Assembly (NCBI GenBank): GCA_038078615.1
Contig: JBBTWT010000007.1
Location: 1,060-65,059 of the forward strand
Reading direction: 5' to 3'
Origin: Patescibacteria group bacterium
Lineage (GTDB): Bacteria; Patescibacteriota; Minisyncoccia; Moranbacterales; UBA1568
Length of the DNA: 64,000 bases
Below the pieces are notes generated by a model that worked only from the letters and a program-made list of their open reading frames with translations, did no database searches and was not told the DNA's origin. Positions 1 through 64,000 of this stretch are shown here, piece after piece. The translations under genes were made by a program, and so were the position numbers. Positions within the stretch are counted from its first letter, which is position 1, and each line of letters starts with the position of its first letter.

Positions 1-1
1 G

Positions 2-160
2 CCCAAGCTCCGTGAAACCGAGCGCAAGGTGCTCGCTATGAAGTACCAGGAGGGTTTCTCCGTGCATGAGATAGCCACGACCCTCGGCAAGAGCGACAAC
101 GCCGTAAAACTGCATCTGAGTCGCGCTCGGAAGAAGCTGCGCACGCTCCTCGGGGCATAA
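2..160 (+). CDS. RNA polymerase sigma factor, C-terminal region 4 only (5' end lies outside the window)
   Basis: Frame 2 reads PKLRETERKVLAMKYQEGFSVHEIATTLGKSDNAVKLHLSRARKKLRTLLGA, a sigma-70 region 4.2 / ECF-type HTH. Stop TAA at 158-160. Confidence 0.7.
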   Translation, partial: PKLRETERKVLAMKYQEGFSVHEIATTLGKSDNAVKLHLSRARKKLRTLLGA

Positions 161-199
161 GTCTCGGGCAGTGCGATTCTGCTGTCAAAAAGTGAAATT

Positions 200-215
200 A
201 TACCATATATTGTGT
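200..215. promoter_or_regulatory. NrdR-box-like palindrome upstream of nrdD (single copy)
   Basis: ATACCATATATTGTGT matches about 14 of 16 positions of the acaCwAtATaTwGtgt NrdR-box palindrome. It overlaps a possible TATATT -10 (206-211). No convincing second box lies about 31 nt away. Confidence 0.3.
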
Positions 216-220
216 TTTCC

Positions 221-246
221 GGTGTCATTCTGACACCTTTTTTGTT
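221..246 (+). terminator. Intrinsic terminator-like hairpin plus T-run downstream of the sigma gene
   Basis: GGTGTC-attct-GACACC (221-237) is followed by TTTTTTGTTTT. Confidence 0.5.
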
Positions 247-351
247 TTCAGGTGTTTAACATTATGAAAGGTAAAAGACGCTTCGGGGGAAGTTGTTTTT
301 TCTTCTCTCTCAAAACGGCTTTTCAATCCCTAATCAACACAAAAAACGCCT

Positions 352-2469
352 ATGCCGATATACAAGGTACAGAAGCGGAACGGTGGAATCGTGGATTTCG
401 ACCTCTCGAAGATCGAGAACGCCATAGTCAAGGCGGCTCTCGCCGTGGGGAAAGAAGGGGATGTGACGGCGCATATCCTGGCTCAGGATGTCTATGCCAA
501 GCTGGAAGAACAGTTCGAGGACGGGATCCCGTCGGTGGAGCAGACGCAGGATCTGGTCGAAGAGACGCTCATCCAGTACGACTATGCCGATGTCGCCAAG
601 GCGTACATCCTGTATCGCGAGAAGCGGCGCGAGGTGCGCGAGGCGAGGAATGTCGTCGTCCAGGTGGAGAAAGCGGTGACGGACTATCTCCAGAAGCTCG
701 ACTGGCGCGTCAATGCCAATTCCAACCAAGGGTATTCTCTGGGCGGGATGATCCTCAATACGGCCGGCAGCGTGATCGCGAACTACTGGCTCTCGCATAT
801 CTATCCGAAGAATGTCGGCGATGCCCATCGCAATGCCGATATTCACATCCATGATCTGGATATGTTTTCCGGCTACTGCGCGGGGTGGAGTCTGCGCGTA
901 CTCCTCGAAGAGGGATTCAACGGGGTGCCGAACAAGGTGGAATCCGCGCCGCCGAAACATCTGAATTCCGCCGTGTCGCAGATGGTGAACTTTCTCGGGA
1001 CGCTCCAGAACGAGTGGGCGGGAGCGCAGGCGTTCTCGAGTTTCGATACGTATCTCGCGCCGTTCGTGAAGAAATACGAGATGGCACTTATGACCGATAT
1101 CAAGAAATACGGCATGAAGTTCGCTTCGAAAAAATCCCGGGCGAAATATATCGCGGATGAGACCTATGCATACGTCTATCAGAATATCCAATCGTTCGTC
1201 TTCAACCTGAACATCCCTTCGCGCTGGGGGACACAGACGCCGTTCACGAACATCACGCTCGACTGGGACTGCCCGGAGGATATGCGGGACAAGCGGCTGT
1301 TGCTCGGCGGCGAGCCGTTCCAGTACGCATTCGGAGAACTGCAGCGCGAGATGGATGTCATCAATCGCGCGTTCATCGAAGTGATGTCGAAGGGCGATGC
1401 CCGCGGGCGCACGTTCACCTTTCCCATCCCGACGTACAATGTGACGAAGGACTTCGATTGGGAAGATCCGAAAAACCTGCCGCTCTTCGAGATGACCGCC
1501 AAGTACGGAACGCCGTATTTCCAGAACTTCATCAATTCCGATCTCAATCCCGGCGACGTGCGCTCGATGTGCTGTAGGCTCCAGCTCGATCTGCGCGAGC
1601 TGCGCAAGCGCGGCGGGGGACTCTTCGGCTCGGCGGAGATGACCGGTTCCATCGGCGTCGTCACGCTGAGCGCCGCGCGCATCGGCTACCTCTGCCGCGG
1701 CGACAAGGAGAAATTCTTCAAGCGCATCGGGCATCTGATGGAGCTTGCCAAGACATCGCTCGAGATCAAGCGCACAGAGGTGCAGAAGTGGATCGATGCC
1801 GGACTGTTCCCGTATACCAAGCGCTATCTCGGCTATCTGAAGAATCATTTCTCGACGATCGGTGTGAACGGCATCAACGAGGCCATCCGCAATTTCACCG
1901 ATGATGCGGAGAATATCACCACGCCGGTAGGGCACGCGTTCGCCGAAGAGATCCTCGACTTCATGCGCGAGCGTATCAAGGATTATCAGGAAGAGACGGG
2001 GAATTTCTACAACCTCGAAGCCACTCCGGCCGAAGGCACGACGTACCGTTTCGCCAAGGAAGACAGGAAGCGTTTCCCGGAAATCCTCCAGGCCGGTACA
2101 CAGGAGGCGCCGTACTATACGAATTCGTCGCAGATCCCGGTCGGATATACGGATGACGTGTTCGAGGTGCTCGAGCTCCAGGACAGCCTGCAGACGAGAT
2201 ATACCGGCGGGACGGTGCTCCACTGCTATATGAACGAGAAGGTGAGCTCCGGACAATCCTGCCGCAATCTGGTGCGCAACATCCTCTCGAATTTCCGCCT
2301 GCCGTACATCACGATCACGCCGACGTTCTCGATCTGTCCGAAGCACGGGTATCTTGCGGGGGAATATGATTTCTGTCCGAAGTGTGATAAGGAGCTCGGC
2401 ATCGAGAGCGAGGAGCGGTTCGACCACGAGTCGCGCAAGAAATACCAGAGCGCTCACCCCGCGAAGTAA
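352..2469 (+). CDS. nrdD: Anaerobic (class III) ribonucleoside-triphosphate reductase, large piece lacking the glycyl-radical motif
   Basis: 705-aa ORF with NrdD-type sequence: SMCCRLQLDLREL, FTFPIPTYNVTKDFDW, TNSSQIPVGY. C-terminal Zn-ribbon is CPKHG..(11)..CPKCD. The ORF stops (TAA 2467-2469) before any RVxGY glycyl-radical motif. Confidence 0.9.
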   Translation: MPIYKVQKRNGGIVDFDLSKIENAIVKAALAVGKEGDVTAHILAQDVYAKLEEQFEDGIPSVEQTQDLVEETLIQYDYADVAKAYILYREKRREVREARNVVVQVEKAVTDYLQKLDWRVNANSNQGYSLGGMILNTAGSVIANYWLSHIYPKNVGDAHRNADIHIHDLDMFSGYCAGWSLRVLLEEGFNGVPNKVESAPPKHLNSAVSQMVNFLGTLQNEWAGAQAFSSFDTYLAPFVKKYEMALMTDIKKYGMKFASKKSRAKYIADETYAYVYQNIQSFVFNLNIPSRWGTQTPFTNITLDWDCPEDMRDKRLLLGGEPFQYAFGELQREMDVINRAFIEVMSKGDARGRTFTFPIPTYNVTKDFDWEDPKNLPLFEMTAKYGTPYFQNFINSDLNPGDVRSMCCRLQLDLRELRKRGGGLFGSAEMTGSIGVVTLSAARIGYLCRGDKEKFFKRIGHLMELAKTSLEIKRTEVQKWIDAGLFPYTKRYLGYLKNHFSTIGVNGINEAIRNFTDDAENITTPVGHAFAEEILDFMRERIKDYQEETGNFYNLEATPAEGTTYRFAKEDRKRFPEILQAGTQEAPYYTNSSQIPVGYTDDVFEVLELQDSLQTRYTGGTVLHCYMNEKVSSGQSCRNLVRNILSNFRLPYITITPTFSICPKHGYLAGEYDFCPKCDKELGIESEERFDHESRKKYQSAHPAK

Positions 2470-2472
2470 CCG

Positions 2473-2504
2473 ACACATCCGTATGCGGTCGCACACAGAT
2501 GTGT
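2473..2504. repeat. Palindromic repeat, copy 1 of 3 (ACACATC...GATGTGT family)
   Basis: ACACATCCGTATGCGGTCGCACACAGATGTGT is a 32-nt near-perfect palindrome starting 4 nt after the nrdD stop. Related copies lie at 50150-50187 and 50828-50863. Confidence 0.85.
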
Positions 2505-2520
2505 AGGAGGAGTTTTGGCG

Positions 2521-2700
2521 GACGGCACAACAGGAGGGAAGAGTGAAAAACAATCGCTAACAAACTAACTGACAAACATATGTCGGACAAGAAGACGGGG
2601 CAGGGAGAAGAGGGAGCAGCAGAGTCCGTCTGCGACGCTTTGCCAGCCCGCAAAGCTGCGCTTAATGCTGCTGACGGGCGCAGCGATGCGAGTGGACGCA
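2521..2700 (+). repeat. Leader-ATG-two-hairpin cassette, copy A (homologous to 41748-41935)
   Basis: Colinear with copy B. Shared parts are ACGGCA(G)CAAC, an A/C-rich tract containing AAAAACAATCG, an ATG (2580), then a core (2631-2690) with about 55 of 65 identities by hand count. Hairpins are at 2637-2656 and 2656-2683. Confidence 0.75.
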
Positions 2701-2858
2701 CGCGCTGCGAGATCTGGACGCGCGTGATGGGGTATCATCGTCCGGTGTCGCACTTCAATATCGGCAAGAAGTCCGAGCACTACTCGCGCAAGCATTTCCA
2801 GGAGACCGTCGCCGCCAATCACGAGTTCTGCGAGAAGTACCGGCTCGTGACGTGCTGA
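2580..2858 (+). CDS. nrdD: Stand-alone NrdD C-terminal glycyl-radical fragment (92-aa ORF)
   Basis: The C-terminal half reads RCEIWTRVMGYHRPVSHFNIGKKSEHYSRKHF, the class III RNR glycyl-radical signature (RVxGY...NxGKK). Its frame differs from the upstream nrdD ORF. The ATG is preceded by an A/C-rich tract like other starts in this window. Confidence 0.7.
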   Translation: MSDKKTGQGEEGAAESVCDALPARKAALNAADGRSDASGRTRCEIWTRVMGYHRPVSHFNIGKKSEHYSRKHFQETVAANHEFCEKYRLVTC

Positions 2859-2866
2859 TAGCGGGC

Positions 2867-3001
2867 AGCATGGTTTTTGGAGCGCCCGATCAGCAAAAAC
2901 TTTTCAGAGGAGACACTCGTCCGCCCAGCGGCGGACTCACTTCTGAAACTTTTTTGATCCGCCCCGTGAGCACGGGGCGGCACCATGCTCAAAAAATTTT
3001 C
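2867..3001. repeat. Composite hairpin element between the nrdD C-fragment and nrdG (T-run/A-run bracketed GC hairpins)
   Basis: Outer inverted repeat is AGCATGGT (2867-2874) with ACCATGCT (2982-2989). Inner hairpins are GTCCGCC-cagc-GGCGGAC (2919-2936) and CCGCCCCG-tgagca-CGGGGCGG (2959-2980). The right half is colinear with 33749-33830. Confidence 0.7.
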
Positions 3002-3074
3002 AAGCCTCTCTGAAATGTTTTTGCGACAGGCGCTTGCCGGTAGCGGAAGCTTGGAGAAGCTCAACGTCACTCAT

Positions 3075-3782
3075 ATGATCATCAGCGGCATACAAAAATT
3101 CACGCTGCTCGATTTCCCGGGGAAGATCGCGTGCATCCTCTTCACGGGCGGGTGCAATTATCGCTGCGGGTTCTGCCACAATCCGGAATTCGTCCTGCCG
3201 GAGGAGCTCGCCAAGCTTCGCAAGAGTTTCATTCCCGAGGAAGCGGCGCTCAATTTCCTGAAGCAGCGCCGGGGGATGCTCGACGGGGTCGTGATTTCCG
3301 GCGGCGAGCCGACGATCATGCCGGATCTGGAGAGTTTCATCGGGAAGGTGCGGAACCTGGGCTTCGCGGTGAAGCTCGATACCAACGGCAATCGTCCGGA
3401 AGTGTTGCGCTCGCTGATAGACAAAGGGTTGGTGGACTATGTGGCGATGGATTTCAAGACGAGTCTCCCCGGGTATCGTTCACTTGTGGGATCGGGTGCG
3501 GATGAGATAAAATTGCGCGAAAGCATCGAGCTGTTGAAAGAAGGGCAAGTCGATTATGAATTCCGTACCACGCTCATCCGCGAAGTGCATACGTCTGCGG
3601 TTCTCGAGATGATGCGTGACACTCTGGCTGGAGCGAAGCGCCTGTATCTCCAGACATTCCGCAGCGGTATCACGCTTGACTCCGCGTTTAAGGATTTTCA
3701 CAGTTTCGATACCGGTGAGACGCGGGAAATAGCGAAATTGTTTTCAGAAAACGTGGAGGAGGTACATATACGCGAAGGGTAG
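3075..3782 (+). CDS. nrdG: Anaerobic ribonucleotide reductase activating protein (radical SAM)
   Basis: GGCNYRCGFCHNPEF CX3CX2C motif and GVVISGGEPT. Lies directly downstream of nrdD. The start is moved to ATG 3075 (MIISGIQKFTLLDFPGK) because 2985-3074 overlaps the repeat element. Confidence 0.88.
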   Translation: MIISGIQKFTLLDFPGKIACILFTGGCNYRCGFCHNPEFVLPEELAKLRKSFIPEEAALNFLKQRRGMLDGVVISGGEPTIMPDLESFIGKVRNLGFAVKLDTNGNRPEVLRSLIDKGLVDYVAMDFKTSLPGYRSLVGSGADEIKLRESIELLKEGQVDYEFRTTLIREVHTSAVLEMMRDTLAGAKRLYLQTFRSGITLDSAFKDFHSFDTGETREIAKLFSENVEEVHIREG

Positions 3783-3789
3783 ATTTCTT

Positions 3790-3818
3790 TTGACAACCAT
3801 TCCGTTTTTTGGTAGCCT
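3790..3818 (+). promoter_or_regulatory. Sigma-70-type promoter for the pyrE-like gene
   Basis: TTGACA (3790-3795), 17-nt spacer, TGgTAGCCT extended -10 (3810-3818). The palindrome GTGAACAATTCAC follows in the leader. Confidence 0.5.
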
Positions 3819-3885
3819 CCGATGATGGATCTGGAACATCAGGTCTAGGACAAGTTCGTGAACAATTCACATTTTGGAGGTAGCC

Positions 3886-4602
3886 ATGGCGAGCGATGAG
3901 AAGAAGCGGCAAGTGATGCGAGCCATCATTCAGTCCGGAGGTATTGAAATCCGGGATGTGGATGGTGGTGAGGAACCGTTCGTGTACAGTTCCAAAAATC
4001 GTGGTCCCGGGTACGTCGATATCAAGGGACGTGTCGGGTTTAACAAAGTGTTCGATCCGATGGTTGACTTACTGGCCGACACTTTGGTGGCGGACAAAGT
4101 CGATTTCGACATGATCGTCGGCATGATGACTGGCGGTGCATTGCCTGGCTACCGGCTGAAGCAGCTGATACAGGAACATATCGGAAGGCCGATCGTGTAT
4201 GTCTATCAGCGCGGCGCCAGAAAAGTCGGCGGTCACGGCGAGCTCGACACCGGAGACCGCAACAATCCCGATGTCGTGCCAGGCATTCGAACGCTTGTGG
4301 TCGAGGAACTGGTAAACTTCGCGGTCACTACGTGCAATGGCGTAGCCTACGAAAGGGGTCTCGGGCGTACCGTGACAGACGCAGCCTGCATCTTGTGCTA
4401 TGAGAACCCCGTTGCCATACAGCGACTTCGGGAAAACCACATCGAACTGCATTATCCGATATCCTTGCCGGAAATTCTACACTTCGGCGGTCAGGAACAC
4501 CTTTTGCAATCGCAAGCGGTGGATTCGTACATGCAGTTCCTGGAAGATCCGAGGGCGTGGAATGAAAGTCGGGGATTCCAGTTTTACGCGGCAGGAGAAT
4601 AG
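3886..4602 (+). CDS. Type I phosphoribosyltransferase, orotate PRTase-like
   Basis: PRPP-binding loop LVVEELVNFAVTTCNG and RGARKVGGHG flexible-loop-like motif. GGAGG lies 6 nt upstream of ATG 3886. Confidence 0.7.
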   Translation: MASDEKKRQVMRAIIQSGGIEIRDVDGGEEPFVYSSKNRGPGYVDIKGRVGFNKVFDPMVDLLADTLVADKVDFDMIVGMMTGGALPGYRLKQLIQEHIGRPIVYVYQRGARKVGGHGELDTGDRNNPDVVPGIRTLVVEELVNFAVTTCNGVAYERGLGRTVTDAACILCYENPVAIQRLRENHIELHYPISLPEILHFGGQEHLLQSQAVDSYMQFLEDPRAWNESRGFQFYAAGE

Positions 4603-4604
4603 AC

Positions 4605-5315
4605 ATGAAACCTAAAACTGTGTTACCAGCATTCTGGTTGGCCGTCGACGGGTCCAGGCCTGAAAACGTGCGGAAGAAGCTCGAATTGATCGCGGGAGTT
4701 GAAGGTGACTATGGCCTGAAACTCAACCTGGACCTTGTTTTACGATCCTGGTCCATGATCCGCGAAGTGCAGGACTCTACCGGCAGGCCGTTGTTCGTCG
4801 ATACCAAGATGAACAATGGCAGAAGGACGATGACGGAGATCATTCATATGCTGGCCGATGAGGGTGTGGCGATGACAAACGCCTATGCTTTGGCGGATCA
4901 CCTGCTCGAAGAGCCGGCACGTGCGGCGGACAATGCCGGGATGATGTTTCTCGGTCTGACAGTAATGACGCACCACACGGACGCGTACTGCAGGAAATTC
5001 CATGGTCGTACCATGGCCGAAACCGTGCGCCTGTTGGCTGAAGTTGCTCTCAAGCGTGGTTGTGACGGCTATATCCTCCCGGGGACGTGCCTCCATGCCG
5101 TGGCTGATCTGGGAGGGGTGAAGTTCAATCCCGCTGTTCGCCCTCCTTGGGTAGCCGACAAGAAGGCCAACCTGCAGGAACAAGTGGTAACGATACAAGA
5201 GGCTTTCGAAAACGGAGCCCACCTCGTTTCCTGCGGTAGCCCGGTGTTTAATGCGGAAAATCCTCGGGATGCGCTCAAGCAGATCCTGTCCGAAGTTCGT
5301 CAGGCCAAGAGTTGA
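4605..5315 (+). CDS. Orotidine-5'-phosphate decarboxylase superfamily protein (divergent)
   Basis: LAVD, LKLNLDL, FVDTKMNNG (DxKxxD with the last Asp replaced by Asn), GLTVMTH, QEQVVTIQEA. The usual VVGR phosphate-binding Arg is not evident. Confidence 0.6.
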   Translation: MKPKTVLPAFWLAVDGSRPENVRKKLELIAGVEGDYGLKLNLDLVLRSWSMIREVQDSTGRPLFVDTKMNNGRRTMTEIIHMLADEGVAMTNAYALADHLLEEPARAADNAGMMFLGLTVMTHHTDAYCRKFHGRTMAETVRLLAEVALKRGCDGYILPGTCLHAVADLGGVKFNPAVRPPWVADKKANLQEQVVTIQEAFENGAHLVSCGSPVFNAENPRDALKQILSEVRQAKS

Positions 5316-5332
5316 ACACCGAACGGGTGTCT

Positions 5333-5383
5333 CGAAGGTGCTCACTGTCGCGTAACGCGCGACAGCAGAGGCCTTCTTTTTTT
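5333..5383 (+). terminator. Intrinsic terminator after the pyrF-like gene
   Basis: GAAGG...CTGTCGCG-taacg-CGCGACAG...CCTTC long hairpin (core 5345-5365) followed by T7 (5377-5383). Confidence 0.6.
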
Positions 5384-5483
5384 ACCTGATTTTTCTTGCG
5401 TACGCGGAGAAACCTCCCCAGTCCCTCTGTACACATTTTTCCACGACCGTGGAGAAATGTGTACAAATATAAAATGACGCGTG

Positions 5484-5492
5484 TGGTATAGT
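5484..5492 (+). promoter_or_regulatory. Extended -10 promoter, apparently leaderless transcript
   Basis: TGgTATAGT ends 6 nt before ATG 5499. Confidence 0.45.
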
Positions 5493-5498
5493 TGGGGC

Positions 5499-6332
5499 AT
5501 GAGGAAGAAATTTTTATACGGTATCATTTTGATTATCGGTGCGATGGTCGCAGTCGCGTGGGCGAACACTTTTCTGGTTGATGAAAATTTGGATACTGCA
5601 AAAACCGCAGAGCGTTTGATGCAAGAGACAAATATCCAAACAGAAGCTCTATCTGAAGAGAAAAAAGTACCGGAAGAAAGCGAAGGAGCCAAGGAAAATG
5701 AGCCGGTGGTGCCTGTGCCGGAACCGATCGTAGAAGCGCCGAAAGGGAGCCTCATTGAGGATGTTCCGTTTACCGTGCAGGCACCATCCGGACAGTGGGG
5801 GGATCCGGTGTTTCAGAACGGCTGCGAAGAGGCCTCGCTCGTTATGGCGGCTTATTGGATATCCGGCAAACCGCTCACGCCCGCTCTCGCGGAAAAGGAG
5901 ATGCAGGCTCTGGCGCGTTATGAAGAAAACTGGCTGGGGCATTCGGTAGATACGTCGATTGAAGATATGGGAGTGCTGCTCGAAGCGAACTACGGCATCG
6001 CATCAAGCGTGGAGCATACCGATGATGAGACACTCGCTCGCATCCGGGAGGCGCTTAGCGAGGGAGCGATCGTCATCGTGCCGGCGGACGGCAGAAAGCT
6101 CCGCAACCCGCATTTCACCCAGCCAGGACCGCCGCGGCATATGCTCGTCGTCATCGGCTATGATGCGGAAACCAAAGAGTTCATCACCCATGACCCGGGG
6201 ACAAAGCGCGGAGAGCGCCATCGGTACCGAGAACAGGTACTTTTCGAGGCTATCCGCGATTATCCGACCGGCGATCATCTGCCATTTCCCGAAGAAGAGC
6301 ACAAGACGATGGTCATTATCGGAAAATCGTGA
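5499..6332 (+). CDS. Membrane-anchored or secreted papain-like (peptidase C39-like) domain protein
   Basis: N-terminal TM segment LYGIILIIGAMVAVAW. FQNGCEEASLVMAAYW (candidate Cys) and RHMLVVIGYD (candidate His) are typical of the C39_2-like fold. The start is set at ATG 5499 because the -10 element overlaps the longer ORF. Confidence 0.6.
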   Translation: MRKKFLYGIILIIGAMVAVAWANTFLVDENLDTAKTAERLMQETNIQTEALSEEKKVPEESEGAKENEPVVPVPEPIVEAPKGSLIEDVPFTVQAPSGQWGDPVFQNGCEEASLVMAAYWISGKPLTPALAEKEMQALARYEENWLGHSVDTSIEDMGVLLEANYGIASSVEHTDDETLARIREALSEGAIVIVPADGRKLRNPHFTQPGPPRHMLVVIGYDAETKEFITHDPGTKRGERHRYREQVLFEAIRDYPTGDHLPFPEEEHKTMVIIGKS

Positions 6333-6364
6333 TATAATGAGGGTGTAACCAGTAATATAAATGT

Positions 6365-6700
6365 ATGGGGCTTTTTTTTCCATCAAAGAAACCAGCAATG
6401 CCATTCTCGTCAAAACCGGGAGTTTCTTCAGGTTTGAAAGGTTTGAACACAAGAGGAGTTATCACATCGAGTGAATTCAAGCGTAAAATCACGCCGGCTT
6501 TGACAAGGGCATTTGGCAGGACGAAAGGCGCGAATATAGAGAATATGTTGATAGGGGATACGAATCACAGCGGCTACACGCGCAGTATGACTGGGCGAGA
6601 AGCGACTGAAACTTTGAAACATTTGGGGAAAAACAGCAGAGACGACCTCTCGAATAAAGAGATCGAAAAGCTGAAGGGCATAATCAGCTCGCAATTATAA
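6365..6700 (+). CDS. Hypothetical small protein
   Basis: 111-aa ORF in an otherwise empty interval. No recognisable motif. Confidence 0.4.
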   Translation: MGLFFPSKKPAMPFSSKPGVSSGLKGLNTRGVITSSEFKRKITPALTRAFGRTKGANIENMLIGDTNHSGYTRSMTGREATETLKHLGKNSRDDLSNKEIEKLKGIISSQL

Positions 6701-6734
6701 TCTTCTGGAGGAAGTATCGGCAGGCAATCATACG

Positions 6735-7256
6735 ATGCGGGTCGCGATACGGCAGAGCAGGCGGGCGAAGAACATGCGGATCGTCGTGCGGAGAGATGGG
6801 AGCGTTTTGCTGACGCTTCCGTTTTTCGTCTCTTACGAGCGGGGCCGGCGGTTTTTCGAGAGCAAGGCCGGATGGATCCGCGAGAAGATAGCGGACCTCG
6901 CCGAGCGGCCGGATCATATCCTGCGGCGTGGCGGCGTCAGGGAATACCGGGAATCTCGCGAGGCGGCGTGCCGGCTCGTGGAGGAGCGGCTCGCGCATTT
7001 TCAGGAGATCTACCGGGTGAGTTGGAAACGAGTGAGTATCCGTAACCAGAAGACGCGCTGGGGCAGCTGCTCGCATGGCGGCAGCCTGTCATTCAACTAT
7101 CGCCTGATATCGCTTCCGCCGCATCTCGCCGATTATGTCATCGTGCACGAGCTCTGTCATCTGCTGGAGCTCAATCACTCGCCGAAATTCTGGGCACTCG
7201 TCGCACGGACTTTCCCCGACTATCTCTCTTTGCGGCGTGAATTGCGGCTGTTGTAG
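6735..7256 (+). CDS. YgjP-like metal-dependent hydrolase (DUF45 / M48 family)
   Basis: QKTRWGSCS and HELCHLLELNHSPKFW (HExxH...NHS) signature. Confidence 0.8.
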   Translation: MRVAIRQSRRAKNMRIVVRRDGSVLLTLPFFVSYERGRRFFESKAGWIREKIADLAERPDHILRRGGVREYRESREAACRLVEERLAHFQEIYRVSWKRVSIRNQKTRWGSCSHGGSLSFNYRLISLPPHLADYVIVHELCHLLELNHSPKFWALVARTFPDYLSLRRELRLL

Positions 7257-7311
7257 CCGGTCTTTTGTTCATCGGGCTGCCGCGAATACCGCAGGGATAT
7301 CGCGCACGGCA

Positions 7312-7340
7312 TTGACAGGATATCTTTTCTCTGCTTTAAT
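7312..7340 (+). promoter_or_regulatory. Promoter giving a roughly 220-nt leader for the DEAD-box helicase
   Basis: TTGACA (7312-7317), 17-nt spacer, TTTAAT (7335-7340). Confidence 0.5.
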
Positions 7341-7570
7341 TGAATTCTTACTCTAGAGCCTCTTATCCGGCTCTACATCCTTTGGTTGAGTCTTATTCTC
7401 TAATCCGAAGGGAAGAGATAAGATTTAATCCGTAAAAGGCGCCCACTTTTGGTACATTTCTTCGTTGCAAGCTCTGGTACTCGCCGCTGTTATGTGACAT
7501 ACAGCTTGCTCCGTTCCTCCCTTGCGCCTCGAACTGCACTCAAAAGCGAACGCCTTATACAATAACAGAT

Positions 7571-8776
7571 ATGTTCAGCAGAAATCCGAGGGGGAGAGCC
7601 CCTCATCGCGGCGGCTCCGTCAATCGTTTCGGCAGGCCGACATCCCGCAGCAGAAGCAGAAAACCCGCAGGCCGCACCTTCGACTTCACGCAGTTCGTGA
7701 AGAAAGCCATTCAGACGACCGAGACGGAAGTCTTCAATCCGACGCACCGCTTCGCCGATTTCGAGATGCACAGCAAGCTCAAGGCGAATGTCGCCGCCGT
7801 CGGTTACGTGCATCCGACGCCGATCCAGGACGGGACGATCCCGCACATCCTGAACGGCCGCGACGTCATCGGTGTCGCCAACACGGGCACCGGCAAGACC
7901 GCTGCGTTCCTCCTGCCGCTCATCCACAAGACGTTCAAACACCGAACCGAGAAGGTCCTGATCATCGTTCCGACGCGCGAATTGGCGCTGCAGATCGAGG
8001 ACGAGCTGCGCAAGTTCTCAGCGGGATCGGGGCTGAATTCGGCGCTCTGCATCGGCGGCGCGAATATGGGAAACCAGCTCCGGAGCCTCTCGCGCAATCC
8101 GAGCTTCGTCATCGGCACGCCGGGACGCCTGAAGGATCTCATCGAGCGCAAGAAGCTGCATATCGCGGAATTCAACAATATCGTGCTCGACGAGGTGGAT
8201 CGTATGCTCGATATGGGATTCATCAATGATATCAAATATCTCGTAGCGCTCCTGAAGACGCCCCGCCAATCGTTGTTTTTTTCGGCGACGATGCCGCGGG
8301 AGATAGCCGATCTGGCCCGGAAGTTTGCCAATGACCCGGTAACCATCACCATCAAGGCGCGCGCAACAGCCGAGAATGTCGACCAGGACATCGTGCGTGT
8401 CTTGCGGACGGAGGAAAAAATAGAGGTATTGCACAACATCCTGCTCAAGCCGGAAGTAAAGAAGGTCCTCATCTTCGGACGTACCAAGCATGGCGTGGAA
8501 AAACTGTCTCACCGCCTGATCGAACGCGGGTTCAAGGCCGACTCCATCCACGGCGACAAGTCGCAGTCCCAGCGCGCCCGCGCTCTGCGCCGCTTCAAGC
8601 AGGATGAGATATCCATCCTCGTCGCGACCGACGTGGCCGCGCGCGGACTCGATATCCCGGACGTCTCGCATGTCATCAACTACGAATTGCCGGAGAATTA
8701 CGAGGATTATATCCATCGTATCGGCCGTACAGGGCGTGCCTCCAAAAAGGGCAATGCGCTGACGTTCGTGGACTAA
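7571..8776 (+). CDS. DEAD-box ATP-dependent RNA helicase
   Basis: Q-motif region FADFEM..PTPIQ, ANTGTGKTAAF, PTRELA, DEVD (DEAD-box variant), SAT, HRIGRTGRA. Arg-rich N-terminal tail. Confidence 0.9.
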   Translation: MFSRNPRGRAPHRGGSVNRFGRPTSRSRSRKPAGRTFDFTQFVKKAIQTTETEVFNPTHRFADFEMHSKLKANVAAVGYVHPTPIQDGTIPHILNGRDVIGVANTGTGKTAAFLLPLIHKTFKHRTEKVLIIVPTRELALQIEDELRKFSAGSGLNSALCIGGANMGNQLRSLSRNPSFVIGTPGRLKDLIERKKLHIAEFNNIVLDEVDRMLDMGFINDIKYLVALLKTPRQSLFFSATMPREIADLARKFANDPVTITIKARATAENVDQDIVRVLRTEEKIEVLHNILLKPEVKKVLIFGRTKHGVEKLSHRLIERGFKADSIHGDKSQSQRARALRRFKQDEISILVATDVAARGLDIPDVSHVINYELPENYEDYIHRIGRTGRASKKGNALTFVD

Positions 8777-8848
8777 ACAGAGCCTTGATATTTTCGCAGT
8801 ATCACATAACTGACGGTCGTCATTTATGTGATACGTCCGCAGTAGCAG

Positions 8849-8878
8849 CAGTCTCACCGTGGCGGGACTGTTTTTTTT
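8849..8878 (+). terminator. Weak hairpin plus T8, possible terminator after the helicase
   Basis: CAGTC..GACTG is followed by TTTTTTTT (8871-8878). A 10-bp hairpin TATCACATAA..TTATGTGATA lies just upstream. Confidence 0.4.
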
Positions 8879-8913
8879 CAGCTATACTGTGAGAATCGTC
8901 AGTTGTACGTACT

Positions 8914-9624
8914 ATGAATTTTTTCATCGCTATCGAGCAGTTCGTCAGGACGTACGCTACGGAGGTTCCTCTCACGTGGTTCGTGTTCGTCGGCTCTTTT
9001 TTCGAGGAAGTCGTGAGCCCGATCCCATCCGCGCTCATCATGGGGACGGCCGGATCGCTCGCGCTGGTGCAGGGGAGCACGCTCTGGTATCTCGTCTGGC
9101 TGGCGCTCATCGGCAATGTCGGCAAGACGCTCGGCGCCTGGCTGTATTATCTGATCGGCGACAAGCTGGAGGATCTGCTCGTCAGGCCTTTGACAAAATA
9201 TTTCGGCGTGAAGCATGAGGAGATAGAGAACATCGGCAAGCGGTTTACGGGGCATCATCTCAAGGACGGCGGCGTCGTGTTCCTGCTGCGCGTGCTGCCG
9301 TTCGTTCCGGCACTGCCGGTATCCCTCGCCGCCGGCATCATCAAGATGGACGTGCGCGTGTATCTGCTCGCCACGTACGCGGGCAATTTTTTCAAAGACA
9401 TTTTCTATCTCTATGTCGGTTATGTCGGACTCGCCAAGCTGCATACCCTGTGGCGCGCGATAGAACCGGTGAAGTTCGGCGTCGATATACTGGTCGCCAT
9501 CGGCATCGTCATCTTCCTTGTTTTCCTGTATGTGCATCGGGGCACGGGCCAGCGTTTCCTGCGGTATTCCGACGGCCGCCTGCGCGCGGCGCTCGCACGC
9601 CTGTTTCGCAAGCGTGATTCGTAA
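8914..9624 (+). CDS. DedA / SNARE-associated family membrane protein
   Basis: FVGSFFEEVVSPIPSALIMGTAG motif and multiple TM segments. Confidence 0.8.
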   Translation: MNFFIAIEQFVRTYATEVPLTWFVFVGSFFEEVVSPIPSALIMGTAGSLALVQGSTLWYLVWLALIGNVGKTLGAWLYYLIGDKLEDLLVRPLTKYFGVKHEEIENIGKRFTGHHLKDGGVVFLLRVLPFVPALPVSLAAGIIKMDVRVYLLATYAGNFFKDIFYLYVGYVGLAKLHTLWRAIEPVKFGVDILVAIGIVIFLVFLYVHRGTGQRFLRYSDGRLRAALARLFRKRDS

Positions 9625-9642
9625 CGCATATTCTGTATTCTT

Positions 9643-11697
9643 ATGCCGGTATTCCGTCTCCAATCACCCTATCAGCCGGCTGGCGATCAGCCTCAGGCGA
9701 TCGTGTCTCTGGTGCGCGGATTGCGCGAGGGCAAGCGTTCCCAGACATTGCTCGGCGTGACCGGATCCGGCAAGACCTTCACGATGGCCAATGTCATCGC
9801 GCAGATGGATAAGCCGGCGCTCGTCATCGCGCACAACAAGACGCTCGCGGCGCAGCTCGCGCAGGAATATCAGGAATTTTTTCCCGATCACGCCGTGCAT
9901 TATTTCGTCTCGTATTACGACTACTATCAGCCGGAAGCCTATATGCCGACGACGGATACGTATATCGAGAAAGACGCGCAGATCAATGCGGAGATCGATC
10001 GTCTGCGGCACGCCTCCACGCAGTCGCTCCTGACGCGCCGCGACGTGATCATCGTCGCTTCCGTCTCGTGCATCTACGGGTTGGGCAGTCCTGCGGAATA
10101 TGAGAAGGAGAATATGCGTCTCGAGACCGGTATGCCGTGCTCGCGGACGGAGCTCCTCCACCGGCTCGTATCCATCTTCTTCGAGCGTACCAATGCCGAT
10201 CTGTCTCCCGGGCAATTCCGGAGCATCGGCAACCGCATCGAGATCATGCCGATCTCGGAGAAATTCATCTACCTGCTGGAAATTATCGGCGGCCGACTGG
10301 GGAGCATCACGAAGATCGATCCGGTATCGCAGAAGATCCTCGATACTCCGACGACTATCTTTCTTTTTCCGACGAAGCACTTCATCACGGACAAGGATCA
10401 GAAAGATTTCGCGATACAGTCCATCCGTCTCGAGCTCGCAGCACGATTGCAGGAGCTCGAGGCCGAGGGGAAAATTCTCGAGGTGGAGCGGCTCAAGCGG
10501 CGCACGAATTATGACCTGGCGATGATGCAGGAGATCGGCTATTGCAGCGGCATCGAGAACTATTCACGCCATCTGTCCGGCAAGGAGCCTGGCGAGCCGC
10601 CGGAGACGCTGCTCTCATATTTCCCCCGCCGTCGTAAAAGCTCTGGCGGGCAGGCGCACACTGATGTTTGGGAGCCTGATTTTCTAACAATTATAGATGA
10701 GTCGCACGTGACTTTGCCGCAGCTCCGCGGGATGTACGCCGGCGATCAGGCGCGCAAGAAAACGCTCGTCGAGTACGGCTTCCGCCTGCCCTCCGCGCTC
10801 GATAACCGGCCGCTCCGCTCCGAGGAATTCATGGAGCGGGTAGGACAGATGGTGTTCACGTCCGCGACGCCGGCGGACTATGAACGCGAGACAAGCGGGC
10901 AGATCGTGGAACAGGTGATCCGTCCGACCGGTCTCATCGACCCGGAAGTGGCGGTGCTGCCGATTCATGAGACAAAAGAGTATCCTGGACAAATTCAGGA
11001 TTTTATCGCGCAGACTGAAGAAGAGGTGAAAAAAGGCGGGCGCGTGATCGCGACGACCTTGACAAAAAAGATGGCGGAGGACTTGAGTACGTATCTGAAA
11101 GAAAAGAACATCAAGTCCGAATACCTGCACAGCGATATCAAGACCATCGATCGCATCAAGATCCTGACCCGGTTCCGCAAGGGAGAGTTCGATTGTCTGG
11201 TGGGAGTGAATCTGCTCCGTGAGGGACTCGATCTTCCCGAGGTATCGTTCATCGGCATTCTCGATGCGGACAAGGAGGGATTTCTCCGATCGGAGACTTC
11301 TCTCATCCAGATCATCGGCCGGGCAGCGCGCAATGTGTCCGGCCGCGTCGTCTTGTATGCCGAACGCATTACCGGATCAATGGAGTATGCTCTCAGCGAG
11401 ACGAATCGGCGCAGGAAGCTCCAGATGGCGCACAATAAGCTGCACGGCATCACGCCGGCTACGATCAAGAAGACGATCCACGACATCACGGAAGCCTTGG
11501 AAAGCGAGCATGACAAGGCGGTGCGCGCCAACATCGGCCTGGACCGGGAGATATTCGCCAAGAACCCCGAGAAGCTCATCAGGCTGAAGGAAAAAGAGAT
11601 GCGGGAAGCGGTGAAGGCGCTGGACTTTGAAACGGCGGCGATCCTCCGCGACGAACTCGCCATACTGAGGGGAAAAACGGACAAGATGTTGGGATGA
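9643..11697 (+). CDS. uvrB: Excinuclease ABC subunit B
   Basis: GVTGSGKTFTMA, DESHVTLPQ, YGFRLPSALDNRPL, LREGLDLPEVS and the C-terminal UVR motif. Carries a 16-aa insertion at 10627-10674. Confidence 0.95.
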   Translation: MPVFRLQSPYQPAGDQPQAIVSLVRGLREGKRSQTLLGVTGSGKTFTMANVIAQMDKPALVIAHNKTLAAQLAQEYQEFFPDHAVHYFVSYYDYYQPEAYMPTTDTYIEKDAQINAEIDRLRHASTQSLLTRRDVIIVASVSCIYGLGSPAEYEKENMRLETGMPCSRTELLHRLVSIFFERTNADLSPGQFRSIGNRIEIMPISEKFIYLLEIIGGRLGSITKIDPVSQKILDTPTTIFLFPTKHFITDKDQKDFAIQSIRLELAARLQELEAEGKILEVERLKRRTNYDLAMMQEIGYCSGIENYSRHLSGKEPGEPPETLLSYFPRRRKSSGGQAHTDVWEPDFLTIIDESHVTLPQLRGMYAGDQARKKTLVEYGFRLPSALDNRPLRSEEFMERVGQMVFTSATPADYERETSGQIVEQVIRPTGLIDPEVAVLPIHETKEYPGQIQDFIAQTEEEVKKGGRVIATTLTKKMAEDLSTYLKEKNIKSEYLHSDIKTIDRIKILTRFRKGEFDCLVGVNLLREGLDLPEVSFIGILDADKEGFLRSETSLIQIIGRAARNVSGRVVLYAERITGSMEYALSETNRRRKLQMAHNKLHGITPATIKKTIHDITEALESEHDKAVRANIGLDREIFAKNPEKLIRLKEKEMREAVKALDFETAAILRDELAILRGKTDKMLG

Positions 11698-11791
11698 CGT
11701 TGTCAGGGGGGATTGGTATGGACAAAATTATGAGTCTGTGTTAGGGTGTGAGGTCGCAACCGCGACATGTAACTTAACAGAGGAGCTTACA

Positions 11792-13672
11792 ATGATCGAA
11801 ACACTGTTCGGTTTTGGGGCGGCACTTGTGCCGTTCTGGTGGGTTGTGCTCGTTATCACGGCTCTTGTCTACTACAAGTCCGTGCTGCGGTTCTTCGGGA
11901 TCATCCTGATTCCTGAAGACGCGGTGGGTATCGTCAACAAGAAGTTCGCACTGCTGGGTAAAAACAAGACATTGCCCGATGGCCGCATTGTCGCCCTTCT
12001 GGGTGAGGCGGGCTATCAGGCGGACGCGCTTGCTCCGGGGGCACACTTCTGGTACTGGCCGTGGCAGTACGCCATTGAAATCACGAAGTTCGTGACTGTT
12101 CCACAGGGGAAGGTGGGTATTGTCGAAGCCAAAGATGGCGCCCCCATCCCGGTCGGCCGTGTGCTCGGTCAGGCAGTCGGATGTGATTCATTTCAGGATA
12201 CCCGGCAGTTTCTCGAGTCGGGTGGGCAGCGTGGTCCGCAGATGGCCATCGTGCCGCCCGGTGTGTTTCGTATCAACGCGGCGCTATTCAGTATTACTCT
12301 TACTAGCGCTGTGCAGATCAAGCAGGACCAGGTGGGCATCGTGACAACCAACGAAGGTACGCCGCTGGATAGCGGCGAGATCGCCGGTCCGGAAATCGCC
12401 GGGCACAATATGTACCAGAACGGGCAGGTGTTCGTCGACAATGGGGGCCGGAAGGGTCTCCAGGAGCAGGTGATGCTCGCCGGCACCTACTATATCAATC
12501 CGCTGTTCATTTCCGTGGCTACCGTCCCGATGACGGAGGTGTCTATCGGTTATGTCGGTGTTGTCGTGGCCTATGTCGGCAAGAAGGGCACCGACATCAG
12601 CGGCGAGGGGTTCAGGCACGGCAACATGGTGCAGCGCGGTGAGAAGGGCGTGTGGGCCGATGTGCTCGATCCGGGCAAATACCCTATCAACCCGCATACC
12701 CACAAGGTGGAGCTCGTCCCGACAACCAACATCGTGCTCAACTGGGCGACGGCCAAAACCGAATCCCACGCGCTCGATGCCAATCTGTCGACCATCACGG
12801 TGCGATCGTCCGATGGCTTCACGTTCAACCTCGACGTGTCGCAGATCATCCACGTGTCGCGTACCAACGCTCCGAAGGTGATCGCCCGCTTCGGCAATAT
12901 GAGCAACCTGGTCACTCAGGTGCTCGAGCCGCTCATCGGCAACTACTTCCGCAACAGTGCGCAGAAGTCGGACGTCATCGACTTTCTGCTGAAGCGTTCT
13001 GAGCGGCAGGCGGAAGCCAAGGGACACATTGAACACGCGCTCAGCGAATACGATGTGCAAGCGGTGGATTCACTCATCGGCGACATCGTGCCTCCGCTCG
13101 AGCTGATGAAGACGCTGACCGATCGGAAAGTGGCCCAGCAACAGCAGATCACCTACGATACGCAGCGGCAGGCGGAGGCCGGACGTCAGCTGCTCGAAGA
13201 GCAGACGGCGCTGGCTGATACCCGCAAGGAAGTCGTCGCGGCCGAACGTCGTGTGACCGTCGCCGGACAGGACGCAAAAGCAGCGGTCAATAAGGCGACA
13301 GGCGAAGCCGAAGCGAAGACGATCAACGCGAAGGCTGACGCCGAGGTGATCATAACCGTCGGTAACGCCAAGGCAACGCAAACCAACGCGGTTGGCGGAG
13401 CGGAAGCCGACGTGCTCAAGCGGAAAGCCGAGTACGTCGGTCCGGCAGCGTACGCCCTGATGGAAATCGCCAAGGATTTGGCGGCCAGCAAGGTCAAACT
13501 GGTGCCGGAGATCGTGGTTTCCGGAAGCGGCGGAGACAACAAGGGCGGAGGGATCGTTGATGCGCTCCTCGGTGTTTCTTTGCAACGTCTCACCGAGCAG
13601 GCCGTTACCGCGCATCCTCATGAGAAGGCGCCGGTCTCAACTGAGAAGTCCGCCGCAAGCAAGATCGGATAG
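11792..13672 (+). CDS. SPFH / flotillin-like membrane protein
   Basis: N-terminal TM, band-7-like core and a long Ala/Glu/Lys coiled-coil tail. GAGGAG precedes ATG 11792. Confidence 0.75.
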   Translation: MIETLFGFGAALVPFWWVVLVITALVYYKSVLRFFGIILIPEDAVGIVNKKFALLGKNKTLPDGRIVALLGEAGYQADALAPGAHFWYWPWQYAIEITKFVTVPQGKVGIVEAKDGAPIPVGRVLGQAVGCDSFQDTRQFLESGGQRGPQMAIVPPGVFRINAALFSITLTSAVQIKQDQVGIVTTNEGTPLDSGEIAGPEIAGHNMYQNGQVFVDNGGRKGLQEQVMLAGTYYINPLFISVATVPMTEVSIGYVGVVVAYVGKKGTDISGEGFRHGNMVQRGEKGVWADVLDPGKYPINPHTHKVELVPTTNIVLNWATAKTESHALDANLSTITVRSSDGFTFNLDVSQIIHVSRTNAPKVIARFGNMSNLVTQVLEPLIGNYFRNSAQKSDVIDFLLKRSERQAEAKGHIEHALSEYDVQAVDSLIGDIVPPLELMKTLTDRKVAQQQQITYDTQRQAEAGRQLLEEQTALADTRKEVVAAERRVTVAGQDAKAAVNKATGEAEAKTINAKADAEVIITVGNAKATQTNAVGGAEADVLKRKAEYVGPAAYALMEIAKDLAASKVKLVPEIVVSGSGGDNKGGGIVDALLGVSLQRLTEQAVTAHPHEKAPVSTEKSAASKIG

Positions 13673-13721
13673 AGTCAGATCAGCAGTTCCAAGGTCGTTC
13701 TTTGTAGCCAATGCTACACAC

Positions 13722-13755
13722 CCGCCACTTCCGAAAGATTGTGGCGGTTTTTCTT
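13722..13755 (+). terminator. Intrinsic terminator after the SPFH gene
   Basis: CCGCCAC-12 nt-GTGGCGG followed by TTTTTCTTTG. Confidence 0.7.
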
Positions 13756-13840
13756 TGTTTCATTGTATTGGAAACATTTTTTTACAGACACCGCCCCATT
13801 TTGAAGAGAATAGGGATGGGTGCCAATGATGCGTGACATT

Positions 13841-13867
13841 TTGCAACATCTGAAAAAATGGTATACT
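13841..13867 (+). promoter_or_regulatory. Promoter with extended -10
   Basis: TTGCAA (13841-13846) and TGgTATACT (13859-13867). Confidence 0.5.
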
Positions 13868-13929
13868 GAAAAGACAATAGGGAAAAGCTTGGTCGGTTTT
13901 TTGCAGGAATTTTTAATATATAGACACAT

Positions 13930-14241
13930 ATGATGCAGAAACAGATCATAGGGCTTGCCGCCTCCGTGCTCGTGCTCGGCCTCGTGCTCGCGTTCGTGTA
14001 CCGGCAGTTTGCGGTACCGGTTCCGGATGCCAAGGAGCAGATGAAGACAACCGCCTTGCAGCCGGAGAAGAAGGCGCCGGAGCCCGCGACTATCGACGAT
14101 ATCTCGCAGAGTATCCAGGACGAGACGAATCTGGATCTCTCCGCCCTCGACGATGAGGCGAACGGCGAGATTTCGGGCATCGAAGCCGACAGCGACAGCG
14201 TAAATAATTTAGGAACATCTTATGATGAAAACAGCCTGTAA
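13930..14241 (+). CDS. Small membrane-anchored acidic protein (hypothetical)
   Basis: TM segment IIGLAASVLVLGLVLAFVY followed by an acidic low-complexity tail. Confidence 0.5.
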   Translation: MMQKQIIGLAASVLVLGLVLAFVYRQFAVPVPDAKEQMKTTALQPEKKAPEPATIDDISQSIQDETNLDLSALDDEANGEISGIEADSDSVNNLGTSYDENSL

Positions 14242-15073
14242 GAGATATTCTTTCGCCGGATTTTCGATGCTTTCCATCGCGGCCGTGGTGATGCCGCTGT
14301 CCGTGTCGGCCGCCACGTTCGAGGAACGCCAGGCGGAGCGCGAGGAGAATCGCCAGGAACGGGCGGCGGAGATGAAGGCAAATCGCGAGGAGAGGGTCGC
14401 GGAGCGGCAGGAGAATCGCCAGGAGGCGTTCTGCAATCGGTTCACGGAGAATGCGGAAAAGATAGCAAGCAATCTCGCCGAGCGCCGCGGGAAATTCGAA
14501 GACCGCAGGGAAAACCGCGCGAATACGCTCGAGACGCGCCGCGACGGACGCGAGGCGAAACTGGATGGCAACCGGACAGAGGCCGATGAGCGCCGCAGCG
14601 CGATGTACGCCAGACTCGAGGCGCGCGCCACTACCGATGCACAGAAGGCGGCCGTAGCGGAATTCAAGAAAACCGTGGAAGAAGCCGTCGATACGCGCCG
14701 TGACGCGGTCGATGCCGCCATCGCCGAATTCCGCAAGGGCGTGGATGCGGCGATCGCCGGACGCAAGGATGATATGGAAAGCGCGGTGTCGCAATTCCAG
14801 AGCGAGGTCGTTGCGGCTCTCGGCAAGGCGAAATCGGATTGCGCGGATGGTGCCAACCCCGAGACGGTGAAAACCAACTTCAGAAACAGTCTCGCAGCCG
14901 CGCGCACCGCCTTGCAGAACGATCGCAAGGACGCGGACAAAGTCGGAGAACAGGTGAAGAAGCTCGCGGAAACCCGCCGCATTGCCGTGAGGAAAGCGCT
15001 GGATGACTTCAGATCGGCCGTAGAAGCCGCGCGGGTGGAATTGAAAAAAGCCTTCGGCGAAGCCTCGCCATAG
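14222..15073 (+). CDS. Secreted helical-repeat (apolipoprotein-like, Arg/Glu-rich) protein
   Basis: Signal peptide ...PLSVSAATF followed by repeated E/R/A-rich heptad-like segments. Confidence 0.6.
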   Translation: MMKTACKRYSFAGFSMLSIAAVVMPLSVSAATFEERQAEREENRQERAAEMKANREERVAERQENRQEAFCNRFTENAEKIASNLAERRGKFEDRRENRANTLETRRDGREAKLDGNRTEADERRSAMYARLEARATTDAQKAAVAEFKKTVEEAVDTRRDAVDAAIAEFRKGVDAAIAGRKDDMESAVSQFQSEVVAALGKAKSDCADGANPETVKTNFRNSLAAARTALQNDRKDADKVGEQVKKLAETRRIAVRKALDDFRSAVEAARVELKKAFGEASP

Positions 15074-15122
15074 GCGGGTAAGCCGATACGGTGGTGCCGT
15101 AATATTTTCCGAGACAGCGAAA

Positions 15123-15158
15123 GACCCTCGATCCGTGTTGCGGAAAGAGGGCCTTTTG
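15123..15158. terminator. Bidirectional terminator between convergent genes
   Basis: CCCTC..GAGGG hairpin with GAAAG upstream and CCTTTTGG downstream. Lies between 14222-15073 (+) and 15173-15790 (-). Confidence 0.45.
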
Positions 15159-15172
15159 GTTTCGTTCGTAAT

Positions 15173-15790
15173 TTAGTGTACCCGAGCCTCCGCTGCGGGT
15201 GTCCACTTTCCCAGGGAGTATAGTGGTACCCAGGAATTTTTCCAGAGGAACAGCTGCTTCTCTGGAATGGCGACGATCCGTGCTAATCCGCCGACCCAAT
15301 CCGGCTTGGTGAAGAAGTTGCCGTCGAGAGCAACCTCTTTGAAACGGTTGTAGGCATCATACTCGTTGATGCCTGAGAAAGCACCGCTTAGCCCGTAGTG
15401 TCTCAGTAGACCAGATGTGTCATGTTTCAACCCGACGCAGTTGATGGCATAAAAACTGAGCGGGTGGTCACCTGAGGGAGGCATATTTTTGAGGTATGCT
15501 TCCAGGTCATCGGAGATGTTGCTGACCACCACCCTGTGACTGTTCCAGCCGTGACTGCTCGGGCACTGTTTTGCGAGGAGGAACTCGGCTTTTTCGCAGG
15601 CACAGATCTCATCTTTGGCAATGATGACCTGCGGGTCGAACAGCAATTCAGGCTGTAAGACAACATCTGGCATCGCGCGCTGTGTTTGGAAGTCATGGAT
15701 TAATACCCCCCGATGTCTGGGGATTCCGAGATTGTCCAGTGGTTCCTCGCAGTTTGCGGACAACAGAGCAGAGAAGATGATTTCCGACAT
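15173..15790 (-). CDS. Hypothetical protein (orphan, minus strand)
   Basis: 205-aa ORF. GGAGGG lies 6 nt upstream of the ATG on the minus strand. TTGCCT-18 nt-TAGTAT promoter at about 15848-15878 (minus). No recognisable motif. Confidence 0.6.
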   Translation of the reverse strand: MSEIIFSALLSANCEEPLDNLGIPRHRGVLIHDFQTQRAMPDVVLQPELLFDPQVIIAKDEICACEKAEFLLAKQCPSSHGWNSHRVVVSNISDDLEAYLKNMPPSGDHPLSFYAINCVGLKHDTSGLLRHYGLSGAFSGINEYDAYNRFKEVALDGNFFTKPDWVGGLARIVAIPEKQLFLWKNSWVPLYSLGKWTPAAEARVH

Positions 15791-15947
15791 GGCGTTCCCT
15801 CCGTTGTTAACGAGCTGGTTGAGCTTGGTGTCGGCACCATACTATCAGGATTTTCAGACAAAAGGCAAGTCTCATGATGCGCGGTTTGCCTCGGCCGGTT
15901 TTTTTTGAGAGAATGGGCACGCAGCTCATTTCCGATATTCATTCACG

Positions 15948-16646
15948 ATGACAGAGAACATCCGTGAGCGTTTTATAGTTACCGCAGACGATTACGGCAT
16001 CCGCCAGACAGCGGAGCCGATTTTGCGCTTGGCGCACGAGGGGAAGATCGATCGCGTGGCGGTGCTGATCCACTATGTCTCCGCCGAGCAGGCGGAAGCG
16101 CTCAAGGCGACGGGAGTGAAGATCGACCTGCATCTGGAACTGATCGGGCTTCTGAAAAGCGGGGAGAAGATGCATGAGAGCGTTCTCGTGCGGAGCGTCA
16201 ATTTCATATTCCGCCGTATCGCCGGGCTGGCGACCGCGAAGAAAGTCGAGCAGGAATGGAGAGACCAGATCGTGCGCTTCCGCGATATCTTCGGCCGTCT
16301 GCCCGACGGGCTCAATTCCCATGAACATCTGCACTGTTTCCCGCCGTTTTTCAGGGTGTTCACGAAACTGGCGGAAGAATACCGCATATCGTATATCCGT
16401 TTCGGGAAGAAAGGCATGCTCACCGGCCTGCATGGGGCGTTCATCGGCGAGATTCTCGCTTTCTTCTGGAAGCGGACGCATCCCGCCTATGTCAAGACGG
16501 CGCTCGCGACATCCGATTATCTCGTGAGCCTGGATTGGCTCGCGGATTTCAAGTCTTTCAGCGAACGGCTGCCCTCCGGCAGTATCGAGCTGGTCGTGCA
16601 TCTGGAGCGCGAGGAGGATTATCGGATCATACTCGAGTATTTCTGA
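15948..16646 (+). CDS. ChbG/HpnK (YdjC-like) carbohydrate deacetylase family protein
   Basis: [15 protein letters not shown] and LNSHEHLH match the YdjC-family metal-site pattern. Confidence 0.7.
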
Positions 16647-16667
16647 CGGATCTCCCGTTTTTTTGTC

Positions 16668-16696
16668 TTGATATGCCTGCCTTTCGATGGTATACT
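16668..16696 (+). promoter_or_regulatory. Promoter for the first uvrA paralog
   Basis: TTGATA (16668-16673), 17-nt spacer, TGgTATACT (16688-16696). Confidence 0.55.
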
Positions 16697-16717
16697 GCCT
16701 TTCCTATATTTTCGCAT

Positions 16718-19318
<2,601 letters not shown>

Positions 19319-19369
19319 GAGTGGTGGTATACTGCAAGCGAGACATCTCTTACTTTTTAATATGCATAT

Positions 19370-19945
19370 ATGGACACTCCTTCCCCGCAGGTTTCTCCGG
19401 CATCAGGCATGCAGAAGTCGAGCATCATCAAGTGGGCGCTCATCATCGGTATCACGATCGTCGTGAATCTTTTCATCACGTATCTCGTGGATGTGATCTA
19501 TCAGTCGCCGGAGTTCACTGATTTCTGCCCGGAACAGCAGATCAATCGTGCGATAGAGACCGAGGCGGCCTGTCTCGAGATCGGCGGGCAGTGGAACGAG
19601 AATATCGAAGCGAAGAGCATGACGCCGCAGATAACGGTACCCGTGCCGGCCGGCTACTGCAACACGACCTATACGTGCAGCAAGCAGTATGACGATGTGA
19701 TGAAAGTCTACAACCGCAATGTCTTCGTCGTCTTCATCATCGCCGGTATCCTGCTTCTGATCGGCAGCGTATTTCTCAAGGGTGTCGAGGCGGTATCGCT
19801 CGGACTTTCGTTCGGCGGCGTGCTCGCGCTCATCATCGGTTCGGTACGGTACTGGTCGGATATGAACGATATCCTGCGGGTCATCCTGCTCGGCATCGCG
19901 CTTGCGGGACTCATCTACGTCGCGTGGAAAAAGTTTAAGGACTGA
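19370..19945 (+). CDS. Hypothetical multi-pass membrane protein
   Basis: Three hydrophobic segments with a Cys-containing extracytoplasmic loop. Confidence 0.6.
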   Translation: MDTPSPQVSPASGMQKSSIIKWALIIGITIVVNLFITYLVDVIYQSPEFTDFCPEQQINRAIETEAACLEIGGQWNENIEAKSMTPQITVPVPAGYCNTTYTCSKQYDDVMKVYNRNVFVVFIIAGILLLIGSVFLKGVEAVSLGLSFGGVLALIIGSVRYWSDMNDILRVILLGIALAGLIYVAWKKFKD

Positions 19946-19978
19946 TCCTTGAACAGTTCAAAAAATATCTTGAGGTAA

Positions 19979-20203
19979 ACCCCGTTAGAAGCTCACACGG
20001 GGAATTACACTCTGTGTGATCTGAAATTAACGGGCATTTATTCCCGTTAGAGAGAGGGTACAATTGTGATCGCTTCCATTCCGAGAATATCTGTTCATGG
20101 TCGGTATCTATCATATCGTATGTATGGTATCCCATTGCAACTGTGATCTCTAACGGGACTTGTCCCCGCGACAAGCCACAAGGCGTTCTGCTTCTAACGG
20201 GGT
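19979..20203. repeat. Nested inverted-repeat structure with five TAACGGG/CCCGTTA heptamers
   Basis: Outer 14-bp perfect IR: ACCCCGTTAGAAGC (19979-19992) with GCTTCTAACGGGGT (20190-20203). Inner 12-bp IR: 20042-20053 with 20047-20058. Local hairpin: 20028-20034 with 20043-20049. TGTGATC occurs three times (20015, 20065, 20142). Confidence 0.8.
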
Positions 20204-20341
20204 AAAAAAAGATGCCGCGGCACAGGGAACAAGGGGAGTTGTACCGTGTGCGTTGGCATCGAAGTCTGGCCGGTTTTCGGGAGGGGAGCTTCCCGGAGGA
20301 GACAGGCCAGACATGCAGAAGTCATAAGTCATGGGTCCTGG

Positions 20342-20584
20342 TTACAGGGGCAGCTGTTGCTGCTCTGTGATCGGCGCCTGTGGCACCGTCACTTGAATCT
20401 TTCGGCGAACTATCCGCCGCAGGACTACCCGGTAGAGGTAGCCATATCTTGTCCTGTCCCGTCCATGGAAACAGTTGTGTTGATGGGCCACTCGCATGAA
20501 TGCGAGGGAGAAACTTAGCCCATCCTCCATCAGTGCGACGACTTCATTAGTTATCACACCAACCTGGTCTTTTTTCTTGGGCAT
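20342..20584 (-). CDS. Hypothetical small basic protein
   Basis: 80-aa ORF. AGAGGTGGG lies 5 nt upstream of the ATG on the minus strand. No recognisable family. Confidence 0.35.
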   Translation of the reverse strand: MPKKKDQVGVITNEVVALMEDGLSFSLAFMRVAHQHNCFHGRDRTRYGYLYRVVLRRIVRRKIQVTVPQAPITEQQQLPL

Positions 20585-20711
20585 GGCCCACCTCTTGTTT
20601 GTTAATGAAACTATGCGTATATTATACCCCTTTGTCTGAAAAAGTCAAGGGTGTAGCCCGGTTGCTTTTGGCGTGTGAACCTGCTTGAATATTTAGGACG
20701 AAGGAAACTTT

Positions 20712-22157
20712 ATGGAGAAACTGTGGGAGAAAATATACACGCTTGAAGCGTTTCAGAAGAAAAACGCGTTGCCGGAAGCGCCGGGAGCGTATTTTTTCCT
20801 GGACGCGGGGAAAGAGTTGCTCTATATCGGCAAGGCGACCTCGCTTCGCGATCGGGTGAAGAGCTATTTTTCGCGCGACATCGCCCTCTCTCGCGGTCCG
20901 AAAATAATGCGGATGCTCGAACAGGCGCGTTTCATCGCGTATCGGCAGACGGACTCCGTTCTCGAGGCGCTGATCCTGGAATCCAGACTGATAAAAGAAC
21001 ATCAGCCTCCATACAACACTGATGCCAAAGACGACAAGAGCTACAACCATATCGCCATCACGCAAGAAAAATTTCCGCGCGTGCTCATCGTGCGCGGCCG
21101 CGACCTCGTAAACCGACAACCGACAATTTACCCTGTGAAATCCAGCATAGCTGGTCCGCCGAAGGCGGAATTTCATAGGGCAAGCAACCGACAACAAAAA
21201 ACAAGATACAAATACATATTCGGACCGTTTCCGCACGGTATGCAGCTGCGCGAGGCGCTCAAGATCATCCGCAAGCTGTTCCCCTTCCGGGACAAATGTT
21301 TACCCGCCGAAGTCTTGACGAAGGAGGGCATGCCATCAAAAAAAAGAACAGAGCTGAAGCCGTGTTTCAACAGGCAGATCGGCTTGTGTCCCGGAGTATG
21401 CACCGGCGAGATTTCCGCACGAGAGTACGGACGCATTATCAATCACATCCGCCTGTTCTTCGAAGGGCGCAAGAGCGTGCTTGTCAGAAAGCTGGAACGC
21501 GAGATGAAGACGGCGGCGAAACAGCTGGCATTCGAGCGGGCGAGCGAGATCAAGAAGACATTGTTCGGGCTGCGGCATATCCAGGATATGGCGCTGGTGA
21601 AGGACGACCAGCAGTTAACAGTGAACAGTCAACAAAAAACAATAAGGATCGAAGCTTATGATGTCGCGCATCTGGGGGGAGACGCGAGCGTGGGAGTGAT
21701 GGTCGTTTTGAGCAATGGCCAAGCAGACAAAGAATCTTATAGAAAATTCATTCTGCGCGGCGGACACAACGGCAATGACCTGACTGCGCTCCAAGAGATC
21801 CTGGCGCGCCGTCTGAAACATACCCCGCCCGCAACGTTTCGCAAGCGAAGCGCAGCGATTCGGGCAGGCGAGTGGCCGCTGCCGGATATCATCGTGGTGG
21901 ATGGCGGAGAGCTTCAAGTGAGGATGGCCCAGCAAGCCATCCTCAACTTAGCGGTTTCACCGCTAAGTAAACTGCGTGGTGGAATTTCGGTCGTGGGCGT
22001 GGTGAAGAATGCCAAGCATCAGCCCGAGCGCCTCATCGGACCAGAGACGCTGACGAAGCGTTTCAAAAAAGAAATCCTGCTCGCCAATAGCGAAGCGCAT
22101 CGTTTCGCCATCACCTTCCACCGCAAGCGCCGAGGAAAGGAGTTTCTGAAGATGTAG
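20712..22157 (+). CDS. uvrC: Excinuclease ABC subunit C, short form
   Basis: GIY-YIG (GAYFFLDAGKELLYIGKATSLRDRVKSYF ... LESRLIKEHQPPYN), UVR domain (LEREMKTAAKQLAFERASEIKK) and RNase-H-like nuclease (IEAYDVAHLGG). It ends at FHRKRRGKEFLKM with no (HhH)2 domain. In-frame insertion at 21108-21212. Confidence 0.9.
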   Translation: MEKLWEKIYTLEAFQKKNALPEAPGAYFFLDAGKELLYIGKATSLRDRVKSYFSRDIALSRGPKIMRMLEQARFIAYRQTDSVLEALILESRLIKEHQPPYNTDAKDDKSYNHIAITQEKFPRVLIVRGRDLVNRQPTIYPVKSSIAGPPKAEFHRASNRQQKTRYKYIFGPFPHGMQLREALKIIRKLFPFRDKCLPAEVLTKEGMPSKKRTELKPCFNRQIGLCPGVCTGEISAREYGRIINHIRLFFEGRKSVLVRKLEREMKTAAKQLAFERASEIKKTLFGLRHIQDMALVKDDQQLTVNSQQKTIRIEAYDVAHLGGDASVGVMVVLSNGQADKESYRKFILRGGHNGNDLTALQEILARRLKHTPPATFRKRSAAIRAGEWPLPDIIVVDGGELQVRMAQQAILNLAVSPLSKLRGGISVVGVVKNAKHQPERLIGPETLTKRFKKEILLANSEAHRFAITFHRKRRGKEFLKM

Positions 22158-22245
22158 CGGCGGTCTTTACAGTATCTCGAAAAGGGAGTATGCTGGGAAA
22201 CAATCGTATCTTTTTCAGACATACTTTACAGATAGCAGGCGTCTT

Positions 22246-25044
22246 ATGCCAGAGAAAAAGCCGATGATCGAGATTCGCGGCGCGCGGGTCAACAACCTGA
22301 AGAACGTGGACGTCGATATCCCTCGTGATGCTTTGGTGGTGGTGACCGGCTTGTCCGGTTCGGGCAAATCCTCATTAGCTTTCGATACTCTTTTCGCGGA
22401 AGCGAATCGGCGCTATGTCGAGTCGCTTTCTTCGTATGCGCGCAATTTTCTCGACGGATTCGACAAGCCGGACGTCGACGCGATCCACAACCTTTCGCCC
22501 GCCATCTCCATCGACCAGAAGAGCGTGTCGAGGAGCCCGCGTTCGACGGTCGGGACGATGACGGAGATCTATGATTACCTGCGTATCCTGTTCGCCAAGC
22601 TCGGGATTCCGCATTGTCCATCGTGCGGCAAGCGTCTCACAAGAAAGAGCGTGCGCGAGATACTCGAAGAGCTCCTCCTCCTGCCCGACAAGACGCCGCT
22701 CGCATTCATCGCGTATGGCAAGGCGCTCGCCGACAAGACCGAACGCGAGGCGCTCTCACTCATCAATGCCTGGGGATACGTACGGGTCCTGTTTCACGGG
22801 GAGCTCTCGCCGATCGCCGAAGCGATAGGACGCGCGTCCGCGACGGAAATCTCGGATATCGGCGTGGTCGTCGACCGTCTCGAGATCGACCTGTCCCGTC
22901 CCGACAAGGAGCGTATCCTCGATTCGCTCCAGACCGCGTTCCGCGTCGGCCAGGGGACGCTCACGCTCCGCATCAATGGTACCGGTGAAGAACGTATCTA
23001 CAACGAGGAATACCGCTGTGAAGAATGCCATATCGGGCTGCCGGAGTTCACGCCGAGCTGCTTTTCCTTCAACAGTCCCGAGGGCGCGTGCGAGAAGTGC
23101 GCGGGCCTTGGCGTGACGCTCGAATTCGATCCGGAACTCGTCATCCCCAACAAGAACCTGTCGCTCGCCGAAGGGGCGATCCGTCCGTGGAGCAAGATGA
23201 ACAGCGACCGCCACAGCGGCAACGGGCCGATGCAGTGGCTGCGCGACGCGAGCCGGCGGCACAAATTCTCGCTCGATATTCCGGTGAAGAAGCTCGCCGG
23301 TAAGCATTTCTCCCTCATACTGCACGGGGAAGGCGGCACGGAGCAGGATGCCTTTCCCGGCATCATCGCGCTTCTGGAGAAGAAATACCGCGAGACGAAA
23401 TCGGATCATCTGCGTACGGACATCGAGGCGTATATGCTGACCAAGCTCTGCCCTCTCTGCGAGGGGAAGCGCCTGAAGGCGGCATCGCTCGCCGTGAAGA
23501 TAGAGGGACTTTCTATCGATGATCTCGTGAAGCAGAGCGTCGATATGTTCCTGGAGAGGATGAAGCCGCTGCGGGAAAAATGCCTGAAGACGGGCGAGAA
23601 GAAGATGATCGATCCCTTGTTCCGCGAGATGGAGATGCGGCTCTCCGCCGTGGAAAAAGTGGGACTCGGATATCTCGAGCTCTCGCGCGGCGCCGATACG
23701 CTGTCCGGAGGAGAGGCGCAGCGTATCCGCCTGTCAGTGCAGATGAAATCTGGGCTTTCCGGCATCATCTATGTCCTCGACGAGCCGTCGATCGGGCTGC
23801 ACAGCCGCGATACGGAACGCCTGATCAACGCGCTCGAGGATCTGCGGAAAGCGAACAATTCTCTCGTGATCGTCGAGCATGACGTGGCGATCATGCGCCG
23901 GGCGGACTATATCATCGATCTGGGTCCGGGCGCCGGCAGCGAGGGCGGCGAGATCATCTTCGCGGGCACGCCGGACAAGCTGATGCGCTCGAAGCTCCTG
24001 ACCGGCGAATACCTCTCCGGCAAACGCAGCATATCCGAGAAGAAGAAGGCGCGTCGTCTGAGCGAAGAGGCGATCACTGTTTTCGGCGCGACGGAACACA
24101 ATCTGAAGAATGTCGACGTGAAGATCCCGCTCGGGATGCTCGTGGCGGTTTCCGGCGTCTCGGGATCGGGCAAATCGAGCCTGGTGCATGACATCCTGTC
24201 CCGGGCGCTGTCGAAATATTTCTATCATGCCAAGGCCGAGCCGGGCGCGCACAGGAAGATCGAGGGGATCTCGAATATAGACAAGGTGATCGCCGTGACG
24301 CAGGATCCGATCGGACGGACGCCGCGTTCGAACGCGGCGACGTATACCGGCATCTTCAGCCTGATCCGCGACCTGTTCGCGGCGACGACGGAAGCCGAGC
24401 GCGAGAAATATTCCGCCAGTCATTTCAGCTTCAATATGCGCGGCGGCCGCTGCGAGGCATGCCAGGGCGGCGGATTGAAGAAGATCGAGATGTATCTCCT
24501 GCCGGATGTCTACGTACCGTGCGAAGTCTGTCAGGGGACGAGATACAACGCGAAGACGCTCTCGATCGAATATCGCGGAATGAATATCGCGGCCGTGCTC
24601 CGCATGACGGTCACGGAAGCGCGCCGCTTCTTCCTGGATCAGCCGATGATCGAAGAGAAGCTGCGCGTGCTCGAGGAAGTCGGTCTCGGATATCTGGTAC
24701 TCGGACAGAGCGCGACCAACCTCTCCGGAGGAGAGGCGCAGCGTATCAAGCTCGCGACAGAACTGGCACGAAAATCGACCGGCAAGACGCTCTATATCCT
24801 CGACGAGCCGACGATCGGCCTGCATTTCGAGGATGTGCGGCGCCTGCTCGAGGTGCTCGAAGCGCTGACGGACAAAGGCAACAGCGTGCTCGTCGTGGAG
24901 CACAATCTCGATGTCATCCGCTCGGCGGATTGGGTGCTGGAGCTCGGTCCGGACGGCGGCGCCAAGGGCGGGGAGCTCATCTTCTCCGGACCGCCGGACA
25001 AATTGAAAAACTGCAAGCGTTCATTCACGGCGAAATATCTATAA
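22246..25044 (+). CDS. uvrA: Excinuclease ABC subunit A (full-length type)
   Basis: [20 protein letters not shown] twice, [11 protein letters not shown], Zn modules, and an insertion-domain-length segment between CAGLG and CPLCEGKRL. Confidence 0.95.
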
Positions 25045-25084
25045 TTTTTAAAAGAGGGTTTTTTGTCTTAGAATCGAAAGCATC

Positions 25085-25149
25085 CCGGAAGTTTTCAGAT
25101 GAACCGTGCCGAAGAGGTTTCGCCACATGGTTCCCTAAAAAACTTCCGG
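25085..25149. repeat. Rod-like hairpin element, short copy (core shared with 47539-47655)
   Basis: CCGGAAGTTTT ... AAAACTTCCGG 11-bp outer stem. The inner 39-40 nt AGATGAACCGTGCCGAAGAGGTTTCGCCACATGGTTCCCT differs at 2 positions from 47561-47600. Confidence 0.85.
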
Positions 25150-25182
25150 AATCCTTTTGACACTGCGCTACTATCACAACAT

Positions 25183-26103
25183 ATGTCCTATCTTCTGGGA
25201 AAAAATATAGTGGTGACGGTGACGTATTATGACGTGTTCGATATGCCGCTCACGGTTCTCGAGATATGGAAGCATCTGATGGCGCAGGACTCCGGAGACG
25301 GGCATGGGGAGCCGTGTACGCTCGGCGATGTCGCCAGGTTCCTGGCAGCGGGGACTCTTGACGCGAAAATCGGGGGGAAAAACGGATTCTATTTCCTGCG
25401 CGGACGGGAGGATCTCGTGGCGCAGCGTATCCGGGCGGAGAAGCTTTCCGTCGCGAAGCTCAAACGGATGCGGCGTCTGGCGCGGCTCCTCGCGTATGTC
25501 CCGTATCTGCGGATGCTCGGCGCCACGGGAAGCCTCGCCATGAAGCATGGCGAACGGGAAAGCGACTGGGATATGTTCGTCGTCCTGCGCTCGGGCAAGA
25601 TCTGGACCGGACGGACGCTTCTGACCGGGTTCCTCCATCTCATAGGCAAGCGGCGGCATGGCGACCGGGTGCGGGATCGCGCCTGTCTCAATTATTTCGT
25701 CACGGACGACAATCTGGAAATCGGGACCAAGGACATGTTTTCCGCGCATGAGTACCGTTTCTTCATCCCGCTGCTCAACTTCAGGCTGTTCCAGGTATTC
25801 GAGCTGAAGAATCGCTGGATACGGGACTATCGCTCCAATTTCGCACTGACGACGCTGCCGAGCCTGTGGACCGTACCGGAGAGCCTGTGGGCGCGGCGTA
25901 TGCAGGGCGCGCTGGAAAGGGTTCTCGGGTTTCTCGATATCGAACGGTGGCTCGCGTCCTGGCAGAAGGAGAAGATCCGCCGTAACCCGAAAACGGCCCT
26001 GGAGGGAAGCCTGATCGAAGCGCATGATCGCGCACTGATTTTCCTGCCGCATCCGCAGGGACCGCGCGTCTTTGAGAAATTCAAGGAGCGCCTGAGCGCC
26101 TGA
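25183..26103 (+). CDS. Nucleotidyltransferase-fold (Pol-beta-like) domain protein, hypothetical
   Basis: GATGSLAMKHGERESDWDMFVV resembles the GS..(n)..D.D NTase motif. Start moved to ATG 25183 because 25099-25149 is the repeat element. Confidence 0.55.
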   Translation: MSYLLGKNIVVTVTYYDVFDMPLTVLEIWKHLMAQDSGDGHGEPCTLGDVARFLAAGTLDAKIGGKNGFYFLRGREDLVAQRIRAEKLSVAKLKRMRRLARLLAYVPYLRMLGATGSLAMKHGERESDWDMFVVLRSGKIWTGRTLLTGFLHLIGKRRHGDRVRDRACLNYFVTDDNLEIGTKDMFSAHEYRFFIPLLNFRLFQVFELKNRWIRDYRSNFALTTLPSLWTVPESLWARRMQGALERVLGFLDIERWLASWQKEKIRRNPKTALEGSLIEAHDRALIFLPHPQGPRVFEKFKERLSA

Positions 26104-26127
26104 TACCCTCGGTGACAGCCGAAAGTG

Positions 26128-26136
26128 TGGTATAAT
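26128..26136 (+). promoter_or_regulatory. Extended -10 promoter for pilC
   Basis: TGgTATAAT. Confidence 0.5.
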
Positions 26137-26173
26137 GCGGATACAAAATACATACAAAAAAAGCATCCGAAAT

Positions 26174-27394
26174 ATGCCGAAATTCCTCTATACCGCAAAA
26201 AATATCACGACCGGAGAGAGTTCCGGCGGCGAAGCGGAGGCCAAAGATGAGAAGACGCTGGCTCAGGAGCTCCGGGCGCGGGGGATTTTGCTGACTTCGC
26301 ACAAGGAGTTGGAGGCGAAGAAAACCATCAGTATCAGATTTTTCGACCGTTTCATATCGGTGCCGCTCAAAGAAAAAATGGTGTTTACGCGGAATCTCGC
26401 CGTTATGGTTTCATCCGGATTGACGGTTTCTCGGGCGGTGCATAACCTGAGCGTGCAGACGAAGAATAAGAAGTTCAAAAAAATTCTCTTGAGCGTCTAT
26501 GACGAGGTGCAGGGCGGCAAGATGCTTTCGGAAGGCATGGCACAGCATCCAGGAGTGTTCAACGAGCTGTTTGTCAATATGGTCGGCGTCGGAGAGGTTT
26601 CCGGCAATCTCGAGGAAGTGCTCGATATTCTCGCGCTCCAGCTGGAAAAAGAGAACGATCTCCTCTCCAAGGTGCGCGGGGCGCTCATCTATCCAGCGGT
26701 CATCGTCGTCGCGATGATCGGCATCGCCATCCTGATGCTGACATATATCCTGCCGAAGATCACCAGCGTGTTCCAGGATATGGACGTGACCTTGCCGGCA
26801 ACGACGCTATTCATCATCGGGGTGAGCGATTTCCTGCGCAATCATGCCATACTCAGCATCCTGTTCGCGGCGGCAGTCATCGTAGGTGTCAAATTATTTT
26901 CCGGTACGAAAGCCGGGAAGCGTTTTTTCGGGCTGCTGTTCGTCTATATGCCGATCGTCGGCAATATCATCATCAAGGTGAACTGCGCCCGCTTCGCGCG
27001 CATCTACAGCTCTCTCCTGAAAAGCGGCATCTCGGTGGTCAGCGGGCTTACCATCGTGTCCAAAACGCTCGGTAACGTCTATTACAAGGACGCGTTGGCC
27101 GAAGCCATCGGAGAGATACAGAAAGGCGTCGAGCTCTCCAAGGTGATCGCGAAATATCCGCGCATATTTCCGGTTCTCGTGACGCAGATTCTCGAAGTCG
27201 GCGAAGAGACCGGAAAAACGGAGACTGTGCTCCGGCGTCTGGCGGAATTCTACGAAGAGGAAGTCTCGCAGATCACCAAGAATATGTCGTCGATCATCGA
27301 ACCGATCCTGATGCTCCTTATCGGAGGATCGGTCGGGTTTTTCGCGGTGGCGATGCTGCAGCCGCTGTATTCCGTTCTCGAGAATATAAAATAG
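26174..27394 (+). CDS. pilC: Type IV pilus / T2SS platform protein (GspF/PilC family)
   Basis: Two T2SSF-type repeats, three TM regions, and typical MPKFLYTAKN..G N-terminus. Confidence 0.85.
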   Translation: MPKFLYTAKNITTGESSGGEAEAKDEKTLAQELRARGILLTSHKELEAKKTISIRFFDRFISVPLKEKMVFTRNLAVMVSSGLTVSRAVHNLSVQTKNKKFKKILLSVYDEVQGGKMLSEGMAQHPGVFNELFVNMVGVGEVSGNLEEVLDILALQLEKENDLLSKVRGALIYPAVIVVAMIGIAILMLTYILPKITSVFQDMDVTLPATTLFIIGVSDFLRNHAILSILFAAAVIVGVKLFSGTKAGKRFFGLLFVYMPIVGNIIIKVNCARFARIYSSLLKSGISVVSGLTIVSKTLGNVYYKDALAEAIGEIQKGVELSKVIAKYPRIFPVLVTQILEVGEETGKTETVLRRLAEFYEEEVSQITKNMSSIIEPILMLLIGGSVGFFAVAMLQPLYSVLENIK

Positions 27395-27401
27395 TTTTTT
27401 T

Positions 27402-28772
27402 GTGTTCGCTACAAGCTACAGGCTACAAGCTACAGGCTACAGGGGATTCACGCTGATCGAAGCGCTGGTTTTGCTGTTTATTTTCGCCGTGGTGTCCATG
27501 ACTTTCCTCGAGACGTACGCGACCGGAACGCGCCTCATCATAGAGTCGAAAAACCGGCTCGGAGCGACAGCGCTTGCCAATCAGAAGATGGAGATCATCC
27601 GCAGCATCGACTACGATATTATCGGTACGACGACCGGTATCCCGGCAGGAGATATTCTCGAGTATGAAACAATCAGCGTCAACACGGTGAAGTATCGGGT
27701 GCATACGTTCGTTCAGTATGCCGATGATATTTTTGACGGACAGCTGGGGGGCAATCCGACCGATACGATTCCCAACGATTACAAACGCGTCAAAATTTCC
27801 GTTTCGTGGGGTGCTCTGGGAACGGATCAGACGGTTTCTTTGTTTACGAATATCGCTCCCGATGGCGTGGAAACTTCGGCAGGCGGCGGCGTGCTCTCGA
27901 TCAATATCCTGGATTCCGCCGGTATGGGAATGTCGGGCGCCTCGGTGCATATCGTGAATAGCGCTGCCGGTGTCGACGTAACGACGCAAACCGACGCGAC
28001 CGGCAATATCACTTTGCCGGGTACGCCGGCAGGAACGCAGAATTATGCATTGACCGTTTCGAAGGGCGGTCATTACGGAGTTATGACGTATCCGCCGTAT
28101 CCGACGTCTCCGTACAATCCGATCGATGAACACGCGTCGGTAGCGGCAGGGGTTTTGAATCAGAAGTCGATGGTTATGGATCAGTATGCCGATATCACGG
28201 TGCGGTCGAAAGACCCGTTCGGAACGGATGTACCGAACATCGCTTTCAATATGACGGGTGGGAAAATTCTTGGCACGGATCCGGTAACACTGGCGTCGAT
28301 CTATGAATACAATCAGAATCTGAGCACGAGTGCTTCCGGCGTCAAGGACATCGCGGATCAGAGTTACGGCCAGTATACGCTTGCGGAATCCGATGCGCGT
28401 TATCAGTTGCACAAGCTGAGTCCGGAAGGCGCGACGAAAGATATATTCGACGCTCTGGCGGGGCAGGCGACAGCGGTGGATATGGTACTCCTGGATACTC
28501 AGATCGGTTCGGTGAAGGTTGTGGTCATCAATGATGCCGATGGCAGTCCTATCGCGGGGGCGACTGTGCGCCTTACGAACACATCGCTCGGGTACGACGC
28601 GACCCAGTTGTCCGATCAGTACGGGTTCGCGTATTTTCCGACCGCGCTTCCGGGACTCGTGGCCGGAACGTATAATCTCGCGGTGAGCGCGACTGGTTTT
28701 CAAAGTGATACTGATACGGCGAATGTGAACAATGCTCTGATCACGGAAACCATTGATTTGATTCCAAACTGA
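27402..28772 (+). CDS. Large prepilin-type protein with CarboxypepD_reg-like beta-sandwich repeats
   Basis: Class III signal ...GYRG/FTLIEALVLLFIFAVV (G-F-T-L-I-E). Two segments resemble G.V.V....G.P..GA.V.L......TD..G...F. GTG start directly after the pilC stop. Confidence 0.75.
   Translation: MFATSYRLQATGYRGFTLIEALVLLFIFAVVSMTFLETYATGTRLIIESKNRLGATALANQKMEIIRSIDYDIIGTTTGIPAGDILEYETISVNTVKYRVHTFVQYADDIFDGQLGGNPTDTIPNDYKRVKISVSWGALGTDQTVSLFTNIAPDGVETSAGGGVLSINILDSAGMGMSGASVHIVNSAAGVDVTTQTDATGNITLPGTPAGTQNYALTVSKGGHYGVMTYPPYPTSPYNPIDEHASVAAGVLNQKSMVMDQYADITVRSKDPFGTDVPNIAFNMTGGKILGTDPVTLASIYEYNQNLSTSASGVKDIADQSYGQYTLAESDARYQLHKLSPEGATKDIFDALAGQATAVDMVLLDTQIGSVKVVVINDADGSPIAGATVRLTNTSLGYDATQLSDQYGFAYFPTALPGLVAGTYNLAVSATGFQSDTDTANVNNALITETIDLIPN
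27408..27442 (+). repeat. Heptanucleotide tandem repeat (GCTACAR)x5 inside the prepilin leader coding region
   Basis: GCTACAA GCTACAG GCTACAA GCTACAG GCTACAG, read directly. Confidence 0.95.
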
Positions 28773-28777
28773 AGTCT

Positions 28778-29401
28778 ATGCGGAAACAGATGCTCAAAGC
28801 GATGACACTAATGGAAGTGCTGGTGGCTATCGCCGTTATGCTGATCGCTATGGAAGGATTCACGCTTTTGTTCGTGAAAAGCTGGGATACGAACAAATTC
28901 ATTTTGGAAGAGGGTCTGGCGTCGGCGGCGGCTTCACGCGCCACCAACAAGATCATCGGCGAGTTGCGTCATGTGCGCCAGGCGGACAATGGCGATTATC
29001 CCGTCGAATCAGGATCGGATTTTGATCTGAAGGTGTATCTGGATGTGGATAAGGACGGCGTTACCGAGCGCGTGCATTATTTCCTGGATCAGGACACGGA
29101 TGAACTGAAAAAAGGCGTTACGAATCCGCTCACGACTCAGCCGATCAGTTATCCGGCGGGTGATGACAGCGTGTCGGTGCTCACGAATTATGTCGTGAAT
29201 GAAAGCACGGATCCGGTCTTTTATTACTACAATGAAAATTATCCGGGTGATACGGCGAATAATCCGATCGCGACACCGGCAGCGGTCGATCAGGTGCGTC
29301 TGATCCGAGTGCACCTGTTCGTGAATATCAATCCGGTCCATGCGCCGGACAATATCAATATCGAATCTTTCGCCGATCTCCGTAATCTGAATTCCCTATG
29401 A
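28778..29401 (+). CDS. Prepilin-type N-terminal domain protein (pseudopilin)
   Basis: KAMTLMEVLVAIAVMLIAMEG hydrophobic N-terminus with Glu at +5. Confidence 0.7.
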   Translation: MRKQMLKAMTLMEVLVAIAVMLIAMEGFTLLFVKSWDTNKFILEEGLASAAASRATNKIIGELRHVRQADNGDYPVESGSDFDLKVYLDVDKDGVTERVHYFLDQDTDELKKGVTNPLTTQPISYPAGDDSVSVLTNYVVNESTDPVFYYYNENYPGDTANNPIATPAAVDQVRLIRVHLFVNINPVHAPDNINIESFADLRNLNSL

Positions 29402-30810
29402 TGAATCAACAGGGATACGGCCTCAAAGGATCAGCGCTGGCTTATGGCCTGGTCATTATGACGACGGTAGCGATCATACTGACTTCCATCATCGGTTTTG
29501 TGGCATCGCAGACCAAGTATTCTTTGCAGACGCATGCGCGCGAGGAAGCGCTCCAGATCGCGGAGGCCGGCATCCATTTTTATCAGTGGTATCTCGCGCA
29601 TACTACGGACGGACGGACAACGCAGCAGATACAGGCGTTCTGGGCTTCCGGTACCGCTTATGGAGTCGATACCGCCTATGAAGCGGAATATACCGATCCT
29701 TCCGGAGGCGCGGTCGGGAAGTATCGGATCACGGTAACGCCGCCGACCCAAGGGTCGACGATCGTCACTGTCCGTTCAGTCGGCTGGACATACAAATATC
29801 CGAATGCCACTCGCACGATAGATGTCCGTTTTCGTCGGCCTTCCTGGAGTGAACATGTCGTCTTGGCCAATGCTTTCACCCGTTTCGGAGCCGGGACGGA
29901 GACATTCGGAAAGATCCATTCGAATTATGGTATCCGTTTCGACGGTATCGCGCACAATATCGTCACGAGCGCTGTCTCGAGCTACAACGACCCTGATCAT
30001 ACGGGCGGCAATGAATTCGGCGTGCATACGCACGACAGTCCGATTGATCCTCTGCCACCGGCGGCAGTGCCGAGCCGGACAGATATCTTTGAGGGCGGAC
30101 GCCAATTTCCGGTAGCGGCAGTGGATTTCAACGGGGTGTTGGGGGACTTGAGTTATATCAAAAGTGTCGCGCAGGCCGGAACGGACGGGAGCCTGTATTT
30201 CGATAATGCCAATCAGGGACGGCATATCATCTTGAAAACGAATGATACGTTCGACATCCGTACCGTGCAGAGTTTCAACGCATCCACGAATGGGATTATC
30301 AACTATCAAGGAGGGTGGTCTACATACGCTCTTCCCGATGAAGGAGTGATTTTTGTCGAGGGTCATGTGTGGCTGGAAGGGGCGATCACCGGCAAGCGCC
30401 TCACGATTGTTGCGGCCAATCTCTTGTCCGCGTCCGTGAAAAATGTGTATATCGGCAAAGATATACGGTACACGAATTATGACTGTACGGACATTTTAGG
30501 CATTATCGGTCAAAAAGACGTGGAGATTATCAGAGGGAGCGAGGATGACCTGTGGATTGACGGGGCGCTCCTCGCACAGAGCGGGCGTGTCGGACGCTCA
30601 AATTATGGGACTTCCGATCATAAGAGCGTCATTACCGTGTATGGTGCGCTGGCGACGAATCAGCGGTATGGTTTTGCATGGACAAACGGGACTCTGAACT
30701 GGGGATATACCACTCGGAATCTGTATTATGACAACAATCTCCTGTATTGTCCGCCGCCGTATTTCCCGGTCGGTACGCAGTATGAGATGGATTTGTGGGA
30801 GGAGAAATAA
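29398..30810 (+). CDS. Large minor-pilin / PilX-like protein (hypothetical)
   Basis: N-terminal TM segment LAYGLVIMTTVAIILTSIIGFV. Lies inside the pilin operon, with its start overlapping the previous stop (ATGA). Confidence 0.55.
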   Translation: MMNQQGYGLKGSALAYGLVIMTTVAIILTSIIGFVASQTKYSLQTHAREEALQIAEAGIHFYQWYLAHTTDGRTTQQIQAFWASGTAYGVDTAYEAEYTDPSGGAVGKYRITVTPPTQGSTIVTVRSVGWTYKYPNATRTIDVRFRRPSWSEHVVLANAFTRFGAGTETFGKIHSNYGIRFDGIAHNIVTSAVSSYNDPDHTGGNEFGVHTHDSPIDPLPPAAVPSRTDIFEGGRQFPVAAVDFNGVLGDLSYIKSVAQAGTDGSLYFDNANQGRHIILKTNDTFDIRTVQSFNASTNGIINYQGGWSTYALPDEGVIFVEGHVWLEGAITGKRLTIVAANLLSASVKNVYIGKDIRYTNYDCTDILGIIGQKDVEIIRGSEDDLWIDGALLAQSGRVGRSNYGTSDHKSVITVYGALATNQRYGFAWTNGTLNWGYTTRNLYYDNNLLYCPPPYFPVGTQYEMDLWEEK

Positions 30811-30900
30811 TCCAGCCAAGGCGGGATTATCCTGAGCCAGCCTCGCCGGTTGGCGGGCGTAGTCGAAGCCTGCCTGCCGGTAGGCAGGGATCTCCCATGT
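30811..30900. repeat. GC-rich hairpin cluster between minor pilin and pilM
   Basis: Hairpins TAATCC..GGATTA, CCTCGCC-ggtt-GGCGGG and CCTGCC..GGCAGG. Shares the 12-mer TGGCGGGCGTAG with cassette copy B (41909-41920). Confidence 0.6.
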
Positions 30901-30907
30901 CATAATG

Positions 30908-30916
30908 TGTTACAAT
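30908..30916 (+). promoter_or_regulatory. Extended -10 promoter for pilM
   Basis: TGtTACAAT, followed by an A-rich leader GAGAAAAACAAAACAGAAAG before ATG 30942. Confidence 0.5.
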
Positions 30917-30941
30917 GATACGAGAAAAACAAAACAGAAAG

Positions 30942-32039
30942 ATGATGAACATATTGCAGAAAAAAATATTCGATATTTTTCCGGGGTCGTTCGGGCTCGA
31001 TCTTTCCGATCTCTCGATGAAGGCCGTGTGGCTCGATCGGGTGGGGCATCACGACTCCATCATGAGTTTTGGTTCCGTACCTCTGCCTATCGGGAGCGTG
31101 GTTGACGGAGAAATTATGCATCCCGAGGCGGTGGAAGATGCTGTCAAGAACCTACTGGAAAAGTCCGGTCCGAAAAAGCTGAAAACGCGGAAAGTGATGT
31201 GCTCGCTTCCGGAAACCAAGGCGTTTCTCCGCATCATCTCGCTTCCCGTGATGGAAGAAGACGAGGTGCGGGAGGCGATCAAATGGGAGATCGAGGCGAA
31301 TATCCCTCTCACGCTCGATCAGGTGTATTATGACTGGCAGACGCTTGATCTGAACCTGGCTCGGGAAAAAGGGAAAATGAGCGTGCTCGTGGTCGCGGTG
31401 GCGCGCAGCGTCGTGGATCAGTTTCAGACCGTACTCGCGGCCGCCGGTCTCGAGGTCGTGGGACTCGAGACGGAATCCATCGCCCAGGCGCGCAGTCTGC
31501 TTCCTGAAAAAAACGAGGAGCGCACCACGCTCATCGTCGATATCGGTGACCGTCGGACGAGTTTCCTCATCGCGATCGGCAGTACGCCGTGTTTCACTTC
31601 AAGCGTACCTCTTTCTTCGCAGATGATAACGGATGCCATTGCCAAATCGCTCCATCTCTCGTTCGAAGAAGCGGAATCGATCAAAATCAAGCAGGGCTTG
31701 GGATCGCTCGCACTCAAGAGCCCCGTTTTGAAAGCAGCGCTTCCGGTGCTTGAGAATATCGCCGTGGAAATCGAAAAATCCACTGACTTCTACTTGAATA
31801 ATCTCCGCTATTCCGACAATATCGATGCTATCGTGCTCTGCGGAGGAGGATCGAATATGCAGGGACTGCTGCCATATATGGCGCGCCGCCTGGGACGGCC
31901 GATCGAGTTCGGCAACCCTTGGGTGAATATGCAACTTGGAAAACAGTTGCCGATCATCGACCGCAATCACTCCGTACAGTACTCAACCGCTATCGGACTC
32001 GCGTTGCGAGGCCTCGACGAATATGAAGATTTTGCTTAA
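30942..32039 (+). CDS. pilM: Type IV pilus assembly protein PilM (actin-like ATPase fold)
   Basis: FGLDLSDLSMKAV, LIVDIGDRRTSFLI and VLCGGGSNMQGL match the PilM/FtsA-like pattern. Confidence 0.85.
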   Translation: MMNILQKKIFDIFPGSFGLDLSDLSMKAVWLDRVGHHDSIMSFGSVPLPIGSVVDGEIMHPEAVEDAVKNLLEKSGPKKLKTRKVMCSLPETKAFLRIISLPVMEEDEVREAIKWEIEANIPLTLDQVYYDWQTLDLNLAREKGKMSVLVVAVARSVVDQFQTVLAAAGLEVVGLETESIAQARSLLPEKNEERTTLIVDIGDRRTSFLIAIGSTPCFTSSVPLSSQMITDAIAKSLHLSFEEAESIKIKQGLGSLALKSPVLKAALPVLENIAVEIEKSTDFYLNNLRYSDNIDAIVLCGGGSNMQGLLPYMARRLGRPIEFGNPWVNMQLGKQLPIIDRNHSVQYSTAIGLALRGLDEYEDFA

Positions 32040-32586
32040 CCTCCTGCCGGAGGAAAATAAGAAAAATATCCAAGCCGCATTCCACTTTCGTTTTTTTCTG
32101 TGGCAGCTGTTCCTGGTATTCGTGCTCGAGGTATTCTATCTGAGTATGCTCGCGAGCACCTACTTCGTCCTGGATGCCCAGCTGCAGAGTCTGCAGATGC
32201 TGGGTCGGCAGTATGATACGGCGCACGCGGAACAGAAGACGCTGGACACGTATCAGACGAAGTTCAAGGATACGAACTCTGCCGTCGACGTCATCGGCGC
32301 CATCGAGCGCAACCATTTCTCCTTCACGCAGATATTCGTCCTGCTCGATGCCGTGGTGCCGGAGGGTGTCATGGTTGATCGCCTGACGACCAAGAATTAT
32401 ACGGTGATGCTGACCGGTCAGGCGGCGACCCGCGACGACCTGCTGGCGTTCGATGCCCGGCTGAAGGAATCGGCATGCGCGGAGAACGTCAATGTGCCGC
32501 TTTCGAACCTGTTTTCCCAGGAGAATGTGGATTTTCAGATCGATTTCGGGATAAAGAAGGAATGCCTGAAGAACAACAGCTTATGA
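32023..32586 (+). CDS. pilN: PilN-like bitopic protein
   Basis: MKILLNLLPEE start, a single TM, and position after pilM with a 17-nt overlap. Confidence 0.6.
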   Translation: MKILLNLLPEENKKNIQAAFHFRFFLWQLFLVFVLEVFYLSMLASTYFVLDAQLQSLQMLGRQYDTAHAEQKTLDTYQTKFKDTNSAVDVIGAIERNHFSFTQIFVLLDAVVPEGVMVDRLTTKNYTVMLTGQAATRDDLLAFDARLKESACAENVNVPLSNLFSQENVDFQIDFGIKKECLKNNSL

Positions 32587-33338
32587 TACTCTCTCCGTAC
32601 AGGAAATATACGCCGCTCGCCGCGCTCTCCATGCTGCTCATAGCCATGGGAGGCATCGTCTGGTTCGGCATGAAGCCGCTGCAGCGATCGCTCGAGGAGA
32701 AGATGAGGGGCATCCAGGAATTCTATGCCGGACGGGAAAATCGCGAGAGGCAGGTGGGCAGGCTTCCGGAACTGCGGGGGCAATACGATGCTATTTTGGA
32801 AAATGAAGAGACGCTTGATATTCTCATTACGGAAGACAGAGTGGTGGATTTTGTGAAAACCTTGGAAGCGCTCGCGGACGGGATGAATGTGAAACTGAGT
32901 ATCGTCTCGAAGGACAACGGAAAAATCACCGAGAAAAAGCCGGCTGTCGCGCCGGTTCAGCCGCAGGGCGCCTCTGCCGATCCGACCGCTCCTCCGGTGC
33001 CATCCGTCAAACCGAAACCCGCGGATATCCTGGAGGATGCGCCTTTCGATCGCTCTCTGCATCTGAGCGTCACGGTAGAGGGACGGTACGGCGATATCGT
33101 CGCGTTTTTGCGCAAGATGGAGACGCTGCCGATCGGACTGGATGTGATAGGCGTCGAGATGAAGAAGATAGACGAGCAATCGGCCGAGCGGCCGAGCGCA
33201 CGGGGTGCCGGCGCCAATCCGTTCGCCATTCTCGGCGACAGCCGAAGCGTGACGGCCGAACCGGAGGCGGCAGTCAGGGGCGATCTGGAAGCTACGTTCG
33301 ACATACTCGTCTATGTGGATAAGAAAACCGCCCTATGA
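32583..33338 (+). CDS. PilO-like bitopic protein (hypothetical)
   Basis: ATGA overlap with pilN. Single TM followed by coiled-coil and a C-terminal alpha/beta region. Confidence 0.5.
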   Translation: MILSPYRKYTPLAALSMLLIAMGGIVWFGMKPLQRSLEEKMRGIQEFYAGRENRERQVGRLPELRGQYDAILENEETLDILITEDRVVDFVKTLEALADGMNVKLSIVSKDNGKITEKKPAVAPVQPQGASADPTAPPVPSVKPKPADILEDAPFDRSLHLSVTVEGRYGDIVAFLRKMETLPIGLDVIGVEMKKIDEQSAERPSARGAGANPFAILGDSRSVTAEPEAAVRGDLEATFDILVYVDKKTAL

Positions 33339-33661
33339 AGATACCATTCCTCTCCTTTTTCAAGAAGATAGCTGACAGGTTCTCCTCGAAGAACATGCTG
33401 TTTTTCTGGTACCGCCGTTACAAGGCCATGTTTTTTCTGCTGTTCCTCGCCGTGCTTGCTATCGGCGGATGGAACTGGTATTACAGCCTGTACCGCTACC
33501 GTTTCAGCGACGAGGAGAAGAAGCAGTATGTCGAGCAGTATTTCAAGGAGACGACGTTCAAGGAGGCGAAGTTCCGCGAGGTCGTGGATCGCCTGATGGA
33601 ACGCGCGCGCATGCACGGGGAAACCCTTGAACTCAAGCGGGATATATTCAAAGGGCGATAG
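33335..33661 (+). CDS. Small membrane protein, last gene of the pilus block (hypothetical)
   Basis: ATGA overlap with the previous gene. One TM segment FFLLFLAVLAIGGW. Confidence 0.5.
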   Translation: MKIPFLSFFKKIADRFSSKNMLFFWYRRYKAMFFLLFLAVLAIGGWNWYYSLYRYRFSDEEKKQYVEQYFKETTFKEAKFREVVDRLMERARMHGETLELKRDIFKGR

Positions 33662-33750
33662 CGTTGCCAACTTTGTTTCGTAGCAAGTTTCCCGACCGCA
33701 AGCAACCTTCCCGAGAGTCGCTCCTTCGCCCCGGCGGCGAATCCGCTTAT

Positions 33751-33827
33751 GAACTTTTTTCGATCCGTCCTGCTCAGGGCAGGCCGGCACCCCTCCGAAG
33801 GCGGGCAGGCATGCTCGAAAAAACTTC
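33751..33827. repeat. T-run/A-run bracketed GC hairpin element (family of 2944-3001)
   Basis: GAACTTTTTTCGA (33751-33763) pairs with TCGAAAAAACTTC (33815-33827) around GC hairpins. Colinear with GAAACTTTTTTGATCCGCCCC...CATGCTCAAAAAATTTTC at 2944-3001. Confidence 0.75.
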
Positions 33828-33914
33828 AACTCTCCCGGGAAGATTCTTGCGGCGGGAAACTCTCTCTGTGAGAAATTGCTAAAAAATATGAAGGACTATT
33901 TTCGTGGGTTGAGA

Positions 33915-33943
33915 TTGACCCTGCGGGGTTTTCGGGGTATGCT
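33915..33943 (+). promoter_or_regulatory. Promoter for rlmN, near-leaderless
   Basis: TTGACC, 17-nt spacer, TATGCT. ATG 33953 lies 9 nt after the -10. Confidence 0.55.
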
Positions 33944-33952
33944 GTCCTGACT

Positions 33953-35017
33953 ATGATGACAATTCTCTCCCGCACAGGACAATTCAGGGCGCTCTATCCG
34001 GATGCTCCCGCGTTCCGCCTCCGGCAGTTCGAGGCGGCGCTCTATGATCCGGCGCTCCGGAGTTTTTCCGATATCTCGAATATGCCGCTGGCGATGCGTG
34101 AAGCGCTCGCTGCGAGAGTCAGCTGGCTCGCGCTCAAGCCCGTGCAGGTACTCGAAAGCGCGAAAAAGGATACGCACAAGGCTATCGTGGAGCTCGGCGA
34201 TGGCACGCGCGTCGAGACGGTGCTGATGCGAAACGCCCGCGGGCAATGGACGGTCTGCGTCTCCTCGCAGGTCGGGTGCGCCATGGCCTGCACGTTCTGC
34301 GCGACCGGGGCCATGGGATTCGCGCGCAACCTGATCGCCGACGAGATCGCGGACCAGGTGCGGTTCTGGCTCGCTTTTTTGAAAAAGCAGACCACCCTGA
34401 GCTCTGCCGAGGGGTCTGGGCGTATCAGCAACGTGGTGTTCATGGGGATGGGAGAGCCGCTCGCCAATTATGACAATGTCAAGGAGGCCGTCAGTCAGCT
34501 GCTCGCGCATACGGATATCGGTCCGACACACATCACGGTATCGACGGTCGGCCTACTTCCGATGCTCAGGAAGTTATTGAAAGATCCTGACTGGCCGCCC
34601 GTGCGGCTCGCGGTGTCGCTCCATAGCGCCGTAAGCGAGACGAGGAAGGCGATGATGCCGACTTCTTTCGATACATTCCTGGAAGACCTTATCGCCTGGA
34701 CGGAAGAGTATTTCGAGAGACATGAGAGCCGCCGCCGGCACCTTACCTTCGAGTATGTGATGCTCTCGAAAGTAAACGATACGGAGCAGCACGCGGAAGC
34801 GCTCATCCGGTTCGCCAGACGCGTCGGGAAAGTGCGCATCAATCTGATCCCGTACAATTTCACCGGGAGCGTCTATCGCGACAGTCTGCCGGCAGATTTC
34901 GCGCGTTTCGAAAAGAGCCTCAAGGATGCCGGCGTGACGGTGACGCGCCGCCGCACGATGGGCGACGATATCGCCGCCGCCTGCGGCCAGCTGATCGTCG
35001 CAAAGAACAAGCAGTAA
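33953..35017 (+). CDS. rlmN: 23S rRNA/tRNA adenine-C2 methyltransferase (radical SAM)
   Basis: CVSSQVGCAMACTFCATG, VVFMGMGEPLAN, and the RlmN-typical C-terminal Cys in AACGQL. Confidence 0.9.
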   Translation: MMTILSRTGQFRALYPDAPAFRLRQFEAALYDPALRSFSDISNMPLAMREALAARVSWLALKPVQVLESAKKDTHKAIVELGDGTRVETVLMRNARGQWTVCVSSQVGCAMACTFCATGAMGFARNLIADEIADQVRFWLAFLKKQTTLSSAEGSGRISNVVFMGMGEPLANYDNVKEAVSQLLAHTDIGPTHITVSTVGLLPMLRKLLKDPDWPPVRLAVSLHSAVSETRKAMMPTSFDTFLEDLIAWTEEYFERHESRRRHLTFEYVMLSKVNDTEQHAEALIRFARRVGKVRINLIPYNFTGSVYRDSLPADFARFEKSLKDAGVTVTRRRTMGDDIAAACGQLIVAKNKQ

Positions 35018-35030
35018 CTACGGATACGGT

Positions 35031-36227
35031 ATGCCGGAGAAATATTTCATCAAGACATTCGGGTGCCAGCAGAATGTGGCTGATTCCGAGCGGCTCGGGA
35101 GCTTTTATCAGTCGCGCGGCCTTGTGCCGGCAGAGACGCCGGAAGAGGCGGACGTGCTGGTGCTCAATACCTGCGTGATACGCGATCGCGCCGAAGAAAA
35201 AGTCTACGGGATGGTCAGGAGCCTGCGCGCGCGGCTCGGGGAAAAAACGCCGCGCCTCGTCGTGACCGGCTGCCTCGTGGGAGCGGCGGCGCGCGTGCCG
35301 GGAGGCAAGATGATGAAGCGGCTGACATCCCGTTTGCTTGCCTCGCCGGCAGGCGGGCCGGACGTGGAGTTCTTGCCCATCGAGGATGTGGGTTTCGAGT
35401 ATGCGCCCAAGCGTGCCAAGGCATCCGCCAGCCGGCGGATGGCTTCGATCGTCATCTCGAACGGCTGCAACAATTTCTGCGCGTTCTGCATCGTGCCGTT
35501 TTCGCGGGGGCCGGAGCGCTCGCGGCCGTTTGCGGACATACTCGCTGAGTCGCAACAAGCGGCCGCGGAAGGCTATAGCGAGGTGATGCTTCTCGGACAG
35601 AATGTGAATTCCTACGGCGCGGATTTCTTGGTGGACAAAATAAAGACACACGAGCGGTATGTGCTGCCTGATGGGACAGCGGTGGAGCCCGTGATGGTGA
35701 AACATCTCAACCGTCACCGCATCCCGACGCTCTTTCCTCATCTTCTGGAACGCGTGGCACGGATCCCGGGACTGCAAAAAATCTCTTTCATGTCATCCAA
35801 TCCCTGGGATTTCTCCGACGAGCTGATCGACGTGATCGCTCGGAATGGGAACATCGATCGGACGCTCCACCTGCCGGTACAGGCGGGGAGCGATGAAGTG
35901 CTGAAACGCATGAATCGCTGGTACACGCGCGACGAGTATCTCGCGCTGATCGATAAGATCCGATCAAAAATACCGAATGTGCAGTTTACGACCGATATCA
36001 TCGTCGGTTTCCCCGGAGAGACGCTTGAACAATTCGGAGAGACGCTCGATCTGGCGAAGCGGGTGGATTTCGCCAAAGCGTTCATCGCGTGGTATTCGCC
36101 GCGTCCCGGCACCGCCGCGACCAAGGGCATGGAGGACGACGTGCCGATCGAGGAAAAACAGCGGCGCTTCCATGCACTCGATGCCGTGACGTTCAAAGAG
36201 AAAAAGAAAGGCCAGCCAAGTTCTTAA
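35031..36227 (+). CDS. miaB: MiaB-family tRNA methylthiotransferase (radical SAM)
   Basis: TFGCQQNVADSE N-terminal domain, GCNNFCAFCIVP radical SAM motif, and a TRAM-like C-terminus. Confidence 0.8.
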   Translation: MPEKYFIKTFGCQQNVADSERLGSFYQSRGLVPAETPEEADVLVLNTCVIRDRAEEKVYGMVRSLRARLGEKTPRLVVTGCLVGAAARVPGGKMMKRLTSRLLASPAGGPDVEFLPIEDVGFEYAPKRAKASASRRMASIVISNGCNNFCAFCIVPFSRGPERSRPFADILAESQQAAAEGYSEVMLLGQNVNSYGADFLVDKIKTHERYVLPDGTAVEPVMVKHLNRHRIPTLFPHLLERVARIPGLQKISFMSSNPWDFSDELIDVIARNGNIDRTLHLPVQAGSDEVLKRMNRWYTRDEYLALIDKIRSKIPNVQFTTDIIVGFPGETLEQFGETLDLAKRVDFAKAFIAWYSPRPGTAATKGMEDDVPIEEKQRRFHALDAVTFKEKKKGQPSS

Positions 36228-36247
36228 GGGCGGTGCTTTTTTGGCAC

Positions 36248-36283
36248 ACCTTACTTTTTATGCAATTGCATAAAAAGTAAGGT
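36248..36283. repeat. Perfect AT-rich palindrome, copy 1 of 2
   Basis: ac-CTTACTTTTTATGCAATTGCATAAAAAGTAAG-gt. The identical 32-nt core recurs at 61482-61513. Confidence 0.95.
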
Positions 36284-36375
36284 TTTGGGAAGAGCAATGT
36301 TTGATAGCTTTTCGGGATTTCATGCCCTTGCCGTTTTTTCTTGCGAGGGAAGTATTTTTGGTTTATGCTTTGGAT

Positions 36376-37188
36376 ATGAAAAAGAAATCTTTGACTATTG
36401 TTTCGTGGAACGTGAACGGTATCCGGGCCGTGCACCGCAAAGGCGTGTTCGAGCCATTCGTGGCGAAATATCGACCGGATATCCTGTGTCTCCAGGAAAC
36501 CAAGGCGCTCCAAGGCCAGGCGGAAATCGATCTGTCGGACTACGAGGAGTACTGGAACTCCGCGGACAAGAAAGGCTATTCCGGCACGGCGATATTCACG
36601 AAACACAAGCCGCTTGCCGTTTTCAACGGATTGCCGGCGGATATCGTGAAAAAATTCCGTCTGACGGGTGACGGCTACGGTGATCCGAATGCCGAAGGTC
36701 GGGTGATCGCGGCGGAATATGAGAATTTTTTCGTCGTGACGGTGTACACGCCCAATGCCAAACCGGATCTCTCCCGTCTCGCGCTCCGTCACAAGCACTG
36801 GGATCCAGCCTTTCTCGCGTACTGCACACGATTGGAAAAAAAGAAACCGGTGATTTTTTGCGGCGATCTCAATGTCGCTCACATGCCAGACGATCTCGCC
36901 CATCCGAAGCAGAACGAGGGCGAGCACGGATACACCCGCGAAGAACGCGAGGGATTTCAGAACTTCATCGATGCGGGATTCGTCGATACGTTCCGTCAGT
37001 TCCATCAGGGAAGCGGTCATTATAGCTGGTGGTCGCACTTCGCGAACGCCCGGGCGCGCAACGTCGGCTGGCGCATCGACTATTTCCTCGTGAGCGGCAA
37101 GCTGAAATCCAAGGTCGAAGATGCGTTCATTCTCCCGGAAGTACTCGGCTCCGATCATTGTCCCGTGGGAATCAAGCTCTCATTGTAA
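36376..37188 (+). CDS. xth: Exodeoxyribonuclease III
   Basis: SWNVNGIRA, LCLQETK, GDLNVAH and GSDHCPV motifs. Confidence 0.9.
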   Translation: MKKKSLTIVSWNVNGIRAVHRKGVFEPFVAKYRPDILCLQETKALQGQAEIDLSDYEEYWNSADKKGYSGTAIFTKHKPLAVFNGLPADIVKKFRLTGDGYGDPNAEGRVIAAEYENFFVVTVYTPNAKPDLSRLALRHKHWDPAFLAYCTRLEKKKPVIFCGDLNVAHMPDDLAHPKQNEGEHGYTREEREGFQNFIDAGFVDTFRQFHQGSGHYSWWSHFANARARNVGWRIDYFLVSGKLKSKVEDAFILPEVLGSDHCPVGIKLSL

Positions 37189-37192
37189 GAAA

Positions 37193-38488
37193 ATGGAAAA
37201 TATGAAGAATACACCGCTGGCGGAGAGGATGCGGCCGAAGATGATTGCGGATTTTCTCGGTCAGGAGAAGGTGTTCGGCGAGGGGGCATTTCTCCGTGAG
37301 GCGGTAAAGCGAGGCGATGTTCCGTCGCTCATCTTCTGGGGGCCGCCGGGCAGCGGCAAGACGACGCTCGCACGGCTGCTTTCGAACGAATTGTCGGCAC
37401 AGTTCATCTCGCTCTCGGCGGTGACGAGCGGCAAGCGCGACCTGCAGGAAGTGATCGAAATCGCGAAAACGAACCGCGAAAACAACAAGCAGACCATTCT
37501 CTTCCTCGATGAGATCCATCGCTGGAACAAGGCGCAGCAGGACGCACTTTTGCCGTTCGTGGAGTCCGGCGTCCTGACACTCATCGGGGCGACGACGGAG
37601 AATCCGAGCTTCGAGGTGAATGCCGCTCTCCTCTCGCGGACGCGGGTGCTCGTGCTCGACAAGCACAGTGAGGAAACATTGATACGGCTGCTCACGCAGG
37701 CGCTCGCGACGGATGAGACGCTGCAGCGGCAGAAAATACGGGCGACGGATGCGGCGCTCGCGTTCATCGCGGCCGTGTCCGGAGGAGATGCGCGCCAAGC
37801 ATTCAATATTGTGGAAGCGTGTGCGTCTCAGGTGAAGAACATCACGCCGGAAATAGTGGAAACAATCGTCGCGCGATCGCACATCCTCTACGACAAGGGC
37901 GGCGAACAGCATTACAATATCATCTCCGCGCTCCATAAATCGATGCGCGGCGGGGATGCGGACGCGGCGCTTTACTGGCTGGGGCGGATGCTCGAGGCAG
38001 GGGAAGACCCGCTCTATGTGGCGCGGCGATTGGTTCGGTTCGCATCGGAGGACGTGGGACTGGCGAATTCATTCGCATTGCCGCAAGCGGTCGCGGCGTT
38101 CCAAGCGTGCCAGATGCTCGGGATGCCGGAGTGCGAGGTGCATCTGGCGCAGGCGGTCGTCTATCTTGCCAAGTCCAAGAAATCCAACGCGCTCTACGTC
38201 GCTTATGGCAAAGTGAAGGAAGACGTGAAGAACTTTCCCAACGAACCGGTGCCGCTTTATCTGCGCAACCTGCCTCGACTGCCAGGAGGCAAGGCGGGCG
38301 CCCCGACCAAATTGATGAAGGAGCTTGAGTACGGCAAGGGCTATAAATACACGCTTGCCCGAAACACTTCGCGAAGCGATGTGGGCGGGCCTGATTTTAA
38401 GACGAAAGAAGAAGCGGAACAAGACTATCTGCCCGCGAAGCTCAAGGGGAGGAAATATATCGAGATCAAGTCGTCCTTGGAGAAATGA
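37193..38488 (+). CDS. rarA: Replication-associated recombination protein A (AAA+)
   Basis: LAERMRP, GPPGSGKTTLA, LFLDEIHRWNKAQQD and APTKLMKELEYGKGYKY. 10-aa insertion at 38270-38299. Confidence 0.9.
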   Translation: MENMKNTPLAERMRPKMIADFLGQEKVFGEGAFLREAVKRGDVPSLIFWGPPGSGKTTLARLLSNELSAQFISLSAVTSGKRDLQEVIEIAKTNRENNKQTILFLDEIHRWNKAQQDALLPFVESGVLTLIGATTENPSFEVNAALLSRTRVLVLDKHSEETLIRLLTQALATDETLQRQKIRATDAALAFIAAVSGGDARQAFNIVEACASQVKNITPEIVETIVARSHILYDKGGEQHYNIISALHKSMRGGDADAALYWLGRMLEAGEDPLYVARRLVRFASEDVGLANSFALPQAVAAFQACQMLGMPECEVHLAQAVVYLAKSKKSNALYVAYGKVKEDVKNFPNEPVPLYLRNLPRLPGGKAGAPTKLMKELEYGKGYKYTLARNTSRSDVGGPDFKTKEEAEQDYLPAKLKGRKYIEIKSSLEK

Positions 38489-38492
38489 CAGC

Positions 38493-38521
38493 TTGCTTTT
38501 TCGGAAAAAATCGGTTAGGAT
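38493..38521 (+). promoter_or_regulatory. Promoter for pepA
   Basis: TTGCTT, 17-nt spacer, TAGGAT. Confidence 0.4.
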
Positions 38522-38553
38522 GATGCTTCATCAGTCATGATAACTGTACGTTT

Positions 38554-39954
38554 ATGAAAATACTGATCTCTCGGGAAAATGCGGGGTATTGGCAGAAAAA
38601 AGGTGCGCTTGCGTTCCGTTTTGACGTGAATGGCAAGGACGGTATCATCGTCTCGCAGGGCGGCAGGCATACCTGTTTGTTTTCCATGGGTGACAAAGAA
38701 ATGACGCGGCGCAAGCTGATGCTCCTCGTGCGGCGCATGGTCTCCGAGGCGGTCGCCAAGAAATACAAGATGATCGTCGTGGATTTCAAACAACTCCGTT
38801 TTCCGGGCATAACGATATCTGACAGCGAACTCGCCGAACTGATCACAGTCAATCTTCTGATGGCGGATTTCGTATTCCGTGATTTCCTTTCCAAACCGAA
38901 AGAGGGATTCTCGGACGTAGAAACCGTCGCCGTGGTACATGCTTCGGGCCAAGACATCAAGCGTGGTATCGAGCGCGGGACAATCATCGGCGAAGAAGCG
39001 AACCGTTCGCGGCACATCGCGACGATGCCGGGCGGGGAGATGACGCCGGAAATTCTGGCACGACACGCGAAACAATCCGTGAAGGGGCTCCCGGTGAAAT
39101 ACTCTGTACTCGATGAGAGAGCGATGAAACGTCTCAAGATGGGCGGCGTGCTCGGTGTAGGTAAGGGATCGGAGGCAAAACCGTGTTTCATCATTCTCGA
39201 GTATTTCGGTGCATCCGATAAAAAAGAAAAACCAGTCGTGCTCATAGGCAAAGGCGTGACATTCGATACGGGTGGCATCAACCTGAAGCCGAGCGATTCC
39301 ACTCTCGGAATGAATATGGATATGTCTGGTGGCGCGGCGGTGATTCACGCGCTCGCGGCAGCCGCACGATTGAAACTCAAGAAAAATATCATCGTGCTGG
39401 TTCCGGCGGTGGAGAATATGATGTCGGGATCGAGCTACCGTCCCGGAGACGTACTGCGTTCGATGTCCGGCAAGACGATCGAGGTGCAGAATACCGATGC
39501 CGAAGGACGGATCATCCTCGCCGACGCGCTCACCTATGCCAAGCGCTACCAGCCGTCGCTCGTCGTGGATGTCGCGACGCTCACGGGCGCGGCGCTCGTC
39601 GCACTCGGGGAACGTGCGACCGCACTCTTCACGCAGGATGAAAAACTGGAGCAGATATTCCGCCATCTCGGCGAAGAGAGCGGAGACTATGTCTGGCCGC
39701 TGCCGCTGTGGGACGAATATGACACGGAGATCAAGGGCACGTTCGGCGATGTGGCGAATGTCGGCAAGACACGTTGGGGCGGAGCGATCACTGCGGCCGC
39801 ATTTCTCAAGCAGTTCGTCGACGACGCATATCCGTGGGTGCATCTCGACATCGCGCCGCGGATGACGACGCTGCCGGACGAATTCCTGTCCAAAGGCTCC
39901 GCCGGCGCCCCGGTTCGTCTCTTGGTGAAGCTGCTGGAGAAGTTCCCATCGTAA
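38554..39954 (+). CDS. pepA: Leucyl aminopeptidase (M17)
   Basis: VGKGVTFDTGGINLKP and NTDAEGRIILADAL signatures. Confidence 0.9.
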   Translation: MKILISRENAGYWQKKGALAFRFDVNGKDGIIVSQGGRHTCLFSMGDKEMTRRKLMLLVRRMVSEAVAKKYKMIVVDFKQLRFPGITISDSELAELITVNLLMADFVFRDFLSKPKEGFSDVETVAVVHASGQDIKRGIERGTIIGEEANRSRHIATMPGGEMTPEILARHAKQSVKGLPVKYSVLDERAMKRLKMGGVLGVGKGSEAKPCFIILEYFGASDKKEKPVVLIGKGVTFDTGGINLKPSDSTLGMNMDMSGGAAVIHALAAAARLKLKKNIIVLVPAVENMMSGSSYRPGDVLRSMSGKTIEVQNTDAEGRIILADALTYAKRYQPSLVVDVATLTGAALVALGERATALFTQDEKLEQIFRHLGEESGDYVWPLPLWDEYDTEIKGTFGDVANVGKTRWGGAITAAAFLKQFVDDAYPWVHLDIAPRMTTLPDEFLSKGSAGAPVRLLVKLLEKFPS

Positions 39955-39994
39955 GTAGAAGAAAGAACACTTCAGGATTTTTTGAGGACTATTC

Positions 39995-40022
39995 AAAATG
40001 GCTTTAAGAGGCCATTTTTTTG
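39995..40022 (+). terminator. Intrinsic terminator after pepA
   Basis: AAAATGGC-tttaagag-GCCATTTT running into T7. Confidence 0.65.
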
Positions 40023-40049
40023 GTGTACAAAAAGTGTATAACTTTCGGG

Positions 40050-40112
40050 TTGACGGCTTGGTGGTGAGTGGCGTAAAATGGGGACTAGTTAACCAAAGTG
40101 GGTGAAAGTGGG
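40050..40112 (+). promoter_or_regulatory. dcw-cluster promoter with MraZ-box-like direct repeats
   Basis: TTGACG (40050-40055), 18-nt spacer, TAAAAT (40074-40079). Direct repeats AAAATGGG (40075), AAAGTGGG (40095) and AAAGTGGG (40105) are spaced 20 and 10 nt apart. Confidence 0.55.
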
Positions 40113-40201
40113 GAATACGACGAAGTCGTCCCAAACTTGATTTGGGATCTGCAAAGTAATCCATAGATACTGAATCAAGTTCAGTATGACATCGGAATGT
40201 C

Positions 40202-40636
40202 ATGTTCATCGGAGAATATTCGCACACGATCGATCCCAAGAAGCGCCTGGCGCTTCCTTCGAAGTTCCGCGGCGAACTGGGGAGCAAAGTCGTCGTGACG
40301 CGAGGACTCGACCACTGCCTGTTCGTGTACCCGATGAAAGTCTGGGGCGACCTTGCGACGAAACTGGGCACGCTGCCCGTCGGCGAATCGGGCACGCGCA
40401 GCTTCATCCGCATCATGCTCGCGGGTGCGACGGACGTGGAACTCGACAGCCAGGGACGCGTGCTTCTGCCGGAATATCTGAAGAGCGACGGCGGCCTGAA
40501 GAAAGACGTGACGATCGTGGGACTTTTCAACCGCTTGGAAATCTGGGACACGGCGAAGTGGAAGCGGTACAAAGCGCAGGCGGAGAAGCAGACCGGCAAG
40601 ATCGCGGAGGAATTGGGGAAACTGGGAGTGTACTAA
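40202..40636 (+). CDS. mraZ: Transcriptional regulator MraZ
   Basis: MFIGEY..IDPKKRLALPSKFR and a second SpoVT/AbrB-like half with DSQGRVLLP. First gene of the dcw cluster. Confidence 0.9.
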   Translation: MFIGEYSHTIDPKKRLALPSKFRGELGSKVVVTRGLDHCLFVYPMKVWGDLATKLGTLPVGESGTRSFIRIMLAGATDVELDSQGRVLLPEYLKSDGGLKKDVTIVGLFNRLEIWDTAKWKRYKAQAEKQTGKIAEELGKLGVY

Positions 40637-40637
40637 G

Positions 40638-40780
40638 GAATTTTCAATTTTTAGTTTTCAATTTTCAAACAATGATACGATGATCCAATTTTCGAAAGCT
40701 TTCCGGTTCCGCAAGGCACATTTGAAAATTAGGTCATTGGAAATTCATTAGAAATTGAAAATTGAAAATTGGAAATTGAC
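40638..40780. repeat. Inverted arrays of heptanucleotide repeats, (TTTTCAA)n and (GAAAATT)n, between mraZ and rsmH
   Basis: Left arm 40641-40668: TTTTCAA TTTTTAG TTTTCAA TTTTCAA. Right arm 40750-40780: GAAATT GAAAATT GAAAATT GGAAATT GAC. The arms are mutually complementary. Confidence 0.9.
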
Positions 40781-40787
40781 GAATGTT

Positions 40788-41747
40788 ATGACTAAGCATA
40801 TTCCGGTACTGCTCGAAGAGACGATGGAAGGTTTGTACCTTAAGAAAGGAGACGTCGTCATTGATGCGACGCTCGGCGGAGGCGGACATACGCGGGAGAT
40901 TCTGCGGCGTATCTTGCCTGGAGGCAGAGAGATCGCGATCGATGCGGATGCTGAGGCGCTCGGACGGATGCGTGAATCCGCACAGTCGGACGAGCCGCTC
41001 GCGCAGGCGCTCGCTGACCGATCCCTGACGCTCGTGCAAGGCAACTATTCTTCATTGGGAAGAATACTCGAGCAAGAGGATGTCGGCCCCTGCGATGCGA
41101 TCCTCGCGGATCTGGGGTTCTCATCGGATCAGATCGAGGCGGCCGAGAGAGGGTTCAGTTTTCTCCGGAGCGGTCCGCTCGATATGCGACTGGACCGTTC
41201 GACGCCGCTCACGGCCGAGAAAATCGTGAACACGTTCTCTCCCGAAGAGATCAGCCGGATACTTCGAGACTACGGAGACGAACGCGAAAGCTGGCGTATC
41301 GCCCAGGCGATCACGGCGTCTCGCGCGATACGGCCGATCACGACGACCGATGAGCTCCGTGACATCATCGAGAAAGCATATCCGAAGGGGAGGCGTCATC
41401 GGATGAAGATCCATCCGGCCACCAGGACATTTCAGGCGCTCCGCATCGCGGTCAATCAGGAGTTTGAGCATCTGGCAGCGTTCCTTGCGGCTGCGATGGA
41501 GCGTCTGAAACCCGGCGGCCGCCTCGCGGTCATCGCGTTCCACTCCGGCGAAGACGCGTTGGTCAAGCGATTTTTCAAAGAAAAAACTCGAGGATGTATT
41601 TGCCCGCCAGCATTTCCGATATGTCGCTGCGGGAGGAAACCCGCCGTGAACATACTCACCAAAAAACCGATTATTCCGACTGAGAGGGAAAGACTGGCAA
41701 ACCCGCGTGCGCGCAGCGCCAAGCTGCGCATCATAGGGAAGCTCTGA
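40788..41747 (+). CDS. rsmH: 16S rRNA (cytosine1402-N4)-methyltransferase
   Basis: HIPVLLEE, DATLGGGGHT, DLGFSSDQ and FHSGEDALVK. Start moved to ATG 40788, after the repeat array. Confidence 0.9.
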   Translation: MTKHIPVLLEETMEGLYLKKGDVVIDATLGGGGHTREILRRILPGGREIAIDADAEALGRMRESAQSDEPLAQALADRSLTLVQGNYSSLGRILEQEDVGPCDAILADLGFSSDQIEAAERGFSFLRSGPLDMRLDRSTPLTAEKIVNTFSPEEISRILRDYGDERESWRIAQAITASRAIRPITTTDELRDIIEKAYPKGRRHRMKIHPATRTFQALRIAVNQEFEHLAAFLAAAMERLKPGGRLAVIAFHSGEDALVKRFFKEKTRGCICPPAFPICRCGRKPAVNILTKKPIIPTERERLANPRARSAKLRIIGKL

Positions 41748-41935
41748 ACGGCAGCAACCGCCGCCAGATCGACAAAAACAAAAACAAAAAACAATCGTAT
41801 GCAGGAACGACGCCATCACGTCAGAATGATGTCTCCCGGGGGACACAGGCACGGTCTCGAGCCCGTTCGCAACGCTTTGCCAGCCCGAAAAGCTACGCTT
41901 AACGTTGCTGGCGGGCGTAGCAATGCGGGCAGGCT
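41748..41935 (+). repeat. Leader-ATG-two-hairpin cassette, copy B (homologous to 2521-2700)
   Basis: ACGGCAGCAAC, (ACAAAA)n...AAAAACAATCG, ATG 41799, then hairpins 41874-41893 and 41893-41920. Compensatory differences relative to copy A. Confidence 0.75.
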
Positions 41936-42218
41936 CGCGGGCTCGGTGCACGTGTTCGTGCTGATTGTTTTTCTGATCGCGTTCGTGGCGGGCGGAGGTT
42001 ATCTGTATTCCGTCAATCGTAGCGCGGTGCAGGGATATCATATGCGGACGCTGGAGAAGGAGATCGACAAACTCAAGCAGAATAACGCGGAGCTCAGGAT
42101 CGCCGAGGCGGATCTGCGGTCGCTCTATCGCATCGAGACCGCGGAAGAAGAGCTCGGCATGCAGAAGCTCGACACTATCATCTATCTCGAGGAACATGGA
42201 CCGATAGCTCTGCGGTAG
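41799..42218 (+). CDS. ftsL: Cell division protein FtsL-like (N-terminus encoded by the cassette)
   Basis: TM segment VFVLIVFLIAFVAGGGYLY followed by coiled-coil LEKEIDKLKQNNAELRIAEADL. Lies between rsmH and ftsI. The true start could be later (ATG 41826/41829 or GTG 41947). Confidence 0.6.
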   Translation: MQERRHHVRMMSPGGHRHGLEPVRNALPARKATLNVAGGRSNAGRLAGSVHVFVLIVFLIAFVAGGGYLYSVNRSAVQGYHMRTLEKEIDKLKQNNAELRIAEADLRSLYRIETAEEELGMQKLDTIIYLEEHGPIALR

Positions 42219-42225
42219 GAAGAGG

Positions 42226-44028
42226 ATGATTCGTCTGTGTCAGGATACGCGTATGAGGAACGGAAGCCATGTCCGGCCGAGAAAACACAAGATGGAGGGT
42301 TTGTTGTCGGACGGAGAAGGACGTATCCGAGGGATCATCCTGATCGTTTTTTGTGTCGGTGCGCTTCTGGCGTTGCGGCTGTATTTCATCCAGGTGATGA
42401 GCCACGACAAATGGGTGGCGATCGCCGAAGATCAGCACAATGCGTTTCAGGAACTTGCCGCCGACCGGGGGGAGATATATATGCGCGACGGCGACGGCAG
42501 ATACCCTCTTGCTGTCAACCGCGAATACAGCCTGGCCTATGTCGTGCCGAGGGATGTCGTTGAAAAGGATCGTGTCACCCTGGAACTCTCGCGTATCCTC
42601 GGGATGGACGCCGTCGTGATCCGGACGAAGCTCGACATACCGGATGATCCGTTCGAAATCATCAAGAAACGTCTGACGGACGATGAAGTGAGGCAGATCA
42701 AAGAGATGGATTTGAAAGGTGTTGCACTGTTTCCCGAAAAATATCGTTACTATCCGGCGGGTGAACTCGCTTCGCAGGTCGTCGGTTTCGCGAGTCTTGG
42801 CGAGATAGGCGGGGCTGGCGGATACGGCATAGAGGCGTTCCAGAATGGCCGTCTGCGTGGCGAGGGCGGCACTGTCTCGCAGGAGAAAGACGCCGGCGGC
42901 CGCTGGATACCGCTGTCCGATCGCGCGTTGGTGTCGCCGAAGAACGGTGATAGCATGGTGCTGACGCTCGATCGCGTGATCCAGTATGAGACGGAAAAAA
43001 TATTGCGGGAAGCGATGGAACGTCATAGCGCCGATCGGGCGACGGCGATCGTGATGGATCCGCAGACGGGAGCGATCCTCGCGATGGCGTCGCAGCCGCA
43101 ATTCGATCCGAACAGGTATTCCGAAATAGAGGATTATTCCGTGTTTCTCAATCCCGCGGTCAGTCTCACCTACGAACCCGGATCGATCATGAAGCCGATC
43201 ACGATGGCGATCGGGATCGAGAATGGCAAAGTCTCCCCGGACACGGAATACGTGGATACCGGCGTGGTGCGGGAATCCGGCTACGCCATCCGCAATTCCG
43301 AGGACAAGGTCTATGGCAGGAGCACGATGACCAGGGTGCTCGATGAGTCGATCAATACCGGAGTGATTTTCGTCGAGAAGCAAGTCGGCAACCAGACGTT
43401 CAGGGACTATTTCACGCGTTTCGGTTTCGGTAAAAAAACGGACGTGGCCTTGCCTGCCGAACTTGCGGGCAACGTGCGCAATTTGGACAATCCCCGCACG
43501 AATCTCGAATTTTTCACCGCGGCATTCGGTCAGGGTGTCGCCGTGACGCCGCTCCAGATGATCACGGCGTACGCGGTACTCGCGAACGGCGGAGTGCTTT
43601 ACAAGCCGCAGATCATCGAGCGTATCATCCATAGCGACGGCAGCGAGGAGAAAACGGCGCCGCAGGAAGTGCGGCGCATCCTGAGCGAGGAAACCAGCCG
43701 CACGATAAGCGGGATGCTCCGGAGCGTCGTGGTGAACGGGCATGGCAAGCGCGCGGACGTCCCGGGATATCTGGTCGGCGGCAAGACCGGAACGGCGCAG
43801 GTGGCGAAAAGCGATGGCAGAGGATACGAGGAGGGACAGAGCATCGGTTCCTTCGTCGGATACGCTCCCATCGATGACCCGCGGTTCGTTGTCCTGGTGA
43901 AAATCGACAATCCGAAGGATGTGCAGTGGGCGGAATCGAGCGCCGCCCCGACCTTTGGCCAGATCATGAGGTTTCTGCTAGAGTACGCCAGGATAAGACC
44001 GACCGAGCAGGCGACCGCGAACAAATGA
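42226..44028 (+). CDS. ftsI: Penicillin-binding protein, class B transpeptidase of the dcw cluster
   Basis: N-terminal TM, SxxK (GSIMKP) and KTGT (GGKTGTAQV). Lies downstream of ftsL. Confidence 0.85.
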   Translation: MIRLCQDTRMRNGSHVRPRKHKMEGLLSDGEGRIRGIILIVFCVGALLALRLYFIQVMSHDKWVAIAEDQHNAFQELAADRGEIYMRDGDGRYPLAVNREYSLAYVVPRDVVEKDRVTLELSRILGMDAVVIRTKLDIPDDPFEIIKKRLTDDEVRQIKEMDLKGVALFPEKYRYYPAGELASQVVGFASLGEIGGAGGYGIEAFQNGRLRGEGGTVSQEKDAGGRWIPLSDRALVSPKNGDSMVLTLDRVIQYETEKILREAMERHSADRATAIVMDPQTGAILAMASQPQFDPNRYSEIEDYSVFLNPAVSLTYEPGSIMKPITMAIGIENGKVSPDTEYVDTGVVRESGYAIRNSEDKVYGRSTMTRVLDESINTGVIFVEKQVGNQTFRDYFTRFGFGKKTDVALPAELAGNVRNLDNPRTNLEFFTAAFGQGVAVTPLQMITAYAVLANGGVLYKPQIIERIIHSDGSEEKTAPQEVRRILSEETSRTISGMLRSVVVNGHGKRADVPGYLVGGKTGTAQVAKSDGRGYEEGQSIGSFVGYAPIDDPRFVVLVKIDNPKDVQWAESSAAPTFGQIMRFLLEYARIRPTEQATANK

Positions 44029-45347
44029 TTATGAATAAGAAAAAAATACTCGAAAAAATCCTGCGTTTTATGGCGCGCGCGGTACTGAAAAAATACCAGC
44101 CGCTCATCGTCGGTATCACCGGATCAGTCGGGAAGAGCTTGACGAAGGAGGCGGTAGCGCTCGTCCTGTCCCAGGCGTATGCGGTGCGCAAAGCGGAGGG
44201 GAATTACAACAATGAGATCGGCATCCCGCTCACGATTATCGGCGCTGCGAGCGGAGGAACGTCACTACTGCGCTGGATCGGGGTATTTTTCAGATGGCTC
44301 TGGCTGCTGCTCGTTCCCGTGCGCTATCCGGAGATACTCGTGCTCGAGATGGGTATCGATCGTCCGGGAGATATGGATTATCTGCTCGATTTCGTGCCTC
44401 TCCGGATCGGCGTGGCGACGCAGGTCTCATCGAGTCACATCGCGTTTTTCGGATCGATCGGGAACATCGCCAAAGAGAAAGGCCGGCTGATAGCGGCGCT
44501 TCCGGAAGACGGATTCGCGATCCTGAACGCCGATGATGCGCGCGTGCTCAAGATGAGGGAGAAGACGAAAGCGAAGATTATTACGTACGGCTTCGGCGAA
44601 GAAGCCGTACTGCGAGCTGATAACCTCGTGTCTCATCGCGAAGCAAAGCGCGTCGAGGGATTCAGTTTCAAATTGAATTATGACGGCAAGTCGATTCCGG
44701 TGCATCTGCCGAACATTGTCGCGGCATATCATATTTCCGCGGCGCTCGCGGCGGCGGCGGTCGGCGTGGCGTTTCGGATGAATCTCGTGGAAATAGCGTC
44801 AGCGCTGGAGAATTTCTCGCCGCTTCCCGGACGCATGCGTCTCTTGCCGGGCAGGGACGGGATGACACTGCTCGATGACACGTACAACGCATCGCCGGTT
44901 TCCGCGGAAGCCGCGCTCTCCGTCGTGAGGGAGCTCGTGGCGCCGCGCACAGTCGTCATCCTCGGCGATATGCTGGAGCTCGGCGCGGATGCGAAGCAGG
45001 AACATGCGGCGCTCGCGGATACGGTCATCGCTTCCGGCGCGCATATCGTCATGGCTGTCGGACAGCATATGAGGTCTCTCCACGCGGCGCTGCTCGCGGC
45101 AGGCTTCTCGCGCAAGCAGGCATTCTGGATGCCTGATCCGCTGGCTGCGGCCGATGCTCTGCGAGATATCGTCCGCACGGAGGATCTCATTCTCATCAAG
45201 GGATCACAGGGTATGCGTATGGAGAAAGTAACTGAAGCGCTGCTGGCAGATCCGAGCGAAGCAAAGACACTGTTATGTCGTCAGTCTGTCGAATGGCGGA
45301 ATCGTCTGTTTGTTCCGCCGGCTGAATGGACCAATGAAAAAGAATAA
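44025..45347 (+). CDS. murF: UDP-N-acetylmuramoyl-tripeptide--D-alanyl-D-alanine ligase
   Basis: GITGSVGKSLTKEA P-loop and the DDTYNASP motif. ATGA overlap with the ftsI stop. Confidence 0.85.
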   Translation: MIMNKKKILEKILRFMARAVLKKYQPLIVGITGSVGKSLTKEAVALVLSQAYAVRKAEGNYNNEIGIPLTIIGAASGGTSLLRWIGVFFRWLWLLLVPVRYPEILVLEMGIDRPGDMDYLLDFVPLRIGVATQVSSSHIAFFGSIGNIAKEKGRLIAALPEDGFAILNADDARVLKMREKTKAKIITYGFGEEAVLRADNLVSHREAKRVEGFSFKLNYDGKSIPVHLPNIVAAYHISAALAAAAVGVAFRMNLVEIASALENFSPLPGRMRLLPGRDGMTLLDDTYNASPVSAEAALSVVRELVAPRTVVILGDMLELGADAKQEHAALADTVIASGAHIVMAVGQHMRSLHAALLAAGFSRKQAFWMPDPLAAADALRDIVRTEDLILIKGSQGMRMEKVTEALLADPSEAKTLLCRQSVEWRNRLFVPPAEWTNEKE

Positions 45348-45463
45348 TGAATCGAGAATGAGGAATCGAGAATAAACAATAAGGCGAATGGCGAGCATTG
45401 CGATTTTCTTGCTTTTGATTTATTCTTGATGTATGATGCGCAATTCCTGATTCCTTTTCAGAT

Positions 45464-46399
45464 ATGGATTTTTTTTCGATGTTTCTTATCGTCGCCGGTC
45501 TCATGCTTTTTGAGACGGTGTCGAGTATCGACAACGCGGTTATCAATGCCGAAGTGCTGTCGACGATGGGACGGAAGGCGCGGCGATTTTTCCTGACATG
45601 GGGCATCTTTTTCGCCGTTTTCCTGGTGCGGGGGCTCCTGCCGTGGGGCATCGTGTTCGCGACCGTTCCGAGCCTCGGATTTCTCGGGTCATTCACTGCC
45701 ACGTTTTCCAATGATCCGAGCGTCGCGCAGGCGATCCAGTCATCGGCGCCGATTCTGCTTATGGGCGGCGGCATTTTCCTTTTGTTCCTGTTTCTGCACT
45801 GGCTCTTTCTCGAACCGAAACAGTTTGGTTTGCGCGGAGAATCATTTTTCTTGAGACAGGGCGCTTGGTTCTATGCCTCTGTTTCGATACTCCTCTCGGC
45901 TATCGTCTGGTTCGCGATGGAGATAAATCCGATGCTCGCGTTCGGAGCCGTGGTCGGGTCGACGGCGTTTTTCATCACGCACGGGTTCCGCCAGCATGCC
46001 GAAGAGACCGAGCGCAGGATGATGGGCAGTACCGCTATGTCGGATGTGAGCAAGATTCTCTTTCTCGAAGTGATCGATATGAGCTTCTCGATCGACGGCG
46101 TGCTCGGGGCGTTCGCCTTCACGCTGTCGGTGCCGCTCATCCTCCTTGGCAACGGCATCGGGGCCGTGATGGTGCGGCAGCTGACGATGGCGAACGTGGA
46201 ACGGGTGAAGAAATATGTGTTTCTCAAGAACGGCGCCATGTACTCGATCTTTTTTCTCGGTCTCGTGATGGTGACGGAAGCTTTTGGCGTGCATGTGCCG
46301 GAGTGGTTCGCTCCCGCCATGACATTCTTCATCATCGGCTATTTTTTCCGCCTGTCGCGGCAGAAACTGACGCTTGACAACGGCTTGCGGACTGTGTGA
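45464..46399 (+). CDS. DUF475 / TerC-like integral membrane protein
   Basis: FETVSSIDNAVINAEVL and FSIDGVLGAFAFT repeated motif, plus multiple TM segments. Confidence 0.7.
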   Translation: MDFFSMFLIVAGLMLFETVSSIDNAVINAEVLSTMGRKARRFFLTWGIFFAVFLVRGLLPWGIVFATVPSLGFLGSFTATFSNDPSVAQAIQSSAPILLMGGGIFLLFLFLHWLFLEPKQFGLRGESFFLRQGAWFYASVSILLSAIVWFAMEINPMLAFGAVVGSTAFFITHGFRQHAEETERRMMGSTAMSDVSKILFLEVIDMSFSIDGVLGAFAFTLSVPLILLGNGIGAVMVRQLTMANVERVKKYVFLKNGAMYSIFFLGLVMVTEAFGVHVPEWFAPAMTFFIIGYFFRLSRQKLTLDNGLRTV

Positions 46400-46445
46400 A
46401 AAAAAGGTACTATATCGATGGAAAGAATTGGCGCGGTTTTTTCCA

Positions 46446-46847
46446 ATGAACCGGTTAATCCGTACTATTGCAAGCCTTATGACAGACAATGTGAAGGACA
46501 GGGATTTTATTGAATATGCGGTCAAGATGATCGTAGACAATCCGGATGATGTGAAGGTGGAGAGGAAGATAGACGAGATGGGCGTGCTGATCACACTCGA
46601 TGTGAATCCCAAGGATATGGGGATGGTCATCGGCCGCGAGGGCATGACGGCCAAGGCGCTCCGTACGCTGCTCCGCGTCATCGGCGCGCGCAACAGCGCC
46701 CGTGTCAACTTGAAAATCAACGAACCAGAAGGATCCGACCGTCCGCCGCGCGAACCGAGAGAGTTTCGCACGGAACGCACAGAACGACCCGCCGCTCCGG
46801 AGGAGAAGAAAACGTTGGATGACGTTATGAACGATATCCAGATTTAA
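46446..46847 (+). CDS. KH-domain RNA-binding protein (UPF0109 / YlqC-like) with a basic/acidic tail
   Basis: IEYAVKMIVDNPDDVKVE...VNPKDMGMVIGREGMTAKALRTLL (GxxG KH loop). Start is uncertain; ATG 46479 is equally plausible. Confidence 0.7.
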   Translation: MNRLIRTIASLMTDNVKDRDFIEYAVKMIVDNPDDVKVERKIDEMGVLITLDVNPKDMGMVIGREGMTAKALRTLLRVIGARNSARVNLKINEPEGSDRPPREPREFRTERTERPAAPEEKKTLDDVMNDIQI

Positions 46848-46893
46848 GCAGTGTTGAGCGATGAAGCAATAGCGTATACCCGAATATTTGACA

Positions 46894-46929
46894 GCCGCCC
46901 ATGGTGATTTGATGGGCGGCTTTGATTTT
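46894..46929 (+). terminator. Intrinsic terminator
   Basis: GCCGCCCAT-9 nt-ATGGGCGGC followed by TTTGATTTT. Confidence 0.7.
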
Positions 46930-46979
46930 CTCAAGGAAATATCTTACACTGGAGGAATGATTCTTGATTACCGCAGCGT

Positions 46980-47534
46980 ATGAATGTCATCAAAACAGCC
47001 TTAGATGGAGTGATGATCATCGAGCCGGACGTATTCGCGGACGAGCGCGGGTTTTTTATGGAGGCGTTCGAGGAAAAACGGTATCAACGGGCATTGGGTC
47101 TGTCAGAACACTTCGTACAGGATAATCTATCACTGTCGAAAAAGGGTGTGCTGCGCGGCCTGCACTATCAAGCGCCGCCCTATGGACAGGGGAAACTCAT
47201 CTCCGTGCTCTCGGGTAGCGTGCTCGACGTGGCGGTGGATATCCGCCATGGTTCGCCGACGTTCGGCCAGCATACCACAATAGAACTTTCCGGCGAGAAT
47301 CATCGACAGTTGTTCGTGTCGGCGGGATTCGCGCACGGGTTCGTCGTGCTCTCCGACTCGGCGCTGTTCGCGTACAAATGCACCAACGTGTATTCGCAGG
47401 AGCATGATCGCAGCATCCTCTGGAACGATCCGGCACTCGGCATCGACTGGGGCATAGCCGATCCGATCGTCTCGGAGAAGGATCAGCGGCATCCGCTGCT
47501 TGCGGACATCCCGCAGGAATATCACTTTTCATGA
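46980..47534 (+). CDS. rfbC: dTDP-4-dehydrorhamnose 3,5-epimerase
   Basis: DERGFF.E, RGLHYQ, and the GFAHGF cupin pattern. Confidence 0.9.
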   Translation: MNVIKTALDGVMIIEPDVFADERGFFMEAFEEKRYQRALGLSEHFVQDNLSLSKKGVLRGLHYQAPPYGQGKLISVLSGSVLDVAVDIRHGSPTFGQHTTIELSGENHRQLFVSAGFAHGFVVLSDSALFAYKCTNVYSQEHDRSILWNDPALGIDWGIADPIVSEKDQRHPLLADIPQEYHFS

Positions 47535-47538
47535 TTAT

Positions 47539-47655
47539 AGAAAAGATTTCAAAAGTTTTTAGATGAACCGCGCCGAAGCGGTTTCGCCACATGGTTCCCT
47601 GCCCGAAGTGCTACATCGTGGCAGGCGGGCCTAAAAAACTTTTGAAATCTTTTCT
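47539..47655. repeat. Rod-like hairpin (MITE-like) element, long copy
   Basis: 23/24-bp terminal inverted repeats: AGAAAAGATTTCAAAAGTTTTTAG with CTAAAAAACTTTTGAAATCTTTTCT. The inner core is shared with 25098-25136. Carries an extra hairpin CTGCC..GGCAG. Confidence 0.9.
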
Positions 47656-47690
47656 GGAAGCTGTCTTTATCTTTAGTGACCTATCTCTTT

Positions 47691-48668
47691 ATGAAACTAT
47701 TAGTTACAGGCGGAGCCGGTTTCATCGGTTCCAACTTCATACATCATATCCTTACGGCATATCCGGAATATCAGGTGACCAATCTGGACGCCTTGACGTA
47801 CGCGGGGAATCTGGAAAATCTGAAAATATGGGAACATGATGCGCGCCACCGTTTCGTGAAGGGCGGCGTGACAGACAAGGAGCTCGTGGATGGTCTCGTC
47901 GCGGCGTGCGATATCGTGGTGCATTTCGCGGCGGAGTCCCACGTAGATCGCTCGATTATGGATCCGAGCGCTTTCGTGGATACCAATATCAGAGGAACGT
48001 ACGTGTTGCTTGAAGCGGCGCGCAAACACGGCAGGCGTTTCCATCATATCTCGACGGACGAGGTATTCGGTGCGCTCGGTCCGGATGATGCACCGTTTGA
48101 CGAGGAGACAGCGTATGACCCGCGTAGTCCCTACAGCGCGTCGAAAGCGGCGTCGGACCATCTGGCGCGCGCGTATTTCCATACCTATGGTCTGCCGGTC
48201 ACGATTTCCAACTGCTCCAACAATTATGGGCCATACCATCTGCCGGAGAAACTGATTCCGCTTGCAATCACGAATCTTATCGAAGGAAAGAAAGTGCCGG
48301 TCTATGGCGATGGTCTGCAGGTGCGTGACTGGCTCTACGTTGAGGATCATTGTAGGGCGATCGATCTCATCATCCATCAGGGGCAACTCGGCGAGACCTA
48401 CTGCGTCGGCGGGAACGGTGAGCGGGAGAATACCTGGATCGTGAAAAAACTGCTGGCAATGCTCGGCAAAGATGAGAGAATGATCGAATATGTGAAGGAT
48501 CGCCCCGGCCACGACCGTCGCTATGCCATCAATTTTTCAAAAATTCAGCAGGAGCTCGGCTGGCAGCCAACCGTGACTTTGGAAGAGGGTTTGCAAAAAA
48601 CGGTGAAGTGGTTCCAAGACAACAAATCCTGGTGGAAGAATGCCCGCCAGAAACGCTATCACGCCTAG
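47691..48668 (+). CDS. rfbB: dTDP-glucose 4,6-dehydratase
   Basis: VTGGAGFIGSNF, YSASKAASDHL, and the NYGPYHLPEKLIP motif. Confidence 0.95.
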   Translation: MKLLVTGGAGFIGSNFIHHILTAYPEYQVTNLDALTYAGNLENLKIWEHDARHRFVKGGVTDKELVDGLVAACDIVVHFAAESHVDRSIMDPSAFVDTNIRGTYVLLEAARKHGRRFHHISTDEVFGALGPDDAPFDEETAYDPRSPYSASKAASDHLARAYFHTYGLPVTISNCSNNYGPYHLPEKLIPLAITNLIEGKKVPVYGDGLQVRDWLYVEDHCRAIDLIIHQGQLGETYCVGGNGERENTWIVKKLLAMLGKDERMIEYVKDRPGHDRRYAINFSKIQQELGWQPTVTLEEGLQKTVKWFQDNKSWWKNARQKRYHA

Positions 48669-48711
48669 CGGGATTGCGGGCTGGTGAAATCCGGAGCGTA
48701 CCAGCAGTATT

Positions 48712-49421
48712 ATGAGGAACAGTATAAAAAACGCTAGAGAATCTATGAAATCAGGAAAACACATTGTTATATTTTCTCACGGATTTGGGGTACGCAAAGA
48801 AGCTCGTGGTCTTTTTTCTGATATCTCGTCCGTTCTTGATGATACGGAATTAGTTTTGTTTGATTACAACATTGTAGACGAAACGGAGAACACGACCACC
48901 CTTCGCCCGTTGAGTGAACAAGCCCGAATATTTTCAGAAAAAGTCAAGGAGGCGAGAGAACGCTATCCTGATGCAGTGGTGGACGCGGTTTGTCATTCGC
49001 AGGGAGCCATATCTCGGTGGCACTTGCTGATTTGCATCATGTGCCCATTCGGAAAATCATTCTGATCGCTCCGCCGGTTACCATGAATCTCGAACGCATG
49101 ATGAATGCTTTCAAATCCCGGCCCGGTACGAAGATAGACATGAATAGCACATCCAGAATTGTGCGCAGTGACGGGAGTATCACGCTTGTACCGAGTAAAT
49201 ATTTCATTGAGCGCACAATGATACAACCGATGCGGTTGTATAATGAGCTCGCAAAGGTTACAGAGCTTGTTATTATCAGGGCGAAACAGGACAATGTCCT
49301 GGGTGAAACGGAATTTTCCGTATTGAAAAACGTACGGCTCATAGAACTTGACGGGGATCATGAGTTTTCTGGAGACTCCAGGAAAGGGTTATTGGAAACA
49401 GTAGCGAAAGCAATACTATGA
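48712..49421 (+). pseudogene. Alpha/beta hydrolase with a 1-nt frameshift at the nucleophile elbow
   Basis: ORF A ends ...VVDAVCHSQGAISRW. ORF B in the -1 phase continues ISVALADLHHVPIRKIILIAPP. The join is at about 49006-49012, and together they give HGFG...CHSQGA-ISVALA...GDH. Confidence 0.6.
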
Positions 49422-50080
49422 AAATAACGAAATTCGGGCACTGTTGTCTGCTTATTGAAGTGAAGGAGCTTCGCATCCTGACCGATCCGGGAAATTATAA
49501 CGTGACACCAGATGTCGGGGATATCGATATTATTCTGATCACGCACGAGCACCCGGATCATCTGCACATCGATTCTTTGAAAGTGGTACTAGCAAAAAAT
49601 CCGGAGGCGAAAGTCATCTCGCATAGGGGAGTTGGCAGGATCCTCGATGAAGCCGGTATCACATATACGCTCATTTCCGATGGTGAAGAAAAGCAGATCA
49701 AAGATGTCAGTATCGAAAGCTGTGGGACCGAACACGCCTGTATTCATCATGATCTCCCGGCTCTTATGGTACAAAACACGGGATTCTACATCGACAAAAC
49801 GTTTTTCTATCCCGGCGATTCTTTCCATAATCCGCACAAAGACATTACTATCCTCGCTCTTCCCGTTTCCGGCCCTTGGATGAAAATTTCAGAGGCGGTC
49901 GAATATGCCAAAGCGATCAAACCAAAAGCGGTGTTCCCCGTACACGACGGCATGCTCCGCCAAGATCATCGCCTCGGCCCTACTCGCCGCGTCCCCACGG
50001 CCATTCTCGAGCCCCTCGGCATCAAATACATCGACATGACCGAAGGATCAGTACAGGACTTTTCCAGTTTTCTGGCGTGA
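49418..50080 (+). CDS. MBL-fold metallo-hydrolase
   Basis: ILITHEHPDHL (HxHxDH) motif and the later H and D ligand pattern. Confidence 0.8.
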   Translation: MKITKFGHCCLLIEVKELRILTDPGNYNVTPDVGDIDIILITHEHPDHLHIDSLKVVLAKNPEAKVISHRGVGRILDEAGITYTLISDGEEKQIKDVSIESCGTEHACIHHDLPALMVQNTGFYIDKTFFYPGDSFHNPHKDITILALPVSGPWMKISEAVEYAKAIKPKAVFPVHDGMLRQDHRLGPTRRVPTAILEPLGIKYIDMTEGSVQDFSSFLA

Positions 50081-50149
50081 CATTCAGCGCGATGTTCTTC
50101 AGGAGGACGTTTGTGGGATGATCATCGTGTATATTGCTACATATCTACA

Positions 50150-50187
50150 CCTACACATCTATGTGCGACCGCACAGAGATGTGTAGG
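50150..50187. repeat. Palindromic repeat, copy 2 of 3
   Basis: CCTACACATCT-at-GTGCG-ac-CGCAC-ag-AGATGTGTAGG, ending 10 nt upstream of ATG 50198. Confidence 0.9.
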
Positions 50188-50197
50188 TCACAAAGGC

Positions 50198-50806
50198 ATG
50201 GAAGAAAAAACAAAAGCAACCAAACAAAATGGAATAACAAGGAAAATTCCCTATGGCCTTATTGGCAGGGTATTTCTAGGCTCCATAGCGGCAGTGGGGA
50301 TGGTGAGTCTCGCGGTGGCTGCACCGAACGCGATCCAGATAGCGAAGTTGTTTCAGGGACGCAGGCAGAGCTACTTTCGTCGCTATCAGGCTCCGTCGTA
50401 TGTGCGAAAAACCTTGAAAAGCCTGCATCGTCGTGGAATGGTGAGAATTTCAGAGCGGCAGGGCGAAGCGAAAGTGTATCTGACGGACAAGGGCAGGCGT
50501 GAGTTACTCAAATATAAACTCCTGGAAAAACGTTTGGAGAAGCGTCATTGGGATAAGAAATGGCACATCATCATATTTGACATTGAGGAGAAGCGTCGCT
50601 CGGCGCGCAATTGTATTCGGAAAGATATGCAATCATTTGGTTTCGCGAAACTTCAAGAAAGTGTCTGGGTGTATCCGTACGAATGTGAGGAAGCTATCAC
50701 GCTGCTGAAGACGCAGTACAAGATGGGGAAGGAACTCGTCTATATCGTTGCGGGAGACATCGAGAATGACGGATGGCTGCGGAAAAAATTCAAGCTGGAA
50801 AACTGA
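50198..50806 (+). CDS. PaaX-C / Cas2-like fold wHTH protein with N-terminal TM (putative regulator)
   Basis: TM segment, then LKSLHRRGMVRISERQGEAKVYLTDKGR (winged helix), then WDKKWHIIIFDIEEKRRSARNCIRKDMQSFGFAKLQESVWVYPY (PaaX C-domain / Cas2-like pattern). Confidence 0.6.
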   Translation: MEEKTKATKQNGITRKIPYGLIGRVFLGSIAAVGMVSLAVAAPNAIQIAKLFQGRRQSYFRRYQAPSYVRKTLKSLHRRGMVRISERQGEAKVYLTDKGRRELLKYKLLEKRLEKRHWDKKWHIIIFDIEEKRRSARNCIRKDMQSFGFAKLQESVWVYPYECEEAITLLKTQYKMGKELVYIVAGDIENDGWLRKKFKLEN

Positions 50807-50827
50807 AAATATATGTTATTCTTGTGC

Positions 50828-50863
50828 CTACACATCTATGTGCGGTCGCATATAGATGTGTAG
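50828..50863. repeat. Palindromic repeat, copy 3 of 3
   Basis: CTACACATCTATGTGCGGTCGCATATAGATGTGTAG, starting 22 nt after the stop of the PaaX-like gene. Confidence 0.9.
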
Positions 50864-50967
50864 ATGCTGATACCGATGAGTGAGAAGATCGGCAGAATGT
50901 TCGGAGCAAGTGGGAGAGAAGTATGATATCTTGATATTGCGAAATATTTCCCAGCAGCTTCTTGTTT

Positions 50968-50976
50968 TGGTACACT
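50968..50976 (+). promoter_or_regulatory. Extended -10 promoter for rfbD
   Basis: TGgTACACT about 30 nt upstream of ATG 51006. Confidence 0.4.
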
Positions 50977-51005
50977 AGGGAGACGAACAGTAAAGGTATA
51001 TCACT

Positions 51006-51932
51006 ATGGAACAAAAGAAAGTATTGATACTGGGGGGCAGGGGGATGCTCGGGCAGGAGCTCGTGCGGGTTTATGGCGAGGATGTCGGATATGCGGTTGC
51101 CGGATGGGATCGCGATGATATCGATGTGACGGATTTTGCGGTGGCGGAGAAAAAGATCAGGGAATATGCCCCGGACATCATCATCAACGCCGTCGCGTAC
51201 AATGCCGTGGACACGTGCGAAGAAAGTGATGAGGAGTATGCGAAAGCGCTGCTGCTCAACGCCGATGTGCCGAAATTTCTCGCGACGCTTGCCAAGGATA
51301 TGGACGCGATATTCGTCCACTATTCGTCGGACCACGTGTTCGACGGAGCCTTGGAAGAAAACAAAATGAAAACGGGCTGCTGTGGCGGGGGGTGTTGCGG
51401 GGCCAAGGCCTCTGCCGTAGGGTATGACGAGACATCGGTACCCAATCCCATTACGCGCTATGGCGAGAGCAAGCTGGCAGGGGAAAGAGCGGTGCAGGCA
51501 TCCGGCGGAAAATTCTATCTCATCCGACTCTCGAAACTCTTCGGCAAGCCAGCGGTGTCGGAAGCGGGGAAGAGAAGTTTTTTTGAAGTGATGCTGGAGA
51601 AAGGAAAGGCGGGGGGCGCGGTGAACGTCGTAGATGGTGAGACGAGCTGTTTCACGTATGCGCCGGATCTGGTGCAGGCGACGAAGGCGCTGATACAGGA
51701 TGGCGCTTCGTATGGCATCTATCATCTGGCCAATGAGGGAGCCGTGACATGGTACGAGGCGGCCGTAGAACTCTTCAAGATAGCCAAAATGGAGGTGTCC
51801 GTGAAGCCGGTTGATGCGGATGCATTCCAGCGCTCTGCCAAGAGACCGAAAAACTCTACTTTGCTCAACACGAAACGTCCCGCTTTGCGTCTTTACACGG
51901 AAGCGTTGAAAGAATTTTTGAAGAATGTTTGA
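51006..51932 (+). CDS. rfbD: dTDP-4-dehydrorhamnose reductase
   Basis: ILGGRGMLG, YSSDHVFDG...YGESKLAGE and RPKNSTLL. About 20-aa Cys/Gly-rich insertion at 51348-51409. Confidence 0.85.
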   Translation: MEQKKVLILGGRGMLGQELVRVYGEDVGYAVAGWDRDDIDVTDFAVAEKKIREYAPDIIINAVAYNAVDTCEESDEEYAKALLLNADVPKFLATLAKDMDAIFVHYSSDHVFDGALEENKMKTGCCGGGCCGAKASAVGYDETSVPNPITRYGESKLAGERAVQASGGKFYLIRLSKLFGKPAVSEAGKRSFFEVMLEKGKAGGAVNVVDGETSCFTYAPDLVQATKALIQDGASYGIYHLANEGAVTWYEAAVELFKIAKMEVSVKPVDADAFQRSAKRPKNSTLLNTKRPALRLYTEALKEFLKNV

Positions 51933-51948
51933 GAAAAAATTGAGGAAT

Positions 51949-52005
51949 AAAAAAACCGCTCCGGATCATTCACAATGATTCTTGTGAACAATCCGAGAAC
52001 GGCGG
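51949..52005 (-). terminator. Terminator for the minus-strand gene 52031-52429
   Basis: On the minus strand, an imperfect long hairpin (CCGCCGTTCTCGGAT...ATCCGGAGCGG) is followed by T7. Confidence 0.5.
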
Positions 52006-52030
52006 TGTCGGTCTGGCCCGTTTATTGGAA

Positions 52031-52429
52031 TCACGGGCTGCCGAGAATGATATCCCCGACGATAAGGGAATAGGAAGCCTCCTTGCTTTTCAGGACACGG
52101 ACATGACAGTCCTGAAAGGTGTTATAGGAGATCCCGTTTCCAAATACTACGGAAAATTTTTCGAAGTGGCGTCCGGACAGCGTCTCCCCTGTGTTTCGTT
52201 GGACGAGGACGGCCATCTTGTCCCCATCCTTAAAATCACTGCCACAAACAACGAGGTCGCCTTCCTTGGCCTTTTTGAGAACTTCCAAGTTTTTTTCCTG
52301 GCGGGATGCCGCTTCTTTGTCGGGGGTGGAGTTTTGTTGGTTCTCATTGATGATAATGACCAGGAATATTATCATTATGCCCACCACGACTCCAAGTACA
52401 AACACTATAAACCGTTCACTTTTACTCAT
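52031..52429 (-). CDS. Hypothetical membrane-anchored protein
   Basis: 132-aa ORF with GAGGAAA 7 nt upstream and N-terminal TM FIVFVLGVVVGIMIIFLVIII. AT-richer than its neighbours by eye. Confidence 0.55.
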   Translation of the reverse strand: MSKSERFIVFVLGVVVGIMIIFLVIIINENQQNSTPDKEAASRQEKNLEVLKKAKEGDLVVCGSDFKDGDKMAVLVQRNTGETLSGRHFEKFSVVFGNGISYNTFQDCHVRVLKSKEASYSLIVGDIILGSP

Positions 52430-52510
52430 GTTAATTTCCTCATCAGTGGATGGATGGTAGGTAGAAACAAATTTTTAAACAACAATGTAGTATACATCCT
52501 TTTTGTATTT

Positions 52511-52548
52511 TTGTCAATAGTGCGGAAAGAGAGTATATTTGGTACGAT
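52511..52548 (+). promoter_or_regulatory. Promoter region for glyA (two overlapping candidates)
   Basis: TTGTCA-17 nt-TATATT (52511-52539) and TGgTACGAT (52540-52548). Confidence 0.4.
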
Positions 52549-52581
52549 GAAGATGTTTTAAGGTTGCTTTGACTCTATATT

Positions 52582-53823
52582 ATGAAACACGATCTGCTGA
52601 AAAAGTCGGATAAGCATGTATGTGCGGCGGTGCAGGGCGAGGAGAAGCGCCAAGAAGAAGGGCTCGAGATGATCGCTTCGGAGAACTATGTTTCCAGGGC
52701 GGTACTGGAGACGCTCGGGACGGTGTTCACGAACAAATACTCCGAAGGCTATCCCGGACACCGCTATTATGGCGGGCAGGAATGGACGGACGCCGTGGAG
52801 ACGCTTGCGATCGAGCGGGCGAAGAAACTCTTCGGCGCACAGCATGTGAACGTGCAACCGCTTTCCGGTGCACCGGCCAATCTGGCTGCGTATGCGGCGA
52901 TACTCGCGCCGGGCGATACGGTGCTCGGCATGGACCTGTCGCACGGCGGACATCTGACACACGGTCATCCGATGACGTTTCCGGCGAAGATATACCGCTT
53001 CGTGGGCTATAAGACGGAACCGGACGGGACGATCGATTATAAAAAATTAGAGACGCTCGCGAAAAAAGAAAAACCGAAATTGCTGCTCGCGGGGTTTTCT
53101 TCGTACACGCGGCAGCTGGATTATGCGAAAATTTCCGCCATCGCCAAGAAAGTTGGCGCATACTCGATGATGGATATGGCGCACATCGCCGGACTCGTAG
53201 CGGGCAAAGTCGTACCCAATCCGGTGCCGTACTTCGATATCGTGACGACGACGACACACAAGACGCTCCGCGGACCGCGCGGCGGGATGATCCTCTGCAA
53301 ACAGACACTGGCCCAAGCGGTGGACAAAGCGGTGTTTCCGGGACTGCAGGGCGGGCCGCATATGAATATCATCGCAGCCAAAGCGGTGGCGTTCGGCGAA
53401 GCGCTCAAGCCGGATTTCAAGCAATACGCCAGACAGGTGCTCAAGAATGCCAAGGTGCTCGAGCGTGAGATGATGAAGCGCGGATACAGGATCCTCTTCG
53501 GCGGAACGGAGAATCATATGATTATGGTGGATGTTTTCTCTTCGCTCGGTATCTCTGGCAAAGTCGCGGAGCATGTTCTTGACGAAGTCGGTATCACGGT
53601 GAACAAGAATATGATTCCCGACGATCCGCGCTCGCCGTTTGATCCGTCGGGTATTCGTATCGGCGTGCCAGCCATCACGACGCGCGGGATGAAGGAGCAA
53701 GAAGTGAAGGAACTCGCACACATCATGGATGAGGCGATGCGCAACCTGGCTGACAGAAAGACGCTGAAACGGCTGCGTGAAGAAGTGAAAAAAATGTGCA
53801 GGAAATTTCCATTGTATAAATAA
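52582..53823 (+). CDS. glyA: Serine hydroxymethyltransferase
   Basis: SENYVSRAV, NKYSEGYPGHRYYGG, and TTTTHKTLRGPRGG (PLP lysine). Confidence 0.95.
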   Translation: MKHDLLKKSDKHVCAAVQGEEKRQEEGLEMIASENYVSRAVLETLGTVFTNKYSEGYPGHRYYGGQEWTDAVETLAIERAKKLFGAQHVNVQPLSGAPANLAAYAAILAPGDTVLGMDLSHGGHLTHGHPMTFPAKIYRFVGYKTEPDGTIDYKKLETLAKKEKPKLLLAGFSSYTRQLDYAKISAIAKKVGAYSMMDMAHIAGLVAGKVVPNPVPYFDIVTTTTHKTLRGPRGGMILCKQTLAQAVDKAVFPGLQGGPHMNIIAAKAVAFGEALKPDFKQYARQVLKNAKVLEREMMKRGYRILFGGTENHMIMVDVFSSLGISGKVAEHVLDEVGITVNKNMIPDDPRSPFDPSGIRIGVPAITTRGMKEQEVKELAHIMDEAMRNLADRKTLKRLREEVKKMCRKFPLYK

Positions 53824-53826
53824 ACT

Positions 53827-54621
53827 ATGAAGGGCATTATTCTCGCCGGAGGGACCGGTACGCGGCTTCTGCCGCTCACCGCGACGACATCGAAGCAGCT
53901 GCTTCCGGTCTATGATCGGCAGATGATTTTCTATCCGCTCAATACGCTGATCAAAGGCGGGATTCGCGACATCCTGGTCATCGTGGCGCCGGATCATTCG
54001 GGACATTTCCTCAACTTGCTCGGCTCGATGTTCTCCAAACTGGGTGTCAATATCTCGTTCGTAGTACAGAAATCCCCGCACGGACTGGCGGAGGCGTTCA
54101 TTCTGGGCGAGGATTTCCTCGATAACGATTCAGTGACGATGGTGCTCGGTGACAATGTCTTCGAAGATGATTTCACCGAGGCGATCACAACGTTCAAAAG
54201 TGGGGGGAGGATATTCGCCAAGGAAGTGACGGATCCGGAACGGTTCGGCGTGGTGGAGTTCGATGCGAATCATAAGGTCGTGTCTATCGAGGAAAAACCG
54301 ACGCAACCGAAGAGCCGGTTCGCTATCCCGGGAGTATATATTTTCGACAATCAGGTGTCCCGTATCGCGCGCGAAGCCAAGCCGTCGGAACGCGGAGAGT
54401 TCGAAATCACCTCGATCCATAACGCATATCTCGCGCAGGGCGCTCTGGATGTGCGTATCATTGAGGGAGGATGGTTCGACGCGGGGACATTCGACTCACT
54501 TCTGGAGGTGAGCAACTTTGTCAAAGAAAAAAAATTAACAGAGACATTCGATCCGATCGTCAACGAAGCTATTCTGGCCTTTAATGATGAATTCAAAAAG
54601 ATTGTTTCTTTGATAAGATAA
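53827..54621 (+). CDS. rfbA: Glucose-1-phosphate thymidylyltransferase (short form)
   Basis: GIILAGGTGTRLLPLTATTSKQLLPVYD. Confidence 0.88.
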   Translation: MKGIILAGGTGTRLLPLTATTSKQLLPVYDRQMIFYPLNTLIKGGIRDILVIVAPDHSGHFLNLLGSMFSKLGVNISFVVQKSPHGLAEAFILGEDFLDNDSVTMVLGDNVFEDDFTEAITTFKSGGRIFAKEVTDPERFGVVEFDANHKVVSIEEKPTQPKSRFAIPGVYIFDNQVSRIAREAKPSERGEFEITSIHNAYLAQGALDVRIIEGGWFDAGTFDSLLEVSNFVKEKKLTETFDPIVNEAILAFNDEFKKIVSLIR

Positions 54622-54641
54622 TTTTTCAAAATTTCAGATAT

Positions 54642-55529
54642 ATGCATACCGATCAGCCGAGAAAGATAAAAAAAGCCATCCTGCCGGTCGCGGGATTCGG
54701 GACGCGGTTTCTGCCGGCGACCAAGGCGCAGCCCAAGGAGATGCTCCCCGTCGTCGACAAGCCGGTGGTGCAGTATCTCGTGGAGGAAGCGGTCGCGTCC
54801 GGCATCGAGGAGATCATTTTCGTCACGGGGCGCGGCAAGCGGGCGATCGAGGATCACTTCGACGTCTCGTACGAGCTCGAGGATACGCTCGTGGAGAAGA
54901 ACCGGCATGATCTGCTCGAGACGGTGCAGAAGATCTCCAGCCTCGCGCGATTCTCCTATGTGCGCCAGCCGGTGCCGCTCGGCGACGGGCACGCGCTCCT
55001 GCAGGCCGCGCATCTCGTCGACGATGACGAATCGGTGCTCGTGATCTTCGGCGACTGCATCTATGACAGCGCCGTACCGGCATCGCGGCAGATGATCGAG
55101 GCGTACGAGAAGTATCAGGCGCCGATCATCGGACTTTCGGAAGTGGCGCTGGAAGACGTGTCGAAATTCGGCGTGATCGCCGGGGAACAGATCGGGGACA
55201 AGGATTGGAAAGTATCGCGTATCGTGGAGAAACCAGAGCCGGCAGCGGCGCCGAGCCGAGCGGTAGCGGTGGGGAAGTACATCATCACGCGCGACGTGTT
55301 CGATACGCTCGCCACGATGAATCACGGCAAGTCCGGCGAGATCCGCTTGGCGGATGCGTTCGAACTTATGCTGGAGCAGGGCAGGCCGATCTACGGGCGC
55401 ATGCTCGAAGGGGAGTGGCTCGATACCGGCGACAAGTTCAATTTCCTGCGCGCCACGATCTCTCTCGGGCTGAAGCATCCGGAAATAGGGGAGAAACTGC
55501 GAGGCTATCTGAAAGGGCTGTCGCTGTAG
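54642..55529 (+). CDS. galU: UTP--glucose-1-phosphate uridylyltransferase
   Basis: KAILPVAGFGTRFLPATKAQPKEMLPVVDKP and VEKP motifs. Confidence 0.9.
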   Translation: MHTDQPRKIKKAILPVAGFGTRFLPATKAQPKEMLPVVDKPVVQYLVEEAVASGIEEIIFVTGRGKRAIEDHFDVSYELEDTLVEKNRHDLLETVQKISSLARFSYVRQPVPLGDGHALLQAAHLVDDDESVLVIFGDCIYDSAVPASRQMIEAYEKYQAPIIGLSEVALEDVSKFGVIAGEQIGDKDWKVSRIVEKPEPAAAPSRAVAVGKYIITRDVFDTLATMNHGKSGEIRLADAFELMLEQGRPIYGRMLEGEWLDTGDKFNFLRATISLGLKHPEIGEKLRGYLKGLSL

Positions 55530-55575
55530 CGGCGCACCTGTCCGGTTCTTTTTCAAGAAATTTCAGCGATACGCT

Positions 55576-56286
55576 ATGTACTGGGTATACCTCGCCATAT
55601 TCATTCTCGTCATTTTCACGCCGAAAGTCATTCGGGACGGGTTTTTTTTCCTTCGCGAAGAGGATGTGGAAGCGCTGATCATCTTCGGTTTCGGCATCTT
55701 CGGTTTTATGCTCTATCTGGTCAAAGAGAAAGCTCTTTTGCGCGTTTTCCAGGAGAAACTCCGTCTGCAGAAAAAAACCAATACCATCACGAGAGACTTA
55801 TCCGATTCTTATTCGTATATCGGGGAAATGAATCGGAAATTCGATATCGTGAAAGAGCTCATTTTTTTTCTTCCGAAAAATACGGCGGAGGCGCTCGCGA
55901 ACGGACAAAAAGAAACATACCGATCGATCATCCAAGCAGTGAAACTCCTTTCCAAAACAGAGCCGGTATCGCTCCGTTTCGTAAATATGAAAACGAAGAA
56001 GATCGAGAAAACAGTGGAAAACGGCTCCGGCGGATTGTTCGCTCATTTCGATGGGGAAATACTGCTGGCATCGAAGAAGACGTTTTGGGAAGAGCGCGAC
56101 TGCGCTATCGCGCGCTCTCCGTATCAGGCGAAGAATATGCTGGCCTATATCATTTTCCCCAAAGTGACGAACCGCGTAGAAGATGTGGAGGTTCTCAAAA
56201 TTCTCGCGTCGCAGGCGCTGTTCCTGTTTTCCGTCAATCTGTACGGAGGAACGGGAGAAAAGCCCGGCGTCTCCGCAACGAAATAA
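55576..56286 (+). CDS. Hypothetical membrane protein
   Basis: Two N-terminal TM segments followed by a soluble domain. No recognisable motif. Confidence 0.5.
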   Translation: MYWVYLAIFILVIFTPKVIRDGFFFLREEDVEALIIFGFGIFGFMLYLVKEKALLRVFQEKLRLQKKTNTITRDLSDSYSYIGEMNRKFDIVKELIFFLPKNTAEALANGQKETYRSIIQAVKLLSKTEPVSLRFVNMKTKKIEKTVENGSGGLFAHFDGEILLASKKTFWEERDCAIARSPYQAKNMLAYIIFPKVTNRVEDVEVLKILASQALFLFSVNLYGGTGEKPGVSATK

Positions 56287-56291
56287 CACGT

Positions 56292-57476
56292 ATGCGCATA
56301 GGGATTGACGCCCGTTTTTACGGCTCGGTCGGCAAAGGACTTGGCCGGTACACCGAAAAACTCATCGAACGCCTGGAGGCGCTTGATACGGATAATGACT
56401 ATGTCGTCTTTTTGCGGCGAGAGAATTTCGACGAGTATGCGCCGAAAAACGCGCGTTTCAAAAAAATTCTCGTTGCTTATCCGTGGTACAGCTTTTCCGA
56501 GCAATTTTTGTTTCCGCTGAGACTGCTTTCTTTTCGTCTGGATATCATGCATTTTCCTCATTTCAATGTCCCGTTTTTGTACCCGAAGAGATTCGTGGTG
56601 ACCATCCATGACTTGATCCTTTTGCATTACCCGACGTTCCAAAGCACGACGCATACGGCGCTTTTTTATCGGATCAAATTTGCGGCGTATCGTCTGACCA
56701 TAGCCTCCGCTATTCGCCGAGCGAGGCATATCATCACCGTCTCGCATTTTACCGAGCAAGACATACTGACTCGGTATCCGGCGGCGCGTGGGAAAATATC
56801 CGTGACCTATGAAGCCGCCGATCTGTTGTGTCAGTTTCTTTCCCAGGATCAGGAACGGATGCTGCTCGATCGACTCGGACTACTGAGAGAGGCGCCGGCA
56901 GAGATTCGCGGGGGAAACATACGTGATATACTGCATCCATACCTCCTGTATGTGGGGAACGCGTATCCGCACAAGAATCTCGAAGCTATTGTGCGGATCG
57001 CTCCTCTTTTTCCGGCGTATATGTTTGTGTTGGTCGGCAAGGAAGACTATTTCTATGCGCGCCTCAAAAAAATAGCACAGGAGCAAAGAGCGCAGAATGT
57101 CATTTTTGCGGGCTTCGTCAATGATCGCGGACTGGGCACTCTCTACCGCTACGCCCTCTGTTATATTTTTCCGTCGTTTTATGAGGGTTTCGGATTGCCG
57201 CCGCTTGAGGCGATGGCGCGCGGATTGCCGGTACTTGCTTCCCGCACCGGGTCGCTTCCGGAAATTCTCGGCGAGGCCGCCCGGTACTTCGATCCCCATA
57301 CGGCAGGGTCGTTCGGGAAAGAGCTCGCAGAAATTCTCAGTTCGGAAGCGGTACGTATGGAGCTATCCGTCCGCGGGCATCGCCAGATAGCTCGGTATAG
57401 TTGGGAACGGATGGCGGTCGAAACGCTCGATCTCTACATCTCGAGTATCAAAAACAAGCGTCGTGACAGCGCTTGA
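56292..57476 (+). CDS. Glycosyltransferase family 4 (GT-B, GT1 clan)
   Basis: MRIGIDARF start and the C-terminal EGFGLPPLEAMA motif. Start moved from 56085 to ATG 56292. Confidence 0.85.
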   Translation: MRIGIDARFYGSVGKGLGRYTEKLIERLEALDTDNDYVVFLRRENFDEYAPKNARFKKILVAYPWYSFSEQFLFPLRLLSFRLDIMHFPHFNVPFLYPKRFVVTIHDLILLHYPTFQSTTHTALFYRIKFAAYRLTIASAIRRARHIITVSHFTEQDILTRYPAARGKISVTYEAADLLCQFLSQDQERMLLDRLGLLREAPAEIRGGNIRDILHPYLLYVGNAYPHKNLEAIVRIAPLFPAYMFVLVGKEDYFYARLKKIAQEQRAQNVIFAGFVNDRGLGTLYRYALCYIFPSFYEGFGLPPLEAMARGLPVLASRTGSLPEILGEAARYFDPHTAGSFGKELAEILSSEAVRMELSVRGHRQIARYSWERMAVETLDLYISSIKNKRRDSA

Positions 57477-57554
57477 AATTCTATCGTTTGTCCCAAGGGA
57501 AAACTCATTTTCACCTGAGGACTCGCTAGGAATTATAAAAAATAAACAGATATC

Positions 57555-59813
57555 ATGCCTTTTTTTCATCCAGAGCGATCTCCCCATCTTTCCGATATCC
57601 GCCCGCCTAGACTCGGATTCGGCGAGGCTGGACCGGTTTCTCGGCCGCAAGTTTCTGCGTGGCCGGAAGCGGAACTCGGGAAAATAGAGGAATGGTATGT
57701 TCCCGACCCGCCCAGACTTCCGCCTCGATTCGGCGAAGCGGACGGCGAAGCTGACCAGCCGCAAGCTCCCCTGTATGATTTTCAGCCGACACACTTCCCT
57801 CAGAACGGACATCCTTTCGAGAGAATACTATTTCTGTTCAAACACACCCGACACTCCGCTATCATTGTTCTTTCTGTCTTTCTGGTGCTGGGGGGAGTTT
57901 TTTTTGCGGTTCGAAAAATCATAGAAATGAAGCAATCCGTGATCCACAATGGCGCGAGCGGTTATGAGAATCTCACTCTCGCCGTGGAAAGTATGCAGGC
58001 TGAGCGTTTTGGCGGGTCACTCAGTCATTTCAATGAGGCCTATCAGGCATTTTCTCGCGGCGCGGATGATCTCTCTGTATGGGGGAGCTCGCTTTTTGAT
58101 CTTCTGCGTTTCGTACCGGGGCTTTCCAAGATATCTTCGGGGCAATACGCGCTGGAAGCGGGGAGGCATTTCGCTTTGGCCGGCATTCCGCTTGCCAGAA
58201 TAGCGGAAGAACTCTCTTTTTCCAAAGAGGCCTATGCGCAAGGGGAAAAAATTTCGTTGCTCAATTTCCTCAAGCGAATCAGAATGCCGCTGGAAGAAGC
58301 ACTCGTCGAACTCGAGGCCGGAAATCAGGCGCTCGAGCGGGTGGATATCAGGGATATTCCCGAGGAGAAACAGGATCAATTCTTATCGATGAAGCGGAAC
58401 CTGCCGACATTTATCGGGCTTGTCAGAAGTTTCAATCAGCAGGAAGCGCTTCTGGAAGAGCTTTTGGGTGGCAACGGACCGCGCAAATATCTTTTTCTTC
58501 TCCAAAATAATCACGAGATGCGCGCGACCGGAGGGTTCATCGGGAGCTACGCGCTGATGGACGTGAATGACGGAGTGGTGCGGCGTTTTTTCGTCGATGG
58601 CATATTCAATCCGGATGGCCAATTGAAAGAAAAAATCGTCCCGCCGAAAGCGATACAGAAAGTAAGCACGAACTGGAGCCTGCATGACAGCAACTGGTTT
58701 CCGGATTTTCCCGTATCGGCGGAGAAAGCCATATTCTTCTATGAAAAGACCGGCGGTCCGACGGCGGACGGGGTCATCACGCTTACGCCGACGGTGATGC
58801 AGAAACTGCTTGCCGTGATCGGGCCGATGACGCTGCCCCAGTATGGACTTACGGTGGACGCGGATAACTTTATCCCGGTTATCCAGGAGCAGGTAGAAGT
58901 GGGCTACGACAAAGAAGAGAACCAGCCAAAAAAGGTACTCGCGGATCTTACGGCGCTTTTGATTGAAAAAGTGTTTTCGCTGCAGGATGAAACGACACTC
59001 TACAAGATCGCGGAAGCGTTCGTCGAGGGGTTGGATGAAAAACAAGTGCTGCTCTATATGCGCCACGATGAAACGCAGGCGCTCATCGATGAGGCGGGCT
59101 GGTCGGGACGGATACTGCCGGCATCGAAGGATTATCTCTCCGTCATCCATACCAATATCAACGGATACAAGACGGATGGTGTCATCGACGAGACCATCAG
59201 GCACAGAGCCGAGATCGGTACGGATGGTTCCATCATCGATATCGTGACCATCACCCGTACGCATCGCGGCGGACATACGCCGTACGAGTGGTGGAACAAG
59301 GTGAATGCGGATTATCTGCGCGTGTATGTTCCGGAAGGCTCGGAGCTTCTGTCAGCCAAGGGGGGGACGTGGGAATTTCCGGAGGCTCCGCTCGATTATA
59401 CGGCGCTCGGTTTCCGTCGCGATGCCGATGTGGAACTCGAGGAGAGTGGCATCCTCATCGATGAAAAAAGCGGAACGCGCGTGTATCGGGATGCCGGCAA
59501 GACCGTCTTCGGCGCGTGGGTGTATGTCAGCCCGCAGGAATCCGTGACGGTGGAATACCGTTATCGGTTGCCGTTTACGATCGATATGGGTGCCATACGG
59601 CAGGGAGGAGCCGATTCGTACGCCGCCCTCTATCAGAAACAGTCCGGATCGATCGGCAGCAGACTGTTCGCGTCCGTGATCGTGCCGGACAGCATCGAGC
59701 CGATTTGGCAGACCGGAGAGAATCTGATACCGTACGGACGTGAATGGAAACTTGAAACAAAGCTCTCAACCGACGCGTTCGCCGGTATGGTTTTCAGCGC
59801 TGTAAAAAAATAG
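57555..59813 (+). CDS. DUF4012 domain membrane protein
   Basis: Pro-rich N-terminus, a single TM, then LLLQNNHEMRATGGFIGSYA, typical of DUF4012. Confidence 0.7.
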   Translation: MPFFHPERSPHLSDIRPPRLGFGEAGPVSRPQVSAWPEAELGKIEEWYVPDPPRLPPRFGEADGEADQPQAPLYDFQPTHFPQNGHPFERILFLFKHTRHSAIIVLSVFLVLGGVFFAVRKIIEMKQSVIHNGASGYENLTLAVESMQAERFGGSLSHFNEAYQAFSRGADDLSVWGSSLFDLLRFVPGLSKISSGQYALEAGRHFALAGIPLARIAEELSFSKEAYAQGEKISLLNFLKRIRMPLEEALVELEAGNQALERVDIRDIPEEKQDQFLSMKRNLPTFIGLVRSFNQQEALLEELLGGNGPRKYLFLLQNNHEMRATGGFIGSYALMDVNDGVVRRFFVDGIFNPDGQLKEKIVPPKAIQKVSTNWSLHDSNWFPDFPVSAEKAIFFYEKTGGPTADGVITLTPTVMQKLLAVIGPMTLPQYGLTVDADNFIPVIQEQVEVGYDKEENQPKKVLADLTALLIEKVFSLQDETTLYKIAEAFVEGLDEKQVLLYMRHDETQALIDEAGWSGRILPASKDYLSVIHTNINGYKTDGVIDETIRHRAEIGTDGSIIDIVTITRTHRGGHTPYEWWNKVNADYLRVYVPEGSELLSAKGGTWEFPEAPLDYTALGFRRDADVELEESGILIDEKSGTRVYRDAGKTVFGAWVYVSPQESVTVEYRYRLPFTIDMGAIRQGGADSYAALYQKQSGSIGSRLFASVIVPDSIEPIWQTGENLIPYGREWKLETKLSTDAFAGMVFSAVKK

Positions 59814-59814
59814 T

Positions 59815-61470
59815 ATGGTCAGACGATGGGTAGACAATTTCACTTTTTGGAGCCATGCTCCCAGCAAGACGATCGGGGGAGCCGCTTTGCTTATAGCGAT
59901 AGCCGGCATAGTGAGCCGCGTGCTCGGATTCCTGCGTGACCGCATTTTGGCGTCGCAATTCGGCGCCGGCGATGTTCTGGACGCTTACTATGCCGCTTTC
60001 CGTATCCCGGACTTGATGTACAGTCTCCTGGTTCTGGGCGCGCTCTCCGCGGCGTTCATTCCTGTATTTACCGGACTCCTGAGTGAGAAAAAAGAAGACG
60101 AGGCGTGGAAACTGACTTCGGGGATGTTGCATCTGCTTCTGTTTTCGATCGGGGGGCTGTCGCTGTTCGGCATCGTTTTCGCGCCATGGCTGACGGGGTT
60201 CATCGCGCCAGGATTCGCTCCGGAGAAGAAAGAGCTTGTTATTCTGTTGACGCGCGTCATGCTGCTTTCTCCGATCTTTCTTGCGATGAGCGCGGTGTTC
60301 GGGGGAGTGCTCATCTCTTTCAAGCGATTTGCCGCGTATTCCTTCGCGCCGGTTTTCTATAATATCGGCATTATCTGCGGGATACTTTTTATCGTCCCGT
60401 TTCTGGGGCCGGTCGGTTTGGCGTGGGGAGTCGTGCTCGGGTCGTTTTTCCATATGCTGGTGCAGTACCCGGCGCTCCGGCGTTCGGGATTCCATTATCA
60501 GCTGTATTTCCTCCATGCGTGGAGGGACAAAGCCGTGCGTCGTGTCACGAAGCTGATGATCCCGCGTTCGCTCGGCATGGCGGTCAATCAGGTGAGCCTG
60601 CTCGTGATGACGATCTTCGCCTCGACGCTCGCTTCCGGCAGTCTGGCAGTCTTCACGCTCGCGAACAACATCCAGAGCGTACCTCTCGGACTGTTCGGCA
60701 TCGCATTCTCGCTCGCCGTGTTTCCATCGCTCTCCCTGTTCATCGCGGAGAAGAAAGAAGCAGCGTTTTTTACGACTTTGTCGCGGACGGCGCGGCGCAT
60801 CCTCTTTTTTGTCCTGCCGCTCAGCATCTTCATGATCATCTTCCGTGCTCAGTTCGTGCGCGTCATTCTCGGCGCCGGACAGTTCGACTGGGAGGACACC
60901 ATCCTCACGTTTGAGGTGTTGAAATTCCTCTCCATCAGCCTGTTCGCGCAGAGCCTGATACCGCTGTTCGCGCGCGCGTTTTTCGCCCTGCAGGACACCA
61001 GGACGCCGCTCTACATCGCGCTCGCGAGCGAAGCGCTCCATATCGCGCTCATTCCGATCCTCTTGCCGCAGTATGCCGTGGAGGGTTTGGCCATCGCTTT
61101 TTCGGCGAGCAGCATCCTGAACTGCGCGCTGCTTTATTTCGCCTTGCGTAGGAAAATAGCCGCATGGAACGACCGTGTATTCCTGTCGCCGATGCTGAAG
61201 ATCCTGATTGCGGCACTGATCGCCGGCGCCATCGCGCAGGCTTCCAAATCAGTCTTCGCGCTCACGACCAATGAGCTCGATACGTTCGTCGAGGTGTTCT
61301 TGCAGCTCATCACGGGACTCGCGATCGGCGGAGTATCGTTCGTCGCGGTGTGCCACTGGTTCCGGATAGATGAACTGCGGATGGTCAGGCGCTTCATCGT
61401 CTGCAAAGTTCTGCGCCAGCCGGAAACCGCCGCTCTTGCCGAAGACCACCCGGAACGCGGCGACTGGTAA
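59815..61470 (+). CDS. murJ: Lipid II flippase MurJ (MviN)
   Basis: RVLGFLRDRILASQFGAG...DAYYAAFRIPDL N-terminal signature and about 14 TM segments. Confidence 0.9.
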   Translation: MVRRWVDNFTFWSHAPSKTIGGAALLIAIAGIVSRVLGFLRDRILASQFGAGDVLDAYYAAFRIPDLMYSLLVLGALSAAFIPVFTGLLSEKKEDEAWKLTSGMLHLLLFSIGGLSLFGIVFAPWLTGFIAPGFAPEKKELVILLTRVMLLSPIFLAMSAVFGGVLISFKRFAAYSFAPVFYNIGIICGILFIVPFLGPVGLAWGVVLGSFFHMLVQYPALRRSGFHYQLYFLHAWRDKAVRRVTKLMIPRSLGMAVNQVSLLVMTIFASTLASGSLAVFTLANNIQSVPLGLFGIAFSLAVFPSLSLFIAEKKEAAFFTTLSRTARRILFFVLPLSIFMIIFRAQFVRVILGAGQFDWEDTILTFEVLKFLSISLFAQSLIPLFARAFFALQDTRTPLYIALASEALHIALIPILLPQYAVEGLAIAFSASSILNCALLYFALRRKIAAWNDRVFLSPMLKILIAALIAGAIAQASKSVFALTTNELDTFVEVFLQLITGLAIGGVSFVAVCHWFRIDELRMVRRFIVCKVLRQPETAALAEDHPERGDW

Positions 61471-61478
61471 TATTTCAG

Positions 61479-61516
61479 AGTCTTACTTTTTATGCAATTG
61501 CATAAAAAGTAAGACT
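61479..61516. repeat. Perfect AT-rich palindrome, copy 2 of 2
   Basis: agt-CTTACTTTTTATGCAATTGCATAAAAAGTAAG-act. The flanks differ from copy 1 but are still self-complementary. Confidence 0.95.
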
Positions 61517-61536
61517 TCTCTCGGAGGCTGATTTTT

Positions 61537-63390
61537 ATGAGACAACAGAACATCCGCAATTTCTGCATCATAGCCCATATCGATCACGGGAAGTCCACGC
61601 TGGCCGACCGCCTGCTTGAGCTGACGAAAACCGTGGAGATGCGCAAGATGAAGGAACAGCTTCTGGATCAGATGGATCTCGAGCGCGAGCGCGGCATCAC
61701 GATCAAGCTGCAGCCGGTGCAGATGCATTACAAAGTCAAAAGTCAAAAGTCAAAAGTCAAAAGTGACAAGAGCGGGGGCGAAGAGGAAGAAGTTGAATAT
61801 ACTTTGAATCTGATCGATACGCCGGGACACGTGGACTTCCATTACGAGGTGTCCAGGTCGCTGGCGGCCGTCGAAGGCGCGGTGCTGCTCGTCGACGCGA
61901 CCAAGGGCGTGCAGGCGCAGACGCTCGCCAACCTGTACCTGGCGATCGGCCAGGGGCTGACGATCATTCCGGTCGTGAACAAGATAGACTTGCCCAACGC
62001 GGAGACGGAAAAGGTGAAAAAAGAGATCGTGCATATTCTGGGCTGCAAGGAGGAAGACATACTGCTCGCGTCCGGGAAAACCGGTATGGGCGTGCAGGCA
62101 TTGCTCGAGCGCGTGATCGAGCGTGTGCCCGCACCGGAGGGAGACGAAGCCAAGCCGCTTCGCGCGCTCATTTTCGACTCCATCTACAATACGTACAAAG
62201 GAGTGGTGGCGTACGTGAAAGTGGTGGACGGAACCGTGAAACGCGATGATGCTCTCCATATGCTCGGGACGGAAAAAGAAGGCGTGACGGTGGAAGTCGG
62301 CCTGTTTAAGCCGGGTCTGGTACCGACGGATATCCTGCGCGCCGGTGACATCGGCTATATTGCGACCGGATTGAAAGCGGTCGGGGATTGCCGCGTCGGC
62401 GATACGGTGACGTGGAAACCGCGGGAACGCGCGCCTATCGTCGTCGAACGATTGCCCGGCTACAAGGAAATCCGACCGGCGGTCTATGCGAGTTTCTATC
62501 CCGTGGACGGCGATGACTATACGCTGATGCGCGACGCGCTCGAAAAGCTGAAACTCAACGATGCGGCATTCACCTTCGAGCCGGAAAGCAATCAGGCGCT
62601 GGGTCGCGGTTTCCGCTGCGGTTTCCTGGGACTCCTGCACCTCGAGATCATCCAGGCGCGGCTCGAGCGCGAGTTCGGTCTCACTCCGACGATCACGACG
62701 CCGTCGGTCGTGTATGAACTCGCACTCCGCGGAGACGACAGGCGCATCCCGCTGTATTCGCCGGCCGCACTGCCGGATCCGGCCAGTATCGAGAAGATAT
62801 ATGAGCCGTATGTCGCCCTCTCGATCGTGGCACCGAGCGGGTATCTGGGAAACGTGATGGCGCTCGCTCAATCCATCCGCGCGGACTACAAGAATACGGA
62901 ATACATCGATGCCGAGCGTGTGTTGCTCACTTTCGAAGCGCCGCTGATGGATGTCATCATCAATTTTCACGATGATCTGAAAAGCGCCTCATCCGGCTAT
63001 GCCTCGATGAACTATGAGCCGATCGGCTACCGCGAGAGCGACGTCGTGAAGCTCGACATCCTGGTCGCCGATGAGCGTATCGATGCGTTCGCGCGCATGA
63101 TACCGAGGCGCGACGCCTATGCCGAGGGCAAACGCGTCGTCGAGAAGCTGAAAGAGGAGATCCCGCGCCAGAACTTCGCCGTGGCCATCCAGGCGGCTAT
63201 CGGCGGCAAGGTCATCGCCCGCGAGACGCTCTCCGCCTACCGCAAGGACGTCACCGGCAAGCTGTACGGGGGGGATTTTTCCCGCAAGAAGAAGCTGCTC
63301 GAGAAACAAAAGAAAGGCAAAAAAAAGATGCGCGATATCGGCAAAGTCTCCATTCCGAGTCATGCTTTTCTGGCAGTCTTGAGAAAGTAA
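61537..63390 (+). CDS. lepA: Elongation factor 4
   Basis: IRNFCIIAHIDHGKSTLADR, DTPGHVDF, NKIDL and the LepA C-terminal domain. 15-aa insertion encoded by heptamer repeats. Confidence 0.95.
   Translation: MRQQNIRNFCIIAHIDHGKSTLADRLLELTKTVEMRKMKEQLLDQMDLERERGITIKLQPVQMHYKVKSQKSKVKSDKSGGEEEEVEYTLNLIDTPGHVDFHYEVSRSLAAVEGAVLLVDATKGVQAQTLANLYLAIGQGLTIIPVVNKIDLPNAETEKVKKEIVHILGCKEEDILLASGKTGMGVQALLERVIERVPAPEGDEAKPLRALIFDSIYNTYKGVVAYVKVVDGTVKRDDALHMLGTEKEGVTVEVGLFKPGLVPTDILRAGDIGYIATGLKAVGDCRVGDTVTWKPRERAPIVVERLPGYKEIRPAVYASFYPVDGDDYTLMRDALEKLKLNDAAFTFEPESNQALGRGFRCGFLGLLHLEIIQARLEREFGLTPTITTPSVVYELALRGDDRRIPLYSPAALPDPASIEKIYEPYVALSIVAPSGYLGNVMALAQSIRADYKNTEYIDAERVLLTFEAPLMDVIINFHDDLKSASSGYASMNYEPIGYRESDVVKLDILVADERIDAFARMIPRRDAYAEGKRVVEKLKEEIPRQNFAVAIQAAIGGKVIARETLSAYRKDVTGKLYGGDFSRKKKLLEKQKKGKKKMRDIGKVSIPSHAFLAVLRK
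61734..61768 (+). repeat. Heptanucleotide tandem repeat (AGTCAAA)x4 plus one degenerate unit inside lepA
   Basis: AGTCAAA four times (61734-61761), then AGTGACA. Encodes KSQKSKVKSD. Confidence 0.95.
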
Positions 63391-63430
63391 TCAGGAGTTA
63401 TGAGCACTGATGGTGTTCTCTCTGAAAATG

Positions 63431-63439
63431 TGCTACAAT
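63431..63439 (+). promoter_or_regulatory. Extended -10 promoter
   Basis: TGcTACAAT 27 nt upstream of ATG 63466. Confidence 0.45.
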
Positions 63440-63465
63440 TCACATAGTATTCTGGTAAGAATATC

Positions 63466-64000
63466 ATGCCATTGTATGTAAGAAATAAAAATCGAAAAAC
63501 AGTCTTCACATCCCTCATAACTGCTCTTGCAGTAGGGATGCTCATATCAGGGTGGTTCAGCATACGACCCGTGTTTGCGCAGTCCACGGACACTTCCATC
63601 AATCAGATCAGCCTCTCCGCGTCGCTCTTTGGCAGTGACAACCGCATCATCCCCAATGGCACCTACGCAGTCCGTTTCGCTCTCTACGCCACTGACCAAT
63701 CTACGGCCGATCCGTATCCATCCAATAGTGATGCGGGAACTCGTCTCTGGGAAGAGACACAGACCGTCACGGTGCAAAACGGCATCTTCCGCGCCTTCCT
63801 CGGTTCCGTTACCCCGCTGCCCGCTAGCCTCACCTTCGCAGACGGCGACTATTTCATCGGCATACGCATCGGCACCGATTCCGAGATGATACCCAGGAAG
63901 CAACTCGGTTCCGTCCCCAGCGCCATCAACTCCCAGTTCCTCCAAGGAAAAACTATCGGAACAAAATCAGGAAATATCCCTTTCCTCGGCAAGAGCGGCA
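63466..64000 (+). CDS. Secreted surface protein, N-terminal part (3' end outside the window)
   Basis: Open frame to the window edge, so absent from the ORF track. Sequence: MPLYVRNKNRKTVFTSLITALAVGMLISGWFSIRPVFAQS signal peptide, then ...LWEETQTVTVQNGIFRAFLG...YFIGIRIG...IPRKQLGSVPSA. Confidence 0.6.
   Translation, partial: MPLYVRNKNRKTVFTSLITALAVGMLISGWFSIRPVFAQSTDTSINQISLSASLFGSDNRIIPNGTYAVRFALYATDQSTADPYPSNSDAGTRLWEETQTVTVQNGIFRAFLGSVTPLPASLTFADGDYFIGIRIGTDSEMIPRKQLGSVPSAINSQFLQGKTIGTKSGNIPFLGKSG

Follow-up and report, generated by a model that had tools for sequence, protein, structure and literature searches.

An in-frame run of extra codons immediately ahead of helicase motif II in the uvrB gene of a Moranbacteria genome raises the question of where those codons came from. 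The initial annotation of the 64,000-nucleotide stretch of DNA that we analyzed (hereafter, the window) had described the run as a 16-residue insertion and had proposed that it was the remnant of a palindromic repeat, here called the cassette, other copies of which are present in the window. The coordinates of the features considered below are collected in Table 1.

The product of the gene is a 100% match to P0001, a protein of an NCBI "Patescibacteria group bacterium" MAG, and its nearest relatives are annotated as belonging to Moranbacteria or Moraniibacteriota; the source organism is an uncultured groundwater Moranbacteria bacterium. The precomputed Pfam domains of P0001 (UvrB_inter, UvrB_3rd, Helicase_C, UvrB, and UVR) identify it as UvrB, the best match of the window protein to a solved structure is to 9gy7_E (HMMER, E = 3.6e-233 over residues 3-678), and the DESH sequence of helicase motif II is present. 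The run of codons at positions 10627-10674 reads CGC CGT CGT AAA AGC TCT GGC GGG CAG GCG CAC ACT GAT GTT TGG GAG and translates to RRRKSSGGQAHTDVWE, which lies between YFP and PDFLTIIDESHVT. Solved UvrB structures have no residues there, and HMMER alignment to them leaves a 16-residue gap, YFP(K)^DFL. The sequence, coordinates, and reading frame of the insertion are thus as originally reported, as is its placement next to motif II, given that the strand and motif sequence LTIIDESHVT follows directly downstream of the loop.

Table 1. Features of the window discussed in the text (positions are those of the window)
Feature	Position	Strand	Basis or remarks
Cassette copy A, 72 nt, in the N-terminal tail of a small NrdD-fragment ORF (SVCDALPARKAALNAADGRSDASG)	2625..2696	+	Empty sites in orthologues
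uvrB (684 aa, excinuclease ABC subunit B)	9643..11697	+	ORF; Moranbacteria (Patescibacteria) genome
L001-like tract, a probable product of recombination or gene conversion	~10624..10700	+	Spans the insertion and the altered loop plus three sites further downstream; flanks L005-like
Lineage-specific in-frame insertion, 30 nt, RRRKSSGGQA	10627..10656	+	Absent from 115/119 close UvrBs
HTDVWE, probably a diverged form of the 6-residue loop common to the clade (consensus HTADGK)	10657..10674	+	Codon alignment with L005, L006, and L007
Beta-strand and helicase motif II (LTIIDESHVT)	10684..10713	+	Translation, AF2 strand 348-352, solved-structure alignment
Cassette copy C, in frame in uvrC (TPPATFRKRSAAIRAG), center-deleted, both arms kept	21822..21869	+	nhmmer E = 0.011-0.042
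Cassette copy B, 72 nt, in the N-terminal tail of an FtsL-like ORF (PVRNALPARKATLNVAGGRSNAGR)	41862..41933	+	Repeat family D7; compared in the initial annotation

The figure of 16 residues holds for the comparison with solved structures but not for that with the clade. We extracted the loop segment from the 120 closest UvrB proteins, 119 of which could be scored. In 115 of the 119 the segment was a six-residue loop, YFP-H-T-A-D-G-K-PDF, which is itself an expansion of six residues (+6) relative to canonical UvrB and is without the further ten residues (+10). Among the 119 scored proteins, the +10 variant, [R/H]RRKSSGGQA[H/R]TDVWE, was found only in the window protein and in P0002 (from L001), which is 91% identical to it, and a different variant of +12 residues, HKRRTIRTERGQTQTIEE, was found in P0008 and P0009 (from L002 and L004). 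The site of the insertion is empty in L005, L006, L007, and L019. The window codons CAC ACT GAT GTT TGG GAG CCT align with CAC ACG GAT GAC GGC AAG CCT in relatives, and HTDVWE matches the ancestral HTDDGK codon for codon. To judge from these codons, HTDVWE is probably the ancestral clade-wide loop in diverged form, and given this alignment the true insertion would comprise about ten codons (about 30 nucleotides) rather than 16. The residues so delimited, RRRKSSGGQA, consist of four basic residues and then serine and glycine. A word-indexed protein search with the loop segment returned just two uninformative fragments, and our census is thus that of the 120 closest proteins.

The history of the gene is not that of a single lineage. 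Over its length the window uvrB has as its closest DNA relative the gene of L005 (P0003; 89.4% identity), which lacks the insertion, and is 84.6% identical to that of L001, which has it. At positions 10657-10700, in contrast, nucleotide identity is 0.886 to L001 and 0.659 to L005, and at positions 10701-10800 the window is again close to L005 (0.96). When we scored the state of the window at each site that differs between L001 and L005, it proved to be L005-like nearly throughout, the exceptions being three short L001-like tracts, and the window uvrB is therefore a mosaic. In the tract that surrounds the insertion, 11 of 12 consecutive informative sites were L001-like and one matched neither relative; the other two tracts comprised 13 and 14 consecutive sites. 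The pattern of sites makes the tract around the insertion a probable product of recombination or gene conversion, and the insertion has probably moved between lineages in this way: either homologous recombination brought it into the window background or the same process removed it from the L005 lineage. The copies in the window and in L001 differ at 6 of 33 positions, and hence the insertion is not recent. Alignment of UvrB from related genomes, which had been suggested as a way of dating the insertion, gives a narrow distribution among the 119 scored proteins and an insertion of some age. Local tandem duplication was considered as its source and rejected, as the insertion had no significant match to the 200 nucleotides on either side (p = 0.13-0.16).

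In the NJ tree, P0008 and P0009 do not group with the window protein but belong to a separate clade, among sequences without an insertion. Because the +10 and +12 variants thus belong to different clades, the loop has probably been expanded at least two times on top of the clade-wide +6. Could both variants instead descend from one older insertion that spread patchily by recombination among Moranbacteria, perhaps under selection as a basic, DNA-contacting loop? We regard this as quite unlikely, although there is evidence in its favor. The two insertions are located at the same position, both start with [H/R][K/R]R[R/K][S/T] and end with GQ[A/T][H/Q]T..E-P, and their protein alignment is better than that of shuffled sequences (p = 0.035). 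Moreover, recombination is evident among these lineages, and L002, whose overall closest relative is the insertion-free L019, agrees with L001 at informative sites on both sides of the insertion, at six in a row immediately before it and at three more shortly after it. At the nucleotide level, however, the similarity between the +10 and +12 insertions is not significant (p = 0.2-0.7), the clades in which they occur are each nested among insertion-free sequences, and the L002 insertion has an internal repeat of its own (ACTATA...ACTATA), as would be expected if it had arisen separately by a local duplication. We considered L002 and L004 as an outgroup with which to polarize changes in the +10 insertion; they were not decisive, since the homology of the two types of insertion is not established. 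The shared basic start and GQ motif could mean a common, possibly selected origin as opposed to neutral drift, and to that extent they weigh against an ordinary expansion of the loop.

We turn now to the cassette, which is a genuine palindromic element whose insertions are in frame. At copy A, the ORF has gained precisely 72 nucleotides in frame; the site is empty in L018 (P0127) and L006 (P0128), and the gene call on the contig of the same organism includes copy A (92 aa). Copies A and B share a reading frame and the peptide ..ALPARKA(A/T)LN(A/V)A(D/G)GRS... Copy B matches its own reverse complement (nhmmer, E = 8e-6) and has fold z-scores of -2.8 and -3.2 on the two strands, those of full cassette copies ranging from -2.8 to -3.6. 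The arms of the element are CCNGNNCGNAACGCTT... on the left and ...RCGATKCGGGCRGG on the right. Shortened derivatives exist as well. Copy C is an insertion of 45-48 nucleotides (15 aa) relative to the UvrC of L007, which is without it, and L017 has, at the same NrdD site that copy A occupies, a 36-nucleotide copy that encodes PVRNASGNDAGG. In both of these documented shortened copies the center is gone and the two arms are retained.

The cassette is also found outside this genome. When the cassette peptide was used in an exhaustive HMM search, one true additional copy emerged, which lies in the reading frame of a GT4 glycosyltransferase (P0121); a second match, P0122, was a chance hit to the translation of a CRISPR array. 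The copy in P0121 is identical to copy B at 65 of 72 positions (90%), and it is 67% GC in a contig (L013) that is otherwise 35% GC. The presence of a near-identical, GC-rich copy in an AT-rich contig argues for horizontal spread. No described RNA family corresponds to the cassette: the whole window had no Rfam hits at the gathering threshold, and E-value searches with copy B and with the L013 copy returned only noise. Six matches to GCTTTGCCAGCCCGNAAAGCT in public genome and metagenome contigs had unrelated flanks and were set aside as chance, and a word-indexed protein search with the cassette peptide gave no candidates, a search that also missed the window's own peptide-bearing proteins and so is not exhaustive for short queries. 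The empty sites in NrdD, UvrC, and UvrB revealed no convincing common target motif.

Is the UvrB insertion, then, a decayed copy of this element? The idea, as the initial annotation had it, is that the 30 nucleotides are what is left of a heavily decayed 72-nucleotide cassette, of which the center (CG-AAAAGCT and CTGGCGGGC) and the right arm (GCGGGCAGGCG) were each kept in part and the left arm and apical hairpin were lost. The blocks AAAAGCT, CTGGCGGGC, and AGGC are indeed present in this order in the UvrB insertion segment and in copy B, where they are separated by spacers of 13 and 14 nucleotides, just as had been noted. Stretches of the insertion match right arms of the cassette over 10 nucleotides (GCGGGCAGGC in the case of copy B and CGGGCAGGCG in that of copy C), and the 9-mer CTGGCGGGC is overrepresented in the window (four occurrences versus 0.63 expected). 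The insertion shares one feature with the cassette copies in that it lies in frame at a site that is empty in orthologues, and the cassette is an element that has demonstrably entered genes of this genome in frame, uvrC among them, and that does give rise to shortened forms. The activity of such a family in the gene for a partner repair protein also weighs against an ordinary expansion of the UvrB loop.

The statistical alignment that had been proposed gave a mixed answer. We compared the 30-nucleotide insertion with the four cassette copies by gapped local alignment, using random 30-mers from the window as the null and varying the gap costs. The similarity was nominally unusual, with p = 0.0003-0.014 depending on the gap costs (and p = 0.002-0.014 for the orthologous insertion of L001), but the resemblance had been noticed before the comparison was made, which is therefore post hoc, and the cassette had a better match elsewhere in the window. 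When the whole window was scanned, an unrelated coding site at 28446-28469 (GCTCTGGCGGGGCAGGCG), where a pilin-like ORF encodes ALAGQA, scored 30.5, as against 27.75, and several further sites scored nearly as well. Short GC-rich matches with free gaps evidently occur by chance within a window of 64 kb, and caution is in order. The nominal similarity may nonetheless mean that calling the origin of the insertion unidentifiable is too pessimistic.

The hallmarks of the element are missing from the insertion. It has no left arm and just a stretch of 10-11 nucleotides that resembles the right arm, and it shows no hairpin potential (z = -0.36 for the insertion with its flanks and +0.70 for the L001 orthologue). 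Cassette profiles built from two or three copies recovered copy C (E = 0.011-0.042) but did not match the insertion with nhmmer --max at E <= 100 or E <= 50, although nhmmer penalizes long deletions. Nor is the conserved peptide frame of the cassette (..ALPARKAALNAAGGRSDAGG..) kept in RRRKSSGGQA, which shares with it only RK..GG; the first and third of the matching DNA blocks lie in another frame than that of the cassette. Decay to the insertion would have had to spare the center and remove the left arm, a course opposite to that taken in L017 and copy C, and the postulated deletions of 13 and 14 nucleotides would each, alone, have shifted the reading frame. Finally, the L001 copy differs at two of the 20 matched bases (AGT and CAA), and these bases are shared by the possibly homologous insertions of L002 and L004, which have no similarity to the cassette (p = 0.06-0.9). 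Descent of the UvrB insertion from the repeat family is thus not demonstrated, and the link between the two is weakly supported. That the insertion is a decayed, armless copy of a previously undescribed, horizontally spreading 72-nucleotide palindromic element, with the NrdD fragment, the FtsL-like protein, UvrC, and the GT4 glycosyltransferase as its other targets, is possible but in our judgment doubtful. If it were true, selfish DNA of this sort in coding genes would reshape even core repair enzymes of the candidate phyla radiation (CPR), and copies of the cassette could shrink into loops of ordinary appearance.

What does the insertion do to the protein? The AF2 model of the window protein was built from a 40-sequence alignment and is of moderate quality, with a mean pLDDT of 68.5, a value that also tempers the case for an ordinary expansion. 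In the model, residues 329-344 form a protruding hairpin or loop ahead of strand 348-352 (LTIID), the strand that runs into motif II, and pLDDT falls below 50 at residues 335-340. In this low-confidence model the insertion has the form of a loop near motif II, as had been expected, and a position on the surface is probable. To judge from the general layout of the RecA fold, the loop probably adjoins the N-terminal end of the motif II strand and is located on the face of RecA-like domain 1a that points away from the ATP site.

On balance, we lean toward the interpretation that a permissive surface loop has undergone an ordinary expansion, specific to this lineage. The ten residues RRRKSSGGQA would have enlarged an already expanded, indel-tolerant loop between the helix that ends in ...PPETLLSYFP and the motif II strand. 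They would have arisen by mutation as a small insertion in one Moranbacteria lineage, from a source that can no longer be identified, and would later have spread between close lineages on a short tract of homologous recombination (gene conversion). The insertion would be tolerated because it probably lies at the end of the motif II strand and faces away from the ATP site. Most likely it has little effect on function and is nearly neutral; at most, its four basic residues might provide a flexible, positively charged tip that touches DNA or a partner protein, although this is speculation. Whatever its source, the insertion is now polymorphic among recombining lineages of Moranbacteria, and taken by itself it is probably a routine instance of loop expansion in a single lineage.

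An expansion of this kind invites comparison with conserved signature indels, which are lineage-specific indels in conserved proteins. Like them, the UvrB insertion is short and in frame, is placed in a probable surface loop of a universal protein, is confined to a narrow lineage, and is bordered by invariant flanks (YFP ... PDFLTIIDESHVT). It differs from them in that its distribution departs from the gene tree and in that it lies on a recombinant tract, and for these reasons it is not a clean vertical marker.

The precedent that had been offered for the insertion was that of the in-frame palindromic elements of Rickettsia (RPEs), which are about 150 bp in length, integrate in frame in unrelated genes, and each encode a conserved peptide (PMC10969869). 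It is the cassette to which this precedent applies. Like RPEs, the cassette is a palindrome present in multiple copies that is found in frame in unrelated genes and encodes a conserved peptide, a likeness of behavior only; in contrast to RPEs, it is about half as long and its host belongs to Patescibacteria and not to Rickettsia. The UvrB insertion, on the other hand, is not palindromic and has neither terminal arms nor the conserved peptide frame. A full-text search of the literature found no report of RPE-like in-frame elements in Patescibacteria.

The cassette also resembles the intragenic MITEs and REP-like elements of other bacteria (ERIC, BOX, and others), palindromic repeats that are small and non-autonomous and may become fused in frame to ORFs of the host (PMC10969869). 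It differs from them in that we identified neither a partner transposase nor terminal inverted repeats accompanied by a target-site duplication, and the UvrB insertion is not assignable to this kind of element. The more useful by-product of the analysis is accordingly the cassette itself, a real in-frame palindromic element with empty sites, center-deleted derivatives such as that in uvrC, and a GC-rich copy in an AT-rich genome, a mode of behavior best known from the RPEs of Rickettsia. Some of the "extra loops" that are so numerous in CPR proteins could stem from elements of the cassette type.

A GC-rich palindrome of 72 nucleotides lies in frame within four unrelated genes, which encode a fragment of NrdD, an FtsL-like protein, UvrC and a GT4 glycosyltransferase. 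Empty sites were found in orthologues of the host genes, and shortened derivatives have lost the center of the element and retained both arms. One copy, 90% identical and with a GC content of 67%, resides in a contig of 35% GC. In being an in-frame palindrome in unrelated genes, the cassette behaves as does the Rickettsia palindromic element (RPE). No match to it was found in Rfam, and a literature search returned no description of it in Patescibacteria.

Separately, the window has a possible fourth, degenerate stretch of the cassette type (CCAGCCCG ... CTGGCGGGC; E about 0.6 in nhmmer), which extends over the stop codon of the open reading frame upstream of it. Its likeness to the cassette could be due to chance.

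Coordinates of the features (window unless other DNA is named)
Feature	Position	Remark
Cassette	2625-2696
Cassette	41862-41933
Cassette	21822-21869	copy C, within uvrC
Cassette	L013:198-269	contig with the glycosyltransferase copy
Cassette	L017, about 3060-3100	relative with a shortened copy at the NrdD site
Cassette-like stretch	48639-48707 (-)
uvrC	20712-22157	481 aa
UvrC insertion relative to L007		KSSIAGPPKAEFHRASNRQQKTRY, 24 aa
UvrC insertion relative to L007		AEVLTKEG, 8 aa
UvrC insertion relative to L007		PLSKLRGG, 8 aa
UvrA-like ATPase gene	17876-19258	D1-D3
UvrA-like ATPase gene	23656-25005	D1-D3
932-aa open reading frame	22246-25044	covers 23656-25005
Second palindromic family	2466-2517, 5428-5464, 50140-50191, 50827-50872	D5, I1, I2
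AT-rich palindrome	36250-36281, 61482-61513	D10, I3
Direct repeat	25073-25136, 47537-47600	D8

Compared with the UvrC of L007, a relative without the uvrB loop insertion, the protein carries three in-frame insertions beyond copy C. Two genes for UvrA-like ABC ATPases are also present in the window; uvrB, uvrC and this duplicated uvrA form a repair-gene neighborhood.

Within uvrB, two more short tracts, at 10990-11040 and 11640-11680, resemble L001 (a relative with the loop insertion) and not L005 (one without it), in runs of 13 and 14 consecutive informative sites. These tracts indicate that uvrB alleles of Moranbacteria have recombined repeatedly over short stretches. A second insertion relative to solved UvrBs, the six residues HETKEY (about residues 441-446; VKPV------KGQI in solved UvrBs versus PIHETKEYPGQI here), appears to be clade-wide because the consensus reads PIxExxxYPGQI.

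Other repeats were found as well. The second palindromic family (CCTACACATCT.TGTGCG.CCGCACA.AGATGTGTAG), of which the copy 3' of the large nrdD gene is also kept in L007 and a further relative, L006, looks like an intergenic terminator or REP-like element. A perfect AT-rich palindrome of 32 nucleotides (CTTACTTTTTATGCAATTGCATAAAAAGTAAG) is present in two identical copies spaced 25 kb apart, and a 64-nucleotide direct repeat (84% identity) ends in ...GAACCG.GCCGAAG.GGTTTCGCCACATGGTTCCCT.

Follow-up and report, generated by a model that had tools for sequence, protein, structure and literature searches.

An intergenic interval upstream of uvrC in a Patescibacteria genome that probably holds two nested MITE-type palindromes and a small divergent gene

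Bacterial MITEs, such as the Neisseria Correia/NEMIS elements, the pneumococcal RUP and MITEAba12, are short (~70-160 bp), non-coding palindromes with terminal inverted repeats (TIRs) and short target-site duplications (TSDs), which are dispersed, co-transcribed with their neighbours and found as nested or tandem copies. The elements described here resemble them in all of these respects, but their termini, YCCCGTTAGA, match no family found in Rfam or by a literature string search, they have no known parent IS, their interiors are largely unrelated between copies and they are fixed in orientation to the gene, mostly lying exactly on its start codon. Rickettsia palindromic elements (RPEs) are found mainly as insertions that keep the reading frame of a coding sequence, and they are not known to have a defined TIR or TSD or a preference for start codons. 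Both they and the present family are mobile palindromes that essential genes tolerate within or at the border of their sequence, some of our copies (such as L204) being in frame, but the two share no sequence relationship. MIRUs are direct, often tandem units that are not known to have long terminal inverted repeats or to occur outside mycobacteria. They may nevertheless offer a functional parallel, as the internal ORF of a MIRU is translationally coupled to the host gene at a -4 spacing, minimising damage (PMC12548453). The same ATGA overlap occurs in 18 of 85 short upstream ORFs of the present family, whose members differ from MIRUs in being palindromic over their whole length, in having TIRs and a 4-bp TSD, and in residing in Patescibacteria; the two copies at the locus studied here also lie away from start codons.

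Extragenic palindromes are likewise the substrate of the REP/REPIN-RAYT systems (Y1 transposases), which share with the present family a hairpin unit of ~100 nt and a single, presumed trans-acting enzyme. REPs are not known to make a target duplication. One end of a REP is marked by a GTAG or CGTC tag (PMC3733652); the termini YCCCGTTAGA have no such tag and are accompanied by a 4-bp duplication, so that the family does not qualify as REP/REPIN. Integron attC sites are comparable in size, have conserved ends and variable interiors, are positioned at gene boundaries and form imperfect palindromes in which unpaired bases give polarity. Unlike attC, with RYYYAAC...GTTRRRY, the present elements read GTTAGA...TCTAAC and are flanked by direct repeats, and no integrase or cassette array forms their context (the neighbours encode UvrA, UvrC and a 191-aa protein). 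Elements of the IS1380/piggyBac type, which have ends beginning CCC...GGG and a 4-bp, A/T-rich duplication, provide a further possible lead, with a likeness confined to end dinucleotides and TSD length; unlike in such elements, no transposase of any family adjoins a copy in the 1.68 Mb of loci.

The locus lies in a window (the whole stretch of DNA analysed) of 64,000 nucleotides from a Patescibacteria group bacterium. Its interval 19946-20711 contains three independent components, namely nested repeats, the 3' UTR and terminator of a small gene, and the small gene itself. The features of the interval and its neighbours are as follows.

16535-19318: UvrA-like gene, neighbour of the interval
Neighbour of the interval: gene for a 191-aa protein without a Pfam match, the membrane protein of the first-pass annotation
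19976..19979, no strand: left target-site duplication TAAA of the outer element (sequence and flank comparison)
19980..20202, + strand: outer palindromic element, 223 bp, or 106 bp minus the inner copy
19980-19992 and 20190-20202: outer termini, CCCCGTTAGAAGC and GCTTCTAACGGGG, with the family's 'sense' orientation on the + strand
19993..20022, + strand: internal hairpin in the left half of the outer element, TCACACGGGG / CTCTGTGTGA (predicted fold and repeat search)
20016..20035, + strand: GTGATCTGAAATTAACGGGC, holding the fifth heptamer (20028-20034)
20042..20158, - strand: inner palindromic element, 117 bp
20042-20053 and 20147-20158: inner termini, TCCCGTTAGAGA and TCTCTAACGGGA, sense on the - strand, ..GTACCCT CTC TCTAACGGGA
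20203..20206, no strand: right target-site duplication TAAA of the outer element, within an A7/T7 run
Locus of the outer element: predicted empty-site sequence GAGGTAAAAAAAG
20204..20260, - strand: predicted intrinsic terminator of the small gene, hairpin GATGCC...GGCATC (20260->20211) followed by T7 (20210->20204)
20204-20312, - strand: 3' UTR and terminator of the small gene
20264..20312, - strand: first 3'-UTR hairpin past the small gene's stop codon, GTCTGGCCGGT / ACAGGCCAGAC (repeat and fold)
20342..20584, - strand: 80-aa gene of a small uncharacterised family of predicted three-helix proteins, divergent from uvrC
20589..20594, - strand: Shine-Dalgarno-like GAGGTG, 4 nt before the small gene's ATG
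20621..20648, - strand: predicted sigma-70-like promoter of the small gene, TTGACT, 16 nt, TATAAT, 11/12 matches (promoter scan)
20712-22157: UvrC gene, neighbour of the interval
22246-25044: second UvrA gene, neighbour of the interval

The repeats reported in the first-pass annotation were for the most part recovered. The 14-bp perfect inverted repeat (19979-19992 / 20190-20203), the local hairpin TAACGGG-N8-CCCGTTA (20028-20034 / 20043-20049) and the three TGTGATC words (at 20015, 20065 and 20142, two of them with a heptamer directly downstream) are all present, and the nested 12-bp inverted repeat is perfect and begins at 20042-20053 as claimed, but its partner is 20147-20158 and not 20047-20058. 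No TAACGGG/CCCGTTA heptamer of the 64-kb window falls outside 19981-20201, which holds all five. Measured against background their total is at chance level (4.36 expected per 64-kb window), and the signal is therefore their clustering. The 9-mer TCTAACGGG, likewise confined to 19981-20201, occurs four times against 0.31 expected, a count reached in 0 of 100 shuffles. TGTGATC shows local clustering only, its nine occurrences in the window equalling expectation.

The interval yielded no tRNA or tmRNA genes, and a tblastn-type comparison of loci found no homologues of its 52-, 79- and 90-aa ORFs, which were dropped as genes. Because these ORFs lack homologues, we also abandoned the possibility that the element had split a real gene, marked by GAGG...ATG at 19972/20212. 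Exact-protein look-ups returned only locus copies that are 100% identical and carry no comparative information (L001-L005), and the site shows no presence/absence polymorphism among them. Similarity of the interval's DNA to that of relatives is limited to 20608-20649 at the divergent promoter (82% over 45 nt in L007), and the repeat sequence is missing from the equivalent intergenic space of the closest relatives, L006 and L007.

We consider it likely that the interval consists of two nested MITE-type elements, the 3' UTR and terminator of the small gene, and the small gene divergent from uvrC. The outer copy would have entered the terminator's T-run at TAAA, between the convergent 191-aa and 80-aa genes, and the second copy (20042-20158) would later have inserted into the first in the opposite orientation. 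Nesting of two copies would thereby explain why perfect inverted repeats lie one within the other, why the heptamers cluster and why both strands fold so stably. The outer arms agree at 13/13 positions, as part of the 14-bp inverted repeat, and the right arm, TCTGCTTCTAACGGG, shares a 15-nt identity, including the unpaired YCT that marks orientation, with the right arms of eight copies elsewhere (L122, L128, L138, L140, L148, L161, L167 and L199). Both the C...G termini and the TAAA flanks of the outer copy recur in other copies, the latter in L151, L197, L126 and L187. The inner arms agree at 12/13 positions; the terminus TCCCGTTAGAGA is identical in L084 and in many metagenome copies, and only two lengths, 117 nt among them, are the most frequent for family members. 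The window holds these two copies only, even when up to two mismatches are allowed, and a single locus of this genome is visible in the 64 kb covered. No homologues exist for the ORFs that overlap the elements (one of 79 aa on the - strand, and others), and the elements have no coding capacity of their own. Both copies lie off start codons, one inside the other in the T-run of a terminator where two genes converge, probably in a neutral spot and without a dedicated function. At most, the long hairpin may stabilise or end the transcript of the 191-aa gene.

Two details of the locus count against this explanation: the fifth heptamer (20028-20034) falls outside a simple two-copy nesting, and the inner copy has no target-site duplication, its flanks being TTAT and CTTG. 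The segment that holds the fifth heptamer resembles a degenerate right arm (family pattern ..GATCT RYY TCTAACGGGA), and it could either be what is left of a third copy or pair with 20043-20049 in an internal hairpin. The internal hairpin at 19993-20022 contains the first TGTGATC. The alternative parse of 19980-20036 as a separate small element, in which the putative right arm fits at only 7/13 positions, was rejected because 19980-19992 fits 20190-20202 perfectly, variable positions included.

The termini of the two copies define a family that extends well beyond this locus. They read YCCCGTTAGA plus three variable nucleotides at one end, and the three complementary nucleotides plus TCTAACGGGR at the other, and in Patescibacteria genomes and metagenome contigs they form the ends of over 130 short palindromes (71-156 bp), with interiors that are AT-rich and otherwise unrelated. 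They occur in the distant Patescibacteria genomes L053, L065 and L084 and in at least 120 metagenome stretches; the metagenome pattern demanded exact T...A termini with a gap of 72-102 nt, which biases this sample towards copies that regenerate ATG, and roughly tens of the matches could be due to chance by our estimate, which assumes a database of ~1e12 bases. A viral collection gave one match for the T...A termini, about the chance level, and none for the C...G termini; judged by these counts, phages do not carry the family.

Terminal inverted repeats, target-site duplications, dispersed copies and empty orthologous sites all characterise the family. Identical 4-bp flanks were found at 83 of 133 copies (TGAA 27, TTCA 26, TGGA 6, TAAA 3 and others, among the matches listed), and insertions away from start codons are at similar short words (TAAA, TTAG, CTAA and TTTA). 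The copy at the atpB stop in L084 is missing in L049, L078, L053 and L058, where the duplicated word is present once in a seamless empty site, and the L065 copy is missing in L059. Nine pairs of copies have interiors that are 76-86% similar within unrelated flanks. There are at most four copies per contig (L197), and nested or tandem copies also exist in L185, L090 and L202. Covariation between the arms at positions 11-13 is seen in 103-111 of 112 copies, and positions 1-13 are complementary in 103-112 of 112; 59 copies have the unpaired YCT in the right arm, against 2 with it in the left, and in many copies a subterminal hairpin is restricted to the right arm. The copies may have been mobilised in trans by a putative transposase making 4-bp staggered cuts at T-R-A-A-like words. 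A search of the 1.68 Mb of loci for an autonomous element or a transposase bounded by such ends was negative, with no matching end pair more than 300 bp apart. Rfam gave no relevant match for the interval (E<=10) or for 15 typical loci (E<=1), and no literature description was retrieved by motif string or by combining CPR/Patescibacteria with MITE or palindrome terms. Since we could not find it in Rfam or the searchable literature, the YCCCGTTAGA...TCTAACGGGR family is seemingly undescribed.

Typical members reside exactly on start codons. An ORF of at least 60 codons starts at the terminal A in 106 of 132 copies, with about 7 more cut by contig ends, and ~86% of the sampled copies thus lie exactly on a start codon, against ~25-30% expected from the pentamer alone, in a T...A-terminus sample that favours copies able to regenerate ATG. 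Downstream of the copies lie housekeeping genes whose N-termini are native. In 49 of 112 copies the upstream ORF crosses the interior without meeting a stop (17-20 in the other five frames; 13.6 +/- 3.4 in shuffles), and among the 85 copies with an intact upstream start, 23 ORFs end at a TAA 4 nt before the ATG, 18 end at ATGA, 4 fuse in frame and 40 stop earlier. The copy within the pilin-like gene of L204 is in frame because 101 nt plus 4 nt make 105. A Shine-Dalgarno-like motif is present at 16 of 112 sampled start sites. We propose that the terminal A, together with a duplicated TG, would regenerate the ATG, while the upstream start copy would open a short ORF (M-x-P-V-R...) that would lead to the TAA in the right arm, to the TGA of the ATGA overlap, or to in-frame fusion. 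With such endings translation could melt the hairpin and hand ribosomes on to the host gene, and it is this design of the ends that would let typical members survive exactly on start codons. The element ends thus appear to permit translational coupling, as in the mycobacterial MIRUs.

The 80-aa ORF, whose position and ribosome-binding site had been described correctly, is not the orphan it was taken for. At least 10 related genomes (L006, L008, L011, L013, L014, L016, L019, L020, L021 and L023) have a positional homologue upstream of uvrC, an all-against-all HMMER search with the protein gave nine matches at 33-46% identity, and tblastn matches occur at the uvrC-upstream position only. The L014 homologue matches at E 4e-11 and the family members are interlinked; a word-indexed protein search recovered the protein itself only, and its profile version three more. 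Two alignments share the motif F..AF...AH.H.I.HH....YN.FF..V..RV, in proteins of 80-190 aa encoded head-to-head with uvrC. The AF2 model (pLDDT 81.5) predicts helices at residues 7-20, 25-35 and 44-66. The protein has no match in Pfam, nor in the PDB by sequence or by Foldseek (best E 2.6). Judged from these homologues, the ORF is a real gene of a small, fast-evolving, uncharacterised family, divergent from uvrC in Moraniibacteriota-like genomes. Its terminator lies between the convergent 191-aa and 80-aa genes, with the hairpin 82 nt past the stop codon; the minus strand folds at -50 kcal/mol (z -5.05) with U7 directly after the hairpin, as expected of an intrinsic terminator. A consensus terminator scan omitted 20204-20260, probably owing to the 6-nt loop on an interrupted stem. 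As far as these predicted signals show, the 80-aa gene is equipped with its own promoter, ribosome-binding site and terminator and is unlinked to the repeats.

The first-pass annotation had offered three interpretations of the repeats, and each must be weighed against nested mobile elements. A structured ncRNA of ~225 nt (an sRNA, 3'-UTR element or attenuator), in which 20043-20049 switches between 20028-20034 and 20151-20157, draws support from folds far better than those of shuffles on both strands (-85.6 and -80.2 kcal/mol, z ~ -4.9) and from the mutually exclusive pairings, which do exist on paper as had been noted. The two strands are, however, equally stable, as expected for a DNA palindrome, and no difference in stability between sense and antisense was seen across 112 family members (p=0.085), in which nearly all pairs of the terminal 13-bp stems are Watson-Crick and G-U is not in excess on the sense strand. 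The same 9-mer appears in both helices, which duplication of an element explains and an RNA fold does not; moreover, the family interiors are unrelated, Rfam gave no match for window or typical loci at the thresholds above, the region is missing from the corresponding intergenic space in L006 and L007 and, on the minus strand, it is downstream of an intrinsic terminator. We therefore regard such an RNA as very improbable. It is scarcely credible that the five heptamers are iterons or operators for the 80-aa basic protein or another DNA-binding protein, forming a regulatory or a partition/replication site. Clustering of the motif in both orientations beside a small, basic, helical protein with its own promoter would suit this idea, but the same motif forms the element termini at more than 130 loci without a nearby homologue of the protein, while the 10 genomes with a uvrC-upstream homologue have no paired CCCGTTAGA...TCTAACGGG repeat, L013 having merely a 7-mer pair ~1.8 kb from its small gene. 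The sites are also past the small gene's terminator and away from its promoter, and the protein model has no detectable match to a DNA-binding fold.

Recombination sites, either of an invertible segment ('inverton') or of the att/attC type from an integrated element, draw support from the perfect 12-14-bp inverted repeats around segments of 100-200 bp near genes, and the termini, with GTTAGA / TCTAAC, bear a faint likeness to integron core sites. Orientation relative to the adjacent gene is nevertheless near-fixed in assemblies (59 against 2), which argues against frequent inversion, and the 4-bp direct repeats that flank the elements are produced neither by inversion nor by att recombination. 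The order of the motifs is reversed on either strand relative to attC, none of the five genes adjoining the interval (16535-25044) encodes a recombinase domain, and the empty sites are seamless with the duplicated word once, all of which makes this reading highly improbable. The earlier suggestion of a recombination or attachment scar from a lost element was right in seeing mobile-element DNA, but the DNA consists of two complete non-autonomous TIR elements, the outer one with a TSD, and not of an att site left behind. A further reading accepts mobile palindromes but has them move by a hairpin ssDNA route (HUH/Y1, as in REP/REPIN-RAYT or IS200/IS605) or through an RNA intermediate, not by DDE chemistry, with their location on start codons reflecting directed insertion. 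The perfect complementarity of the arms at variable positions, the strict orientation relative to genes, the subterminal hairpin in the right arm only of many copies, the lack of a transposase partner in the 1.68 Mb of loci and the excess of start-codon copies over the pentamer expectation would all fit. We still think it unlikely, as the flanking words covary on the two sides (TGAA, TGGA, TGCG, TAAA, TTAG and others) in the manner of a staggered-cut duplication, which HUH/Y1 enzymes do not make, the GTAG/CGTC tag is absent, and the non-start insertions at similar short words fit a loose sequence target combined with selection.

Fixed orientation to genes and perfect covariation of the arms are unlike what a simple symmetric-TIR DDE transposon predicts, and the family may have a different mechanism, through a single-stranded DNA hairpin or at the RNA level. 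Nesting of two MITE-type elements next to a small transcription unit is the explanation that we retain for the interval itself.

For the window, these results remove a false lead, in that the repeats would be neither a riboswitch-like RNA nor an iteron array, and they place the supposed orphan ORF in a conserved family encoded head-to-head with uvrC. That position makes the 80-aa protein a candidate partner or regulator of the NER genes in Moraniibacteriota. The termini, in turn, define an abundant repeat family in streamlined Patescibacteria genomes, with ends that appear built to regenerate an ATG and to pass ribosomes on in any reading frame, and which would show that the strategy described in mycobacterial MIRUs has a second, independent instance. 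Gene callers should be used with caution on such genomes, since genes under start-codon copies may be mis-started or split. The family may also serve as a natural test bed for translation initiation beside a very stable hairpin, at start sites of which few in the sample have a Shine-Dalgarno-like motif. More speculatively, and in our judgement with rather low probability, the elements could constitute a previously unrecognised class of Patescibacteria mobile elements specialised for start codons, whose insertion is directed to start sites or which are removed or bypassed at the level of RNA or ribosome. If this were true, a ~100-nt perfect hairpin fused to the AUG would stand in the way of expression of essential genes by the hundred, ribosomal-protein genes in succession among them, and the nested intergenic copies of the window would be rare 'off-target' members of that class.

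The nested inverted repeats between the 191-aa gene and uvrC represent a mobile palindrome present here in duplicate. The genes around this interval encode a UvrA-like protein, UvrC and a second UvrA; the locus proteins correspond to NCBI MEK9151155.1 / MEK9151156.1 of a Patescibacteria MAG, and the nearest UvrC relatives belong to Candidatus Moraniibacteriota (~65% identity). No tRNA genes were found in the interval, which is laid out as follows:

19370-19945, plus strand: 191-aa gene, left boundary
20260->20211, minus strand: second hairpin downstream of orf80, followed directly by seven U, intrinsic terminator
20312->20264, minus strand: first hairpin downstream of orf80, inverted repeat
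20584->20342, minus strand: orf80, 80-aa ORF
4 nt upstream of the orf80 ATG, minus strand: GAGGTG, Shine-Dalgarno-like
20648->20621, minus strand: sigma-70-like promoter TTGACT-16-TATAAT, 11/12 matches
20712-22157, plus strand: uvrC, right boundary

The UvrA paralogues lie on either side of the locus (16535-19318 and 22246-25044). Among the best 25 families per protein, the UvrA DNA-binding domain PF17755 was seen only in the second; the first, for which the best 25 of 35 family matches were considered, may be a class-II-type UvrA.

Direct reading bore out the 14-bp perfect inverted repeat of the first-pass annotation (19979-19992 with 20190-20203). The 12-bp perfect inverted repeat is likewise real, with 20147-20158 as its second arm in place of the claimed 20047-20058. 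A motif count found the five reported TAACGGG heptamers to be the total for the entire 64-kb window, all within 19981-20201, and the extended 9-mer TCTAACGGG occurs in 4 copies against 0.31 expected; TGTGATC is indeed present three times inside the repeat region, at a window-wide frequency equal to background. Both strands of the region fold far more stably than shuffled sequences (z -4.9 each), and the repeat interval has no Rfam match. The arms of the outer copy (19980-19992 and 20190-20202) agree at 13/13 positions, including three variable ones (AGC/GCT), and TAAA stands on each side. Its right arm TCTGCTTCTAACGGG is identical over 15 nt to the corresponding arm in eight copies from metagenomes and carries the unpaired YCT that marks polarity in the family, so the outer copy is sense on the plus strand. 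The inner copy (117 bp, arms 20042-20053 and 20147-20158) has its polarity mark (CCCT CTC TCTAACGGGA) on the minus strand and lies between TTAT and CTTG, without duplication. Subtracting it leaves an outer copy of 106 bp, a size typical of the family, and the fifth heptamer is located in GTGATCTGAAATTAACGGGC, a sequence resembling a degenerate right arm. The outer copy entered at GAGG-TAAA-AAAAG, the T-run of the orf80 terminator in minus-strand reading, between convergent genes, where the cost of insertion is low. In the nearest relatives the gene order is identical and no trace of the element is present; in one of them (L007) only ~160 bp separate the two genes.

Perfect inverted repeats were scanned in 80 Patescibacteria loci fetched through UvrC, and the window arm recurs as TCCCGTTAGAGAT...ATCTCTAACGGGA between ATP-synthase genes of a distant genome (L084); motif searches found the same termini in two further loci, L053 and L065. 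Identical 4-bp flanks border the copies in L084, L053, L065 and the window outer repeat (TTAG, TGAA, TGAA and TAAA, respectively). Scanning a metagenome collection with the pattern TCCCGTTAGA-N72-102-TCTAACGGGA returned at least 120 stretches. The matches listed comprise at least 133 family copies between 71 and 156 bp long, 117 and 120 bp being the modal lengths, and 83 of 133 have identical 4-bp flanks, most commonly TGAA (27) and its complement TTCA (26), more rarely TGGA, TGAG, TGCG, CTCA, TCCA, TAAA and others. Some copies end in C...G rather than T...A, and TAAA flanks several of these, as it does the outer window copy. The interiors are A+T-rich and mostly unrelated to one another; among the matches listed, nine pairs of copies have interiors 76-86% identical despite unrelated flanks. 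In L185 the right arm of one copy has received a second copy at its CTAA, and tandem copies occur in L090 and L202. Reconstructed empty sites align uninterrupted with orthologous regions: those of L049, L078, L053 and L058 for the L084 site, and that of L059 for the L065 site. At the atpB stop, L084 (11312-11390) holds the element and a second TTAG, whereas the four empty loci (...CACTAG/TGAATAATCA...) hold the duplicated word once. The combination of terminal inverted repeats, target duplications, related copies at dispersed positions and empty sites identifies a MITE-type non-autonomous transposable element. An autonomous partner was not detected in 1.68 Mb of fetched loci, Rfam holds no family for the element, and literature searches by sequence string and topic returned no description of it; the family appears to be undescribed. 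The local feature itself is of an ordinary type: transposon debris at a neutral location.

Other palindromes were also observed. At 3789-3835 of L013, a Moraniibacteriota-like genome, CCCCGTTACAGAGG...ATGTAACGGGG has the 7-mer core alone in common with the family and no flanking duplication, and may be a diverged member or a terminator. Within the window, near-identical perfect palindromes CTTACTTTTTATGCAATTGCATAAAAAGTAAG (16-17-bp arms, 4-nt centre) occupy two distant intergenic sites, 36248-36283 and 61479-61516, and may represent a second repeated family or a common operator or terminator. The 22-bp perfect inverted repeat AGAAAAGATTTCAAAAGTTTTT round a 73-nt G+C-rich core (47539-47655), between ORFs 46980-47534 and 47676-48668, is MITE-like with termini unrelated to the family. 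Hairpins ~680 bp apart (50149-50188 and 50828-50863) have a common arm CCTACACATCTATGTGCG...AGATGTGTAGG, and the A+T-rich stretch 40639-40770 contains 12-14-bp repeats of the TTTTCAATTTTCAA type, in inverted orientation and ~100 nt apart.

The small gene orf80, initially regarded as an orphan of no recognisable family, does have homologues. A word-indexed protein search returned the self-match only; comparison with ORFs at the equivalent position in relatives matched orf80 to an ORF of L014 (E 4e-11), both lying immediately upstream of and divergent from uvrC, and exhaustive HMMER searching added nine further relatives (33-46% identity). ORFs at this position in L006, L008, L009, L011, L013, L014, L015, L020, L021 and L023 are interlinked by significant matches, the alignment shows the motif F..AFA..AH.H.IWHH....YNYLF..V..RVKK, and tblastn found members at the uvrC-upstream position only. 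Homologues at the same position and the gene's own signals establish orf80 as a real gene of a conserved family without a name. An AF2 model gives a three-helix protein (pLDDT 81.5); Pfam, PDB-sequence and Foldseek searches gave no match. The only functional hint, from gene order, is the fixed head-to-head placement with uvrC, and orf80 is not linked to the repeats. The sole interval stretch with DNA similarity to a relative, 20608-20649 (82% over 45 nt in L007), spans the orf80 promoter within the divergent orf80-uvrC control region.

Among the matches listed, an ORF 60 or more codons long starts exactly at the terminal A and the next two bases in 106/132 copies, a further ~7 having such an ORF cut by contig ends. 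The consensus of the upstream flank is ATGAA, and a crude null from this pentamer would place ~25-30% of copies at start codons; by our own count, ~52/53 of the listed TGAA-flanked copies are at one. The downstream proteins are housekeeping proteins with native N-termini, including L31, S19, L22, S15, L17, L9, HPF, Ddl, MurC, MnmA, BipA, PolA, PNPase, PurD, CTP synthase, trigger factor and FtsH. Polarity relative to the gene is fixed, with YCT in the right arm of 59 listed copies and the left arm of 2. Arm positions 11-13 covary near-perfectly in the matches listed, using all four pair types without G-U bias, and RNA folds of the sense and antisense strands do not differ in stability. In L107, copies at 548-669 and 1033-1153 lie directly ahead of rpsS and rplV, which follow one another in a ribosomal-protein operon; therefore, these essential genes are expressed with a ~120-nt perfect hairpin abutting the ATG. 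Non-start copies use comparable words (TAAA, TTAG, CTAA, TTTA), and some coincide with stop codons or with the G-F-T motif in pilin-like genes. Of the copies at 2864-2969, 4780-4886, 5674-5779 and 6366-6471 of L197 and 552-652 of L204, the L204 copy and at least three of those in L197 occupy a common site, GGG-TTTA-CC, whose opposite strand encodes the G-F-T prepilin motif; the fourth L197 copy has the right flank TAAATCCA. The L204 insert and duplication amount to 105 nt, keeping the frame.

A short ORF (M-x-P-V-R...) opens at the upstream start-codon copy. Among the matches listed, the interior has no stop in this frame in 49/112 copies, compared with 17-20 in the other five frames and 13.6 +/- 3.4 in shuffles. 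Where the upstream start is intact (85 copies), 23 short ORFs end at the right-arm TAA, 4 nt before the gene ATG, and 18 at the TGA within an ATGA overlap; another 4 are fused in frame, and the remaining 40 terminate earlier. Translational coupling through unfolding or reinitiation has been reviewed (PMC12548453), and mycobacterial MIRUs, which the family resembles, appear to integrate at start codons, the coupled ORF being spaced at -4 (PMC12548453); this is the one reported parallel to the start-codon lifestyle. Directed insertion or RNA-level removal of the elements may occur. The short-ORF arrangement is as expected for translational coupling, from which we infer that the elements would insert at loose T-R-A-A-like words and persist at sites where their ends offset the damage.

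What the first reader, a model, noticed from the sequence alone, without database searches (positions are those of the whole stretch)
21108..21212. In-frame roughly 30-aa insertion in uvrC made of a branched hairpin flanked by 10-bp direct repeats
Between the conserved ...RVLIVRG and YIFGPFPHG segments, B. subtilis UvrC has about 9 residues. This gene has 39.

The DNA has these parts:
- CAACCGACAA at 21117-21126 and again at 21185-21194.
- Between them, an outer stem CCCTGTGAAATCC (21131-21143) with GGAATTTCATAGGG (21167-21180).
- Two inner hairpins, CCAGC-ata-GCTGG and TCCGCC-gaa-GGCGGA.

The right flank GGCAAGCAACCGACAACAAAAAACAAG matches the left part of cassette copy B (GGCAGCAACCG...CGACAAAAAC...AAAAAACAA). 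This looks like a MITE- or RPE-like insertion with a target duplication. The reading frame stays open through it, so it is probably translated.
Basis: partly seen in the sequence, partly recalled or inferred. Interest (0 to 1): 0.65.

Follow-up and report, generated by a model that had tools for sequence, protein, structure and literature searches.

The report
Mobile hairpin element inside uvrC gene
A 58-base self-folding repeat element sits in frame inside the DNA-repair gene uvrC of a Patescibacteria genome and adds a floppy loop to the protein; this is a new example of a known phenomenon, at a spot in the gene that collects such elements in related bacteria.

Summary
uvrC (20712-22157, +) carries a 58-nt element (21127-21184). 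It folds into a three-way junction and is flanked by a perfect 10-nt direct repeat.

It is one copy of a previously uncatalogued repeat family:
- About 16 copies were found in Moranbacteria, Parcubacteria, MAGs labelled Bdellovibrionales and Bacteroidales, and one viral contig. Most are intergenic.
- All share a roughly 15-bp terminal inverted repeat, TTTACCCTGTGAAAT.
- The two inner hairpins covary.
- Flanking direct repeats of 6-10 nt are enriched.
- No Rfam family matches.

The insert lies in the linker after the GIY-YIG domain. That linker is 14 residues long in 77 of 108 Moranbacteria UvrC and is a hotspot. Other lineages carry other palindromic elements at the same place.

AlphaFold models the insert as an unstructured, low-confidence loop, and all invariant UvrC residues are kept. 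It is most likely translated and tolerated.

A second species carries the same element at the same codon. There the element is 93% identical at the nucleotide level, against 66% for the rest of the gene, and its closest relatives lack the element.

The claimed link to "cassette B" is not. No transposase and no second copy in this window were found.

The parts
20712..22157 (+). uvrC ORF of 481 aa, a short Patescibacteria-type UvrC. Domains: GIY-YIG, UvrC_M, UVR and RNase H-like. No C-terminal HhH domain.
   Evidence: ORF. Pfam domains and nearest relatives (Moranbacteria). PDB matches: query residues 15-111 align to the GIY-YIG domain 1YD6, and 312-477 to the C-terminal nuclease domain 3C65. 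All columns that are invariant in 104 homologues are kept in this sequence.
21102..21218 (+). Linker codons between ...RVLIVRGR and FGPFP...: 39 residues, DLVNRQPTIYPVKSSIAGPPKAEFHRASNRQQKTRYKYI.
   Evidence: The same linker is 14 aa (DIEQKKFTEPVKYL-like) in 77 of 108 parsed homologues. Residues 137-162 have pLDDT < 50 and no secondary structure.
21111..21124 (+). Tandem heptamer AACCGAC AACCGAC immediately left of the element. It acts as an extra tandem copy of the flanking repeat unit.
   Evidence: Sequence. Left-flank tandem repeats of period 6-9 occur in 7 of 16 family copies, against 1.9 expected (P = 0.0017). 68 + 7 = 75 nt = 25 codons.
21117..21126 (+). Left copy of the direct repeat CAACCGACAA. 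It abuts the first base of the element consensus (TTTACCC...).
21127..21184 (+). The 58-nt palindromic element: TTTACCCTGTGAAATCCAGCATAGCTGGTCCGCCGAAGGCGGAATTTCATAGGGCAAG.
   Evidence: Covariance model R1 scores it 80.1 bits, E = 1e-22. It aligns end to end with the other family copies.
21131..21141 (+). 5' arm of the outer stem, which is the terminal inverted repeat: CCCTGTGAAAT.
   Evidence: Folds. Conserved in all copies. A GTGAAAT/ATTTCAC to GTTAAAT/ATTTAAC double change occurs in L011b and L023.
21142..21154 (+). Inner hairpin 1: CCAGC-ATA-GCTGG.
   Evidence: The distal pair covaries across copies: AU 5, GC 4, CG 3.
21155..21169 (+). Inner hairpin 2: TCCGCC-GAA-GGCGGA.
   Evidence: Five of its 6 pairs show changes on both sides across copies. 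The copy in the second species has a C-G to T-A change that alters two amino acids, PPKA to PSKT.
21170..21180 (+). 3' arm of the outer stem: ATTTCATAGGG. It has one G-T wobble relative to the consensus ATTTCACAGGG.
21185..21194 (+). Right copy of the direct repeat CAACCGACAA.

Best explanation
The insert is one copy of a small, non-autonomous, MITE-like palindromic repeat element of about 58-62 bp.

**Anatomy.** Its roughly 15-bp terminal inverted repeats (TTTACCCTGTGAAAT / ATTTCACAGGGTAAA) pair as an outer stem. They enclose two short hairpins, so a single strand of DNA or RNA forms a three-way junction.

**Insertion.** The element integrated into A-rich, AAC-containing DNA that encodes the flexible linker just after the GIY-YIG nuclease domain of UvrC. 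It is flanked by a 9-10-bp duplication of the target, plus a further 7-nt tandem copy on the left. The net gain is 75 nt, or 25 codons.

**Consequence.** The gain is in frame and the element has no stop codon in this frame. It is therefore read through and adds an unstructured surface loop that UvrC tolerates. The linker is one of a few loops in this protein where such insertions survive. This explains why several unrelated palindromic elements occupy the same place in other Moranbacteria.

**Shown:** family membership, conserved termini, covarying hairpins, enrichment of flanking repeats, the open frame, the loop position and the hotspot.

**Inferred:** mobilisation in trans by an unidentified transposase, translation of the insert, and functional neutrality.
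For: **The family exists.**
- A pattern scan of one genome per species gave 12 loci, about 10 of them true copies.
- A metagenome scan added 2. A viral-contig scan added 1.
- The covariance model found 2 more divergent tandem copies in L011.
- Several genomes hold more than one copy: two contigs of the Moranbacteria MAG MFD09730 (L005, L007), three contigs of one MAG labelled Bacteroidales (L006, L009, L012), and three copies on one Parcubacteria contig (L011).
- Most copies are intergenic and lie in either orientation relative to neighbouring genes.

**The structure is conserved.**
- 92% of cells pair. Eight pairs carry double-sided changes in 20 cells. None of 500 shuffles reaches this, and slid controls pair at only 25-50%.

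**Flanking repeats are enriched.**
- 5 of 16 copies have a direct repeat of at least 7 nt next to the ends, against 0.27 expected. The mean longest repeat is 6.1 nt against 3.9 (P < 0.0005).
- Removing 75 nt here leaves DLVNRQQKTRYKYI. That is 14 residues, the ancestral linker length, and it resembles relatives such as DILQSQKKKEYKYV.

**The gene looks functional.**
- Only the frame in use is free of stops in this copy.
- All invariant UvrC columns are kept.
- The insert and the other lineage-specific inserts are the low-confidence, unstructured parts of the AlphaFold model.

**The site is a hotspot.**
- P0010 and P0046 carry a four-way cloverleaf element at this site. P0045, P0003, P0031, P0017/P0032 and P0048 have linker peptides suggestive of other hairpin-derived inserts, but their DNA was not examined.

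**Other.**
- No Rfam family matches, and there is no promoter-like or terminator-like site at the element.
- In-frame MITE and RPE insertions are an established phenomenon (PMC10969869).
Against: - There is no second copy in this 64-kb window. Copy number in this genome is unknown.
- The family is rare in the exact-pattern scans: 12 and 4 loci.
- No transposase and no isolated terminal repeat that could mark a parent IS was seen in any locus fetched. Plasmids gave no match.
- Element plus one repeat adds 68 nt, which is not a multiple of three. The simple target-duplication model needs the extra 7-nt copy.
- Hairpin-free relatives (P0002, P0019, P0012) already have linkers built of 5 similar heptamers. 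The repeat may therefore predate the element or be a scar of earlier events.
- The copy in L001 has no clear flanking repeat.
- A neutral insert should decay. Yet the two uvrC copies are 93% identical, with 89% identity at third codon positions, in genes that are 66% and 38% identical elsewhere. This needs either recent gain or selection on the nucleic acid.
- Covarying internal hairpins are not a usual MITE feature.
Confidence: 0.68

Rival explanations
1. The three-way junction is a functional nucleic-acid structure kept by purifying selection inside the uvrC coding sequence. It could be an mRNA element that sets stability, processing or translation rate, or a DNA or RNA site bound by a protein. 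On this view the peptide is a by-product.
For: - The 19 element codons are the most conserved 19-codon stretch of the gene between two species: 93% nucleotide and 89% third-position identity, against 66% and 38% for the rest. Conservation stops sharply at the element's ends.
- The one internal difference in hairpin 2 is a compensatory C-G to T-A change that alters two amino acids.
- Both inner hairpins covary across the family.
- Junction-proximal pairs and the outer stem are conserved in sequence across phyla.
Against: - The nearest relatives of both carriers lack the element and keep an otherwise intact uvrC. P0025 is 87% identical to P0004. P0002, P0015 and P0005 are 78-79% identical to P0001.
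- Other lineages have unrelated elements at the same site.
- Intergenic copies show no constant gene neighbour or orientation.
- The loops are not conserved.
- No Rfam family matches.
- Conservation among copies is equally expected if only intact elements transpose and both insertions are recent.
Confidence: 0.12
2. This copy did not arrive by transposition. It arrived by homologous recombination that moved a uvrC linker segment, element included, between Moranbacteria lineages. The element is still a repeat-family member, but its presence here reflects allele mosaicism.
For: - The distribution is patchy against the gene tree. P0001 and P0004 are only 73% identical on 409 conserved columns yet share the element at the same codon. 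They also share the same derived features, an ATA loop and a GGGCA end.
- P0010 and P0032 are 95% identical but have wholly different linkers. P0010's linker, including the flanking DLEKY...IKY, matches that of distant P0046 (68% identical). P0032's linker matches that of P0017.
Against: - Between the window and L001 the codons immediately flanking the element are as diverged as the rest of the gene. A transferred patch would have to coincide exactly with the element.
- The perfect 10-nt repeat in this copy fits a fresh integration better than an imported old one.
Confidence: 0.12
3. The insert is a home-grown loop expansion made by local slippage and palindrome formation in a low-complexity linker, not a copy of a dispersed element.
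For: The linker is prone to tandem duplication: KNQELGI-KNQEYQKI in P0005 and KHLASSI-KHLASQAI in P0041, plus heptamer arrays in P0002, P0012 and P0019.
Against: Near-identical 60-nt structures occur in intergenic DNA of other phyla, with the same termini and architecture. Independent local origin is excluded for the hairpin itself.
Confidence: 0.03
4. The element is not translated. It is skipped by ribosomal bypassing or removed from the mRNA, as with phage T4 gene 60 or the mitochondrial 'byp' elements of Magnusiomyces. That comparison is from my own knowledge.
For: The insert is a stable hairpin flanked by repeated codons (AAC CGA CAA on both sides) inside an essential-domain linker. Because only full-length predicted proteins were retrieved, out-of-frame carriers would have been missed.
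Against: - The frame is open and in register in both carriers. It is also in register for the unrelated elements at this site in at least 7 other proteins.
- There is no stop codon after a take-off codon.
- A disordered loop is structurally acceptable.
Confidence: 0.03

Closest known systems
Rickettsia palindromic elements (RPEs)
   Same: Both are palindromic, hairpin-forming repeat elements that insert in frame into unrelated protein-coding genes. Both are read through and add a peptide at positions compatible with the protein fold (PMC10969869).
   Different: - RPEs are about 100-150 bp, belong to ten Rickettsia-specific families and each encodes a conserved peptide.
- This element is 58-62 bp and forms a three-way junction with covarying inner hairpins.
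- It occurs in Patescibacteria and other phyla.
- Here it is mostly intergenic, with only the two uvrC copies seen inside a gene.
- No sequence relationship to RPEs was tested.
Bacterial MITEs (for example Correia/NEMIS, ERIC, Coxiella QMITE1/2)
   Same: The element is short and non-coding. It has conserved terminal inverted repeats and direct repeats of the target next to younger copies. It has a stable stem-loop transcript and several copies per genome. Occasional in-frame fusions with host ORFs occur (PMC10969869).
   Different: - It lies at the extreme low end of MITE size.
- Its internal hairpins are maintained by compensatory change, which MITE interiors normally are not.
- Its flanking repeats are of variable length (6-10 nt) and often come with an extra tandem copy on one side.
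- No parent IS with matching ends was found.
REP/BIME elements mobilised by RAYT (TnpA-REP) transposases
   Same: Both are very short structured palindromes, dispersed and mostly extragenic, whose pairing is conserved through compensatory changes. On this analogy the element would be recognised as a folded single strand. This is from my own knowledge.
   Different: - The conserved 5' GTAG tetranucleotide of REPs is not present.
- This element is a branched three-way junction rather than a single imperfect hairpin.
- REPs do not make target duplications.
- No RAYT-like gene was seen next to any copy, and neighbouring genes were not systematically annotated.
The 'VIPAKAGIQ / DSRLRGND' hairpin repeat GTCATTCCCGCGAAGGCGGGAATCCAG
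   Same: It occupies the identical uvrC linker site in P0046 and P0010, also in frame. It is also nearly identical in DNA between distant carriers. It folds into a branched, four-way structure there.
   Different: Elsewhere it is usually a single hairpin.

Membership tests
MITE (miniature inverted-repeat transposable element) | Short (tens to a few hundred bp) and without a transposase gene of its own | tested here: met
   All copies are 58-71 nt and leave no room for an ORF.
MITE (miniature inverted-repeat transposable element) | Conserved terminal inverted repeats | tested here: met
   TTTACCCTGTGAAAT / ATTTCACAGGGTAAA is conserved in every copy. The scans required part of it, so its invariance is partly by ascertainment. 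The model-found copies L011b and L011c, and the L023 copy retrieved with a GTTAAAT-variant pattern, keep it with a compensated G-C to T-A change.
MITE (miniature inverted-repeat transposable element) | Target-site duplication flanking the element | tested here: inconclusive
   At family level, 5 of 16 copies have flanking repeats of at least 7 nt against 0.27 expected. Lengths vary from 6 to 10 nt. An extra tandem copy on the left is frequent. No true empty/filled allele pair was available, and hairpin-free linkers already contain similar heptamer arrays.
MITE (miniature inverted-repeat transposable element) | Multiple dispersed copies within a genome | tested here: inconclusive
   Two or three copies were seen in three other MAGs or contigs (L005+L007; L006+L009+L012; L011 with three). 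Only one copy lies in the 64 kb available for this genome.
MITE (miniature inverted-repeat transposable element) | A related autonomous IS with the same ends that can mobilise it in trans | not testable with these tools
   No isolated terminal repeat occurs in any fetched locus. Plasmids gave no match.
Rickettsia palindromic elements (RPE-1 to RPE-10) | Roughly 100-150-bp element of one of the Rickettsia families, encoding a conserved peptide | tested here: not met
   The element is 58 nt and its hosts are Patescibacteria and others. RPE sizes are from PMC10969869. No sequence comparison with RPEs was run.
Rickettsia palindromic elements (RPE-1 to RPE-10) | In-frame insertion in host ORFs at positions compatible with the protein fold | tested here: met
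   The frame is open. The insert maps to a loop with pLDDT < 50 between domains.
REP / BIME (RAYT-associated) | Single imperfect palindrome of 20-40 nt preceded by a conserved GTAG, extragenic, with no target duplication | tested here: not met
   The structure is branched and about 60 nt long. No GTAG lies at the 5' end. Flanking repeats are enriched. Two copies lie inside a gene.
Any Rfam RNA family (release 15) | Match to a curated covariance model | tested here: not met
   No hit at gathering score in the window. Around the element only chance-level hits appeared, with E at least 0.38. Nothing lay at the element in 8 other loci.

The most novel reading that the evidence does not exclude
The three-way-junction element, and the four-way element at the same codon in other lineages, are not passive hitch-hikers. 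On this reading they are structured mini-elements that repeatedly and specifically home to the linker after the GIY-YIG domain of uvrC. Alternatively they are held there by selection on a nucleic-acid structure that acts on uvrC expression.

The target-target-element-target flank pattern, and the heptamer arrays at three uvrC loops, would then be the footprints of an undescribed insertion/excision mechanism operating in Patescibacteria.
Probability: 0.15. Interest if true: 0.75.

Novelty: new member of a known kind. Interest (0 to 1): 0.5.

Why it matters
Patescibacteria (CPR) have small genomes that are usually thought to be poor in mobile DNA. This finding shows an RPE-like process, palindromic repeats written in frame into a conserved housekeeping protein, operating in this group. 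It also defines a compact, structurally constrained repeat family that crosses phylum boundaries and is absent from Rfam.

In practice, such inserts inflate and diversify CPR protein lengths, create spurious 'lineage-specific loops' in alignments, and can mislead gene callers and structure predictors.

Three features give a tractable system for asking how very short structured elements move and why they persist:
- the uvrC linker hotspot
- the patchy distribution against the gene tree
- the unusual flank signature

No effect on repair function is shown.

Tried and rejected
**Known RNA classes.**
- Rfam at gathering score and at E-value thresholds, and ARAGORN, found no known RNA class.
- The hammerhead, riboswitch and terminator ideas were dropped. 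The junction has no unpaired conserved core, the loops are not conserved, there is no U-tract, and there is no promoter-like or terminator-like site at the element.

**Other copies in the window.**
- A search allowing 3 mismatches and the covariance model found none.

**Peptide-level searches for other host proteins all failed for technical reasons.**
- An 80-column concatenation of the four open frames gave 83 candidates, none scoring.
- A 30-aa window peptide against 1.84 billion representatives gave 0 hits.
- A 68-aa linker query found no candidate sharing words, not even the query's own protein.
- Whether other proteins carry the element in frame therefore remains untested.

**Scans of other collections.**
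- Viral-contig scans with the GTGAAAT-type patterns gave 0 hits.
- The plasmid collection gave no match.

**'Cassette B' link.**
- Rejected as a 12-nt A-rich word.

**Small GIY-YIG nuclease genes as partners of the abundant 27-mer hairpin.**
- Only 4 of 143 hairpins had such a motif within 500 nt. This was kept only as a lead.

**Resemblance of the ancestral linker DNA to the element's end.**
- TTTACGGAACCAGTGAAAT resembles the element's terminal repeat. It was treated as chance because the carriers' clades no longer have that linker.

**Literature.**
- Searches found no description of such elements in CPR.
Full report
**1.

The window encodes a 481-aa UvrC on the + strand, 20712-22157. Its relatives are annotated as Patescibacteria or Moranbacteria.

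Inside it, CAACCGACAA occurs at 21117-21126 and 21185-21194. These are the only two matches in 64 kb, against 0.12 expected.

Between the two copies lie four parts:
- CCCTGTGAAAT (21131-21141), which pairs with ATTTCATAGGG (21170-21180)
- CCAGC-ATA-GCTGG (21142-21154)
- TCCGCC-GAA-GGCGGA (21155-21169)

The stretch folds into exactly this three-way junction, with no unpaired junction bases. As RNA it gives -29.2 kcal/mol with z = -5.2. As DNA it gives -18.7 kcal/mol with z = -6.9, and the opposite strand folds similarly.

Two independent assemblies carry the identical sequence, so it is not an assembly artefact.

**2. It is an insertion in a variable linker.**

In 77 of 108 parsed Moranbacteria UvrC, the segment between ...RVLIVRGR and FGPFP... 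is 14 residues, DIEQKKFTEPVKYL-like. Here it is 39 residues.

The solved GIY-YIG domain (1YD6) aligns to residues 15-111, and the C-terminal nuclease domain to residues 312-477. The insert, at residues 139-157, therefore lies after the GIY-YIG domain and before the Cys-rich region.

An AlphaFold model built from 104 homologues gives pLDDT < 50 and no secondary structure for residues 137-162. The gene's other lineage-specific insertions (200-213, 293-308, 375-386) look the same.

All columns that are invariant across the 104 homologues are retained. The gene looks functional and the insert looks like a tolerated surface loop.

**3. The hairpin belongs to a dispersed repeat family.**

- A pattern scan of one genome per species returned 12 loci, about 10 of them genuine.
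- A metagenome scan added two.
- A viral-contig scan with a variant stem added one.
- A covariance model (R1) found two further divergent tandem copies in a Parcubacteria contig.

Hosts are Moranbacteria, Parcubacteria, and MAGs labelled Bdellovibrionales and Bacteroidales. Several contigs or MAGs have two or three copies.

Every copy has the same architecture:
- a conserved outer stem, TTTACCCTGTGAAAT / ATTTCACAGGGTRAA
- conserved junction-proximal pairs
- two inner hairpins whose distal pairs and loops vary

Covariation supports the fold. 92% of cells pair, 8 pairs and 20 cells carry double-sided changes, and 0 of 500 shuffles reach this. Slid controls pair at 25-50%. The outer stem shows a compensated G-C to T-A change in the variant copies.

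Most copies are intergenic and lie in either orientation to their neighbours. No Rfam family matches. In this window the uvrC copy is the only one.

**4. Evidence for mobility.**

Direct repeats next to the element's ends are enriched. 5 of 16 copies have a repeat of at least 7 nt, against 0.27 expected, and the mean longest repeat is 6.1 nt against 3.9 (P < 0.0005).

| Copy | Flanking repeat | Length (nt) |
|---|---|---|
| window | CAACCGACAA | 10 |
| L010 | TTATAACTT | 9 |
| L011 | AAAAACAAA | 9 |
| L023 | CTACAGCCT | 9 |
| L012 | TGTTAAAT | 8 |
| L009 | ATTGTT | 6 |

With conserved terminal inverted repeats and a size of about 60 bp, this fits a MITE-like element (definition in PMC10969869).

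An unexpected extra appears in the same copies. The left flank often carries a second, tandem copy of the repeat unit, giving target-target-element-target. This occurs in 7 of 16 left flanks against 1.9 expected (P = 0.0017).

In uvrC this matters. Element plus one repeat adds 68 nt, which is out of frame. The extra AACCGAC (21111-21117) brings the gain to 75 nt, or 25 codons. Removing 75 nt leaves DLVNRQQKTRYKYI. That is 14 residues, the ancestral length, and it resembles relatives such as DILQSQKKKEYKYV.

The same tandem copy is seen at intergenic copies, where no frame needs restoring. It is therefore more likely part of the insertion process or of the target than a later frame repair.

There is a caveat. 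Hairpin-free relatives with 21-residue linkers (P0002, P0019, P0012) have linkers made of five similar heptamers. The repeats could therefore pre-exist, or could be scars of earlier insertion and loss. I could not resolve this.

**5. The site is a hotspot with a patchy history.**

A second species (P0004; L001, identical to L015) has the same element at the same codon.

The 19 element codons are 93% identical in DNA and 89% identical at third positions. The rest of the gene is 66% and 38% identical. The element is the most conserved 19-codon stretch of the gene, and conservation ends at its borders.

One difference in hairpin 2 is a compensatory C-G to T-A change that alters two residues. Both uvrC copies share derived features, an ATA loop and a GGGCA end.

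Yet on 409 conserved columns the two proteins are only 73% identical. P0004's closest relatives (P0025 at 87%, P0038 at 83%) and P0001's closest relatives (P0002 at 79%, P0015 and P0005 at 78%) all lack the element.

The same holds for a different element. P0010 and P0046 are 68% identical, yet share at this site a four-way cloverleaf that differs only in its loops:

GTCAT[TCCCGC..GCGGGA][ATCCAG..CTGGAT][CCCGGG..CCCGGG]ATGAC

P0032, which is 95% identical to P0010, has an unrelated linker.

Other linkers read like translations of further hairpins: DSRLRGND in P0045, FGSSxSKI in P0017 and P0032, and NPKSK-IPASPAGRK-NPKSK in P0048. This is inferred from the peptides only; their DNA was not examined.

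The simplest reading has two parts. Palindromic elements land widely, and only in-frame copies in tolerant loops of essential genes survive. The near-identity of copies then reflects recent gain from intact source copies.

Transfer of linker segments between lineages by recombination remains possible. So does selection on the structure itself. I rank both as rivals.

**6. Comparison with known systems.**

The closest analogues in behaviour are the Rickettsia palindromic elements and in-frame MITE insertions generally (PMC10969869). By membership:
- The element meets the MITE criteria of size and terminal repeats.
- The criteria of target duplication and copy number are only partly met.
- The parent IS could not be sought.
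- It is not an RPE by size or host.
- It is not a REP, because it is branched, lacks GTAG and has flanking repeats.
- It is not in Rfam.

Two features go beyond the textbook MITE: the covarying interior and the target-target-element-target flanks.

**7. Verdict.**

I rate this a new member of a known kind. Interest is moderate (0.5) because of the CPR setting, the cross-phylum structured family, the uvrC hotspot and the unexplained flank signature.

Three things remain untested:
- whether other proteins carry the element in frame, because the peptide searches failed technically
- the copy number in this genome
- what mobilises the element

Noticed in passing
window 21946-21968 (uvrC, residues about 412-420): A second in-frame hairpin lies in the same gene. 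It is a perfect 9-bp stem, ACTTAGCGG-TTTCA-CCGCTAAGT, encoding LAVSPLSKL. It is shared only with the P0005/P0006/P0016/P0021 subclade (LAVKPPS) and is absent from most UvrC.
   Followed up: partly
window 21612-21639 (uvrC site 3); L147, L022 and L148 linkers: A degenerate heptamer array, CAGTTAA CAGTGAA CAGTCAA CAAAAAA, encodes QQLTVNSQQK here. The same kind of array sits at the linker site in P0019 (AACAGTT AACAGTT AACAAAA), P0002 and P0012. From the protein alignment, similar Q/N/T-rich motifs also appear at a third loop in other UvrC. AACAGTT-type 8-mers also flank the element copy L012 in an unrelated MAG. These may be footprints or a target preference.
   Followed up: partly
window 2622-2706 and 41859-41943: An 85-nt repeat, 79% identical between its two copies, lies in frame in the N-terminal parts of two unrelated ORFs (...ESVCDALPARKAALNAADGRSDASG... 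and ...EPVRNALPARKATLNVAGGRSNAG...).
   Followed up: partly
window 2470-2506, 5428-5464, 50150-50186, 50827-50863: A separate family of roughly 37-nt palindromes, CCTACACATCTATGTGCGACCGCACAGAGATGTGTAGG, has four copies in the window (families D5 and I1-I4). They were not examined.
   Followed up: no
window 36248-36283 and 61479-61516; also 25073-25136 and 47537-47600: Two identical perfect 32-36-nt palindromes (CTTACTTTTTATGCAATTGCATAAAAAGTAAG) lie 25 kb apart. A 64-nt repeat pair at 84% identity overlaps inverted repeats. Both were listed by the repeat scan and were not examined.
   Followed up: no
L020 10409-10480 and L021 3415-3490 (uvrC of P0046 and P0010): A four-way cloverleaf element sits at the same uvrC codon. 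It differs between two proteins of 68% identity only in its loops.
   Followed up: partly
L064 and L106 (viral contigs; L038 by eye only): In L064 and L106 a small GIY-YIG nuclease-like ORF (YVYILAS..NGTLY) starts 55-100 nt from the abundant 27-mer hairpin. A similar ORF in L038 was seen by eye only. Overall only 4 of 143 hairpins show this. It is an untested lead, given that the uvrC insertion site follows a GIY-YIG domain.
   Followed up: partly
L024 10409-10429 (uvrC of P0040, ancestral linker): The ancestral linker DNA, TTT ACG GAA CCA GTG AAA TAT, resembles the element's terminal repeat TTTAC-CCTGTGAAAT. This is probably chance and was not tested statistically.
   Followed up: no
window 16535-19318 and 22246-25044: uvrC is flanked by two full-length uvrA paralogues of 927 and 932 aa. 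The gene order uvrA, uvrC, uvrA and then type IV pilus genes is conserved in related Moranbacteria contigs.
   Followed up: no
P0032 (UvrC homologue), alignment columns 147-173 of A1: One homologue has a 27-residue insertion inside the GIY-YIG domain itself, YYQTKRVERKFTFISERSAGKIGFNTR. It is absent from its 95%-identical relative P0010.
   Followed up: no
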